46,715 nucleotides of DNA, taken from a virus (lineage: Duplodnaviria > Caudoviricetes). Location: the IMG/VR virus record IMGVR_UViG_3300030397_000540, positions 1 through 46,715 of that record, one strand, 5' to 3'. Position numbers and translations under genes: made by a program. The notes beneath the pieces were generated by a model that was given only the letters and a program-made list of their open reading frames with translations, ran no database searches and was not told the DNA's origin. Shown here piece by piece: positions 1 through 46,715 of the stretch (within the stretch, counting starts at the first letter, position 1; each line of letters starts with the position of its first letter).

Positions 1-120
1 TCCCTGACTTGAGCCCAGACTTGATCCCTGACTTGAGCCCTGACTTGATCCCTGACTTGAGCCCTGACTTGAGCCCTGACTTGATCCCTGACTTGATCCC
101 TGACTTGAGCCCCGACTTGA
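1..120. repeat. 12-bp tandem repeat (T/G)CCC(T/A/C)GACTTGA x10; 1-108 is identical to 46608-46715 (circular overlap)
   Basis: Read unit by unit; the order of nine variant units matches the end of the window exactly. Confidence 0.95.
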
Positions 121-362
121 TCCGATTCTTTCGGAGTCGTTTGTGAAATATTTCGCAATAAATTTGCTGCAATTTGCAAACCCAGCGGAGAATCAAAATA
201 TAACACAGCTGGCTTTTCTTTCCCGATTAGGCTGTATACAAATTCAATCCCCTTTTCACACCGGGGTTTGTCGATGCTGCCTCCGTCAAAAGCCATTTTT
301 AGCCATTTCTCACGAACTTTAGGCAGCAATGCTATTTCTTTTTTATTAAGTGAATTTTTCAT
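1..362 (-). CDS. N-terminal part of a DUF6745-like QV(R/W/G)(D/A) repeat protein that continues across the junction into 46715-45635
   Basis: ATG at 362 gives [22 protein letters not shown]...FDSPLG...[11 protein letters not shown]; open frame and in frame with the 45635-46312 ORF. Confidence 0.88.
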
Positions 363-373
363 TTTACTTTTTT

Positions 374-401
374 AAAAAGGCGCCAGGCCGAAACCCGGCG
401 C
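374..401 (-). terminator. GC-rich hairpin with UUCG-type loop and U-tract (terminator or attenuator)
   Basis: Minus strand reads GCGCCGGG-TTTCGG-CCTGGCGC then CTTTTT. Confidence 0.5.
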
Positions 402-488
402 ATTCAACAAATTATAATCCCATAAATTCTAATTCTTTAAAGCTACCGGGAGCCCGAAAGCCCCCGGCCTGAATACCATTATGAAAAA

Positions 489-1652
489 TCAATTGCTTAG
501 CTCTACTTCCGGCAAAGGCTTTGCGGCCCAGCCGGGTTGTTTCATTTCGATTATTCCATAGTTCCCTGATTCGGCGAAAGCGTCGAAGCCGGGATAGCTG
601 TTTGTCTCAATACACTCCTTGGCATTATAAAGTGCCTGCCGGTACTTGTATTTGCCTACCTCTAAGTCTTCCGGATTCCAGCGAAGCAGGGCCACACCAA
701 AGGGAGCGGAGGTCTGGACCATGATGCAGAGCGTGGTCAGGAATTTGCGGTCGGTCACTGCTGATACCACCTCCTGATACATGCCTTCACTCAATTCGTA
801 CTTCAGTTTTGCCGATTGGTAGTAGAAGCCGGTCAAGTCCTCCATCCGGGTACTCTTTACACTGATAATGGCATCGACTCCGATGTTCTCCTTAAACTGT
901 ATTGCGTCTGGCCGAACGCGGACCTGTAGGCCGGTTTCTTTGTCTTGTCCGTAGAAGGAAATCTCTCGTTTGGAATGCTTCATTAGGCGCGGAAGAATTC
1001 CACCCCCGTAGCGCATATAGTTGCGTTTGGTAACCTTAATCTGTGCGTGCTGCACTTCGTTGATCGGATGAATGCCCGATGCTGCGATCAGGTTAGCCAG
1101 GTATTCCTTTTTGCCGGGGAGTTTGTTGTAGCTATTGCTGATATCCATACATTCTTCACAGATCGTTCCGGCGTTCTCCGGGTAAAACTCCTGAATCTTG
1201 TTCTCCCAAAATTCAATCAATCGCTCTACTCCATCGGTGGTTGATCGGGATAGCTTTGGTTCAACGGTCACCCGGTCGAACTTGGTCGGTTCAAGAATAC
1301 ACTGATGGATGAAAGTGCCGAGATCGAAAGACTTCTGATTCTTGCATTTTTCCAGTTCGCTTTTCCATTCGTGCTTGATGGAGTAGTAGAAATCAAGCGG
1401 GGTCTTCAGCGTGGCCTTTAGCTGGCCGCTGCTGAGATAATCGGAAGATCCTAAGTATTTCTCCATGGCATCCTGCCGGCAGTCGCCATTCATCCGTAGG
1501 GTGGCCGTCGGTATGTTGACGGCCGGGGTGTTATCGTGTAGTCTCTGGATGATCTCATGAATGCCTGGGTAATGAGCGGTCTCTCTGAACTGAGGCTCAA
1601 AGGTGGTGAACTCTGTCCCGGCTTCCATTTCGTGAAGGTTTACTACGGTCAT
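489..1652 (-). CDS. PD-(D/E)XK exonuclease VIII (RecE/DUF3799-like), 387 aa
   Basis: Motifs YLSSGQLK, GTFIHQCILEP, E-ISFY, RVRPD, SVKST and YQ; ATG at 1652 overlaps the upstream stop (ATGA). Confidence 0.8.
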   Translation of the reverse strand: MTVVNLHEMEAGTEFTTFEPQFRETAHYPGIHEIIQRLHDNTPAVNIPTATLRMNGDCRQDAMEKYLGSSDYLSSGQLKATLKTPLDFYYSIKHEWKSELEKCKNQKSFDLGTFIHQCILEPTKFDRVTVEPKLSRSTTDGVERLIEFWENKIQEFYPENAGTICEECMDISNSYNKLPGKKEYLANLIAASGIHPINEVQHAQIKVTKRNYMRYGGGILPRLMKHSKREISFYGQDKETGLQVRVRPDAIQFKENIGVDAIISVKSTRMEDLTGFYYQSAKLKYELSEGMYQEVVSAVTDRKFLTTLCIMVQTSAPFGVALLRWNPEDLEVGKYKYRQALYNAKECIETNSYPGFDAFAESGNYGIIEMKQPGWAAKPLPEVELSN

Positions 1653-2059
1653 GATTTTTTGGGTTGCAATGGCCGGATTGACCAATTGTCGTGAAGGAAT
1701 GAATTGCTCTTATTCTTCTTCTTTCCGAGGTAAGTGATTTTCAAAGCAGATCCAGGGGCAATGCTGTTTTCCTGCAGGGTGCCGATCAACATTTTGCTTC
1801 CGTTGTGAACCTGGATGGTGGTCTCATCAGGGAATTGCTCCAGGAAGAAGGCACACAGAAGCGGTTTCATGACTTCGGGGTTATTAATATCGGCTACTTC
1901 AATTTCTTCGATCTTGATGAAGAATACCAGTTTCGATTCGCCGGTGTTTTCCGGGGCCCAATAGCTTGAGGCCAAATCAATGATTGACTCTTCGGCTTGG
2001 GTATGTAGGTTCGGCAGTGGTTGCCCCTCCTGGATGACTAGGGATTTGTCTGTACTCAT
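1649..2059 (-). CDS. Putative OB-fold ssDNA-binding-like protein, 136 aa
   Basis: W-P---GE N-terminus and LKITYLGKKK C-terminal strand; adjacent to the exonuclease. Confidence 0.5.
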   Translation of the reverse strand: MSTDKSLVIQEGQPLPNLHTQAEESIIDLASSYWAPENTGESKLVFFIKIEEIEVADINNPEVMKPLLCAFFLEQFPDETTIQVHNGSKMLIGTLQENSIAPGSALKITYLGKKKNKSNSFLHDNWSIRPLQPKKS

Positions 2060-2081
2060 GGTTATTTTGTTAGTGATTAAA

Positions 2082-2336
2082 TTAAAATTGAGGATTGCTG
2101 ACATTGACAATTTTCCATTTTCCGCGGGTAGTCTTACCGTATTTCATTTCGACCCAATCCAGTTTGATCCTGTTCCCGTAATGCCGCTTGATTTCCTCGA
2201 ATCCTACGCCGCCGAATTGATCCGTGATTGCTAAATCGATCATCTGAGGTGTAATTGCCTGGCCGTTTCTAGGATAACTAACCAGGAATCCCCGGTGTCG
2301 GAAATTGGTAAACACTACTTCGTTTGTCAGTTCCAT
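2082..2336 (-). CDS. Hypothetical early protein
   Basis: Co-oriented ORF; ATG start preferred over the upstream TTG. Confidence 0.6.
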   Translation of the reverse strand: MELTNEVVFTNFRHRGFLVSYPRNGQAITPQMIDLAITDQFGGVGFEEIKRHYGNRIKLDWVEMKYGKTTRGKWKIVNVSNPQF

Positions 2337-2419
2337 TTTTTGTATATTTGTGCCAGTGATTAAATTTTCCAAGATTGGGCAGGCACCTCACATGCCCGCC
2401 CTTTTTTGGTTGTAGATGA

Positions 2420-2800
2420 TCAGGCAATAGCCTCTTCAATCATGTCATGTGTGTCTCGTTCTTCAGTGAATTTTAGTACACTGTTTCCGGCTCTAATCCT
2501 TACGCTGTTGATCGGGTCGCCATCATCCGTTTCCGTCACCTGGATCTTGCATCTAATTCCGTTCTTTCGAAGGAAAGTCACAGTTTCCCGGACCAACAAG
2601 AATGCTTGTTCATAGACCAGGCCGCAGACCGTGTAGGCCATGTTGCCAAAATGGCCGGCTTCCTGCATCACCGCCTTTGTGAACTCGCCTAATGCGATTC
2701 GGGCGTTCTTGATCTGCACCTGTTTTTCCAGGCTCATAAATTCCATCAACCATTCAGTACCAGGGGGGTACACAATCGATGCTGTTGCTACTGAAGTCAT
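2420..2800 (-). CDS. Hypothetical early protein
   Basis: 126-aa ORF with an A-rich translation start. Confidence 0.7.
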   Translation of the reverse strand: MTSVATASIVYPPGTEWLMEFMSLEKQVQIKNARIALGEFTKAVMQEAGHFGNMAYTVCGLVYEQAFLLVRETVTFLRKNGIRCKIQVTETDDGDPINSVRIRAGNSVLKFTEERDTHDMIEEAIA

Positions 2801-2956
2801 AGTTTAGGTTTGATTAAAGAATATCGTTGAAGCGCTAAGACAAAGGGGGGAGGGTGCCCCAGCCGTTGCCGGGGCCCTATCGGAATATGTTAATATGACC
2901 TTGGAAAAGTGGGCCGGCCGAAACCGACCCTACTACACAACACTAGTTTATGAAAC

Positions 2957-3190
2957 TTATGCCAATGTTGACTGGGGGTATTCACCGGTTTCTGATACCA
3001 GTCTATTGAATTCTCCAAGTCCCAATTCAAGTATCAATTGATAATGATCCTGTTTGAAGACTGATTTACTTGTAGGAACCAAATGGATACTTTTTCGGTA
3101 TGCTTCCTCGATACCTTTAATCACATTCTCAGCTACCTTATGTGGGGGCAATTGCTTCCTAGCCGTGACAATTCCGTTCACAGTATCCAT
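2957..3190 (-). CDS. First gene of the leftward early operon, possibly Cro-like
   Basis: Small ORF divergent from the XRE repressor. Confidence 0.5.
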   Translation of the reverse strand: MDTVNGIVTARKQLPPHKVAENVIKGIEEAYRKSIHLVPTSKSVFKQDHYQLILELGLGEFNRLVSETGEYPQSTLA

Positions 3191-3205
3191 GTTGTTATAA
3201 TTATT

Positions 3206-3235
3206 TATATTTGTATTAAAGACATAACAAACATA
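3206..3235. promoter_or_regulatory. Overlapping face-to-face Bacteroidota-type -7 promoter elements
   Basis: TATATTTG on + (3206-3213) and TATGTTTG on - (3228-3235) match TAnnTTTG. Confidence 0.6.
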
Positions 3236-3265
3236 CCATCATTTTGGTGGAATGTCAAGAAAATC

Positions 3266-3293
3266 TCAAGAAAAATTACGTAATATTTCTTGA
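3266..3293. promoter_or_regulatory. 28-bp near-perfect palindrome, candidate repressor operator
   Basis: TCAAGAAAAATTAC|GTAATATTTCTTGA with one mismatch; an extra half-site TCAAGAAA at 3255-3262. Confidence 0.6.
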
Positions 3294-3316
3294 TTGTTTA
3301 ATCAGAACCTTTTTCA

Positions 3317-3727
3317 GTGACAGCAAAATTCTTACAACTAGTTGAAAAACTAAGGAGAAAGCATAACAATAAGATATCATATGCTTCAATTGCTAGAAGG
3401 ATAGGAATCGACGGTCAGAAAATAACAGACATGAAGCGGGGCGCTTCCTCTGCTGACCATGAATTAATTGATAAACTCTTAATAGCCTACCCTGAACTCA
3501 AAGAATCAGAACCAAAACAAGACGACAAAAACCTACAAGCCCAATACGAAGCACTGAACGCCAAAGTAGAAGCGGGCTTTGAAGAACTTAAGAAGATAAT
3601 CGTTGAAATGACCGTAGAACAACGGGCAAAGTTTGAAGCTGAAGTTGAAAAGCAACTTGGAGATCAGATTAGGGAACTAGAGGAAAGACTGGATAAGAAA
3701 GCGGAAAAACAGAACAAGAAAGATTAG
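3317..3727 (+). CDS. XRE-family HTH repressor (CI-like) with a coiled-coil C-terminus and no S24 peptidase domain
   Basis: ISYASIARRIGIDGQKITDMKRG helix-turn-helix; divergent switch layout. Confidence 0.75.
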   Translation: MTAKFLQLVEKLRRKHNNKISYASIARRIGIDGQKITDMKRGASSADHELIDKLLIAYPELKESEPKQDDKNLQAQYEALNAKVEAGFEELKKIIVEMTVEQRAKFEAEVEKQLGDQIRELEERLDKKAEKQNKKD

Positions 3728-3745
3728 GTACCCCCGATATTAAGC

Positions 3746-3770
3746 TACACAAAATAAACCGATGATGACA
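3746..3770 (+). repeat. 25-bp direct repeat, copy 1 (copy 2 at 4347-4371)
   Basis: TACACAAAATAAACCGATGATGACA is identical at both gene starts. Confidence 0.9.
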
Positions 3771-4340
3771 GAAAGGGAAGCGATAATCTGGAGTCATAGA
3801 AATGAAAAAAGCCCTGCTATTGCATTTGTATTAACGCTTGTATTTAGTTTTCTTGGCGCATGCTATGCCGGTGGCTGGGCCATCTTGTCAACATTACTTT
3901 TCCATTGTTTATCTTGGTTTATGTGGTTCGTCATGGGTGCAAGCTTGGTCACTGGCACCGGAAGTTCGTTTGGCGGGTATTTCTTCGCGGGAATAATCCT
4001 GTACTTCATTCCGATCATTATTGTAGTGGGGAAAGTAAGAAGACACAATTATCAGGTGCAACAGGCTAGAATTTTCCTGCACAATAAGGAAAGTGGTCAA
4101 AATAGCCAAGATGAAATAAAATTACCGTCCGTAAAATTGCCTCCTGAAAACCGGATCGAAGAATTTGTAAATCATATAATGGAACATCGAGGCTTTGACC
4201 TGGAAGATATTTCTTGGAATTGCAAAATACCTATCGAGCGTTTACAGAACCCCGATGATCAGGAACAGGCCTTGGTTGATGAAAAAACTTTGATAGAAAA
4301 ATTTCCTGAGCTAGAAGAATTATTGGCAGAACAGGAATGA
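3762..4340 (+). CDS. TM2-like membrane protein with a C-terminal soluble (possible HTH) domain; candidate superinfection exclusion
   Basis: KSPAIAFVLTLVFSFLGACYAG TM2-like motif; about three hydrophobic segments; in the repressor operon. Confidence 0.6.
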   Translation: MMTEREAIIWSHRNEKSPAIAFVLTLVFSFLGACYAGGWAILSTLLFHCLSWFMWFVMGASLVTGTGSSFGGYFFAGIILYFIPIIIVVGKVRRHNYQVQQARIFLHNKESGQNSQDEIKLPSVKLPPENRIEEFVNHIMEHRGFDLEDISWNCKIPIERLQNPDDQEQALVDEKTLIEKFPELEELLAEQE

Positions 4341-4346
4341 GTAGAT

Positions 4347-4371
4347 TACACAAAATAAACCGATGATGACA
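4347..4371 (+). repeat. 25-bp direct repeat, copy 2
   Basis: Identical to 3746-3770. Confidence 0.9.
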
Positions 4372-4731
4372 AAAGAGCAAGCCGTTATTTGGTGCTACCG
4401 CCAGGAGGCAAAACCGGAGGTAGCAATCGTCCTCACTTTCATGTTTAGTTTCGTTGGCGCCTGTTATGTTGGCGGATGGTCAATTTTGATAACATTCGTT
4501 TGCCATGCGGTTGCTTGGTTCATATGGTTTTCAGTTGGAATATTCTCAGTAATGTCACTGTTTTCTAGTACTGGTTTGACTGGTGCAGCATTAGACCCGG
4601 TTTTAATGGGACTCTCTGCCGTTGTATATTCGGTGCCTATGTTTGTAGTATTTGAGCGATCGGTAAACTACAACAAGCAAGTTAGAGAGGCCAGGGCGGT
4701 AATTCATGAACTTGAAAAATCTAAACCATGA
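4363..4731 (+). CDS. TM2-like membrane protein, paralogue of 3762-4340
   Basis: Shares MMT-E-A-IW and VLT--FSF-GACY-GGW-IL with the upstream gene. Confidence 0.7.
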   Translation: MMTKEQAVIWCYRQEAKPEVAIVLTFMFSFVGACYVGGWSILITFVCHAVAWFIWFSVGIFSVMSLFSSTGLTGAALDPVLMGLSAVVYSVPMFVVFERSVNYNKQVREARAVIHELEKSKP

Positions 4732-4760
4732 TAATAGTAAACGACATATGCGGAGGATAA
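4728..4760 (+). CDS. Micro-peptide MIIVNDICGG (10 aa), DIxxx family
   Basis: ATG overlaps the stop of the upstream gene (ATGA coupling); motif shared with four other units. Confidence 0.6.
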   Translation: MIIVNDICGG

Positions 4761-4813
4761 TAGACACAGACATTTGCGGGATGATTGTAGTAGGCGATAT
4801 CGACGGCTGTTAG
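4748..4813 (+). CDS. Micro-peptide MRRIIDTDICG-MIVVGDIDGC (two DIxxx units; the internal ATG at 4781 gives 10-aa MIVVGDIDGC)
   Basis: Direct translation; degenerate tandem DNA repeat of the 4728 unit. Confidence 0.55.
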   Translation: MRRIIDTDICGMIVVGDIDGC

Positions 4814-5133
4814 CCTTCATTACCTTGATTAACCTTCCTTTCCAGGTCACCAAAAGCAATTTTCAAAGCCTCGGCTTCAGCAATCAGTATTCCGGCGTAC
4901 ATATACCCTTTGCCGGTCTTCATTCCTCCAGCGTCCACCAGGTACCCAAACTTATTATAGGACCGAGTAATCAAAATCTTAATTCCATTTTCTTGAAAGA
5001 ATTCAATTAGCCGCTCATGGTCTTGCATTTCTTTTTTCCAATGGTGGGGGTGCTTCTTTTCGAAATGCTGTCGGCACTTGGCCAGGGCTCCAGGCGCACT
5101 AATCTTAATTTGGTGCCATTCTTCGCGTGTCAT
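4810..5133 (-). CDS. Hypothetical protein translationally coupled to the HTH-TPR gene
   Basis: 107 aa; ATGA overlap with the stop of 5130-6536. Confidence 0.75.
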   Translation of the reverse strand: MTREEWHQIKISAPGALAKCRQHFEKKHPHHWKKEMQDHERLIEFFQENGIKILITRSYNKFGYLVDAGGMKTGKGYMYAGILIAEAEALKIAFGDLERKVNQGNEG

Positions 5134-6536
5134 TTGCTATTTACTTGTTGATCAATAAAATCAAGCAACATTTCATAGGGGACAATTTCCAAATCTACAT
5201 CCTGCCCGGTTTGGTCGATGGGATTCTTATCCAACTTACGGGCATATTTTTGAACATCAAATGAATTGAAATTGTTTCGGGCCAGATCGATGACAGCGTT
5301 TAGGATTGTCCGGGGGCGAATATTATTTGCAGAATTTAGATAGCGCCGGGTGTAACTTTCCAAGGCAGCCAACCGGTCTATAATTTGTTCCGGCTTACCT
5401 GCAGCAAGGTAATGCAACATCTCCAGCATGTAAATATTGACGTTATAGGCAGTCTTGTCACTTTGAATAAACGGCAATTCATTCATTAGTTTACCCAGCT
5501 TTAGCCGCTGGTCGGTCATTAGACAAGCGTAAGCCGTGATCAGTTTCCAATACTCCTTAGTTCTACCTACCATCTTTTCAGTATCACCACTTTCAGAGAG
5601 CCGGAAAGCTAAATCAAAATCCCCCTGGTGCAAAGCGATAACCATAGCGTATCTTTTTGCCAGGTAATAATTATTAGTTCCCTCATCAAAAAGAGAAAGG
5701 CATTCTTTTAAGCATTCCACAGCGCGAAATAGATCGCCCGTTATGATATAGATCGGCAGCATCCGAAAATTAAATGAAAACAGCGGTGAATTACTCTTCC
5801 GGGTAGTCGAATTGAAATAGTCAAGCGCTTTTTGGCAAGTTTCGATTACATCGTTATACCGGCCGGCGGTGATGTAATAAACAGCCAGTAGGTTATAGCC
5901 AATATAGTATGTACGGTAAGATTCCCGGGAGCCCAGGATAATTCGTACCTCTTTGGCAATGCGCTCCATACGGACCATGTTGGAAATATTAAACTCCATG
6001 CAGAATTCACAATACAGATGCTGCATTTGTTGCTCTGCCTCCAGTTTTGCCTTGCATTGAAAGTGAATTTTCTTGTACCGGTTGTATAAATCCCGGTTGG
6101 TATCGAGTACAGAGTAATAATAGTAGATCCAATAGGACAAACTAGCTGCTACATCATTGAATTCATATTTCATCGCCTTCTTAATGGTCTGCTCTGCAAT
6201 TGGTATTGCCTTAGCAATGGAATGTTCAAATATCATGATTTCAACTAAGGCTTCCGTTTTTTTTAAGCTCCGGTAAATTGATAGGCGCTTATCGAGACTG
6301 TTGTCGGTTCTCATTGCCAAGGCTGTATTCACAAAGGCATCGAACGATCTATTCATCAAAAGCGAAAATGCCGATGGGTCTAACCCTATCTCTTCCCTGG
6401 TCTGGTCAATCGTGGCGGCTGAGTTTCTATATAGAATTTGATGCAATTCGTCCGCTCTTTGTTCTTTCCCTAATATGTTGATACGCTTTATTTTTGAAGG
6501 TTTGATGTGTTGAGCCAGGATGGCAATGTGTTTCAT
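5130..6536 (-). CDS. Helical-repeat (TPR-like) protein with an N-terminal HTH-like segment; candidate peptide-responsive regulator, 468 aa
   Basis: TIDQTREEIGLDPSAFSLLMNR is HTH-like; TPR-like helices LLAVYYITAGRYNDVIETCQKALDYF, IYIITGDLFRAVECLKECL and IALHQGDFDLAFRL; start placed at MKHIAIL. Confidence 0.7.
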   Translation of the reverse strand: MKHIAILAQHIKPSKIKRINILGKEQRADELHQILYRNSAATIDQTREEIGLDPSAFSLLMNRSFDAFVNTALAMRTDNSLDKRLSIYRSLKKTEALVEIMIFEHSIAKAIPIAEQTIKKAMKYEFNDVAASLSYWIYYYYSVLDTNRDLYNRYKKIHFQCKAKLEAEQQMQHLYCEFCMEFNISNMVRMERIAKEVRIILGSRESYRTYYIGYNLLAVYYITAGRYNDVIETCQKALDYFNSTTRKSNSPLFSFNFRMLPIYIITGDLFRAVECLKECLSLFDEGTNNYYLAKRYAMVIALHQGDFDLAFRLSESGDTEKMVGRTKEYWKLITAYACLMTDQRLKLGKLMNELPFIQSDKTAYNVNIYMLEMLHYLAAGKPEQIIDRLAALESYTRRYLNSANNIRPRTILNAVIDLARNNFNSFDVQKYARKLDKNPIDQTGQDVDLEIVPYEMLLDFIDQQVNSK

Positions 6537-6630
6537 AACAGTGTACTTTCGTGATCGAATTAACAAAAACTTTGAAGCACTATGAAGGTGGGCATGCATG
6601 TAGATTTATAAAAACCAAAATCTTAATGCT

Positions 6631-6681
6631 ATGACTACACAATCAAAGATCGTCAGCGGCGAAGACATCAGCTGTGGATAA
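6631..6681 (+). CDS. 16-aa peptide MTTQSKIVSGEDISCG, divergent from the HTH-TPR gene
   Basis: A-rich leader, in-frame stop upstream at 6601, hairpin directly after the stop, and paralogous motif elsewhere in the genome. Confidence 0.7.
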   Translation: MTTQSKIVSGEDISCG

Positions 6682-6685
6682 AAGT

Positions 6686-6710
6686 GCCACCGCGTAAAAC
6701 GGTGGCTTTC
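6686..6710 (+). terminator. Hairpin after the peptide gene (weak terminator or processing site)
   Basis: GCCACCG-cgtaaaa-CGGTGGC followed by TTTC. Confidence 0.6.
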
Positions 6711-6713
6711 AAA

Positions 6714-6732
6714 CTAATCAATATATGATTAG
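6714..6732. promoter_or_regulatory. Perfect inverted repeat CTAATCA-N5-TGATTAG, candidate operator or hairpin
   Basis: Seen directly. Confidence 0.45.
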
Positions 6733-6807
6733 AAGCAGCACGCAGTGAGAAGGGCCTTTCAACTCAATTCCTTACCCTTTCTCATAAAATAAAACACTGC
6801 ATGATCT

Positions 6808-6840
6808 AAAGCAACCCGTACCGGGGTTGCTTTTATATTT
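6808..6840 (+). terminator. Rho-independent terminator
   Basis: AAAGCAACCC-gtaccg-GGGTTGCTTT followed by a T-rich tract. Confidence 0.75.
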
Positions 6841-6955
6841 TTATTTTGCTAAATTACCCGAATATTTCTATAAAACAAGTCCCTCCCATCAGGTTTAGCA
6901 AAAGATAAGGAAAAAACACTGCTACATATTTTAAATATTAATAATCCCTTACTCA

Positions 6956-7108
6956 ATGAAATATAATGTAGTAGTAAGGCTGGAAAGCCTTTACCAAAAA
7001 ACGACTGTTATGCGACCCCATGATCAAAAAATCACTGAAGGCCGCATTTTTTTTACAATTTTGGATCGGGTCAAAAAAATAGCCCTGGACAAGTCCAAGG
7101 CTAAGTAA
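6956..7108 (+). CDS. Small basic hypothetical protein, 50 aa (MKYNVVVRLESL...ALDKSKAK)
   Basis: Manual translation; AT-rich leader; below the ORF-track cutoff. Confidence 0.4.
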   Translation: MKYNVVVRLESLYQKTTVMRPHDQKITEGRIFFTILDRVKKIALDKSKAK

Positions 7109-7130
7109 CAACGAAAAGTGAAATAATAAA

Positions 7131-7403
7131 TTACTCTTTTTGTTGCGGTGTGTGGGCTCCAAGCAAAGTCAGGCCGACGATGATAATGTCGTCAACCCAT
7201 ACCAAGACCTTTTTCCCGGCTTCTCCGATGACCTCCAGGCCTTCCGGAGTAACTGCCTCGTTGAGCGTGTTAACGCCATATAGGGCTGTTCCTAAGATGG
7301 CTACTATAATGGTATAGGCCACGCCATTTTTCATCTTGAATTTGTCGATCACGCCTCCCAGCAGCGACCGAAGTAGATTGCCAATGTTTGATAAATTGAA
7401 CAT
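7131..7403 (-). CDS. Small membrane protein, holin-like
   Basis: Two hydrophobic segments; last gene of the late operon, next to a holin. Confidence 0.55.
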   Translation of the reverse strand: MFNLSNIGNLLRSLLGGVIDKFKMKNGVAYTIIVAILGTALYGVNTLNEAVTPEGLEVIGEAGKKVLVWVDDIIIVGLTLLGAHTPQQKE

Positions 7404-7415
7404 TTTCGTTTTAGT

Positions 7416-7853
7416 TTATTTTTTCTTAATTGCCGGCAATGCATCCCTGATCAATGACCAGATCATCACGCCGGTTACTTCTTCGATGTTCTCTATGTTA
7501 CTTTTGAATTCCGCGATAACCACCGGTACCGAAAAGATATAGGGCATCGGAATGCTATAGACCACTTCGATACCGCGGCAAGCCAGGAAACCAATCATGT
7601 ACGCGGTCAGCTTCGCACCGGTTCGCCACAATTTTGCAGCTGTAATGTCTTCACCGCGCTTTTTCGCGGCCATTACTCCAGTTATAGAGTCAAAAAATAC
7701 AAGTGCTACCATCAGCCAGATAAAGGACTGAATCGGCAGGACAAAGTAGGACAGCCACCCCCCCAACGTGGCAAAAACCCCCATCCAAAAATCACTTTCG
7801 AATAATCTCATGTTCATGGGCAAATAATTAAAGTACTTTGTTTTTGCTTTCAT
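7416..7853 (-). CDS. Phage holin (Phage_holin_4-like)
   Basis: FDSITGVMAA...ITAAKLWRTGAKL...EFKSNIENI signature. Confidence 0.8.
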   Translation of the reverse strand: MKAKTKYFNYLPMNMRLFESDFWMGVFATLGGWLSYFVLPIQSFIWLMVALVFFDSITGVMAAKKRGEDITAAKLWRTGAKLTAYMIGFLACRGIEVVYSIPMPYIFSVPVVIAEFKSNIENIEEVTGVMIWSLIRDALPAIKKK

Positions 7854-7870
7854 GAAACCTGTACTTTTTC

Positions 7871-8434
7871 CTAATTCAAATCAAAAGCAAACTTTAGCGT
7901 CTTTTCGTGCTGCGCCGGTGTTCGGCCTCCGTGCCAGGGGGGTAGCACTTCGATAAATTTATCTTCGTCGACTTGGAAGCGACTTTCTAGCCGATCGGGC
8001 CATTCTGATAGAATCACAATTCTATAATCGCCGGGCGATAGCCTTTCAATGTAACCATGGTAATCTTTGTCGGGCTTGACCTTACCTATGGACCCATTTT
8101 CCCAATCGTAATTGTTGTTTACATATGGTGTTATCTCAATATTTTCTTCGCCTGGGATCCGGTGACGGAAAGCTATCAAAATGGCTTCCTTGTCATTGCG
8201 ATTGAATAACCATCCGAATAACCCGCGGTACCAGGTAATACCACCCACTTTCAACCATTCCTTTTTCCGATCGCCAAGCGCTTCTATTTGTTCTGCAGAC
8301 AAAATGAAACTCGAACTGATATTAAAAGTGAAATCAATACGATTGAGTTTCTTTGTCTTCCCGATCAGAAAGGACCACGACCATATAGGCGATGAGGCTT
8401 TTTTCCCAGTCTTGAAGGTGTAGGTAGCCATCAT
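7871..8434 (-). CDS. Hypothetical protein in the lysis-cassette position
   Basis: 187-aa Trp/Gly-rich ORF coupled to the upstream gene. Confidence 0.7.
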   Translation of the reverse strand: MMATYTFKTGKKASSPIWSWSFLIGKTKKLNRIDFTFNISSSFILSAEQIEALGDRKKEWLKVGGITWYRGLFGWLFNRNDKEAILIAFRHRIPGEENIEITPYVNNNYDWENGSIGKVKPDKDYHGYIERLSPGDYRIVILSEWPDRLESRFQVDEDKFIEVLPPWHGGRTPAQHEKTLKFAFDLN

Positions 8435-9270
8435 TCAATCTTGAAAGTGTTAATCAAAATTCGCGGCTTAACGTGATTGATATACATATCCATTATGTAT
8501 TTCGAAATTTCCAAATAACCTCCATAATCATAATGAAGCTGATCACCGCTTAAGGTAAAATTGCTCGGCTCAGTATCGAGGTAGTAGACATCTTTCGCAG
8601 TAGCTGCAATGTTCTTTTGGGCTGTTACGATGTTGTTAATATAAGGGTAAGAACCTATAGGAATGTTTGGATTCGTCCCGATTATAATAACCGGAATATC
8701 ATAACCCAAAGCTGCCCTTAAGTCGCTTAACATTGAATTGAAATCCGCTTCCCACTGTAGGCTGTTTGCCTCGGTATCCCCTGCCTCCGCTTCGCCCTGG
8801 CACCAAATCGCCACACTGGCGGGCCAGAATATTTCGGAATTAGTATACCGTGTATACATGGTATCTATCATTAATTTTAGGTCTGAGCCGCCGCCAAACC
8901 AAAAGATGCTACTTGCATACGGGACAAGCGCCGTTCCGCCCCGGGTGCATTTCCAGACGACGTATTCGAGCGAATCCTGATCATGCTGTTCCAGCATTTT
9001 ACCAAAGAAAATGTCAATGCCGGTCATTTCTTCCTGCCCCGCCTTAACCGCTACAGAAAAGTTGTTACCCGGATCGAGCGGAACAATCTGATTTATTTCA
9101 TCATCATACCCCAGGGTCGTAGTAGCTTGAAAGTAGTTTTCTACATTATAGTCCACTGAATCCAATCGCCCGTCCGCGTTGGACTGCCCCAGCAGGAAAA
9201 TAGGAACATGCTTTTGCCCGTTGGCACTCAGCCCGGCCAGCATCACTAAGACAAATAAGATATTCTTCAT
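8431..9270 (-). CDS. SGNH/SASA sialate O-acetylesterase-like protein with a signal peptide
   Basis: GQSN, GGT, WCQGE and DQLHY catalytic blocks; N-terminal MKNILFVLVMLAGLSANG-Q. Confidence 0.85.
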   Translation of the reverse strand: MKNILFVLVMLAGLSANGQKHVPIFLLGQSNADGRLDSVDYNVENYFQATTTLGYDDEINQIVPLDPGNNFSVAVKAGQEEMTGIDIFFGKMLEQHDQDSLEYVVWKCTRGGTALVPYASSIFWFGGGSDLKLMIDTMYTRYTNSEIFWPASVAIWCQGEAEAGDTEANSLQWEADFNSMLSDLRAALGYDIPVIIIGTNPNIPIGSYPYINNIVTAQKNIAATAKDVYYLDTEPSNFTLSGDQLHYDYGGYLEISKYIMDMYINHVKPRILINTFKIE

Positions 9271-10769
9271 TAGTTTAATTTTTGGATTAGGTCATTAATG
9301 GCGGCGTTTATTCTGGAAACCTCCGTTGCGGTGAACTCTGTAGCAACGTAAAAGACATACATTGAATGTTGAATCGGATCTACTGCAGACCCGTTATTCA
9401 GTGCGTGCACATACCAATCTCCGCCAGCTGGTGCCGCCGATGTAGTAGATTGCGTAGTCACTGAGGTTCCATTCTGATACAGTTCAACCGTACTTGCGTC
9501 ATTCCTTTGAAAATGGAAATAACTGGCTCCCGGGGTGATGGCGATCGCAGACGTTTCACCACCGTTTACGATAAATTTGACGTTGTTTCCACCTCCTGTT
9601 TTTTCGACCCTAGAACTACTTTGGCGGCCCATGTAGAATTCACGCCCGGGCGCATCAGTTTGGGGTACATAAAACCCATAACTCGCACTATCCCGCTGGA
9701 AATGCGTTGCATCTGCGGACGCATCCCAATTGCTATCAATGTATCCGGTCCCATCCTGTGGAACCCAGCCAAGAAGGGGATTCCATATGATATTGCCTTC
9801 TGCTGTTGCTACATCCTGGGTTGTGTCTACCAAGTTGATTAAGGAAAATGCACCGCCAGGCGAGTCACCCAGGTAGATATACAGCAAGTCCATTTTAGCC
9901 AAAGTCGTATCGTGGAGATCATTCATGAAATCGCTGTGCGCATCCTGTGTGTACTTACAGGGTAGTCCGATAGAGTTGTTTTGTGCGTAAGTCAACGCAT
10001 CCAGATAGTATGAATTACCTGTATCTATCGGCGTTTCAGTGGAAATTGAAGAGGGTATATAGGAAAGTACTTTTTGCGCGTCTCCATCTACATAAAAGGT
10101 AGCTGCGAAATTCCCCTCTGATATATCGTAAAAAGGGCATGACTGATCACCAAAGGGAGCCTTCATTGAATTCGGAAGCTGGAACCCACCACCATTATCC
10201 GAAATGTCTAAATAATAGACAGTGTTGTTTAACAGATTGTCAAATGTGACAACGTGGTTGGAATCTCCCTGTAGGTCATATTGATAGATATTACCTCGAC
10301 TAAAATCAAAAGTATCTGAAGTTGCCGCGGCAACTCTCGTAATTCTTGCCGTATCTGCATTGAGAAAGTTACCTTCCGGAACAAAAATTATCTGTCCATC
10401 CTGGAAAATCATTTTACTTGATTCCCGCGTCTGATTCAAAAAATAATGCGTGGTGTCCGTATCGCGGATAACTGTTATCGTATCCTCATTGAATTGAATA
10501 TCGAAGTTAGTTCCGCCGGTAACTTCGAATTTTTTCCAACTCGCGGTAGTAGGTTTATAATACCAATGTTCATCCAGACTTTGCACCCAAACCAAATGCC
10601 CCGGGTTTGGGAATGCCACCGCGGAAGTATCAGATAGATTAAGCAAAGTGTCCCGGGTGTCAATGGGCGCCGCTGTATTTACCTCAAAATTGGTATTGAC
10701 AGTAATTTGCCCCCAACATAAAAGCGGAATTGCAGCAATCAGTATGGATAATATACGTCTCATGATCAT
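9270..10769 (-). CDS. Tail fibre or adhesin-like protein with a beta-sandwich (LamG-like) C-terminus and a signal peptide
   Basis: APIDTR motif, Thr/Asp-rich, VELYQNG; N-terminal MRRILSILIAAIPLLCWG-Q. Confidence 0.55.
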   Translation of the reverse strand: MIMRRILSILIAAIPLLCWGQITVNTNFEVNTAAPIDTRDTLLNLSDTSAVAFPNPGHLVWVQSLDEHWYYKPTTASWKKFEVTGGTNFDIQFNEDTITVIRDTDTTHYFLNQTRESSKMIFQDGQIIFVPEGNFLNADTARITRVAAATSDTFDFSRGNIYQYDLQGDSNHVVTFDNLLNNTVYYLDISDNGGGFQLPNSMKAPFGDQSCPFYDISEGNFAATFYVDGDAQKVLSYIPSSISTETPIDTGNSYYLDALTYAQNNSIGLPCKYTQDAHSDFMNDLHDTTLAKMDLLYIYLGDSPGGAFSLINLVDTTQDVATAEGNIIWNPLLGWVPQDGTGYIDSNWDASADATHFQRDSASYGFYVPQTDAPGREFYMGRQSSSRVEKTGGGNNVKFIVNGGETSAIAITPGASYFHFQRNDASTVELYQNGTSVTTQSTTSAAPAGGDWYVHALNNGSAVDPIQHSMYVFYVATEFTATEVSRINAAINDLIQKLN

Positions 10770-12580
10770 CTGATAAATTGATAGTCAAAACCACTTGCTG
10801 TAGTGGTACTATTGAGCTTATAAAGCCGATAAAAAACACCTGTCCAATTGTTCGTTAATCCAGTTGAACCAACCGTTATGGTAAATTCGGTGAAACTGGA
10901 AGTCACATCAAATCCGTTATGATCAAGGATTTGACTAAGATTATTGTCGGCCCAGTTTACCGGAAAAGCGTAGTACATGAATTCGTTTGTGCCGGTAAAA
11001 GTGACGGTTTTGTCTCCTTCGTCTTCAACTAGCTTGGTCAGGACCGTGTATGGATCTCCGGTAGAACTCAGGTCGGTTGCACTCATTCCGTAAAACACCG
11101 GGTAAATCCCCTTAATGCTTCTGGTTGTGCTGGTTGCGGTTCCGGATTCATCCCCGGAATAATCTTGCTCCGCCTGGAAGGAATAATCCAATTCGGTATA
11201 GTCGCCGCTTGGCGTTTGATTCGGTGCAAAGGTGATCGGCTGGGAATAAGTCGTTGCGGCAGCAAAGGAATTAATCGATGTAGAGGGCCCCGGGACGGTC
11301 CTATTTAAATTACCATTCGACAAAGTAGATCCGCCGGAATTCGTTGTAGATCCGGAAAGGGTAATTGCATTACTTGTACCCACTTCATAGACCGTTGTCG
11401 ACGGGCTCAAACCAAGCGAGATTGTAGGCGCCGAAAAGTACCAGTATTCCAAAAAGTCATTTACTGTTGATCCCCCTATATTGACGCCAACGGTCGGCAC
11501 CCTCAGTATAGGGCGATTAGAATCAAAAGCATTTGATCCCCCGCCTCCGCTACTACTTGCGCCTCCTGTTCTGCTGGTGCCCACATTTACATAAATATAT
11601 TCTCCCAGCTGCCGGAATAGTCGGACACTATCGGAATCAGGGGTAAGGCTTACGGTATTGGCTGGGGATGGATCAGGTACGTAGTAATATTGACCATCGG
11701 CTAAAGTGGGCCAGTCAATAAATAGATCTTTCGGGTATCGCCCACCGGTGGCAACAATATTCCATTCTTCACCACAGGACACACAGGCCGACGTAGATAA
11801 AAACATGTGAGTCGGGAAAGTATCGCTTTTAGCGAAGGCGAAAGTGCCATCCGTTTCTAAGTATGCCCCCTTCCCTGGGGATGCAGTTATCAAATTACGG
11901 GATAAGATCAATTCCCCGCCTACGTGATCCCATGTAGTATCCTGGTGATTGAATGTAAATACCAGATTCGTGCTATCTATTTTGAACAACTTGCAATTAG
12001 ACTGATAAGGCGAAGTGAGCATTTCTTCCAGGCTACCGACACATATTTCAGAACTCGCACCGGAATTTTCAATGATGCAGCTGTCAATTCGAGCCAGGTT
12101 ATAGGCATTGGCGTAAGCCATAATTGCCGGGGAAAGGCTATTCGTTTCGACCGATTGCACCGGTATTAGGCCGCATTGATTAGTAGGCTTAGAAACTAAC
12201 ACGGTACCGGTAGGTAGAATCAAAGTACTGGTGCTGAATACATCGGTCAATTGCTTGATTTCCACATTGGCGTTCCATCCGGTACTATCCAGGAAAACCG
12301 ATGAAACGGTTGATATTTCGTAGATGTATCCGGAACCGGTGACAATAGTCATTCCGGCTTGTACTCCAGACAGGTTAAAAAGGTAACTACTTGTGATATT
12401 GTTCCCATTCGTCAGCGTACCGGTCATATCCGAACCACCGCCAATAGAAAAGCTAGTTGCATCCGCCTTTAGCATGAAATTGGCGTAGATCTCCAGTACA
12501 TTTGAGTTATCGGCATCACCGGATTGACCATATATCAGGACCGGCAGCAAAAACAGTATCAGTAATTTGAAATTCTTCAT
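10766..12580 (-). CDS. Fibre or adhesin-like structural protein with a signal peptide, 604 aa
   Basis: Ser/Thr/Gly-rich; YPVFYG and YYAFP motifs; N-terminal MKNFKLLILFLLPVLIYG-Q. Confidence 0.55.
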   Translation of the reverse strand: MKNFKLLILFLLPVLIYGQSGDADNSNVLEIYANFMLKADATSFSIGGGSDMTGTLTNGNNITSSYLFNLSGVQAGMTIVTGSGYIYEISTVSSVFLDSTGWNANVEIKQLTDVFSTSTLILPTGTVLVSKPTNQCGLIPVQSVETNSLSPAIMAYANAYNLARIDSCIIENSGASSEICVGSLEEMLTSPYQSNCKLFKIDSTNLVFTFNHQDTTWDHVGGELILSRNLITASPGKGAYLETDGTFAFAKSDTFPTHMFLSTSACVSCGEEWNIVATGGRYPKDLFIDWPTLADGQYYYVPDPSPANTVSLTPDSDSVRLFRQLGEYIYVNVGTSRTGGASSSGGGGSNAFDSNRPILRVPTVGVNIGGSTVNDFLEYWYFSAPTISLGLSPSTTVYEVGTSNAITLSGSTTNSGGSTLSNGNLNRTVPGPSTSINSFAAATTYSQPITFAPNQTPSGDYTELDYSFQAEQDYSGDESGTATSTTRSIKGIYPVFYGMSATDLSSTGDPYTVLTKLVEDEGDKTVTFTGTNEFMYYAFPVNWADNNLSQILDHNGFDVTSSFTEFTITVGSTGLTNNWTGVFYRLYKLNSTTTASGFDYQFIR

Positions 12581-12581
12581 G

Positions 12582-13145
12582 CTAGTGCTTTTGTGAAAGG
12601 TTGCTAATGACCACCGGGCTTCCATCGGTCATAGTGTTCGCCGATGTAATAGTCAGGGTAAGCACCCCTGCTGCCCAGGCATGTTGCAATTGGAGCCCGC
12701 CTGATATTGGCGATCCGATCAGTGTTTTGGTGTAATTGTTACCGATATCATAATAGGCGCCATCGGCTTTACTTCCATTCAGCGAATTGGTGTTACCGCC
12801 GTTGTTGGCCGTATTGATGGAGATGATTGTACTACCGCCGCCGGTGACATTGATTGTCCCGCCCGTTTCATTATGCACAAACTCAATGACCGCGATGTCA
12901 TCCCCGGCCGGCACAACAAAAAGGTAATCCCCGGCTCCGTTTTTAGTGTAGCCGGTTGCAAACGGATCATACGTGGCATAAACCCGGAAATCATCGCCAC
13001 CTTCATACCATGCAAATGGCTTTAGTCCTGTGGTTTCATTACAGAGATTCCGGACTTCGACTAATGCCGCTTCCAGTTGCGCACAGGTAAGGCTACCGCC
13101 TGATTCACTGGGTAAAACTATATTTGAACATTCTGCCATAGTCAA
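12582..13145 (-). CDS. Putative structural protein
   Basis: Gly/Thr/Asn-rich, in the late operon. Confidence 0.6.
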   Translation of the reverse strand: MTMAECSNIVLPSESGGSLTCAQLEAALVEVRNLCNETTGLKPFAWYEGGDDFRVYATYDPFATGYTKNGAGDYLFVVPAGDDIAVIEFVHNETGGTINVTGGGSTIISINTANNGGNTNSLNGSKADGAYYDIGNNYTKTLIGSPISGGLQLQHAWAAGVLTLTITSANTMTDGSPVVISNLSQKH

Positions 13146-13423
13146 TAATTAGGTTCGCACAAATGCAATTGTATTTCTATAGTCATCGGGCAGCCTGATC
13201 CATCGTCGAATAGGGTACCGTCCGGCTGTACTAAATCAAATTGGAATACCCCTGATTCGGGGAATATATTTGGGATTGTGAAAGTGTTTTCAATAATTCC
13301 GACTATAAGGGCCGTCCGGGTACCGCCATTGATGTAGGCCCGCAGCTCATGGTTGCCATTCTGTGTAGGATGGGCGATTATATCAAAGGAAGTGGCACTA
13401 TGTAGAAATTCACCCTGTTTCAT
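13142..13423 (-). CDS. Hypothetical late protein
   Basis: Coupled ORF with ATGA overlaps. Confidence 0.65.
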   Translation of the reverse strand: MKQGEFLHSATSFDIIAHPTQNGNHELRAYINGGTRTALIVGIIENTFTIPNIFPESGVFQFDLVQPDGTLFDDGSGCPMTIEIQLHLCEPNY

Positions 13424-13860
13424 CGGTATATTTTAGTGATCAGGAAATTGGCGATGGGTACCGAAAGGCACTCAATCAAAAGCACGTCAACCAGGGCCAA
13501 AGGCGTCACGTAGTTCATTACATATATGCTCAAAAGAACTACTATGATAGTTGTCACCCGGAACCCCAAACACATAGCACATATCCAGCCGGTGAATGAT
13601 TTACCGTAAGTAGCCAATGCCCAATAAAACTCAACTGATTTTTCGATACGATCCGGGAAGTGATCAATAGATTTTATCCTACTCCATTCCTCTTCTAACT
13701 CTTTATTTTGGGTCTTCTTTACAATCCGATCAGCCATTCCCTTGCGGATAAATCCAAGCAAATGCCCGTAATCCATGGCACTATCGATCATTTGAGTGGC
13801 CAAGGCCCCAGTGATTGCCGAAACGATTGTTATTACTGCTATGATCCAAAGTATTTCCAT
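13420..13860 (-). CDS. Membrane protein with a CxxC motif in the late operon
   Basis: About three hydrophobic segments; WICAMCLG. Confidence 0.65.
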   Translation of the reverse strand: MEILWIIAVITIVSAITGALATQMIDSAMDYGHLLGFIRKGMADRIVKKTQNKELEEEWSRIKSIDHFPDRIEKSVEFYWALATYGKSFTGWICAMCLGFRVTTIIVVLLSIYVMNYVTPLALVDVLLIECLSVPIANFLITKIYR

Positions 13861-13862
13861 TG

Positions 13863-14468
13863 TCAGTTATGTTCTACACAGTCACCGGCTATACAGTCCA
13901 CACATGACCCCTCAATCGGGTTTGTTGTGCCATCCGATGCCGGATTGGATGAGGATTTTTCGCCCTGTGCAACCGGTATGTTTTCGCCCTCCGGACCGCA
14001 TGGCGGATTGGCGCATAATTGAATACACCGACTACTGCAGGAGACCGGCACGCTTACCTCGAAAATGATTCGTATGATCGTTGCATCTTTTTGTAATTGT
14101 TCTTCAGTCTCTTCAAAATAAATTCGCTCCGACTGATCGGTTGCTAATTGAATCAGACAACACGGAGTATTGTACACCGCATTCATGCAGAATTCCAGCA
14201 ATGTTGCTTTCGAGCAATCCGAACACCAAGCAATTAACTTGAATTGCTGTTTCATGAAATCATGGGATCCAGGGCCCAACCCCGGAATGAAAATGGCGTC
14301 GGCTAAAATCGGCTCGATAAATGCATAATTGGCGATCGTATCCGTAAGGCCTTGAAATTCGCTTTCGATGAACGGGTCATAGATATAGATGTAGTCCGGG
14401 AAAAGCTGATTGTTCACCCGGAGACTCTCTCGTAACTTCATCAATACCGTTCTAATCGATTTTGTCAT
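13863..14468 (-). CDS. Putative tail-completion or neck protein, Cys-rich
   Basis: Position and size. Confidence 0.45.
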   Translation of the reverse strand: MTKSIRTVLMKLRESLRVNNQLFPDYIYIYDPFIESEFQGLTDTIANYAFIEPILADAIFIPGLGPGSHDFMKQQFKLIAWCSDCSKATLLEFCMNAVYNTPCCLIQLATDQSERIYFEETEEQLQKDATIIRIIFEVSVPVSCSSRCIQLCANPPCGPEGENIPVAQGEKSSSNPASDGTTNPIEGSCVDCIAGDCVEHN

Positions 14469-14926
14469 TTCAATATGTCTTCTAAGAGCTCATCCGTATA
14501 GATTTCGACAACATTGTCTTCTTCCTGTTTACTCATTCCCCAAATGTCCTGCCTGGTCTGTGCCTGTTGCCCATTAGCAATGATTCTGAATTTATCCTGG
14601 AAAAAACCGTAAGCGGGTTTTCCCTTAAAAGTCCCGACTCCGTATCCCCGGAGGTTTCTACGGAGGTCTCCCGTGAAATCCAGGTTTTTTATATCGGTTC
14701 TCCGCCCCTTTTGATCTCGTTTCCGGCCATGTTGCAACGAATACCGTCCTGCCGGGAAACGACGCTTTGCAAATGTTCTCAATGGAGAATTATCCGACGC
14801 TAGGCCTTTCTGATGGATACGCTTTTTCTGATCCCTCTCGAGATTTGTTAATGCCAACCAGGCGGCCCGACTGTCAATATTCGGGTCCGATAAACGCACA
14901 ATCATCCGGTCCAGGAATTCGGCCAT
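14465..14926 (-). CDS. Putative neck or virion morphogenesis protein
   Basis: Basic protein with the LDFTGDLRRNL motif typical of the tail-completion family. Confidence 0.55.
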   Translation of the reverse strand: MAEFLDRMIVRLSDPNIDSRAAWLALTNLERDQKKRIHQKGLASDNSPLRTFAKRRFPAGRYSLQHGRKRDQKGRRTDIKNLDFTGDLRRNLRGYGVGTFKGKPAYGFFQDKFRIIANGQQAQTRQDIWGMSKQEEDNVVEIYTDELLEDILK

Positions 14927-15087
14927 TATCTACGACTTCGCCTTGTAAGGGTGCTAGAACGCGAACGCCGGGTAAACGTTCTTTTACTGCCCGAAACACG
15001 AACCGAAGAAGTTGACCGCCTTGTCAAGGATCTTGCTGCAACCGCAGGCTTTGCAACTGCTGTTGTCTTTTTGATGCACCCACACAT
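14926..15087 (-). CDS. Arg/Ser-rich protamine-like protein, 53 aa
   Basis: MCGCIKKTTAVAKPAVAARSLTRRSTSSVRVSGSKRTFTRRSRSSTLTRRSRR fills the gap exactly; its TAA overlaps the next ATG. Confidence 0.75.
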   Translation of the reverse strand: MCGCIKKTTAVAKPAVAARSLTRRSTSSVRVSGSKRTFTRRSRSSTLTRRSRR

Positions 15088-15101
15088 AGTAGAATTTTTG
15101 A

Positions 15102-16181
15102 TTAGTAATAATTATTCACACGGCGATTCCGGTTATACCTTCTGATGGGCCGAACTGTATCGCCAATAATCATCTGAGTCGGAGCAAATACCCGGGAGTG
15201 GCTTGAAGTGGCATTCCTGATCGCTACTTCAACCACCTGAGCCAATAGGCGCCAGTATTCTCCTTTTTCCGGCCGCCCCGTTATTGGTTCGGTGCCGCCG
15301 TACCACATGCGAAGTAAATCGCCCGCTTCTTCCTTGCTGTTTCTCGAATATGGGTTTGCTCGGTCGGAAACCATTACCGCTTGCATGATGTAAGCCCCTG
15401 ACCGATAAAGCAGCGCTGTTGCCAATTCATTTCGGTACTGACAAATCAATTCGTTTGGATCTCCTTTGCAGCTGATCGCCGCGGTAATGCCATTCAAGGA
15501 GTTGGTATAAGAAAAAACCGGTGCCGGACTGTCTTCAGCCGCAATTCCTTTGGCGGAAACGCAATTATTGCAATAACAATGGCAGCTATTGTCGACCCCG
15601 CCCGGTAAATCACTCCAGGAACTGGTATCATAAACCTGAATGCTCGTACTATCATACCACACCCGTAAATTGTGCTCGAAAGACACATCTAATCGAACTC
15701 GATTTACTCCGATTGAAAAATCAATGCCGGTTTTGCTCTGAATTTCCCCGTCGTCGACCTGGTAATAGATAGTTTGACCGGTGCCCGCTGCCGACGCCCG
15801 TAGCTGGATATACTCTACGTACCCGTAGATATATCGATCATGCGGGTCGTAAACTTCGTACTCTGTACCAACCAAGGTATCCGGAGCCGTTAAGACACTC
15901 TTTTGCTGCAATCCGACGATCTCCGACCCAATGAGCTCCTTGAATAACTGCCTAGCCCGGAATAGCTGGAGGAAATCACGAACGACAAATTGCTGAGACA
16001 CCTTGATCGCTTTTCGCAGCAAGGAAGCACCCTTTTGTTCTTCGTGATCGGCGATTTTGGTCGCATTCAGCAGATTAATACCAGGTAAGTCGCTGATATA
16101 GTACAGCGGCAAATCGGTGCTATTTGCCGGCGGTCCATCCGGGCACCAAACCCCAACGGTATTATCCAGGCAATCAGCCAT
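15102..16181 (-). CDS. Putative head-tail adaptor with an inserted beta domain
   Basis: Follows the capsid genes; ISDLPGI N-terminus and helical LATALLYRSG C-terminus. Confidence 0.5.
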   Translation of the reverse strand: MADCLDNTVGVWCPDGPPANSTDLPLYYISDLPGINLLNATKIADHEEQKGASLLRKAIKVSQQFVVRDFLQLFRARQLFKELIGSEIVGLQQKSVLTAPDTLVGTEYEVYDPHDRYIYGYVEYIQLRASAAGTGQTIYYQVDDGEIQSKTGIDFSIGVNRVRLDVSFEHNLRVWYDSTSIQVYDTSSWSDLPGGVDNSCHCYCNNCVSAKGIAAEDSPAPVFSYTNSLNGITAAISCKGDPNELICQYRNELATALLYRSGAYIMQAVMVSDRANPYSRNSKEEAGDLLRMWYGGTEPITGRPEKGEYWRLLAQVVEVAIRNATSSHSRVFAPTQMIIGDTVRPIRRYNRNRRVNNYY

Positions 16182-16540
16182 TACTGATACTCGACTTGAA
16201 AGTTTACCGCGTACACTTCATTTCCTTCCAAATATTGATTTGATTCATCCCTGGTACGCTTGGAATTAGTGAGAATGCAAATCATATTGATCGTTTGGGC
16301 CGTGTCCAGTTTCAGTACATTCGGAACATAAGTTCCAGAAATGTAAGTGCCCAAAGCAGCGATCAAGGCGGTAAAAGCGGTTGTATCACTGGCCGGGTCA
16401 TCGATCGCAGCGGCCGCTAATTGAGTCGTGCCGTTGATTCGGATGGTATCACCGGTAAAAGTGATGGTAGTGGCCGGAATAGTAGCACCAGACGGAACAA
16501 AAACCCCGCTTCGACTGGTAGTTTCTAATGTTAAAGCCAT
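16181..16540 (-). CDS. Putative head decoration or structural protein
   Basis: Small Thr/Ala-rich protein after the capsid gene. Confidence 0.45.
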   Translation of the reverse strand: MALTLETTSRSGVFVPSGATIPATTITFTGDTIRINGTTQLAAAAIDDPASDTTAFTALIAALGTYISGTYVPNVLKLDTAQTINMICILTNSKRTRDESNQYLEGNEVYAVNFQVEYQ

Positions 16541-16617
16541 GTTTTAAGAGTTAAAGAGGGCGGGAAGGTATTACCCTTCCCGTACCCGCCATATGATTAG
16601 AAAAACCAACGTCGTTA

Positions 16618-17748
16618 TTATCCGCCAATCGCGTAAGAGGCACAATCCCATTCTCCGCAACCAGCGATCCAGTGCAAACGGCGATTCCACGGCCATACAG
16701 CCGCGCCGCCGGTGTAGGCTACATCCGGAATGTGGAACAGGTCATAATGCTTGGAAAGGACCAGTTTCCACACTTCGTTACATTCGTCGTACTTGATTTG
16801 AAAATCGAAGGTGTGTCCGAGTGCTTCAATAGTAGTTTTGGTATAGTTGGGATTGTTGAATTTTTCTCGGTAACCGGTGTACCGGAACCATTCTAACAAC
16901 GAGAAATTACCCGGCGTCCAGGCAATCATGTGAGAATTGGTATCCGTTTCAATACCCTGTACGGTAGTATCTACATCAAAATCCGTGAAAACAGTTGCAC
17001 CATGTAGGGCAGCAGCCGGATTATCGGAAGCACTTACCGCATTGGATCCAAGGCCGCCAACAACTCTGGTATCCATAAAGGTCGACAGAATATCACCACC
17101 AACAACGATAGGTGAACGGTCAGTTGCGTACATTTTCCGAAACTGACTCTTCACTGCTCCGAAGGCCGCCGGGTTAGCATAGCCGGCCGGGTTCAAGATG
17201 TTTAGTGTCCGGGCTGTACCGCCAGTGGATGCGGTAGTACCGTCAGCGTAGTTACCTAAAGTAGCATATGCCGAAGTGATCAGCTGTACATTGGTGGCCC
17301 GAAGAAGATCGCGGGCCATTAATTCAATTTCCAGACCGATTCGCTCATTAGGGGTTTCGCAAAGATCGTCGAAATCATCCTCGATAATATCCCGAGCCAA
17401 TGCCACCGTATGATCCAAATCAATATCCAGGTATTCGTAGGGATCAACGCTATCGGTGTGATCCGCACAAAGCCCCGGTTTGGTCGTAGCAGCAGTATTG
17501 CGAACAGGCCGAAGGTATTTAAGTTCTACCCGCGGCCGTGCTCCCGCACCGGACTGCGGACTGCCTTTACCCGGTAATTGCGCTCGGGTTACGATCGGTT
17601 CGAGACCGCGTGTATTGGCCGTGCTTTTGAGGGCTTGAAGAAAACCAAAATCTTCTGAAATTCGTCCGGGGTCTTCCGAACTTACCATTTCAAGCGACTT
17701 CTGAATGTTGAGACAACAAAGATCGCTCGTACTCGCTTGAGCACCCAT
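16618..17748 (-). CDS. Major capsid protein (putative)
   Basis: 376 aa, downstream of the scaffold gene and followed by a hairpin; composition and position fit. Confidence 0.7.
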   Translation of the reverse strand: MGAQASTSDLCCLNIQKSLEMVSSEDPGRISEDFGFLQALKSTANTRGLEPIVTRAQLPGKGSPQSGAGARPRVELKYLRPVRNTAATTKPGLCADHTDSVDPYEYLDIDLDHTVALARDIIEDDFDDLCETPNERIGLEIELMARDLLRATNVQLITSAYATLGNYADGTTASTGGTARTLNILNPAGYANPAAFGAVKSQFRKMYATDRSPIVVGGDILSTFMDTRVVGGLGSNAVSASDNPAAALHGATVFTDFDVDTTVQGIETDTNSHMIAWTPGNFSLLEWFRYTGYREKFNNPNYTKTTIEALGHTFDFQIKYDECNEVWKLVLSKHYDLFHIPDVAYTGGAAVWPWNRRLHWIAGCGEWDCASYAIGG

Positions 17749-17790
17749 ATCTTTAGAATTGTGTAATGGTCAACAAAAAGGTTAATGCAT

Positions 17791-17867
17791 TTGGTGGGCG
17801 CATACCCTGTTGTTACGCGTTGGTGGGTGCGTTACCCATTACACCAATTGGTAGGCTGATGTGACCC
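17791..17867 (-). repeat. Three copies of a mini-hairpin followed by ACCAA in the capsid leader
   Basis: Minus strand: GGGTCACATCAGCCT-ACCAA, GGGTAACGCACCC-ACCAA, GGGTATGCGCCC-ACCAA at 28-29 nt spacing. Confidence 0.7.
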
Positions 17868-17890
17868 AAACAAATATGAAGAAACAATCC

Positions 17891-18754
17891 TTAGCGCTTC
17901 TTTTTCCCGTAATCTGCCATTCTCGCTTCTAAGGCACTTGTTGCTTTAAATTTCTTACCATTGTCCCCGCTTCCGCCGTTTCCACCATTCCCATTTTGCC
18001 GGTTTGGCAGCCGGAAGTTACCAGGCTGACCGTTCGATTCCTTCAATACGCCGAAATCTTTCGCCATCTCCAGCACTGGTTCTTTCAGGTTATCATATAC
18101 CCCTTCTCCACTTAAATTTACGGCCTTGCTTGTACCGTCAAGGTCAAGCAAAGCACCATCGGCGGCAATATTCCACTTCTCTTCCAATTCCCGACGTACA
18201 TGACTTTCAAATAGCTTCTGACCTTTGCCATCTACTCCATATTCAATACTCTTAAAAACAGTTGCGAAAGCCTGGTTTTTGTCGTAGCCGGCAATCTTTT
18301 TGTTGTAATCCGCCTCCAGTGCAGCAACTTTCGTTTCATGATCCTTCACGGTCTTAGAATGCTTGTCTTGCCATTCGCGCAGCTTGGCAGCCACTTCCTC
18401 ATACTTGGTCTTAAATTCAGAATCGTCACCGGATCCACTGGTGATCTTTTCAACTACCATTTCGGATACCTTCTCAAAACCAAGTTCCTCGGCTTCATTA
18501 CCGGAAATGTCCAGATTGGCCGATTGGGCTAACTTACGCGATAGCTGTTTGGTAACAACCAGGCCTTTAGTATTGACCTGTTTGGTAATGTCATCTTTCA
18601 ATTTTGATTTCCAAACCGCTGCCCGACCTTCCTGGTATTTTTTGAAAGCCGCATCAAAGTCAAAATCTTCTTTCGGCTCATCTGCCAAAAGTTGTTCTCT
18701 CAATTCCGTTGGTGTTCCTACCCGGTCAAGGAACTTCTTTAAAAGCTCACTCAT
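17891..18754 (-). CDS. Capsid scaffolding protein (putative)
   Basis: Charged coiled coil with a Gly/Asn tail, upstream of the capsid gene. Confidence 0.7.
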   Translation of the reverse strand: MSELLKKFLDRVGTPTELREQLLADEPKEDFDFDAAFKKYQEGRAAVWKSKLKDDITKQVNTKGLVVTKQLSRKLAQSANLDISGNEAEELGFEKVSEMVVEKITSGSGDDSEFKTKYEEVAAKLREWQDKHSKTVKDHETKVAALEADYNKKIAGYDKNQAFATVFKSIEYGVDGKGQKLFESHVRRELEEKWNIAADGALLDLDGTSKAVNLSGEGVYDNLKEPVLEMAKDFGVLKESNGQPGNFRLPNRQNGNGGNGGSGDNGKKFKATSALEARMADYGKKKR

Positions 18755-19021
18755 TTATACTTCTTTATTTTCGTTTGCGGCTGTTTCTGAGGTTGTAGTA
18801 GTCGCTTTTTTCCGGCGACCGCGCTTTTTCGCTGGTGGGGCCTTTGGATTCTCTTCTGGCTTTGGTGCGTATTCCTCGAAATACAAGTATGCTTCCTCGA
18901 CTCTACAGTAACTGCCCCCCTTGCTGACATGATTATAGGTCAAGTAATTTTCAGCAAGCTTTTCCTTAACTTCAATTTCTCCTTTAAGAGCGTGAATTAT
19001 TGTCACTGTTTTTGCATCCAT
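18755..19021 (-). CDS. Hypothetical head-module protein
   Basis: 88 aa with a KKRGRRKK tail. Confidence 0.65.
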   Translation of the reverse strand: MDAKTVTIIHALKGEIEVKEKLAENYLTYNHVSKGGSYCRVEEAYLYFEEYAPKPEENPKAPPAKKRGRRKKATTTTSETAANENKEV

Positions 19022-19073
19022 GTTGCAAATTTTGATTCAAAAATAAGTTTTAAATTGATAAAATCAAAACACC

Positions 19074-20036
19074 CTACTCTTTCCCGGCGCCATCAGGGTC
19101 GAATTTCTTTAGTTCATCCAGGCCTTTTCGGATTTCTTCCAAGCGTTTTTTATCCGACCTGGTAAGCGGCACAAAAATCATGTCATGTCGACAATTGTAC
19201 CCACCTCGATGAATGGCAAAGGTCTCTGCAGTAGTTTCCGGCCGCCATCCGGGATTGTCTTTTGAGCGCTTGACAATCTCCGGAATTGCTTCGACGGGAT
19301 AAACAGATTCATCAATACTAAGATCTGCATATCTACCGGTACCCTCAACCAGATCAATACAAGTCTGCCGGGAAGTACGAATCAAGCTTCCAGAATAGAA
19401 GAAGCCGTCTAAGTCGTTTTCTTTCGCCATTTGCCAATTAACATAACCGGCATAACCGCTTAAAAGATCGGTGGAAACCTGCCTGGAGTATCTTGCCAGC
19501 TGGCCGCCTGACTCCGTTTCGCCTCGAACATACTTCCGTAGAATTTCTACGGCATCGGTAAGCGGCATATTGGTCTCGATTGCCTGGAACATTTGGCGTT
19601 GAAGAGGGAGTAAGTATTGAGTTTCCAGGCCTTTTAAGTCTTTGAGAGATTTTACCACGATGTTGATCGCCTGCCGCTTTGCCACTCGAGTATCAGCTGC
19701 TACAAATCCATCACCAACAATTTCACCGTAGATATCTCGAGATAAAGTATCTACCTGATCAAATTTAGGTAGAAACAAATCTACCTTTTTAGGTAAAGTG
19801 CTTTTCTGAAGTACCCGGCGAGTTTTTCGGGTAATGTCCTGCAGTGTTCGGGTAGAATTTTGATCTTTCTGGATCCGGCCATCTTTAACGGTAAATCCGC
19901 GGATGATTTTAAGAAAGGAAGACCAAAGGGAAGTCTCTGTTGATTTTACATCATCGATGAATTGATCATCGGCAGTGAGTAGTAATTCAAGGCGCTGCCG
20001 GATCTTGTCGATCAATCCATTTTTACCTTGAACCAT
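19074..20036 (-). CDS. Minor head morphogenesis protein (SPP1 gp7/Mu gpF-like)
   Basis: YSGSL--TSRQTC and RGGYNCRH motifs; follows the portal gene. Confidence 0.75.
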   Translation of the reverse strand: MVQGKNGLIDKIRQRLELLLTADDQFIDDVKSTETSLWSSFLKIIRGFTVKDGRIQKDQNSTRTLQDITRKTRRVLQKSTLPKKVDLFLPKFDQVDTLSRDIYGEIVGDGFVAADTRVAKRQAINIVVKSLKDLKGLETQYLLPLQRQMFQAIETNMPLTDAVEILRKYVRGETESGGQLARYSRQVSTDLLSGYAGYVNWQMAKENDLDGFFYSGSLIRTSRQTCIDLVEGTGRYADLSIDESVYPVEAIPEIVKRSKDNPGWRPETTAETFAIHRGGYNCRHDMIFVPLTRSDKKRLEEIRKGLDELKKFDPDGAGKE

Positions 20037-20038
20037 AT

Positions 20039-21853
20039 TTATCCGGTTTCACCGGCACGTTGTCCGGAATTAAAATCCAAATCTGATACACTACCCGGCT
20101 GATCCGGCAACATGGTTTCCAAAACCATATCAGCCTTAGTAAAGGCATTCTGTTTATCCAATTTCAAAAACGCTTCTGCTCCGACTTCATCAAGTATGTC
20201 CTTAAAGATGATAAAGGCATTGTCCTTTTTGATCAGGTCTTTGGCCTGGTATACACCCCATCCCAGGTTAAGAGATATTTCACTTTCGGAATTGAGTAAT
20301 ATCGGAGCCCATTGCAACGTAAGCTGATAGACCTTCAAAAGCGGCTGATCCGCTGAATATTTCTTTGCATACAGGTCCATTTGGGATTGGAACCGATCCG
20401 CCGGCAGTGCATTTTGTGCATTTTCCTCTAAAATTGCCTGACTGGTGTACTGCAGATCGGTCGGCATGCGCATCCGCGGAGACTGTCGGCGACCTTCATC
20501 GACCACCAAAAGCCCTTCGACAATCTCCAGATGACGAGACATAATGCCGAAAAAGTTATCAGATACAGCCCGCAATAGGTCGTTCAAGTCTTCGAGTCGA
20601 ATAGCCTTCGCAATACCAGATTCACCAACATTTTCGAGCAAATCCAACCCGATTGCTTTTTTTGCCCGGGTGAATAAATCCCATGGCACTTCATAACTGT
20701 GCTGCATGGTGCCTTCCGGCGGTGTGACATACTCAATTGTCGGCCGATTATCGACCGGTCCGCCCATATTGGCCCCATCTTCCCGAATTAGCACCTGGTA
20801 AGGACCAGGATTCGGAATATAGCTAGTTCCTTCGCAAGTAGCACAAGTGCTTTTAGTTGGATTACCTTCTGCATCTTGTTCCAAAACGCTCCCGTTCCGG
20901 CACTGCGAATTGGTACATGGTATTTTTGCCATCACCATTTTCGGGTGATTGTGCTGCATCCGGACCGCCTGGTTATCGGAAAACGCCATTACCACTTCAT
21001 CGGCCAATTCATAGTAGGAACGTAGAAAGGATTCGAAGTAAAGATCCATTTCGTCAAACGAACCGCGATCCTCACTGTAAAACCTTACATCTCCGGGACG
21101 AGAGGCGACGCCACCCAAAACATTAACGGGCAACTTTTTTAGATCATGGAAATACCACAATTCTAACTCATAGGTAAATCCAGAATTTCCCGTTGCACTT
21201 TTTACCGGGATGTACCGGGCATACTTCTCATGATCGACCAAAAAATAATAGGGTTCCTCATGATCTTTATCGACCGTCCATTGACCTGCATTCCAGGCAA
21301 AAATGTCATTGTCGTGCCATTGGATTTTACCAGAAGAGACAAAAATATTGATTGGTTCAACCTTTTGATTAGACGGGACGCCACCTTCGGTTTCCGGTGC
21401 GATCGGTGGCGTATATGGATCACCTGGCACGGTCGGAAACGGCAGCAGTACGGCGTTAGGGTCTTCGATCATCATTGGCAAAACCAACTGATACATGAAG
21501 GAATTCATGGTAATCGGCCGCCCTTTAACCCGGAACGGTTTTTCTTCCAGCCACTCGTTCAGGGAATCACTTACCGTCGATTGGTCCAGTGTTATACCAT
21601 GCTCAACGAATATCCGACTGACTTTAGCGATCCATTTCCAAGTACCTTCTGAAGTGATATCTCTACGCACATCATCACGAAAATCCTTTACCTGTTCCGA
21701 TTCGTTTGGTCGGTTGATGTCAAATAAATCATTGCGTTCCATTCTGCGCATATGCCGGGCCGCTTGACTTTGCACATCACGCCAGTATGTTAATAATTCC
21801 GGGTCCTCTTTGTAGAACTTCGGATATACCGCAATAAAATCTTCTATCAACAT
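20039..21853 (-). CDS. Portal protein (putative) with a Cys4 insertion
   Basis: 604 aa; ESGIAKAI motif; precedes the gpF-like, scaffold and capsid genes. Confidence 0.72.
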   Translation of the reverse strand: MLIEDFIAVYPKFYKEDPELLTYWRDVQSQAARHMRRMERNDLFDINRPNESEQVKDFRDDVRRDITSEGTWKWIAKVSRIFVEHGITLDQSTVSDSLNEWLEEKPFRVKGRPITMNSFMYQLVLPMMIEDPNAVLLPFPTVPGDPYTPPIAPETEGGVPSNQKVEPINIFVSSGKIQWHDNDIFAWNAGQWTVDKDHEEPYYFLVDHEKYARYIPVKSATGNSGFTYELELWYFHDLKKLPVNVLGGVASRPGDVRFYSEDRGSFDEMDLYFESFLRSYYELADEVVMAFSDNQAVRMQHNHPKMVMAKIPCTNSQCRNGSVLEQDAEGNPTKSTCATCEGTSYIPNPGPYQVLIREDGANMGGPVDNRPTIEYVTPPEGTMQHSYEVPWDLFTRAKKAIGLDLLENVGESGIAKAIRLEDLNDLLRAVSDNFFGIMSRHLEIVEGLLVVDEGRRQSPRMRMPTDLQYTSQAILEENAQNALPADRFQSQMDLYAKKYSADQPLLKVYQLTLQWAPILLNSESEISLNLGWGVYQAKDLIKKDNAFIIFKDILDEVGAEAFLKLDKQNAFTKADMVLETMLPDQPGSVSDLDFNSGQRAGETG

Positions 21854-21866
21854 CAGAAAAGGATTA

Positions 21867-21887
21867 GAGCGGGACTAAAGCCCGCTC
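21867..21887 (-). terminator. Hairpin after the tail tube gene
   Basis: GAGCGGG-N7-CCCGCTC. Confidence 0.5.
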
Positions 21888-21913
21888 AATAACATATACT
21901 ATGAGACACACTG

Positions 21914-22549
21914 TTAAGCTAAAGCACTGAACACTCCAGGCAACAATGCAGCTTCCATTACACCGGTTTTCTTAATCGAAAACTGGGTAGTCCAAACCGC
22001 TTTTCTTTGTTCGCCTTCGCTCAAATGCGGCGGAGTGGTAACGGAAAACTCAAAGCCCGGGTTAGAGTTTGCAACAGTAGCCGGGGCACCACCGCCAACC
22101 TGGTCCATCCATTGATCATCTATGTAAAACAATGGTCCCGTATTGTCACAATCCGGCAACATAATGCGGTAGCTGCTAACGTAGCGGAATACATCACGCC
22201 AATAGGTAACGGAATCCGGAACATTGTTGGTAAACCCACCAAATTGATAGGTCGTAAAGTCAACCAAGTAATTACCTTCACCAGGGATTTCTCGCCCGCA
22301 ACCGGTAATTTCAAATGAACTCGTAGTCGGGGGGTTAATTACAGCCTTCCCTTCCGGCGAAAGTCGAACATCGCCAGACGTAACAGCAGCCGTCCATTCT
22401 GAAACGTCCAAAATGTCGGTAAACTGGTAGTCGCATTTAATTAATGTAAAGTGGTTGAAACCAAAGTTTCTGAAAAGATCTTCGCAGCCGTGATAGCTTG
22501 AGGGCGGATCCTGAATGGTTCCGCAAGTTTGTGCGCAAATGGCAGCCAT
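21914..22549 (-). CDS. Major tail tube protein (putative)
   Basis: 211 aa, beta-rich, followed by a hairpin. Confidence 0.55.
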   Translation of the reverse strand: MAAICAQTCGTIQDPPSSYHGCEDLFRNFGFNHFTLIKCDYQFTDILDVSEWTAAVTSGDVRLSPEGKAVINPPTTSSFEITGCGREIPGEGNYLVDFTTYQFGGFTNNVPDSVTYWRDVFRYVSSYRIMLPDCDNTGPLFYIDDQWMDQVGGGAPATVANSNPGFEFSVTTPPHLSEGEQRKAVWTTQFSIKKTGVMEAALLPGVFSALA

Positions 22550-22578
22550 GTTGTCTACTTTTTGATTAAAAATTGCCG

Positions 22579-22806
22579 CTATTCTTCCTCGGCGGCTACG
22601 TTTTCCTGATCATTGGCGGGCTGCCCAATGTATTCGCTTTTCTCCAAAACAGCTTCAGCCTCTTCGACTGATAATTGTGTCCATCCCATGCGGGTGTAAA
22701 TCTCCTTACCGGCTTCGTATTCTTCGACTGGTAAAGCGGTAGTACGGCCGTTGGTATGCTTCAAAACAACTATTTCAGAGATATTTTCTTTCATGGTCCT
22801 ATACAA
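22579..22806 (-). CDS. Hypothetical acidic protein
   Basis: Operon-filling ORF. Confidence 0.6.
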   Translation of the reverse strand: MYRTMKENISEIVVLKHTNGRTTALPVEEYEAGKEIYTRMGWTQLSVEEAEAVLEKSEYIGQPANDQENVAAEEE

Positions 22807-23831
22807 GTTACATCAATACATTCAACGCAATTTGCCTGGATGGGAACGGGGGCGATAAATGGATTTTCCACAGTGATATTATTCCGGCATTGCAGATCCA
22901 CACCACAACTTCTTGTCATTTCGATATCGAATAGGAATTGGCGCCCTGCCTGAGCCCCTAACCGGTTATCGACCGAAAAATCATTGATCTCGAATAGCAT
23001 ATCATCGGCGAAAATCTGTCCTCCAGGCACCCAAACCCGGGAAATGACATTTTTCATAAATGCCGGCACCATTCTTTCAAGCACTACCCGATATCCTTCT
23101 GTTACTGTCACTGTCGACACCCTTCCGTTGAAGGATTCCTTTGATACGTTATCTTCCCAATCCAGTAACGATGCATAAATATACATAGAATTACTGAATT
23201 GCAACTGTGTTGCATTTTTTCCTATCCAGGCCTCCGGTAAACCGTAGTATTGATTAAAACAATCGAAGGTGTCATAGGTGCTTTCAATCTTCACCAGATA
23301 ATCGCATACGCTTGCAACTCGAAAGTGATTGGTACAAAGCTGCTTTACTTCGCTACTGCCGGCATCCAAAAGCCTAATCTTGAAGTAAAAGCATTCCAAA
23401 CTATCGAAAATCGATTGGCTCATGTCGATTTCAACCGTCTGATACGAATCAAATCCGCCGTTTATCGTGCCAACACCCCAATCCGAAGCAAAATCACCAA
23501 TAGTAGTACTGACCCTAGTGTTCGTTTTAGCGTTCCATAGCTCCCATATGACCCAATCACCGATTCCCAGCGTTGGCGCCATGGGATCAGTGTTTACAAA
23601 GTCCGTGAACCGGGTTTGTAGCATGAATTTTTGATCGCGGAGAACAGGAATGAAATAGGGGTTGTCTGTTTGGCACAAATTGCAATTCCAAATGGCGTCG
23701 CAATCGGTGATTATGCCTTGGCGATTTGTTTTATCGCATTCGAGTATGCGCAAATCACAATGCATGAACGTTCGTGATTCAATATTTTGGCATCCTGAGC
23801 CCTCTATCTGGTTAAAAAAGAATTCTGCCAT
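22791..23831 (-). CDS. Tail-associated structural protein, Cys-rich
   Basis: Position in the tail block. Confidence 0.55.
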   Translation of the reverse strand: MAEFFFNQIEGSGCQNIESRTFMHCDLRILECDKTNRQGIITDCDAIWNCNLCQTDNPYFIPVLRDQKFMLQTRFTDFVNTDPMAPTLGIGDWVIWELWNAKTNTRVSTTIGDFASDWGVGTINGGFDSYQTVEIDMSQSIFDSLECFYFKIRLLDAGSSEVKQLCTNHFRVASVCDYLVKIESTYDTFDCFNQYYGLPEAWIGKNATQLQFSNSMYIYASLLDWEDNVSKESFNGRVSTVTVTEGYRVVLERMVPAFMKNVISRVWVPGGQIFADDMLFEINDFSVDNRLGAQAGRQFLFDIEMTRSCGVDLQCRNNITVENPFIAPVPIQANCVECIDVTCIGP

Positions 23832-25129
23832 TATATTGCCCTTAGATTAAACGAAGTCGGCCCGATCGTACCGTTATAGCTATCCAATGCCGCCCCTACC
23901 GCCGGGGTTGGAATCTGCATGACGACACTACCGTCCGGTAGGTAACTACACGTTTCCATTGTCGTTGTGTCGGTCAATTGAATTTCAAAAGTGAAAGACA
24001 CTTCATAAATATTATCATGCACCCTGGAAAGGCCTTGCCCCGGGTCGTTATCTACGATCAAGAATTCCTTACCGGTAATTTGCCCGACCAAACCACCAAT
24101 CCCTGTCATTTGAGTATCTAAATAGATCTGAGCTCCATTTTTGACCGTCACAAACACTTTTGGAGTGCCCATTGAATACCCGGCCGGTAAAATGAAATCA
24201 ATCAAATCTACCAGTAAATTGAATCCGAAATCGGTCCAATAGAAATGGCTGATCTGAACATCAATTGTCGTTGCCACGCATGCCCCTACGTCGGGAACAG
24301 TGAGGTTATTGTGCTTGGCGATTGCTCCAACACAGTAATTAGAAATTGGCAAAAGCCTGGTGTTAATGGTTACCTGGGCCTGACCGCCAGTAAAGTCGGG
24401 ATCAGCGGAAACTATATAATCGCTATCCAACTGGGCAAAATTTGCATTGTCGAATGGGTTTTGTTCCTGCCATCGATTATCCCCGATTACCTCTTCGGAT
24501 ATCAAGGGGATAAACGAGTAATTTTCGGGGTTAGGATCATCGTATTGGAAAGTATAGGTAACCAACTCAGTAATCCCCAGGTCGACACAGACCCCATTTG
24601 CAACATTATTTCCATCCTGGTCCTCGATAGAAACCAATGAAATTTTATCAGCCCCGCCGGCATCTTCAAAATCCATGATGGTCAATGACGTAGGAATAAC
24701 CACATATCCAATGACTGGATCCGCCGGGGGTACTTCATAAGAAAATTTGAAGACGATGGTGATATACACCGTTTTTCCGGCAAGGCTTTCGGGCACCCGG
24801 TAGATGATATTCACATTCACCTGGTCCGTATCGTTGTCGATCATGCTATCCGGTACGGGCGTAGCTAGGGTTTCAATATCTAATTCGGATGGTAGGTTTT
24901 CAGTAATCAGGCTTAGAACACCAACGAAAGACGAATCAAAATTGCCGGTCCGGCCAAAAGTGTGCATGCTTTGGGTGTGCGTCTCTTTATCGATCGATAC
25001 AGCCACCCCGACCCGCTCCAATGGTGCGACACCACTAAGGCAATTAGTTTGGTGGAATGTACTCGCATCATCATACGAATACATCGAAATTCCTATATTC
25101 CCGTTTGGTGAACTTCCCGTTAGTGTCAT
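23831..25129 (-). CDS. Tail-associated structural protein
   Basis: Acidic, beta-rich, 432 aa. Confidence 0.55.
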   Translation of the reverse strand: MTLTGSSPNGNIGISMYSYDDASTFHQTNCLSGVAPLERVGVAVSIDKETHTQSMHTFGRTGNFDSSFVGVLSLITENLPSELDIETLATPVPDSMIDNDTDQVNVNIIYRVPESLAGKTVYITIVFKFSYEVPPADPVIGYVVIPTSLTIMDFEDAGGADKISLVSIEDQDGNNVANGVCVDLGITELVTYTFQYDDPNPENYSFIPLISEEVIGDNRWQEQNPFDNANFAQLDSDYIVSADPDFTGGQAQVTINTRLLPISNYCVGAIAKHNNLTVPDVGACVATTIDVQISHFYWTDFGFNLLVDLIDFILPAGYSMGTPKVFVTVKNGAQIYLDTQMTGIGGLVGQITGKEFLIVDNDPGQGLSRVHDNIYEVSFTFEIQLTDTTTMETCSYLPDGSVVMQIPTPAVGAALDSYNGTIGPTSFNLRAI

Positions 25130-25203
25130 AAATAAAAAAACCAGCTCCTTTTATGGACGCTGGTTCCCTATTAATATATTATCATGTCTAATAACACCCT
25201 AAT

Positions 25204-26889
25204 TTAAGAACAAATCCTGCATACTTTCAAATTTCTAAACGAAATATTTTTTTTAGTGAAGTTGATATTGATGGAATCGGCCAAAGCAACGCCAAATTCC
25301 GTTTGCACACTGGTCCGCATTCCATTTTGGAAGATGAAGTCAACTACTTCGCAAAAATCGTCCGGGTAGTAAGTGATTTCCCCAATATTGTAGCACCGGC
25401 GGTTTGTGGTCTGCTCAATGGCATAAAAACGCTGATAAAGACCTTTGGTCAAGGTCTGCCGAAATGAAAGTTCTTGGCAGACGTTAGCGATCCGGATCGG
25501 CCGGGCGCTTTTGGGACTAATGGGCAATTTGCTGATATCTACAACATTGCCATATAGATCAAACCCGAAAGGAACAAAACGAAATTTAGGTGGAACATGG
25601 CCAAATTGATCAATGGGATCCGGCCAAATGCCCTGCCCCTGGAAATCGGTATCATCCGAAACCAATAATACTTTCGGGGCTTGGGTCATTCCGGAAGTCA
25701 TATACATGGCCACTTCATCACCGACAAAATTCACCCCATTGTTATCTTCATTAATATCCTGCCAGATCCGCCTCATGGCAGTGGCACTTTCCCCTTTATC
25801 CCTAATATTCTCATAATAGGCCTGATCGGCAATAGTATGTAGATTGGAATAGGGAACAGTAACATCAAGACTTCCCTTCAAAGAAGGATCACCCAATTGA
25901 TTCCATTCCACAATATCAGAGAACAACCATTTTGCCCGCCGGCTGGAGTGATCGACGCTATCGGCTTGGTATTCGAATCGGCCAAAAGCATAATTCGAAG
26001 CCAAATCCGGCTGAAATCCAGAAAATCCGGAGATTGTTTTACGGGCGATTTCCGTTGTGAGGTCAAAAAGCGAGGCGTTATTGGTTTGCCACCAGTCATC
26101 ACGCTCGAATCGCAGTTCCGAAGACGTAATTTCCGTATCCGCATTGAAAAGACCAGCCAGGTTATTCAATAACTCCATGGTGGTTTCAATCGGTGCCCGG
26201 GCGTCATCCCAATTCGGCGAACCGTCTTTCGGGTCGTTGTCTACGTCCAAACCTTCTTTGAACTGGGACATAGTGATACCCAATTTTTTGTATTCCGGAT
26301 AAAGGTCAAAAATGGTATCACTCCGGAAAGTCAATCCGGCTTGCTGGGCATTGTGGACCAGAATTGGATAAATATAAGGGGTGATATGATACCCAAAATG
26401 CCGTGAATCCCCGAAATCAGTCGTTGGTAGACCGCCGGTCAACCTGTGCCAAAAGTTAGGATCAATAAAGTACTTTATTTTGGGGTGAACGCCGTTCCTC
26501 ACAAAGTCGTTTTGCCACCAAGTCCGATTCCGTAGGGCATTGTATTTTTTGAGGGCGTCGGAAATGGTGACCAGTGAAACGGTAGCTTTACATTCAATTG
26601 GGTTGAATAGAATATTATCCCCGGACAATTCGAATTTGAATTGTTTCCCATCACAACAATTGGGGACAATCACCGCTTCCCCTTTCGCACCCAGGCCCTG
26701 GCAATCGGGATAATATTTGTTGTAAAGATGATTGTAGGCATCGCCGATAATATCGATCGATGAAGTAAGCCCTAAGTTTACCGTCTTACTGGCCGAATCC
26801 CGGGAAACCTGGATAATGAAATCACCGCCACCTTCCCGGATGTCACTTACATAGCTTTTACCATCAATTACAAATTCTGCGATCGTCAT
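25204..26889 (-). CDS. Tail tip or hub protein (putative)
   Basis: Immediately downstream of the tape measure gene. Confidence 0.55.
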   Translation of the reverse strand: MTIAEFVIDGKSYVSDIREGGGDFIIQVSRDSASKTVNLGLTSSIDIIGDAYNHLYNKYYPDCQGLGAKGEAVIVPNCCDGKQFKFELSGDNILFNPIECKATVSLVTISDALKKYNALRNRTWWQNDFVRNGVHPKIKYFIDPNFWHRLTGGLPTTDFGDSRHFGYHITPYIYPILVHNAQQAGLTFRSDTIFDLYPEYKKLGITMSQFKEGLDVDNDPKDGSPNWDDARAPIETTMELLNNLAGLFNADTEITSSELRFERDDWWQTNNASLFDLTTEIARKTISGFSGFQPDLASNYAFGRFEYQADSVDHSSRRAKWLFSDIVEWNQLGDPSLKGSLDVTVPYSNLHTIADQAYYENIRDKGESATAMRRIWQDINEDNNGVNFVGDEVAMYMTSGMTQAPKVLLVSDDTDFQGQGIWPDPIDQFGHVPPKFRFVPFGFDLYGNVVDISKLPISPKSARPIRIANVCQELSFRQTLTKGLYQRFYAIEQTTNRRCYNIGEITYYPDDFCEVVDFIFQNGMRTSVQTEFGVALADSININFTKKNISFRNLKVCRICS

Positions 26890-29300
26890 CCTATCAAATT
26901 TTGTTGGTAATCATGCTGACTGGACGCTTTGTTATAGGAGCCAAATATGCCCCCTTCCGTAATACCGAAATTAACCTCAATCTCCTGAATCGATTTCTTT
27001 ACACGCCGGACCTCATCGATCAATGTTTTGAACTGCTCCTTTGTAATTCCGTTGTCACTCTCTTGCCGCCTTAATCTTTTTGAATCGACTACAAGCGGAG
27101 ATGGAGAAATCAACTTTGATATGGGTATATCTTGGATGAAAGCCCCCATCTGAGCCAGTTCAACCAACTGCTCATTGCTTAGGGCCCGACCACCCAGGGC
27201 TTTATTTTGTTCCGCGGTCAATACCCGTTCGCCGCCGTGCACTTCGATGATATGCCCTTGGTGTGCCGGCCCTGGGATATATTCTTCGGTACCCTTCCGG
27301 AATGACGGAATACTACTGAATGCCTGATTCAATTGAATAATGGCAGCGGCTACCGATGCGGCCAATCCAATAGCAGCAGCAATACCGCCAATGGGCCCCA
27401 ATTCGGCAAAACCGCGAATTACTGCCACAATACCCTGGGATACGGCCACCGCCTGAGCGGCTACAATCGAAGCCCGGTCGATTTGTTCCTGCCGGCGCTG
27501 GGCGTCCTCCCGGGCTGCAATCATCTTATCCAATCGTTCTTGTTCCAGCTGCAAGATTTCAGCGTTGCCGCGTTCGGCCAGCACAAGTGCTTTATCTACT
27601 CGCTCCTGTTGAACATCAATTAACCGGTCGTACAATTCAATTTGCCTTAATAGGGCATCACTAGCCGCGTTGAATACCTCTGCAGTACCTTGACCGAAAG
27701 CGGTCTGGATAGTTTCAATATCATCTAAAGTCTTTAAAAGTTTAGCCTTTCTTTCCGCTTCCAACCGATCAAGCCGGGCGTAAAAGTCTGCTATTCTTTT
27801 CAGGAATTCTTTGTTTGACTTTTCCAGGTCTTCAATTGCTGTTTCGGAAGTTATGCTTTCAAGAAAATTCAGCTGCGGCAATTCTCCGCCCAACCCGTCG
27901 AGTAGCCCGTCTAAACTGGCTTTAAGCCTTTTTAATTCCAATTCTAATTCGACACGGATCTTTTTCAATTCGTCGATTCCCACTGCCGCCCGAAGTCTTT
28001 CTTCATCGGTGGTAGCAGCATTTAGGGCTCTTTGCAGGTTTTGAATTTCCCTGTCTAAAAAGTCGATGGATCCAGCCAAGGCAACGGATGACTCCGCCGT
28101 AGCTGCACCGACGGACCGAACGGCAGCAGGCACCTTTGCCTCATACGCTTCAATTTCTGCGAGTAGCTCCGCCCGTCGCGCTGCTACCCGGTCGGAAAAA
28201 TTGCCTTCTAATCCAGCCAATTCTTCATTGACACCAGCAATTTCCTTCCTGGTTGACTCAATGACTCCAGATATAGCGCTTAATCTACCTAAGCTACCTT
28301 CATCCAGCCTTAAAATTGCTTCAGTGAATCCAAGTAATTGATTTAAGATGGGTTCTATACTTCCAACAAAATCCAAAAATGCAACACGAAATGATAGTGC
28401 GGTCCTATCTGACACAAGCTGAAATCGTGTCATTATATCTTCCAAGCCTGCAAGATTGGCAATGACATTAATTATTGAACGGTTGATAGAATCAATAAAG
28501 GAGGTGATATTTCCCGCCTCGCCACTCGGCAAAAATGGATCAAGCAAAGTTCGAACAAACCGTTGTGCTGAAACGATCAAAATCGTTAGGGAGCGCTGAA
28601 CTGAAGAAAAGTTTAATCCGGTAGTAAGGCGCCCAAAAAAATCGCCGATTTGCTGAATCAGCGGGGTTAGAGTCCTGGCCACATCTGACCCTATTTTACC
28701 TAGGAAAGTGTTGATTTGGTCAAACGCGTTTCCCGCGGCCGTCCCTGACAGCGTTTCCCTGAATGATCGGCCAAAAGCCGTTACCTGAAGTCCGATATCT
28801 GCTAATGCTCCCAGGGCAAATGATTTGAACACATTGAATGCTAACCGCCCGCTGGTACGAATGACTCGAAAAAACCGGGATGCAACCCTTTGTGAAGCCC
28901 TGAAAGCGTTTCTTACGTTTATGACTGATGTTAAGAAACGATTGTTACGATTGGTTGTAGTATTAATGTCGCTTTTAACATTTTCCAATTGATTAGACAC
29001 ACGAGTCAATGCTTCCGCGTAGGCTTCCGGGTTAGAAGGGTCGAACGTCGTTTGTAGCTCTTCTCTAATACCGGCAGCAGCGGCTTCCGCGTCTTCAATT
29101 TCCACGCCCAATTTTTCGAACTCCTTTAAAAAATCCTTGACAACCTTGTTCTCCAGTGCTTCGGTCATCGTCTCCTTGAAACTCTCCGCGGAATCTTCAA
29201 TGCCATTTACCTCGTCACGGAACTGGATAAGCTCCCTTTTCGCTTTCTGGACTTCTAATTGAAAAGCGACCAGTAAATTCTTTTGGGTAATATCTGCCAT
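26886..29300 (-). CDS. Tail tape measure protein
   Basis: 804 aa, helical and Ala-rich, with a hydrophobic segment and a C-terminal FRKGT...VHGGERVL motif. Confidence 0.8.
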   Translation of the reverse strand: MADITQKNLLVAFQLEVQKAKRELIQFRDEVNGIEDSAESFKETMTEALENKVVKDFLKEFEKLGVEIEDAEAAAAGIREELQTTFDPSNPEAYAEALTRVSNQLENVKSDINTTTNRNNRFLTSVINVRNAFRASQRVASRFFRVIRTSGRLAFNVFKSFALGALADIGLQVTAFGRSFRETLSGTAAGNAFDQINTFLGKIGSDVARTLTPLIQQIGDFFGRLTTGLNFSSVQRSLTILIVSAQRFVRTLLDPFLPSGEAGNITSFIDSINRSIINVIANLAGLEDIMTRFQLVSDRTALSFRVAFLDFVGSIEPILNQLLGFTEAILRLDEGSLGRLSAISGVIESTRKEIAGVNEELAGLEGNFSDRVAARRAELLAEIEAYEAKVPAAVRSVGAATAESSVALAGSIDFLDREIQNLQRALNAATTDEERLRAAVGIDELKKIRVELELELKRLKASLDGLLDGLGGELPQLNFLESITSETAIEDLEKSNKEFLKRIADFYARLDRLEAERKAKLLKTLDDIETIQTAFGQGTAEVFNAASDALLRQIELYDRLIDVQQERVDKALVLAERGNAEILQLEQERLDKMIAAREDAQRRQEQIDRASIVAAQAVAVSQGIVAVIRGFAELGPIGGIAAAIGLAASVAAAIIQLNQAFSSIPSFRKGTEEYIPGPAHQGHIIEVHGGERVLTAEQNKALGGRALSNEQLVELAQMGAFIQDIPISKLISPSPLVVDSKRLRRQESDNGITKEQFKTLIDEVRRVKKSIQEIEVNFGITEGGIFGSYNKASSQHDYQQNLIG

Positions 29301-29332
29301 GCGTAAGTTGTTGTTTTACGCGGGCTTCCTGA

Positions 29333-29611
29333 TCATTGGCTGGCTGCAGCTTTTTTCAACTGCTTTTCTTCCTCTTCGACTTTATCCTTCAAAGTTAATA
29401 CAATTTGGAGATATTCGTCAAAGGTCATATTAAGGAGCTCGTCGGCATGCAAATTCATACCTTCCGCCACTTCAAAAAGCGACCGGTTTAATGTTGTGGT
29501 GAAGTATTGGAGGTATTCGTTCTGACTAATTGCAAAAATGTCATCGCGGCTCGGGCCGTTTCCGTGTTCAAAAAGCCCAAAACGTCGAAATCGATTTCCG
29601 ATTGCCTCCAT
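29333..29611 (-). CDS. Tail assembly chaperone C-terminal (gpT-like) frame
   Basis: Overlaps 29488-30051 in the -1 frame, directly before the tape measure gene. Confidence 0.55.
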   Translation of the reverse strand: MEAIGNRFRRFGLFEHGNGPSRDDIFAISQNEYLQYFTTTLNRSLFEVAEGMNLHADELLNMTFDEYLQIVLTLKDKVEEEEKQLKKAAASQ

Positions 29612-30051
29612 CTCTCGACCTGTTTGAAGCTGGCAGACAAAAAAAAAGCCCGGACCTCTTCGTTTTCCTTTACGAGCTCCGTTTTCAATTGCATGAAATG
29701 GGGCTCCATGTCGGTAAGTGATTCACCGGGGTATAGAATAAATGAATTTCCGATCTTTAAGATGTTGTCTTCTACTGCGTAGAGGCTCAAATATGATTTC
29801 AAGTGGCCCAGATAGAAATTTGCATTAGAAAAATCACCGGCGTTAAAGGCCTTTTCCTGAAGCGTAACAAATGCCTCCAGGTCTTTGCGCTGAATGCCTA
29901 ATTGAGTCTCATGTATGGCCATGAAGTACGCCAAAACTCGTTTGTATGGCGCAGCCAGGGGGTTTTCAAAGTACCGCCATTTGATCCCGCCGGCTTTTAT
30001 TTCTTTCAGAATGAATTTTTCGTTGCGGTCCTTCTTTTTGCGTAATCTCAT
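29488..30051 (-). CDS. Tail assembly chaperone (gpG-like)
   Basis: Position; T9 slippery run at 29639-29647 on the minus strand. Confidence 0.55.
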   Translation of the reverse strand: MRLRKKKDRNEKFILKEIKAGGIKWRYFENPLAAPYKRVLAYFMAIHETQLGIQRKDLEAFVTLQEKAFNAGDFSNANFYLGHLKSYLSLYAVEDNILKIGNSFILYPGESLTDMEPHFMQLKTELVKENEEVRAFFLSASFKQVERWRQSEIDFDVLGFLNTETARAAMTFLQLVRTNTSNTSPQH

Positions 30052-31463
30052 AATCGTTGCTGTAATTTATTCAAACTGTCGAATTGATCGTCATGAGCTT
30101 CTACCGGATCGGTTGACATATGATCCCGAATGTCTGCCGCGTTGTTGATGTCATCGTATCCCCGGGGAAAAACCATGTGAACCAGGTACCGGAAGTTATC
30201 AGCCTGGTGAAAACCGTTTTCATCCGATTTCTTGATATTGTCGTTATCGTCCGGCATGGCCGCTTGTAGATCATTGATGAGCGGTGAACAGTCATTTACA
30301 TGGATGAACACCAGCCCCCGGGTGAATGCATGGTTTACAACCCGCCTGGAGTACCTTAGACGCGGATTCTGATTGCCGGTATGTCGTATCTGTCGATTAC
30401 TGAGGTCGAAAGCATCTCGTATGATACTGTAATCAGTGTTCATTTCGCCACCCCGACCCAAACCAGCCGATGAATGTCGGGCTTTACCGGAAATATCACC
30501 GGTGACAATTAACCCGGCTTCATGTTCCTTATATCCAAACTTCAACATTTCATTGCAAAGTGCTTCTGTACCGCCTTCGACCTCAAAGGACCGGAAGACA
30601 AACAGGCCTTTTCCGGGAATGTCCTGGCCGACTGAACACGTACACGGTGATACATTGAAGTCAAATGACAAATAGATCGGCTCGAATGGGTTGATTGTGT
30701 ATGAATCAATCGTGTGAAGTGAATAATTAAAGGAATTGAACCATGGATCGTCATTCAGAACAATATCCCAATCGCCGTCCAATAGGCGGGCTCGGTCCCC
30801 AGCACTTAATTTCATAAGCTGCCGCCGGTACCGGGTAGCAAACCCTTTATCCGGGTTGTCATCTAATCCGAACCGGACTACCTTTTGATAAGGCTTTAAT
30901 TTAATCGGCCGGCCGGAACGGTCTTTAATGTAGGTCCATTTTACCCAGTTATTAGCCGGATTGCCGGTCATCAATATTTTAGGGGTGTCGTTGATCAGCT
31001 TAAACCGGATCCGGGATTCCAATATTTCCTTTACCCGTTTGGGTACCTCGGTTACTTCATCAATCGCCGCGTCCGTAAGTTCAAGGGATCCCAGGTTTGC
31101 AACATCACCATGCCGGATCTTCAGCCAGCGGAATAGAATTTCAGAACCGTTGTTAAATTTAGCAGTATGCCCAGAAAAAGAGATTTTGACACCGAATGGA
31201 TTGAATTGCCCGAACTTCTGCCAGGTTTCCCCAAAAGTTTTCATTGTGGTGTCTTTCAAGTCGGTAAAAGAGTACCGACCAATTAACCCCCGGGTACCCT
31301 CGTACTTTGTCCGCCGGTACTGCTGCCACATACATATCAGAAACGATTTTCCGCCTCCAGCCGACCCACCGGCAAAGACTTCATGAATATCATGATCGTA
31401 TTCCAGGATGTTCCAAACCTCTTCCTGTCGAAGTGACAATATGCGGTCGGTAACTACTTTCAT
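30048..31463 (-). CDS. terL: Terminase large subunit
   Basis: Walker A GGSAGGGKS, Walker B AAIDE, TGNP coupling motif, and nuclease SFDFN and HQADNFRY. Confidence 0.95.
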   Translation of the reverse strand: MKVVTDRILSLRQEEVWNILEYDHDIHEVFAGGSAGGGKSFLICMWQQYRRTKYEGTRGLIGRYSFTDLKDTTMKTFGETWQKFGQFNPFGVKISFSGHTAKFNNGSEILFRWLKIRHGDVANLGSLELTDAAIDEVTEVPKRVKEILESRIRFKLINDTPKILMTGNPANNWVKWTYIKDRSGRPIKLKPYQKVVRFGLDDNPDKGFATRYRRQLMKLSAGDRARLLDGDWDIVLNDDPWFNSFNYSLHTIDSYTINPFEPIYLSFDFNVSPCTCSVGQDIPGKGLFVFRSFEVEGGTEALCNEMLKFGYKEHEAGLIVTGDISGKARHSSAGLGRGGEMNTDYSIIRDAFDLSNRQIRHTGNQNPRLRYSRRVVNHAFTRGLVFIHVNDCSPLINDLQAAMPDDNDNIKKSDENGFHQADNFRYLVHMVFPRGYDDINNAADIRDHMSTDPVEAHDDQFDSLNKLQQRL

Positions 31464-31882
31464 CCTTCCCTGCTAGTTATTCTCCAATCCATGTCGCCGG
31501 TCACAGCAACCTTTGCTTCAATTTCTGTCTTATCGGTCCACCCCAGGTTTTTCAAAGCAAAGATTGCACCGGAAGAATATTGGGCGCCGGACTGCAATTT
31601 TTTCTCATAGTGGTTTTCAATCAACAGCCGTATTTTTGTAATAGTGTAAGAGAATTTGCTGTCATTTCCGTGCTTATCGGTCTTGTAATCATAGAATGAT
31701 TGCCTTGATGCAAAGCCCATGAAAAGGCATAATCCGGATATGGTGATCTTCTCTTCTGTTGCAGCACATTTTTCAAAATATTGGATAGCTTTTTCGGTGA
31801 AAGCTTTGACGCTTCTGTATTTCGGTGGCTGACCACTACCCCGAAGTAATTCATAGGCCTTGAATTTATCTTGTACCTCCAT
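31460..31882 (-). CDS. terS: Terminase small subunit (P22 gp3-like)
   Basis: GQPPKY, TISGLCLFMGF and GAIFALKNLGW motifs; coupled to terL. Confidence 0.85.
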   Translation of the reverse strand: MEVQDKFKAYELLRGSGQPPKYRSVKAFTEKAIQYFEKCAATEEKITISGLCLFMGFASRQSFYDYKTDKHGNDSKFSYTITKIRLLIENHYEKKLQSGAQYSSGAIFALKNLGWTDKTEIEAKVAVTGDMDWRITSREG

Positions 31883-31887
31883 ACCTC

Positions 31888-32148
31888 TTATTTCAAATAA
31901 CTAATCACCTGCCTAAGAATTTTAGCAAGCCCCCCGGGTTTGAGTTTTTGACTATATGATAGCTGAACTTGCTGTTTGCTATCGTGTGGAATTATAACCA
32001 AAGCATAGCTGTAACCCGGGGGTAGCTTTTCGTCTACCATCGCTCCTAATTCAATTGCTATTTCTGTGTTGGCTTGGGGAAGAATCAGGCCGTTGCTTCG
32101 AAGCACTTTTCTAAGGGCCCTTTGTTGATCTGGTGGCAACTCCTTCAT
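31888..32148 (-). CDS. Hypothetical protein
   Basis: 86-aa ORF downstream of a predicted promoter. Confidence 0.65.
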   Translation of the reverse strand: MKELPPDQQRALRKVLRSNGLILPQANTEIAIELGAMVDEKLPPGYSYALVIIPHDSKQQVQLSYSQKLKPGGLAKILRQVISYLK

Positions 32149-32171
32149 AGGTTATTTTTGATACATTGTTG

Positions 32172-32179
32172 CAAATATA
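32172..32179 (-). promoter_or_regulatory. TATATTTG -7 element, candidate late promoter
   Basis: Matches TAnnTTTG upstream of the packaging genes. Confidence 0.5.
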
Positions 32180-32185
32180 AGGATT

Positions 32186-32620
32186 TTAGGATTCCTTTAT
32201 CGTCAACTCCTCGCCGGTCAGGGCGAAGTGGAGATTTTGCAGTTGGTGGACGTGCTTTATTTCTATATCACAATTAGATTGCTTCCAGACAAAAGAGAAC
32301 CCTTGGAAATCCAGTAGTGTTACAGCAAAAAGGCCTTTGGTCCAGTGCCCCATAAATTCCAAAGGGTCAGTTTGATCGGTAACCCATTTGAATCCAAATT
32401 TTTCAAACCACTCTTCGGTTATGGGTATCCCTTCAATTTTGCTGAATGGCCAATACTTATTTACCCTTCTTTGCGGTAGGATCTCATGTACCCCTGTTAT
32501 GGAGATTTCTGTAACTCTGAAGAATTCTGTTTCGATGGGAAGCAACACCCTTGGTTTCTCCCCGAACCAACCACAGCCGTAGAAGTAATTCCCAATCCGG
32601 AGTTCGTTTGGTGCGATCAT
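32186..32620 (-). CDS. Conserved hypothetical phage protein
   Basis: NELRIGN...IPITEEW...IKHVHQLQNLHFALTGEEL pattern recalled from Bacteroidota phages. Confidence 0.75.
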   Translation of the reverse strand: MIAPNELRIGNYFYGCGWFGEKPRVLLPIETEFFRVTEISITGVHEILPQRRVNKYWPFSKIEGIPITEEWFEKFGFKWVTDQTDPLEFMGHWTKGLFAVTLLDFQGFSFVWKQSNCDIEIKHVHQLQNLHFALTGEELTIKES

Positions 32621-32807
32621 GATTTACTTTTGAATTTAAACTCAATGTCCCCCGTCAAATAAAGGCCTAAGACTATCAGTACAAAAAGATCGGTTAATGC
32701 TGAAGAAAACTTTTCAAAGTCCAGTACTAGAATTGTAGCTATAACAGCCATCACATTCGCTCCAATGGCGATATATACGATGCCGCTAACTATTTTTTGA
32801 GGTTCAT
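32617..32807 (-). pseudogene. Two-TM membrane protein gene interrupted at an A6 run
   Basis: MNLKK-stop; adding one A gives a 63-aa ORF with ATGA overlaps at both ends. Confidence 0.55.
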
Positions 32808-33109
32808 AACCTTAATCTTTTTTTGATTTCCTGATAAGTGTATTCGCGTCTGACCGCTTTATAAGTCTTGTCTGGATCATAGATTCCGACTCGGTTGCAA
32901 TCGGTTTTCAATGACAATGCTTTATCCCAAGTTGGATAGAACCACCCATTACTGACCAGGTAAATAACCCGGTTTTGAACCGTATACCAATCTTTTCGCG
33001 CAAGGAACACTTTCCCATGAATTGAGCTCAGGGAAATATGAGTAAATAGCTTTCCTTCTGCTTCGTCTAAGATGAATCGATCGACGTCGGTTAGTGGTAG
33101 GTCTTTCAT
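32804..33109 (-). CDS. Hypothetical protein
   Basis: Co-oriented ORF. Confidence 0.65.
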   Translation of the reverse strand: MKDLPLTDVDRFILDEAEGKLFTHISLSSIHGKVFLARKDWYTVQNRVIYLVSNGWFYPTWDKALSLKTDCNRVGIYDPDKTYKAVRREYTYQEIKKRLRL

Positions 33110-33156
33110 CCTTTCAACTGTTTCGGCACGTACTCCAGCAGTGCCTGGTTAGGTAA

Positions 33157-33372
33157 TTACAATTTCTCTCTCAAATACCAGAATAATCCGAATAGAACCC
33201 ATCCGATGAACAAGGTACCTGGAACCGTGCAAATAAATTCAAGGTGAGAAAAATTATCATCTAACAATGCTATAACCGATCCAATGAACGCATTAAATAA
33301 ACACGCCCCATAAATCATTGGCATTGCAATGGCATCAAACTTTTTCCTTCGAAGTTTTCTTCTTTTTCCCAT
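33157..33372 (-). CDS. Small two-TM membrane protein
   Basis: Start placed at MGKRRK directly after the upstream stop. Confidence 0.6.
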   Translation of the reverse strand: MGKRRKLRRKKFDAIAMPMIYGACLFNAFIGSVIALLDDNFSHLEFICTVPGTLFIGWVLFGLFWYLREKL

Positions 33373-33373
33373 A

Positions 33374-33736
33374 TCAGTCCGTTTTAGGCGGTTCGGGAAG
33401 GGGCTGCCAGAATTTGACTGTATTTGGTCTTTGGAGGACATCGCAGATAACCCAGCCAAATGCATATGCATAGAACTGGTTGGTAACCCTTTCCGATGTG
33501 ATCGCGCGTTGACGTTCTTCATCCCATATCAACACCTTGACCCCAAGTTCCGGTAACTCATCCTTCACCGAGATCCAGCCACCGCGGTAGTGGTATTCGA
33601 AATCACCGCGGCCAACTTGATCTTTTGACCAAGTAACTCCAGATAAATCATTGAAGTCCTCATCCGGATCGATGAAATCCAAGCCCGGAAGGTCGTCACC
33701 TATGTTCAGGTATATTTTCTTTGGTATGTTCTTCAT
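33374..33736 (-). CDS. DUF551-like protein
   Basis: WISVKDELPE...VKFWQPLPEPPK. Confidence 0.8.
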   Translation of the reverse strand: MKNIPKKIYLNIGDDLPGLDFIDPDEDFNDLSGVTWSKDQVGRGDFEYHYRGGWISVKDELPELGVKVLIWDEERQRAITSERVTNQFYAYAFGWVICDVLQRPNTVKFWQPLPEPPKTD

Positions 33737-34131
33737 GGCTGTTCGGTTTGGTGAAATAATCTATGTCTTTCTAAAATAGATTTAGTCAGATTTTCCACGT
33801 ATTCATCTACTGATAACTCCCCTCTTCGCATCACAAATCCAGGATGTCGCGCCTTTAAAATGGAATTAATCCACTGTGCCGGAAAGTGATCACGAACGAC
33901 ATTTCCCAACAACACATATAGTACTCCATTTTGCACATTGAATCGCGATGATATTCTATCTCTAAAGTCTTTGGACGGAAGGGTATATGTTGGGAAAAGA
34001 TTCTTCTTCTCGAACTGACATTTTGCCCCTACGTTTTCGATCACCCGGTCTATGATCATGCCTGTTTTGGTAGATGAATCCAAAGGCGTTTTTCCTTCTT
34101 TATGGTGAATACCGACAAAGCAAACTTTCAT
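33733..34131 (-). CDS. Minimal uracil-DNA-glycosylase-superfamily-like protein
   Basis: VCFVG, TG--ID, NL, VLLGNVV and HPG occur in UDG motif order. Confidence 0.5.
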   Translation of the reverse strand: MKVCFVGIHHKEGKTPLDSSTKTGMIIDRVIENVGAKCQFEKKNLFPTYTLPSKDFRDRISSRFNVQNGVLYVLLGNVVRDHFPAQWINSILKARHPGFVMRRGELSVDEYVENLTKSILERHRLFHQTEQP

Positions 34132-34158
34132 CGCTTCAGTTATTGCCCGGGCGGGCGG

Positions 34159-34350
34159 TTATCCAATACCCCAAGGGTTTTCCCCTGTTTCCTCAATAAA
34201 AATCTGCTTCAGGGCTTCAACCCATTCAGGCATAGATTCTTTGAATCCCTTAACATGAATATCTGCCGGCACAGGAATGTTTAGTGCGTGTTTGAAATTG
34301 TCGATCTGGTCAATCAGACGACCCAATTTTTCAATATTTTCCTTTGTCAT
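34159..34350 (-). CDS. Hypothetical protein
   Basis: 63-aa co-oriented ORF. Confidence 0.65.
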   Translation of the reverse strand: MTKENIEKLGRLIDQIDNFKHALNIPVPADIHVKGFKESMPEWVEALKQIFIEETGENPWGIG

Positions 34351-34361
34351 TTCTTCAATAT

Positions 34362-34760
34362 TTAAAATTCAAATCCATTTTCTGATACTGACAAATCACC
34401 TTGAAAGCACCACAGATGATACATATCAGCCTGATCAACGATTTTATCCCGTTTCGGGTAAACCTGGACAGCTTGCCAATCTTTTCCGGCCAGCTGGTCT
34501 TTAATTCGCTGAAAATGGGCCCAAGGGATGAATCTTTTGCCGTCATGGCGCCGAATCCAAAGATGTATCACTTGTCCGCCGAATACTTCAGAATCAAACC
34601 TGGAGAATTGGACGGAATAGGCATTGTTTGCGACTGCCTTGTAGATTGATCTGTTTGTATGGTGCTTTAGCACATGAGACATATCATCCCATGTGCCCCA
34701 TTTCTTGATCGGTGTGATAAGCTTGTGTGTCATCTCTTCAATTTTTAGCGTTCGTTTCAT
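34362..34760 (-). CDS. Conserved hypothetical phage protein
   Basis: HLWIRRHDG...W--FQRIKD...AVQVYP...VDQADMYHLW motif family. Confidence 0.75.
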   Translation of the reverse strand: MKRTLKIEEMTHKLITPIKKWGTWDDMSHVLKHHTNRSIYKAVANNAYSVQFSRFDSEVFGGQVIHLWIRRHDGKRFIPWAHFQRIKDQLAGKDWQAVQVYPKRDKIVDQADMYHLWCFQGDLSVSENGFEF

Positions 34761-34766
34761 GTATTG

Positions 34767-34802
34767 TTACCCGAAAACAATGTCTTCGACGATAACAATC
34801 AT
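34767..34802 (-). CDS. Micro-peptide MIVIVEDIVFG (11 aa), DIxxx family
   Basis: Fills an intergenic gap in operon orientation; IVxxEDIxxG-stop is shared with the 6631 peptide. Confidence 0.65.
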   Translation of the reverse strand: MIVIVEDIVFG

Positions 34803-34829
34803 GGGTTGGAAGTTTGTTAGGGAATGGGG

Positions 34830-35525
34830 TTAGTCAGCAAATTCGCGCTCTTCATCATATTCGTATTTTCCATCAACCAATTTGTACATCTCCTTGTCGC
34901 CTGGCCAAAGTTTGAAAGCCAATTCGTAGGCCTCAATGCTCTGACTCTCTGGAATTGCACTCTCAATAGCTTCGCCATTTATGTATCTGTACATGGCACA
35001 ATTGGAACCGGTATCTTCATCTGCCCATTCATAGATAAATTCTACATTCGGGAATCTCTGACTCAGTTTTTTAATGAGATTGGGTACTCCATTCCATGCG
35101 GTTTGAAACATGATCACATTTTCCTCTTCATAGCTGCTGCTATAGGCGTTCCACTTCGTACCCCAGTTTTCTTTTGCCCATGGATACCATGTGGCATGTC
35201 CAAACTGATTTGCATTGTCCTGGTATTTGAATCCCATTTCAAGTATTTCCTTCTGCTGTTTTCTGGTGTATCTGTCAAACCTTCGCCATATTTCTTCTAT
35301 ACCTAAGAACATGCTACGCCCTTTGCCGAATAAAATGGCTTGGCCCATGTCTCCCCAGGAACTAATTTCGATATCCAATTCCTCGGGCATTGGAATCAGT
35401 TTGTTAAAATCGAAGATCCTTTCGGTGCCGTCATCATACGGTTTACCGATCATGAATTCTTTTACCTCTTGGACCTTTTGTTTGGTCCCTATAATTTCAA
35501 GTCTGTTTTGGATGTGATTTGGCAT
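34830..35525 (-). CDS. DUF1281/YubB ferredoxin-like domain protein, 231 aa
   Basis: MPNH--N-L, FDFNKLIPMP, NWGTKWNAY and FQTAW motifs. Confidence 0.8.
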   Translation of the reverse strand: MPNHIQNRLEIIGTKQKVQEVKEFMIGKPYDDGTERIFDFNKLIPMPEELDIEISSWGDMGQAILFGKGRSMFLGIEEIWRRFDRYTRKQQKEILEMGFKYQDNANQFGHATWYPWAKENWGTKWNAYSSSYEEENVIMFQTAWNGVPNLIKKLSQRFPNVEFIYEWADEDTGSNCAMYRYINGEAIESAIPESQSIEAYELAFKLWPGDKEMYKLVDGKYEYDEEREFAD

Positions 35526-35541
35526 GTCTTTCAATTTTAGG

Positions 35542-35817
35542 TTAGGGAATGGGGTTAAATGACTCAAACTTCTCTTTGACGTCCTCATAATCACCCATTA
35601 CCAAGTATTGGATTTTGGGAAAAATACGGGCAATCAATTTTGCCTCATATTCATCATTGGCGATGATTTCAACCGGAGGCATGCCCACAACATCAATCTG
35701 AATTCTCATAATAGCTTTGTTTTCCCTCTCATTGAGCCTGGAAACAAGATCCTCTAACAACTTCAATTTGTCGTACAAGACTTGAGCAGCCTCGAATTGG
35801 TCTGTTTTCATTATCAT
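35542..35817 (-). CDS. Hypothetical protein
   Basis: 91-aa ORF next to attP. Confidence 0.65.
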   Translation of the reverse strand: MIMKTDQFEAAQVLYDKLKLLEDLVSRLNERENKAIMRIQIDVVGMPPVEIIANDEYEAKLIARIFPKIQYLVMGDYEDVKEKFESFNPIP

Positions 35818-35825
35818 GATAGATT

Positions 35826-36056
35826 AGTAGTCGCCACAGTAGTCGAATTGAAAATAAAACATTGCATATTCAATACTGAAGACAACGGTTAAGAAATAGT
35901 TGAAAACACCACAGATACTAGGAAATACGGGGGAAGTTTAGGGAAATTATGTACATTTGTCAGTAGTCCCGCTCCGGGTACCTTATGGTATCGCAACCCG
36001 CTGATTATCTTTGAGTTAGCGGGTTTGCTGTTTTTTAGTAGTCGCTGTAGTAGTCG
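35826..36056 (+). other. attP: core AGTCCCGCTCCGGGTAC (35965-35981, resembling a tRNA 3' end) with paired arm-type sites AGTAGTCG
   Basis: AGTAGTCG at 35826, 35838, 36037 and 36049; terminator-like hairpin 35995-36025 after the core; near the integrase. Confidence 0.75.
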
Positions 36057-36063
36057 TTTCACG

Positions 36064-36288
36064 CTATTCAAATTCCTTCACTTTATCCAGGTAAACCAAG
36101 AACACTAAGGCACTAAAAGCCGAAATACTTCCATTCTTTGCCCTGGTGATCTGGCTATGTTGAATTTTGATTCCCTTTTTGGCAGCCCAGTTGATAAACC
36201 GCTGGGTATTTCCCCGATGTGAGAAGTGGGAATCAATCATTTGTATGACCTCTTCCTTTCTTTGAACGTTCATGGTACAATTATCCAT
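36064..36288 (-). CDS. Small HTH-like protein divergent from the integrase
   Basis: IQHSQITRAKNG resembles a recognition helix. Confidence 0.5.
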   Translation of the reverse strand: MDNCTMNVQRKEEVIQMIDSHFSHRGNTQRFINWAAKKGIKIQHSQITRAKNGSISAFSALVFLVYLDKVKEFE

Positions 36289-36392
36289 ATAATTTCACAT
36301 TAAGTCAAGTTTTTGTGAGAATATTTTTTACTTTATGTCAATTATAGGTATTCGTATTTTTTTTGTATACTTGTATTGCAACGAAATAAGAA

Positions 36393-37664
36393 ATGCCAAA
36401 CGTAAAATTCAACCTCAAACCGGAGGAAGGAAACCGGCTAATCATTCTTTTCTTCCGGGCCTACGGTACCAAATTTCAATATTCCACTGGTCAAAAGATC
36501 AATCCCGCCCATTGGGATAAGAAAAAATGCCGATCTAAAGTAGGCCGGGCCTTTCCGAAATCTAAGGAATTAAACTACCTCCTGAACAATCTGGAAATCA
36601 CAGCTGAAAACGCTTATCGGAAATTCCTTAATGACAATGGCGATCGGGAAGTACATTTCGATGATTTAAAGCGGGCCCTGAAATATGCTTTAGACAAGTT
36701 CATGAAAAAGGATATGGCAAAAGCTGCTCCCATGGACTTTTTTGAATTCGTTGAAGCAATGATCGAAGAACGCAAGCGGTCGCCGGAATTCGAGCATAAC
36801 ACGACGAAGGATTATTCCAAGGTATTGAATCGCATCAGAGAGTTTACCAATGAGAGCCGCCGCCGGACGACTTTCAAAACTATTGATCTCGAATGGGCAA
36901 TTGATTTTCGGGAATGGTGTTTTGCGGAGCCCAGACTCTATTCAACGAACTACGTCCATGATATTGTAAAAACCATCCGGACCTTTTTAAATGAAGCCAC
37001 GGAAAGAGGCCTTAATAATAATATGGCGTACAAGTCCCGCCGCTTTCAGATATCAACCGAAGAAGTAACACACATTTATCTTTCTGAGGATGAGCTCGAC
37101 GAAGTTTACAACTTGGAGCTTTCCCCACGACTGGATAAAGCCCGGGATCTTTTTATCACTGCTTGCTTTACAGGCTTGCGGTTTTCGGATCTGTCAAAGA
37201 TTTCGGTTGATAATATTGTCCAGCTGCAGGGCGAACATTATCTAAGGGTAAAGACAAAAAAAACCGGCGCCCGGGTGACTGTTCCAATTCATGCCTATGT
37301 GTCGGCGATCTTCGAAAAGTGGGGTGGGCCCGCTCCGGTGATCTCTCACCAGAAGTTTAATACATATATCAAAGAACTGTGTTTGCTTACTTCCTGGGGT
37401 AATGATTCGGTCATTGTTACTAAGTCGGTAGGGGGGAGGCGGGTAGACCAAAGGCTCCGAAAAGCCGATTTGGTGGTCACGCATACCGGCCGGCGGTCGT
37501 TTGCTACGAATGCCTTCAAATCTGGTGTGCCGGTTAAGATGATCATGAAGATTACCGGACATACTACAGAGAAAGCATTTTACAAGTACATTAGGATCGA
37601 TGACGAAGAAAGCGCCGTTATTGTGAATAAAAGCAAGTTTTTTCGTCGGTTACGTGTAGTTTGA
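36393..37664 (+). CDS. int: Tyrosine integrase (arm-binding, SAM-like and catalytic domains)
   Basis: TGLRFSD, HTGRRSFAT, TGH and Y catalytic motifs; N-terminal YSTGQKINPAHWD arm domain. Confidence 0.95.
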   Translation: MPNVKFNLKPEEGNRLIILFFRAYGTKFQYSTGQKINPAHWDKKKCRSKVGRAFPKSKELNYLLNNLEITAENAYRKFLNDNGDREVHFDDLKRALKYALDKFMKKDMAKAAPMDFFEFVEAMIEERKRSPEFEHNTTKDYSKVLNRIREFTNESRRRTTFKTIDLEWAIDFREWCFAEPRLYSTNYVHDIVKTIRTFLNEATERGLNNNMAYKSRRFQISTEEVTHIYLSEDELDEVYNLELSPRLDKARDLFITACFTGLRFSDLSKISVDNIVQLQGEHYLRVKTKKTGARVTVPIHAYVSAIFEKWGGPAPVISHQKFNTYIKELCLLTSWGNDSVIVTKSVGGRRVDQRLRKADLVVTHTGRRSFATNAFKSGVPVKMIMKITGHTTEKAFYKYIRIDDEESAVIVNKSKFFRRLRVV

Positions 37665-37952
37665 ACCATATTTGAACTGCCGAACCTCATCACCTTTGCA
37701 ATAAGGTTGATCCTGAGAATCATAGTATTTTGCCAGCCCGCCACCTGGTCCTGTATAAGTCATAACAGTTCTATATGATTTACCCAAAGACTCGGCGACC
37801 TGCGTTAGAGTCATTTTGGGCGGGAACTTCTCCCGCATTTCAGCTGACAGTAAGATTTTCAGATCTTCAATTTCCTTTTTGATCTCACCACTCTGCTCGA
37901 TCAGCTGAAACAAAGCCTCTTTATCGACGATGATCATATTTTGCATGTCCAT
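37650..37952 (-). CDS. Excisionase-like HTH protein
   Basis: MTLTQVAESLGKSYRTV; convergent with int. Confidence 0.65.
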   Translation of the reverse strand: MDMQNMIIVDKEALFQLIEQSGEIKKEIEDLKILLSAEMREKFPPKMTLTQVAESLGKSYRTVMTYTGPGGGLAKYYDSQDQPYCKGDEVRQFKYGSNYT

Positions 37953-37954
37953 GG

Positions 37955-38239
37955 CTAATCGGATTTGTGCTTCTCTTGGTCCTCCAAATACCTTTCCTTT
38001 ACTTTCTCCTTCAATTCAAGGCGTAAATTTTCGGTCTCGGTCCATACCTGGGGTTCATCCAGGCAATTGTAAAATTCCCGGCCTTCAGATTCGGTTTCGA
38101 ATGTTCGGCCACTGGTCACTTTTATACTCTGAGCGCTTTGGATAGTGAAAGTGACCTTGGTATTTTCTTCACCTGGCAAGATATTGACCAGGATATCATA
38201 GTCATCGAATTCGAATATTTTGAAGACTTCCTTTGACAT
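37955..38239 (-). CDS. Hypothetical protein
   Basis: Co-oriented ORF. Confidence 0.65.
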   Translation of the reverse strand: MSKEVFKIFEFDDYDILVNILPGEENTKVTFTIQSAQSIKVTSGRTFETESEGREFYNCLDEPQVWTETENLRLELKEKVKERYLEDQEKHKSD

Positions 38240-38243
38240 GGTT

Positions 38244-38429
38244 TCAAATTGTGGTTAGAGAATCGGGGAGTTCATAGGTCGGAACCTGGAGATGGATTGT
38301 CTTTTCGTACTGTCTATGGATGTGCATTTCATCGACGGTCTTTGCTCCTAGTAGGAAGCCAGCAATTGCCGTGTAAAAGATGATCAAAAGAATTCCGGAG
38401 ATTACATTTAATTTGGTGGTTAGGTCCAT
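38244..38429 (-). CDS. Small single-TM protein
   Basis: N-terminal hydrophobic helix. Confidence 0.6.
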   Translation of the reverse strand: MDLTTKLNVISGILLIIFYTAIAGFLLGAKTVDEMHIHRQYEKTIHLQVPTYELPDSLTTI

Positions 38430-38433
38430 GATC

Positions 38434-38814
38434 TTACAGTTTTAAGCTTTGAAAATAGTTGATCACATCATCCAAAGACCGGGCTTCAATGGCGTGGCCG
38501 TTCATCATCCGAACAAGCTTTAGGAAGTCCTTTTGATCCTCTGACAGTCGGTCCTTACCTGCCTTGACTTCTATGGCAATGAAGGTGCCATCTTCCGCAA
38601 TGCCAATGATATCAGAAACACCTTTCAGAGTACCAGGTGATTTGCGATACTTGCCGATCTTCTCATCATACACTCCGATGTTATTCTGTCGCCAGGCGGT
38701 ACCCACATTCAGTCGAATCCACTGGACGATGGCTTTGGTCAAGTCATTGGCGCGACTGCCGCCTGGTCGTTTTTTCAGTTCTTTTCTAAATTGATCAACA
38801 GTCATTTTTTCCAT
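38434..38814 (-). CDS. VRR-NUC domain nuclease (Holliday junction resolvase-like)
   Basis: GVSDII, FIAIEVK and LSEDQKDF. Confidence 0.9.
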   Translation of the reverse strand: MEKMTVDQFRKELKKRPGGSRANDLTKAIVQWIRLNVGTAWRQNNIGVYDEKIGKYRKSPGTLKGVSDIIGIAEDGTFIAIEVKAGKDRLSEDQKDFLKLVRMMNGHAIEARSLDDVINYFQSLKL

Positions 38815-38830
38815 GACGAAATTTTAAAAC

Positions 38831-38864
38831 GGGGCAGACAAATCGAGAAACCCAGGTCTGCCCC
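38831..38864 (-). terminator. Hairpin terminator after the secreted-protein gene
   Basis: GGGGCAGAC / GTCTGCCCC stem followed by a short T-run on the minus strand. Confidence 0.55.
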
Positions 38865-38890
38865 TTCACAAAATTATAGTCTTACTAAAT

Positions 38891-39664
38891 TCACCTACCT
38901 TTATTGGCACCGATCAATACGATGCCCGTTTGAATCCCGCTTGGCCGGTCGCCGTCGAATGAACCATATGCCCTTACCAGGATTCCGAAACCGTCAACCA
39001 CCTGGAATATCAGATTGCCTTCGACACCCCAGTTGTCCGAATTCACGCCTTCCATTTCGATTAGGTTGACGTTTCGCTCGAATAGAGGGGATACCCCTAG
39101 CACAATCGGTTTAGAATTCTCTTTGATGTAGAATGAAGCCTCCAGGCCGATAAAGCACCGATACGATCGATCGGATTCGCTGAAGCCTTCAGCCCTGGGC
39201 ATGATCTGTCCTTCGATTCCGCCGTGTAGGATGATGTCGTAACCGGTTCGTTTTTCTGCCAGCTGCAGGAATGGGTATAACCCAGCCTCTAAACCTACGT
39301 CGGGGTTTTGGCCGAAAATGAAACCTTGGATGTTACCTCGGGTGGCGATGTTCAGGAATGATTTGCCGACTGGGATCGGCGGAATCAAATTCAGGATCAA
39401 ATCAGCGTTGACCGAGAAACGATCCTCGAAAGACGGCGAATCATTCAGCTGGAACGTGGCGCCGCCGCCTACGTAGTAGCTCAGGGGATTCAAGGAAAAG
39501 GTTTTCACCTGGTCGTCGGTGATGTCCTCATAAGCCGTCAGGCCGTTAGCCATCCGTTCTGTGTAGACCTCTTTGTCGTTGGTAGTCGTAGCCCAATACA
39601 GGCTTTGACTAAAGACTGTGCTGAAAACAGTCATAAAACTTAGGAATGCAAGAATTAATCTCAT
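38891..39664 (-). CDS. Secreted, probable outer-membrane beta-barrel-like protein (moron)
   Basis: Signal peptide MRLILAFLSFMTVFSTVFS-Q; alternating amphipathic strands; hairpins on both sides. Confidence 0.55.
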   Translation of the reverse strand: MRLILAFLSFMTVFSTVFSQSLYWATTTNDKEVYTERMANGLTAYEDITDDQVKTFSLNPLSYYVGGGATFQLNDSPSFEDRFSVNADLILNLIPPIPVGKSFLNIATRGNIQGFIFGQNPDVGLEAGLYPFLQLAEKRTGYDIILHGGIEGQIMPRAEGFSESDRSYRCFIGLEASFYIKENSKPIVLGVSPLFERNVNLIEMEGVNSDNWGVEGNLIFQVVDGFGILVRAYGSFDGDRPSGIQTGIVLIGANKGR

Positions 39665-39765
39665 TGCTTGATATGTTTGATTAAAAAAAGTGTTCGAAAA
39701 GGGGCCGGTCCCTTCCCGGGATTATTCCGGCCTGCCAATTCACATCTATTATTCTTTGCCGGGGT

Positions 39766-40533
39766 CTACTCATTTTTGAGTAAAACCCCTTCATTGCTTG
39801 CTGTTGGGGCTATCTTCAGGATGTTCCCTTCCTTGTCGCATAGGTGATAGGTGTAGGCGAAAACCCAAGGGTTGGGTATAACATGCCGATCCCGCCGGTC
39901 AGCGCTTCTTAATTCGTTATAGTACCTTTCAAATGGGAAGGTGAAAAAATCATCCTTGTAGCGCTTCCATTTGCAGTTAATCGAATCCCACAAATCCTGG
40001 AATTGCTCGACTGGATCCGGATCACCAAGCACTGGTGAAAATGGGCTCCCTTCCGCAGCTGCATCTGGATTGGAGATATCCGCGATCCGCTCTACCTTCA
40101 CCGATTCAATTCTGATGTAATACCGGGCGTACTTGGCTGGCATGAACATTTTGTTTTCTGATTTACCGCGCGGGGTCCATTTGGGGGCATCTTCAAAAAA
40201 TAAACGTTGATGCCATCGTGGTTCTGAGTCACTAAACGGGTACCGAATTTTGACATCATAAATACGATTGTCATAGTAGATCCACTCGGCAATGCAATAG
40301 GGCTCTTTCAAATACACCACTTCGCTGGGTTGGTATCGGGGTTTGACGTATACACTTTTCCCCTTTTTATTTACAAACTGAATATTCAAATTAGAAGGCC
40401 AATACCCGTGCATGGACCATTCATCCGGCGCCAAATTAACCGGGCAACTCAGCGGAATAATCCGCCTGGTCTGTGTCTTTTCGCCCGCTACAGTCTTGTG
40501 AAATAGCGGTTCTGTGTACATTATGCCTTTCAT
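39766..40533 (-). CDS. ASCH/PUA-like phage protein
   Basis: GEKTQTRR, VYLKE, FMP--AR--I, ERIADIS--DA-AEG and NPWVF. Confidence 0.75.
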   Translation of the reverse strand: MKGIMYTEPLFHKTVAGEKTQTRRIIPLSCPVNLAPDEWSMHGYWPSNLNIQFVNKKGKSVYVKPRYQPSEVVYLKEPYCIAEWIYYDNRIYDVKIRYPFSDSEPRWHQRLFFEDAPKWTPRGKSENKMFMPAKYARYYIRIESVKVERIADISNPDAAAEGSPFSPVLGDPDPVEQFQDLWDSINCKWKRYKDDFFTFPFERYYNELRSADRRDRHVIPNPWVFAYTYHLCDKEGNILKIAPTASNEGVLLKNE

Positions 40534-40778
40534 GTTTCTTGGTTTTCATTAGCAGAATTCAAAGCAGATAAGGCCAGATAACGGGCGTAATGGGCAATTG
40601 CTTCAATTATGTTGTCCGAATTGATCCCTTGAAAATCTATTGCATGCTGGGAATCATTCATCATTTGATAAGCCAGCGGCATCATTCGCAAAGTCGCGTC
40701 TTCAAGTTTGGAATAGCCGCCGCATCCGTCAAAAGGAACTGCCGGGTCAATTTGATACTTTTGAATAGCTTCTTTCAT
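40530..40778 (-). CDS. Hypothetical protein
   Basis: Coupled ORF. Confidence 0.65.
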   Translation of the reverse strand: MKEAIQKYQIDPAVPFDGCGGYSKLEDATLRMMPLAYQMMNDSQHAIDFQGINSDNIIEAIAHYARYLALSALNSANENQET

Positions 40779-40891
40779 AGTCCAATCATTTTATCCAGAA
40801 TCCCGGATGCGATAAATGTTATGAGCATGGCGGCCGCGATGATCATTAGCCAAAGGGCCGTTGCTCGGGTTATGTCGTTTTGTTTTTTCAT
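40775..40891 (-). CDS. 38-aa single-TM protein (MKKQNDITRATALWLMIIAAAMLITFIASGILDKMIGL)
   Basis: Manual translation; ATGA overlap with the next gene. Confidence 0.6.
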   Translation of the reverse strand: MKKQNDITRATALWLMIIAAAMLITFIASGILDKMIGL

Positions 40892-40898
40892 GGGTTCG

Positions 40899-41177
40899 TT
40901 AGTTCGTCGTGAATCGCTTATTAAATATCACCGGGAACTCGCCGACCGGCTTAGCAATGCTATCAAGTGGCAAGTCGAGCGGGAAGTCAATAAGCGGAAA
41001 TGTCATTGCGTCTGTGCTAAATACCGCCTCATTGCGCCACTGAATTACTTTTGCATAGGCGTCCAACCTCCCTTGCTGGTAGCCGATATTGTACGCCATT
41101 TGCGCGGCTGAATCATTTGCAAAGTGCAATCCGATTAACATCATCCAAGCCATTGCTAGTGCTTCATGCCATTTCAT
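40899..41177 (-). CDS. Hypothetical protein with an N-terminal hydrophobic segment
   Basis: Co-oriented ORF. Confidence 0.55.
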   Translation of the reverse strand: MKWHEALAMAWMMLIGLHFANDSAAQMAYNIGYQQGRLDAYAKVIQWRNEAVFSTDAMTFPLIDFPLDLPLDSIAKPVGEFPVIFNKRFTTN

Positions 41178-41224
41178 GTCGTTAAATTGAGGTTCATTTG
41201 CTGGTATGTTTTGAATAGCAAATG

Positions 41225-41638
41225 CTAGTCCTCTTGATTGATTTCGAATTCCTTGAAACTGGGCTTCCAGTTCTCGATAAATCCATTTTCATCGATCTTC
41301 ATAATCACATAATCACCGTATCCTTGGTCACCTGGACACATGATGTCAGGCACATAGCCATCTATGGCGACAATTTGATTTTTGTCCTTATCCAAAAGCA
41401 GGTATTCCCCCGCATCACGAACTTTGTAATGGATATCTGCGGTTACTCCTTCCTTCCAATTGATAATCTTCCCTGAATGAAGATCAATCAAAGGATTCCA
41501 GATATCGCCCACTCTACATGGGATCAAATCGCCGTTTTCGTCTTCGACGTTATCAACTGTGGCATCTTCCCAGTATCTCACGCCGCACTTGGCCAGGAGG
41601 TATTTTACTTCGACTTCTTTCGCTATGGTGATTGTCAT
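41225..41638 (-). CDS. Conserved hypothetical phage protein
   Basis: VRYWEDA, HYKVRDAG and GYGDYVIM motifs. Confidence 0.75.
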   Translation of the reverse strand: MTITIAKEVEVKYLLAKCGVRYWEDATVDNVEDENGDLIPCRVGDIWNPLIDLHSGKIINWKEGVTADIHYKVRDAGEYLLLDKDKNQIVAIDGYVPDIMCPGDQGYGDYVIMKIDENGFIENWKPSFKEFEINQED

Positions 41639-41665
41639 CTGCTTTAGATTTTTATTGTCAAAAAA

Positions 41666-42538
41666 TTATTTCCGCCTCCGGTCCTCGCCATTGAGGATCA
41701 AAAAATTGAACATCTCATGCATGCGGCTGATCACCCGTTCGTCAAGCCGCTTATCCAGGCCGTCGAGTCCTTCCATTGACTCTACCGGCAAATTGCTGGT
41801 CATGTGCGTAAACTCTCTTCGAGTCGACTTAAACCGGTCATACCGATGGGTCATGATCGTTTCCAGTGCATTGACCGGATTGCCATACAGCCGTATCTCT
41901 CCTGAATCAAATCCAGCATCATCAAAGCACCGGTTTCCCTTGTAATACTCGCTAAGAAAAGCTGTCGTCTGCCCGCTCTGAATGCGATCATAAACCGCCG
42001 GAACGGAGGTGATTTTGAATTTTCGTTCCTCAATTTGAGCATACTTCAGGGCCACTTGGAAGGCTTTCAACAGGAAAGTCTTGCCGGTACCGACCGGGCC
42101 GAAAAGAAAAATGCCCTTGTTGAGATCCAAGTGAGTGGCGACATTGAAATACTTGTCCTCTTTTTCGTGAACTTCGTAGTGGTGAAGGCCGAAAAAGTAG
42201 GCGGTTAGTTTGCGGACTACCTGTTTGATCTCTCCATCAAAAGCGAATTCAAACCCTTTTTGTCGGGCTAATTCCTGAATCGCAGTAAAAGCAATCCGCC
42301 GGGCTTCCTGGTAGCTGTATTTGCCCTGGGTGCCTTCCGGCCGGTTCGGTAGTGATGCCTGCATCCGGCGGATGATTTGATCAACCGTTTCCGGTTCTCG
42401 TTTGCCGTAGACCTTCCGGGCATAATCCTTTTCTGCTTCGTTGGCCGGGCGCGGTTCCCGCTGCAGTCGATTGCCCTGCTTCTGGCGAAGTTCTTCCAAA
42501 GTCAAGGTCGTATGTTGAGTCGGATCAATGCTGTCCAT
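41666..42538 (-). CDS. P-loop ATPase, DnaC/IstB-like helicase loader, 290 aa
   Basis: GPVGTGKT, CFDDAG, TSNL and R--SRMHEMFN; follows the initiator. Confidence 0.85.
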   Translation of the reverse strand: MDSIDPTQHTTLTLEELRQKQGNRLQREPRPANEAEKDYARKVYGKREPETVDQIIRRMQASLPNRPEGTQGKYSYQEARRIAFTAIQELARQKGFEFAFDGEIKQVVRKLTAYFFGLHHYEVHEKEDKYFNVATHLDLNKGIFLFGPVGTGKTFLLKAFQVALKYAQIEERKFKITSVPAVYDRIQSGQTTAFLSEYYKGNRCFDDAGFDSGEIRLYGNPVNALETIMTHRYDRFKSTRREFTHMTSNLPVESMEGLDGLDKRLDERVISRMHEMFNFLILNGEDRRRK

Positions 42539-43289
42539 TTTCGAATCTTTTTTGAATCCGGTCGTATGCGGACCGGTTTGAAATTGAGGATTGGGTTCTT
42601 GCTGCTGATTGACCGGTCCCGGAGGTTTCTTTCTTTCGCAACCAATTGCGGGCAAAGGCCACGTAATCTTTTTTTCTCACGCCTTTCGATTTGAGCCAGT
42701 CGATTGCCTTTTCGATTTCGGCGCGCACTTCGACTTCTGGAAACTTTTCTATCAATTCGGTAATTACCGGTTCGTATTCTAGAATTCTTCTTTCGGAGTT
42801 TTTTGGAGGCTCGCTACTCTCTAAGTCATTAGAGAGTATTATTTCCTTATTCTCTTTCTTTTCTTTCTTCTCTTTGGCGTCTAAGTGGCGCTTCTCTGGC
42901 GTTTCTCTGGCGCTTCTCTGGCGTTTTTGCGGCGTTTTCCCTGAAAACACATTGTTATATCTGCCGAAATTACAGAGAGTTATAACAGTTTCTCCCTGGC
43001 GTTTTTTTCGTGTTATCATGGCGTCTTTTTCAAGCAGCTTCATGAACTTTTCAATTTTAGTGTTCGACCAGTTCCATCTTTCCTCCAAAAATCGACGGCT
43101 TGCAATTAGCTCTCCCTTTGCCAATGGGATCAGTTTTCCCCGGACCATTCTCTTCGATTCCTCTCGAAAGCAAGCCTGTTGGATCAAATCAATCCAGGCC
43201 CTGCCCATGGTGACAGGTTCATTTTTCTTTAGCCCCCAAACCCAATGGTCATCGAACAATGACCTGTGTATCATGACATACCCGTCCAT
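42525..43289 (-). CDS. Replication initiator (wHTH plus DnaD-like C-terminus)
   Basis: GYVMIHR, SRRFLEERWNWS and NWLRK; internal iterons. Confidence 0.8.
   Translation of the reverse strand: MDGYVMIHRSLFDDHWVWGLKKNEPVTMGRAWIDLIQQACFREESKRMVRGKLIPLAKGELIASRRFLEERWNWSNTKIEKFMKLLEKDAMITRKKRQGETVITLCNFGRYNNVFSGKTPQKRQRSARETPEKRHLDAKEKKEKKENKEIILSNDLESSEPPKNSERRILEYEPVITELIEKFPEVEVRAEIEKAIDWLKSKGVRKKDYVAFARNWLRKKETSGTGQSAARTQSSISNRSAYDRIQKRFENGQH
42840..42938. repeat. Putative replication origin: six iterons with 11-bp period plus a strand-asymmetric AT-rich tract
   Basis: (T/C)GGCG at 42875, 42886, 42897, 42908, 42919 and 42930. Confidence 0.7.
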
Positions 43290-43389
43290 GGAAAATGCTT
43301 TCCTATTGAATTAAATAATCATTGCCTTTCGACAAGCTGGGAGTATTAATGGGAAGATAATTGGTAAACGGGGGGAGGGGGGATACCGT

Positions 43390-43569
43390 TTATTCCATTC
43401 CTTTGAGCATTAGATCGGCAACGACCAATAGCTCATACTTCAGTACAGGATCTTCAATCGTATCAATAGTAGTTTTGACCCATTTCACGATGGCAATACC
43501 CACTTCTTTGCGGCACTGCTCCTTGGGGAGCTTCATTAGCTCCGCCAAGGTCGAATGTGAGACGATCAT
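43390..43569 (-). CDS. Hypothetical protein, 59 aa (MIVSHSTLAELMKL...)
   Basis: Manual translation; ATGA overlap with the upstream gene. Confidence 0.65.
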   Translation of the reverse strand: MIVSHSTLAELMKLPKEQCRKEVGIAIVKWVKTTIDTIEDPVLKYELLVVADLMLKGME

Positions 43570-43856
43570 GACAAGATCAGTCTTTCAATTCTGAAGGATC
43601 TCCATTGGGTCTTTTCATCGTTGACCCATTCGACAAACTTCAAGAACCCTTTTTCAATTGTACTTAGTGATCCGCAAGCAATTGCTACGGCTTCTCTAAC
43701 TTCTCCGGTGTCTTTTGCAAACTGAATAGGCGTTCTCACACCAGCTTGCAGTTTAACGATCATCCAGGCGGCGCGTAATGCCTGGGAGAAGTTTTTGAAA
43801 GTGGATTTGATTTGATGCGCTAATTTGAATGCGCGGGAATTGATGGAATTTTTCAT
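43566..43856 (-). CDS. SH3 beta-barrel fold (DUF2693/WYL-like) protein
   Basis: FSQALRAAW, F-KDTGEVREA and WRSFRIERL. Confidence 0.75.
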   Translation of the reverse strand: MKNSINSRAFKLAHQIKSTFKNFSQALRAAWMIVKLQAGVRTPIQFAKDTGEVREAVAIACGSLSTIEKGFLKFVEWVNDEKTQWRSFRIERLILS

Positions 43857-43884
43857 AGTTGTATCTTTTTTGTAAGTAACAATT

Positions 43885-43928
43885 CAAAGATACAATTTTC
43901 TTCTCAATGTGGCAAGTTTTTTGCCACA
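43885..43928 (-). promoter_or_regulatory. Promoter TATCTTTG with upstream palindrome TGTGGCAA-N5-TTGCCACA
   Basis: -7 element at 43885-43892; inverted repeat at 43908-43928, next to an XRE gene. Confidence 0.6.
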
Positions 43929-43934
43929 ATTGAA

Positions 43935-44144
43935 TCAGTGTTTCGTTATTTCAAATCTGGTTTTAAGCTCGTAACCCATGAATTTTAGGACTTTTGCCAA
44001 AGACTCTTCTTTTACCTGCATTCCTTTCTCTATGGCAAAAAGCGTGCGCTTACTAACACCTGATAAATTCGCAAAATCATCTTGGCTCAATTCCTTGAGT
44101 TCACGAAACTGCCTTATGAAATCTCCAATCGTTTTCCTGTCCAT
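43935..44144 (-). CDS. XRE-family HTH regulator, 69 aa
   Basis: IRQFRELKELSQDDFANLSGVSKRTLFAIEKG. Confidence 0.85.
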   Translation of the reverse strand: MDRKTIGDFIRQFRELKELSQDDFANLSGVSKRTLFAIEKGMQVKEESLAKVLKFMGYELKTRFEITKH

Positions 44145-44301
44145 AATCAAAGATGCCGGAGCGGCATTATTCCAAGGAAGGTTGTTACTTACATCCAAAG
44201 ATACCTCCGCCCCGGCATCGCCAATATACGTTTTTTCCTCCTTTTTTCTTGCGCAAGAATTTTCTTGATTAAGAAGCATGTTTTCCATTAGTTCAAAGGT
44301 T

Positions 44302-45027
44302 TTAAGCCAATGCCAATTGCATTTGATTCGGATTGACCGCTTTAAAGAACATCGCCTCAAAATGCTCTTTGGTTTGGGCGATCTGAAGCATGATCTCTAT
44401 TTGTGCTATTTGCCGTTTCAAAACATCCTTGGCAACGTTCTCTTCAATGAACTGGTGAAGCTTGGCGTAATCGGACCTTGAAAGCGCTCGTTGCTTTTTC
44501 AATTCCCTGGGCAATCCCTCGAGCAAAGGTTCGTAAATGTACTTATTGATAAATCCACCGACGAACCCCATCGTTCCGCGATTTCTCTTGAATTCAAGTC
44601 CGTACAGCCGGTAAATCCCAACAAAGAAATTATCCGGAAATGTTTTTTCCCAAACCGATGGAGCGTCGAGCAATACTCGAGCTAGAATCAGTTCCTTGGC
44701 ATGATCGTACCGTCCTTTCTTGCGTATGGTTGGAATGACGACCTTTGTTACCCACTTTCGGAACTTCTTGGCATCTGGCTTTCGGCTGCGAAATACCATT
44801 TCATACAATCCGCTTTCTGAGATAAAATTCACACTTTGATTTCCCCTCGACGGTGTATGTATTACATACCCCATCACTTCGTCCTCGTCTAATGAGGAAA
44901 TGGCCTGACTTGTATTTTTGATATCTAGGCAGGCGCACACATCGGTACCAGCAAACCAAACCTGATCTTCAATCTCAATAGTGCGAATCTTATTACCGTC
45001 AAAAAATTCAAATATCTGTATATCCAT
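44302..45027 (-). CDS. BRO-N plus P63C-like antirepressor, 241 aa
   Basis: WFAGTDVC, ISESGLY, SRKPDAKKFRKWV and WEKTFPDNFF. Confidence 0.85.
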   Translation of the reverse strand: MDIQIFEFFDGNKIRTIEIEDQVWFAGTDVCACLDIKNTSQAISSLDEDEVMGYVIHTPSRGNQSVNFISESGLYEMVFRSRKPDAKKFRKWVTKVVIPTIRKKGRYDHAKELILARVLLDAPSVWEKTFPDNFFVGIYRLYGLEFKRNRGTMGFVGGFINKYIYEPLLEGLPRELKKQRALSRSDYAKLHQFIEENVAKDVLKRQIAQIEIMLQIAQTKEHFEAMFFKAVNPNQMQLALA

Positions 45028-45104
45028 AATATTAGTTTTATTACCGTTCACCATGATGGTGAACCTATTAAATAATACTCCCAACTTGTCAAAGAACATC
45101 GTTG

Positions 45105-45177
45105 TAGCAACGGGCGGATTCGAACCGCCGACCTCAAGGTTATGAGCCTTGCGAGCTACCAACTGCTCTACGTTGCG
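45105..45177 (-). tRNA. tRNA-Met(CAT), initiator-like; CCA not encoded
   Basis: Cloverleaf: acceptor CGCAACG/CGTTGCT with a 1:72 mismatch, D stem GAGC/GCTC, anticodon loop CTCATAA, T loop GGTTCGAATCC. Confidence 0.93.
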
Positions 45178-45244
45178 CTATAAAAACCTGCCCAGCGGCC
45201 TTGGACTCAGCCGGGACAGGTATAACCCCAAAAAACCAAATCTC

Positions 45245-45622
45245 TTAGTCGATCACCTTTTCGAAAACCTTCTCGTAAGGATTGTATCTCTGGTGGATAC
45301 CAATCAGGTAAACACCTGGCTTAATCGGACACTCCTTGGTATGATCAGCATTGCTCAAATGCTGATTCACTTTATATGTTTTCTCAGTCAACGTCGAATC
45401 CTTCATGTGTTGGTGAAAGGCACCGTCAGAGCCGATAACAGCAAACCTTTTGCCTTCGTACTCGAATAGCTCCACGCTGCCCGTTAAAACATGAACATGG
45501 CCTGATTTCTCACCGAATGCCACGGGTTGATTTTTAATCTTTTTGGCTCCTTGGGGCAATCTGTCGATCGAGTAAAATTGGACATCGCCGCCATGGCCGT
45601 TGAATTCATTAGTAAAATTCAT
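45245..45622 (-). CDS. His-rich partner of the DUF6745-like protein
   Basis: HGGDV, GEKSGHVHVL, HQH and PGVY---QRY motifs. Confidence 0.75.
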   Translation of the reverse strand: MNFTNEFNGHGGDVQFYSIDRLPQGAKKIKNQPVAFGEKSGHVHVLTGSVELFEYEGKRFAVIGSDGAFHQHMKDSTLTEKTYKVNQHLSNADHTKECPIKPGVYLIGIHQRYNPYEKVFEKVID

Positions 45623-45634
45623 ATCGATTGTGTT

Positions 45635-46715
45635 TTAAGATCTTGAATGAAATATGTTGTATGGTATTTCTTCGGGCACTTCCGCAGGACGAGTAGATTT
45701 TGCAGCCTCTAAAGCAGTAGAACAATTCGGTGGCACATCAATGAAGTACTTCTGGCCAGTTGAAGGACAAATAAACGTACACCATTTGAGTTTTGCCCCA
45801 ATTTCTTCAACTTCAAAAGGAGTTTCCCAAAGTTCGATTTCTTCTGTTTCCCCATTTGGGTGGACTATTGTTTTTGAATCCACCTGAACAGCGCCGATAA
45901 ACTCAGGGAACTTATCCGATCCGATAATGGAATACACCGCCCCTCGGATGTCTTCGTTCCTCTCCTTCATCCACTCATCACTAGTGTATTCACTCGACTT
46001 AACTCTTTGAAACAAATCAGGGTCAACATTTCTACCATGGATAAACCACAATCTGTATCCGTCTGCCCACTCTATTGCCGGTCCTTCAGGATTGTGAAGC
46101 CGACCATTTTCCCGATGCACAACAGATGGTTTTGCGCCCACCAGTGCTACGCCATTGAAAAAGATGCAATCATACAGCCCAGAGGATACGAAATCAGAGA
46201 ATTGATTTAATTTCTCATTCTTTAATATTCCTATTTGTGTAAAATAGTCGTAAAATGAAAGCCAACTATAAGACCAGATCGAGGAGTAGTAAGCAAATGA
46301 AAAGAATTCCATTTTTTGATCCCTGACTTGATCCCTGACTTGATCCCTGACTTGATCCCTGACTTGAGCCCCGACTTGATCCCAGACTTGATCCCCGACT
46401 TGAGCCCTGACTTGATCCCAGACTTGATCCCAGACTTGATCCCTGACTTGAGCCCCGACTTGAGCCCAGACTTGATCCCCGACTTGATCCCTGACTTGAT
46501 CCCAGACTTGATCCCTGACTTGAGCCCCGACTTGAGCCCAGACTTGATCCCCGACTTGATCCCTGACTTGATCCCAGACTTGATCCCCGACTTGATCCCT
46601 GACTTGATCCCTGACTTGAGCCCAGACTTGATCCCTGACTTGAGCCCTGACTTGATCCCTGACTTGAGCCCTGACTTGAGCCCTGACTTGATCCCTGACT
46701 TGATCCCTGACTTGA
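45635..46715 (-). CDS. C-terminal part of the DUF6745-like repeat protein (about 444 aa in total after removing the overlap)
   Basis: [22 protein letters not shown] and CPSTG--Y motifs; the frame is open through the repeat array. Confidence 0.88.
46320..46715. repeat. 12-bp tandem array, 33 units here (34 in the circle), encoding QV(R/W/G)(D/A)
   Basis: Read unit by unit; only 2 of 12 positions vary. Confidence 0.95.

Follow-up and report, generated by a model that had tools for sequence, protein, structure and literature searches.

A putative peptide receptor of an apparently chromosomal Bacteroidota family, with candidate peptide genes, in a temperate phage

RRNPP peptide signalling has been described in Gram-positive Firmicutes and their mobile elements (PMC10075063 and PMC10569065). 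Whether a phage of Gram-negative bacteria could carry a module of this kind is the question raised by one locus of the record IMGVR_UViG_3300030397_000540, a whole virus record with 108-bp direct terminal repeats, analysed here over a window of 46,715 nucleotides. The original prediction read two head-to-head ORFs as an arbitrium-like receptor and peptide pair, and their arrangement is as it described:

5130-6536, minus strand: receptor candidate of 468 aa, with a predicted small N-terminal helical domain, a possible HTH, and a TPR superhelix
6537-6630, no strand: divergent spacer of 94 bp, with the receptor gene and the 16-codon ORF head-to-head on its two sides
6631-6681, plus strand: 16-codon peptide ORF MTTQSKIVSGEDISCG, leaderless, in the position of the clade's peptide gene, with A at -13, -12 and -6
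6686-6706, no strand: GC-rich hairpin (z -2.7 on the plus strand, -3.7 on the minus strand)

An in-frame ATG upstream, at 6599, would lengthen the receptor to 489 aa; the start at 6536, and with it the 94-bp spacer, was adopted because the closest homologue starts at that position. Between positions 4300 and 6900, there were no indels or substitutions relative to contigs of three runs, which come from one study and are possibly the record's own source. In this temperate phage, Pfam and PHROGs recognise a holin, an anti-repressor and terminase subunits as well as an integrase. Its host likely belongs to the Bacteroidota, as had been proposed: of 56 records of integrase relatives, 25 are unnamed, and the named ones are mostly (27) from phages of Porphyromonas, Cellulophaga and Bacteroides; the receptor's clade is consistent with this. 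Relatives of the terminase occur in 5 of 401 genomes (from the family of the Saprospiraceae MAG G001) at a best identity of 40%; the viral contig collection contained none.

The module had been placed between the repressor operon and the end of the late operon. The first label derives from position, as the ORF in question has no HTH or repressor family match in Pfam or PHROGs. The surrounding features are the following:

3317-3727, plus strand: presumed repressor, named from its position only, divergent from 2957-3190
3762-4340 and 4363-4731, plus strand: two paralogous membrane proteins, 39% identical over 121 aa
4810-5133, minus strand: ORF of 107 aa with no known family, its start overlapping the receptor stop

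The 107-aa ORF is a candidate co-transcribed partner of the receptor. A TM2-like identity of the two membrane proteins was recorded as a lead only. The 16-codon ORF had also been described as closed by its own hairpin. The hairpin is real; the terminator scan lists it on the minus strand, where the T-tail is better, so that the element may also shield the module from late read-through, and it is possibly a bidirectional terminator.

The receptor was modelled with AlphaFold2 from an alignment of 82 sequences. The model is all-helical (pLDDT 91.8, pTM 0.85), and beyond about residue 80 the helices form a TPR superhelix. This bears out the helical, TPR-like protein expected from the translation. 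Its Pfam TPR matches lie below the curated cut-offs and also below the HMM threshold given in PMC10075063, and among PDB sequences the receptor profile matches the TPR of kinesin light chain (E 1e-6). In a structural comparison with 48,161 chains, the best matches were MalT domain III (Z 17.5), RapI (Z 17.4, rmsd 5.0, 294 residues aligned), the Rap of phage phi105 (Z 17.0) and that of pLS20 (Z 16.2), followed by NprR (Z 16.1, rmsd 5.7, 271 aligned), LGN (Z 16.1), Pins (Z 16.0) and AimR (Z 15.5, rmsd 6.5, 301 aligned). These top eight span rmsd values of 4.7-6.5 over 262-301 residues and include five RRNPP members; PlcR scored Z 12.4 (rmsd 5.6, 237 aligned). The fold alone does not identify an RRNPP protein, because MalT, LGN and Pins score level with the RRNPP members; the phage receptor differs in having no ATPase domain. 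The predicted fold is that of a TPR solenoid of the peptide-binding class, which does not by itself prove RRNPP descent. At E<=0.001, Foldseek matched neither the whole model nor the N-terminal domain alone, and the viral fold library contained no relative of the receptor at that cut-off.

Residues of about 19-75, folded alone, match the HTH of DesR, AldR/LrpC, EsrB and sigma-4 at Z 5.4-5.8, against a noise level of 8 for the tool, so that the LuxR-, Lrp- and sigma-4-type classes matched are all below noise. No XRE-type HTH was among the structural matches listed for this domain, and PF01381 matched none of 82 family members. The Pfam model of the AimR family (PF22871) likewise matched neither the receptor nor the 82 members, no RRNPP structure was among the 24 PDB sequences matched by the receptor profile at E<=1, and no family model in Pfam, PHROGs or NCBIfam names the receptor. 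An AimR atlas score of 0.81 for the receptor was kept as a lead only.

The originally proposed resemblance to Saprospiraceae proteins of about 500 aa proved to be well founded: a large, Saprospiraceae-centred family exists, comprising 2,643 clusters at 50% identity, unnamed and from Bacteroidota. Most chromosomal members measure 480-530 aa, and K361, N365, Y395, R398 and R407 are near-invariant; the phage copy has the family's conserved residues. Loci of the family were gathered from genomes (79, mostly titled Saprospiraceae, Lewinella, Chitinophagales or Hymenobacter) and from metagenomes (77). Searches with the single query located members in 85 of the 401 genomes from one taxonomic family, and family members were seen in 25 of 401 genomes across the phylum when three candidates were scored per genome. 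Five genomes had 17, 4, 13, 6 and 15 matches each, partial and weak ones included. No second virus with the receptor was found in the viral contig collection or among annotated phages, and the family is, to judge from these loci, chromosomal. The proteins closest to the phage receptor are 45% and 39% identical to it, and the nearest relative with DNA is locus L008, at 30% identity.

Upstream of the receptor gene there is typically a stretch of several hundred bases without genes. A Cys-rich gene of about 145 aa, which the phage lacks, occurs within 2.5 kb of the receptor in 29 of 157 cases; sensor kinases and response regulators also recur as neighbours. In the flanks of these homologues, small ORFs with an acidic C-terminal motif had been anticipated, and they were found. 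Receptor-adjacent short ORFs end in three aliphatic residues, one variable residue, Asp and then Ile or Thr, and they stand in the upstream gap or, in other clades, just downstream of the receptor. A motif profile was built from 43 ORFs near 77 genome-derived receptor clusters, with the phage window left out, and applied at a cut-off of at least 10 bits to 62 held-out receptors for which each flank extended over 1 kb. A motif ORF at this score lay within 1 kb of 27 of the 62 (17 divergent upstream, nine co-oriented downstream and one co-oriented upstream), against 5 of 223 control gene ends (2/107 upstream, 3/116 downstream), none of which had one divergent upstream or co-oriented downstream; the other 35 receptors had no motif ORF at this cut-off. 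A later set consisted of the 25 loci closest to the query, less four already seen and one with a short flank; in 19 of these 20 loci, the best-scoring motif ORF lay upstream in divergent orientation, and in 10 it scored at least 10 bits. Across the phylum, 7 of 28 loci had a motif ORF of at least 10 bits, two of these being apparent antisense shadows, and 21 had none, which means that in distant clades the motif has drifted or is missing. Linkage between receptors and motif ORFs exceeds chance at the family level, with counts that are not fully independent, since the seed pattern was written after the first loci had been seen and the held-out loci include paralogues and kin.

The phage receptor and its 45% and 39% relatives nest in a clade of 30 leaves (FastTree support 1.00, midpoint root), in which 18 of the 21 loci with DNA have a divergent peptide, 17 of them as motif ORFs of at least 6.5 bits and one by a hydropathy rule; the other three loci belong to tandem receptor arrays. 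Peptide type and position follow the receptor clades in the tree, a pattern that shows co-inheritance, which is not in itself a sign of specificity. NCBIfam names none of the peptides, its best matches (E 0.03-0.04) being double-glycine leader models.

The chromosomal peptide ORFs look expressed. An A at -12/-13 is present in 81% of 61 such ORFs vs 31% of 300 control ORFs, and an A at -3 in 52% vs 25%; TAnnTTTG lies within 150 nt of 32 of the 61 vs 230 of 1,846 controls, in 22 of the 32 at 28-52 nt. A-rich start positions and TAnnTTTG are translation and promoter signals of Bacteroidota (PMC6847099), for which the sigma-70 promoter scan is ill-suited. Moreover, the motif is conserved as protein while the synonymous codons beneath it vary. 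Terminator hairpins after these ORFs showed no enrichment (17/61 vs 88/300). The leaders of 66 chromosomal peptides were classed as hydrophobic (26, by a hydropathy rule), double-glycine (5), other (33) or almost none (2), and the motif begins right after GG in three of the five double-glycine cases. Tandem-repeat precursors occur at loci L244, L247, L251 and L241. A precursor of a different type, with a signal and Gly-Trp-rich repeats, is found in 9 of 11 loci of the Hymenobacter clade, and in this one clade it is followed by genes for an oligopeptide-binding protein (10 loci) and a permease (nine loci). An oligopeptide importer is the import route used by RRNPP signals (PMC10569065).

In the phage, the 16-codon ORF has six mostly polar residues before the motif and no leader, in agreement with the earlier remark that the peptide lacks a signal sequence. 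It matches the motif weakly: of the window's 1,244 small ORFs it is 23rd by score, at 2.7 bits, or eighth, at 8.2 bits, when a one-residue gap is allowed, and loci L215 and L022 carry variants with similar spacing. Just upstream of its ATG, the 12 nt of 6613-6624 recur exactly in the 5' region of the L008 peptide gene. It is likely the cognate peptide of the phage receptor. The 94-bp spacer contains no exact TAnnTTTG element, a comparison of 28 spacers gave no operator motif, and nowhere else is the phage spacer convincingly repeated. What is new beyond this ORF is the presence of three more leaderless motif ORFs within phage operons:

4728-4760, plus strand: 10-codon leaderless motif ORF, rank 4 of 1,244 (9.8 bits), with A at -13, -12 and -3
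4748-4813, plus strand: 21-codon ORF with two tandem motif units, rank 2 of 1,244 (14.4 bits)
34767-34802, minus strand: 11-codon leaderless motif ORF, rank 1 of 1,244 (16.8 bits), with A at -13 and -12

The start of 4728-4760 overlaps the stop of the ORF 4363-4731, and 4748-4813 has an open frame from 4706 and an inner ATG at 4781; together they make up an array of three units, spread over two frames, where the presumed repressor operon ends, with the membrane-protein pair (3762-4731) between the array and the presumed repressor. The ORF 34767-34802 lies in a gap of a minus-strand operon, flanked by a gene of DUF1281 type (34830-35594) on one side and a DUF7694 gene (34362-34760) on the other. 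An A at both -13 and -12 precedes three of the four phage motif ORFs. In the window there are four short ATG ORFs of at least 9.5 bits, against a mean of 1.1 and a maximum of 3 in 60 shuffles, and two of at least 14 bits, against a mean of 0.03 and a maximum of 1; receptor-distant natural DNA of equal length has 0.74 and 0.37, respectively. The excess in the phage is real, and modest against natural DNA. The ORF of rank 3, 30326-30403 (at least 9.5 bits), is antisense to the terminase and was treated as chance. A DNA pattern for leaderless peptides gave four matches in viral contigs, all attributed to chance (three run antisense to T4-like genes, and the fourth is in a prophage of low GC that has no receptor), and a further such pattern gave none.

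The Bacteroidota family resembles the RRNPP systems (Rap/Phr, Rgg/SHP, NprR/NprX, PlcR/PapR, PrgX) in the association of a TPR protein of the 250-500-aa kind with an adjacent peptide gene conserved in its C-terminal part, in its varied leaders and many paralogues per genome, and in the Opp-type importer nearby in one clade. It differs from them in its Gram-negative hosts, in the lack of any sequence match to RRNPP structures or family models, in receptors without a Cro/XRE HTH match and mostly of 480-530 aa, and in some precursors with double-glycine leaders or tandem repeats. In Rgg/SHP systems the two genes are usually divergent, and a receptor divergent from a hydrophobic peptide gene of about 20 aa is also the layout of the phage receptor's chromosomal clade; however, no homology was detected, and the phage peptide is without even a short hydrophobic leader. 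With the arbitrium AimR/AimP of Bacillus phages, the locus shares a receptor-peptide pair in a temperate phage and the AimR fold match, whereas its peptide gene runs divergently and has no leader, other operons contain another three copies, and an AimX-like target was not found in this phage. The term arbitrium-like was too strong, given a chromosomal family with no second phage found, no AimR sequence homology and a phage peptide without an export leader.

PMC10075063 defines RRNPP pairs by a receptor of 250-500 aa with TPRs, a propeptide of 10-100 aa at -60 to 400 bp and an export signal. The phage pair agrees with four of its five criteria: the receptor has 468 aa, the model contains a TPR superhelix, and a 16-aa peptide lies at 94 bp, with linkage across the family. 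It departs from the criterion of export, as the phage peptide has neither a Sec signal nor an SHP-type one for PptAB, the exporter of SHP according to the same source. Since it fails on export and the receptor is not an AimR, the pair was filed neither as RRNPP nor as arbitrium. No PptAB-like exporter was among the recurrent receptor neighbours.

What is shown is a receptor family linked to motif ORFs that bear expression signals, a predicted TPR fold, and four such ORFs in the phage. The reading adopted here, at somewhat less than an even chance, is that the phage receptor would be a cytoplasmic, RRNPP-like sensor derived from a Saprospiraceae-like host, and that four leaderless peptides would act inside the cell, where they would set it against imported host peptides. 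PrgX, a mobile-element receptor set by host-made versus element-made peptide (cCF10 and iCF10), both exported, offers the model by analogy; the difference is that the phage peptides here would appear to stay inside the cell.

In the host, a leader would export the precursor, which would be cut to a C-terminal 8-10-mer and re-imported. By analogy with Rgg/SHP and PlcR/PapR, this peptide would very probably be bound in the TPR groove, where K361, N365, Y395, R398 and R407 are candidates for reading its Asp and backbone, and the N-terminal domain would then, on balance, regulate transcription from the shared spacer. In the phage, the receptor gene would have been captured from a Saprospiraceae-like host, and the peptide copies in the presumed repressor operon and a presumed early operon would be made at different stages. 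Each of the four phage ORFs begins with the mature unit or shortly ahead of it, at the point where host double-glycine leaders end, and so look like ready-made intracellular ligands. Tentatively, the phage's own peptides might compete with imported host peptides for its receptor, so that the phage would listen to host signalling against an internal threshold. No target gene of the receptor was identified in the phage.

In an analogue of arbitrium, the leaderless peptide would act between phages, accumulating during infection, being released at lysis, entering neighbouring cells by host peptide uptake and tilting later infections towards lysogeny through the phage receptor. An integrase-bearing temperate phage whose module adjoins the presumed immunity region, the AimR and phage Rap structures among the nearest folds and the peptide uptake apparent in one clade of the family's hosts are in keeping with it. 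The analogue is nonetheless unlikely: none of the four phage ORFs has a leader, vs 31 of 66 chromosomal peptides with a hydrophobic or double-glycine one, the family is apparently chromosomal with no other phage found to carry the receptor, and no AimX-like target was identified. Equally improbable is that the leaderless peptides mimic mature host signals and so switch or block the host's paralogous receptors, with the phage receptor as a passenger or a protector of its own module. There would be several paralogues to address (4-17 matches in five genomes, weak and partial ones included), the three extra ORFs are closer to the host consensus than the cognate ORF (9.8-16.8 vs 2.7-8.2 bits), and the ORF 34767-34802 is 28 kb from the receptor by window coordinates; yet no host receptor was matched, the host being known only as likely Bacteroidota, and the phage receptor is intact in its conserved residues.

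The TPR protein might also act on another protein, as Rap does, or the peptide be a stoichiometric inhibitor or substrate. Rap folds score as high as any DNA-binding RRNPP member, the HTH matches of the N-terminal domain are below noise, 35 of the 66 peptides have no recognised export leader, and response regulators and sensor kinases recur beside the receptors. Such a non-transcriptional pair is nevertheless very unlikely, as the export leaders, tandem-repeat precursors and adjacent oligopeptide importer suit exported signals, and no modifying enzyme recurred among the 18 neighbour clusters scanned. It is hardly credible, finally, that the small ORFs of the phage arose by chance or are what remains of a host module that was captured and then decayed. 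The weak motif score of the 16-codon ORF, the split of the three-unit array over two frames and one chance match of similar score in the window would fit this; against it are the 16-codon ORF's conserved position and its 12-nt match on the 5' side, the sense orientation of the extra ORFs in operon gaps with A-rich starts, and ORF counts above those of shuffles.

The preferred reading, a captured sensor set by internal peptides against imported ones, concerns a member of a receptor-peptide family that is real and apparently undescribed, with binding, translation and a role in the life cycle as predictions. A search of literature listings and the openings of abstracts, with most subscription papers outside its range, returned no description of the receptor family or of RRNPP-type signalling in Bacteroidota; in the same literature, a phage design with leaderless signal copies placed in different operons was not found. 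If the reading is true, intracellular peptide sensing would be extended to cells with two membranes, and a function would be given to a large hypothetical family whose carriers are sampled from aquatic and sludge metagenomes. More speculatively, though still a possibility worth stating, the family could be a Bacteroidota-wide counterpart of RRNPP, with thousands of receptors and clade-specific peptide codes, and the phage could read or overwrite the host conversation to decide its life cycle, through a captured receptor and leaderless, pre-matured peptides in lysogenic and lytic operons. Cultured strains carrying the receptor family exist, namely Lewinella cohaerens and several Hymenobacter, which makes these proposals testable now with synthetic peptides.

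In the Hymenobacter clade, nine of the loci carrying relatives of the phage receptor (L042, L056, L063, L064, L068, L072, L076, L078 and L079) feature a precursor, 63-89 aa long and hydrophobic at its N-terminus, which is encoded approximately 350-380 bp upstream of the receptor on the opposite strand and contains Gly/Trp-rich units, in most cases as tandem repeats. Downstream of the precursors lie genes for an oligopeptide-binding protein and a permease. In cultured Hymenobacter this arrangement would make a good test system. An unnamed Cys-rich protein of approximately 145 aa, without a Pfam match, is encoded near 29 of the 157 receptors surveyed, usually immediately beyond the peptide gene, and is a candidate for either a regulated gene or a third component.

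Individual features at receptor loci outside the phage include:

L095:6123-6572, +, example of the Cys-rich gene
L066:6252-6500, -, longer protein downstream of the receptor
G001:C17, near 143968 and 144272, tandem pair of peptide-like ORFs beside one receptor
G001:C53, near 112758 and 112950, tandem pair of peptide-like ORFs beside one receptor
L202, G003:C1:7497109-7511626, tandem array of receptor paralogues

The longer L066 protein, apparently secreted, shares its C-terminal motif with the divergent peptide of that locus. An additional peptide-like match in the Saprospiraceae genome G001 (C8:37771-37830) is distant from every receptor found. The L202 array comprises about seven paralogues, some fragmented, and smaller arrays are present at L002-L004. 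Six receptor loci (L018, L019, L062, L067, L074 and L079) are titled Nitrosomonas, Thermoanaerobaculia, Alphaproteobacteria, Janthinobacterium or Kordia; they cluster with Saprospiraceae or Hymenobacter sequences and are likely mis-binned contigs.

Other features pertain to the phage itself:

3762-4340 and 4363-4731, +, a duplicated pair of genes for small membrane proteins, within the operon of the presumed repressor
7011-7108, +, short ORF of about 32 codons from ATG 7011
8431-9270, -, sialic-acid acetylesterase-like (SASA) gene
9-146, short tandem repeat

The two membrane proteins are 39% identical; a TM2-like identity is a weak lead, and their role is possibly superinfection exclusion. The short ORF, which lacks the peptide motif, is convergent with the end of the late operon, and its own end falls in the hairpin 7080-7103. 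The SASA gene is located amid tail and lysis genes, and the tandem repeat lies at the genome end, inside the terminal repeat region.
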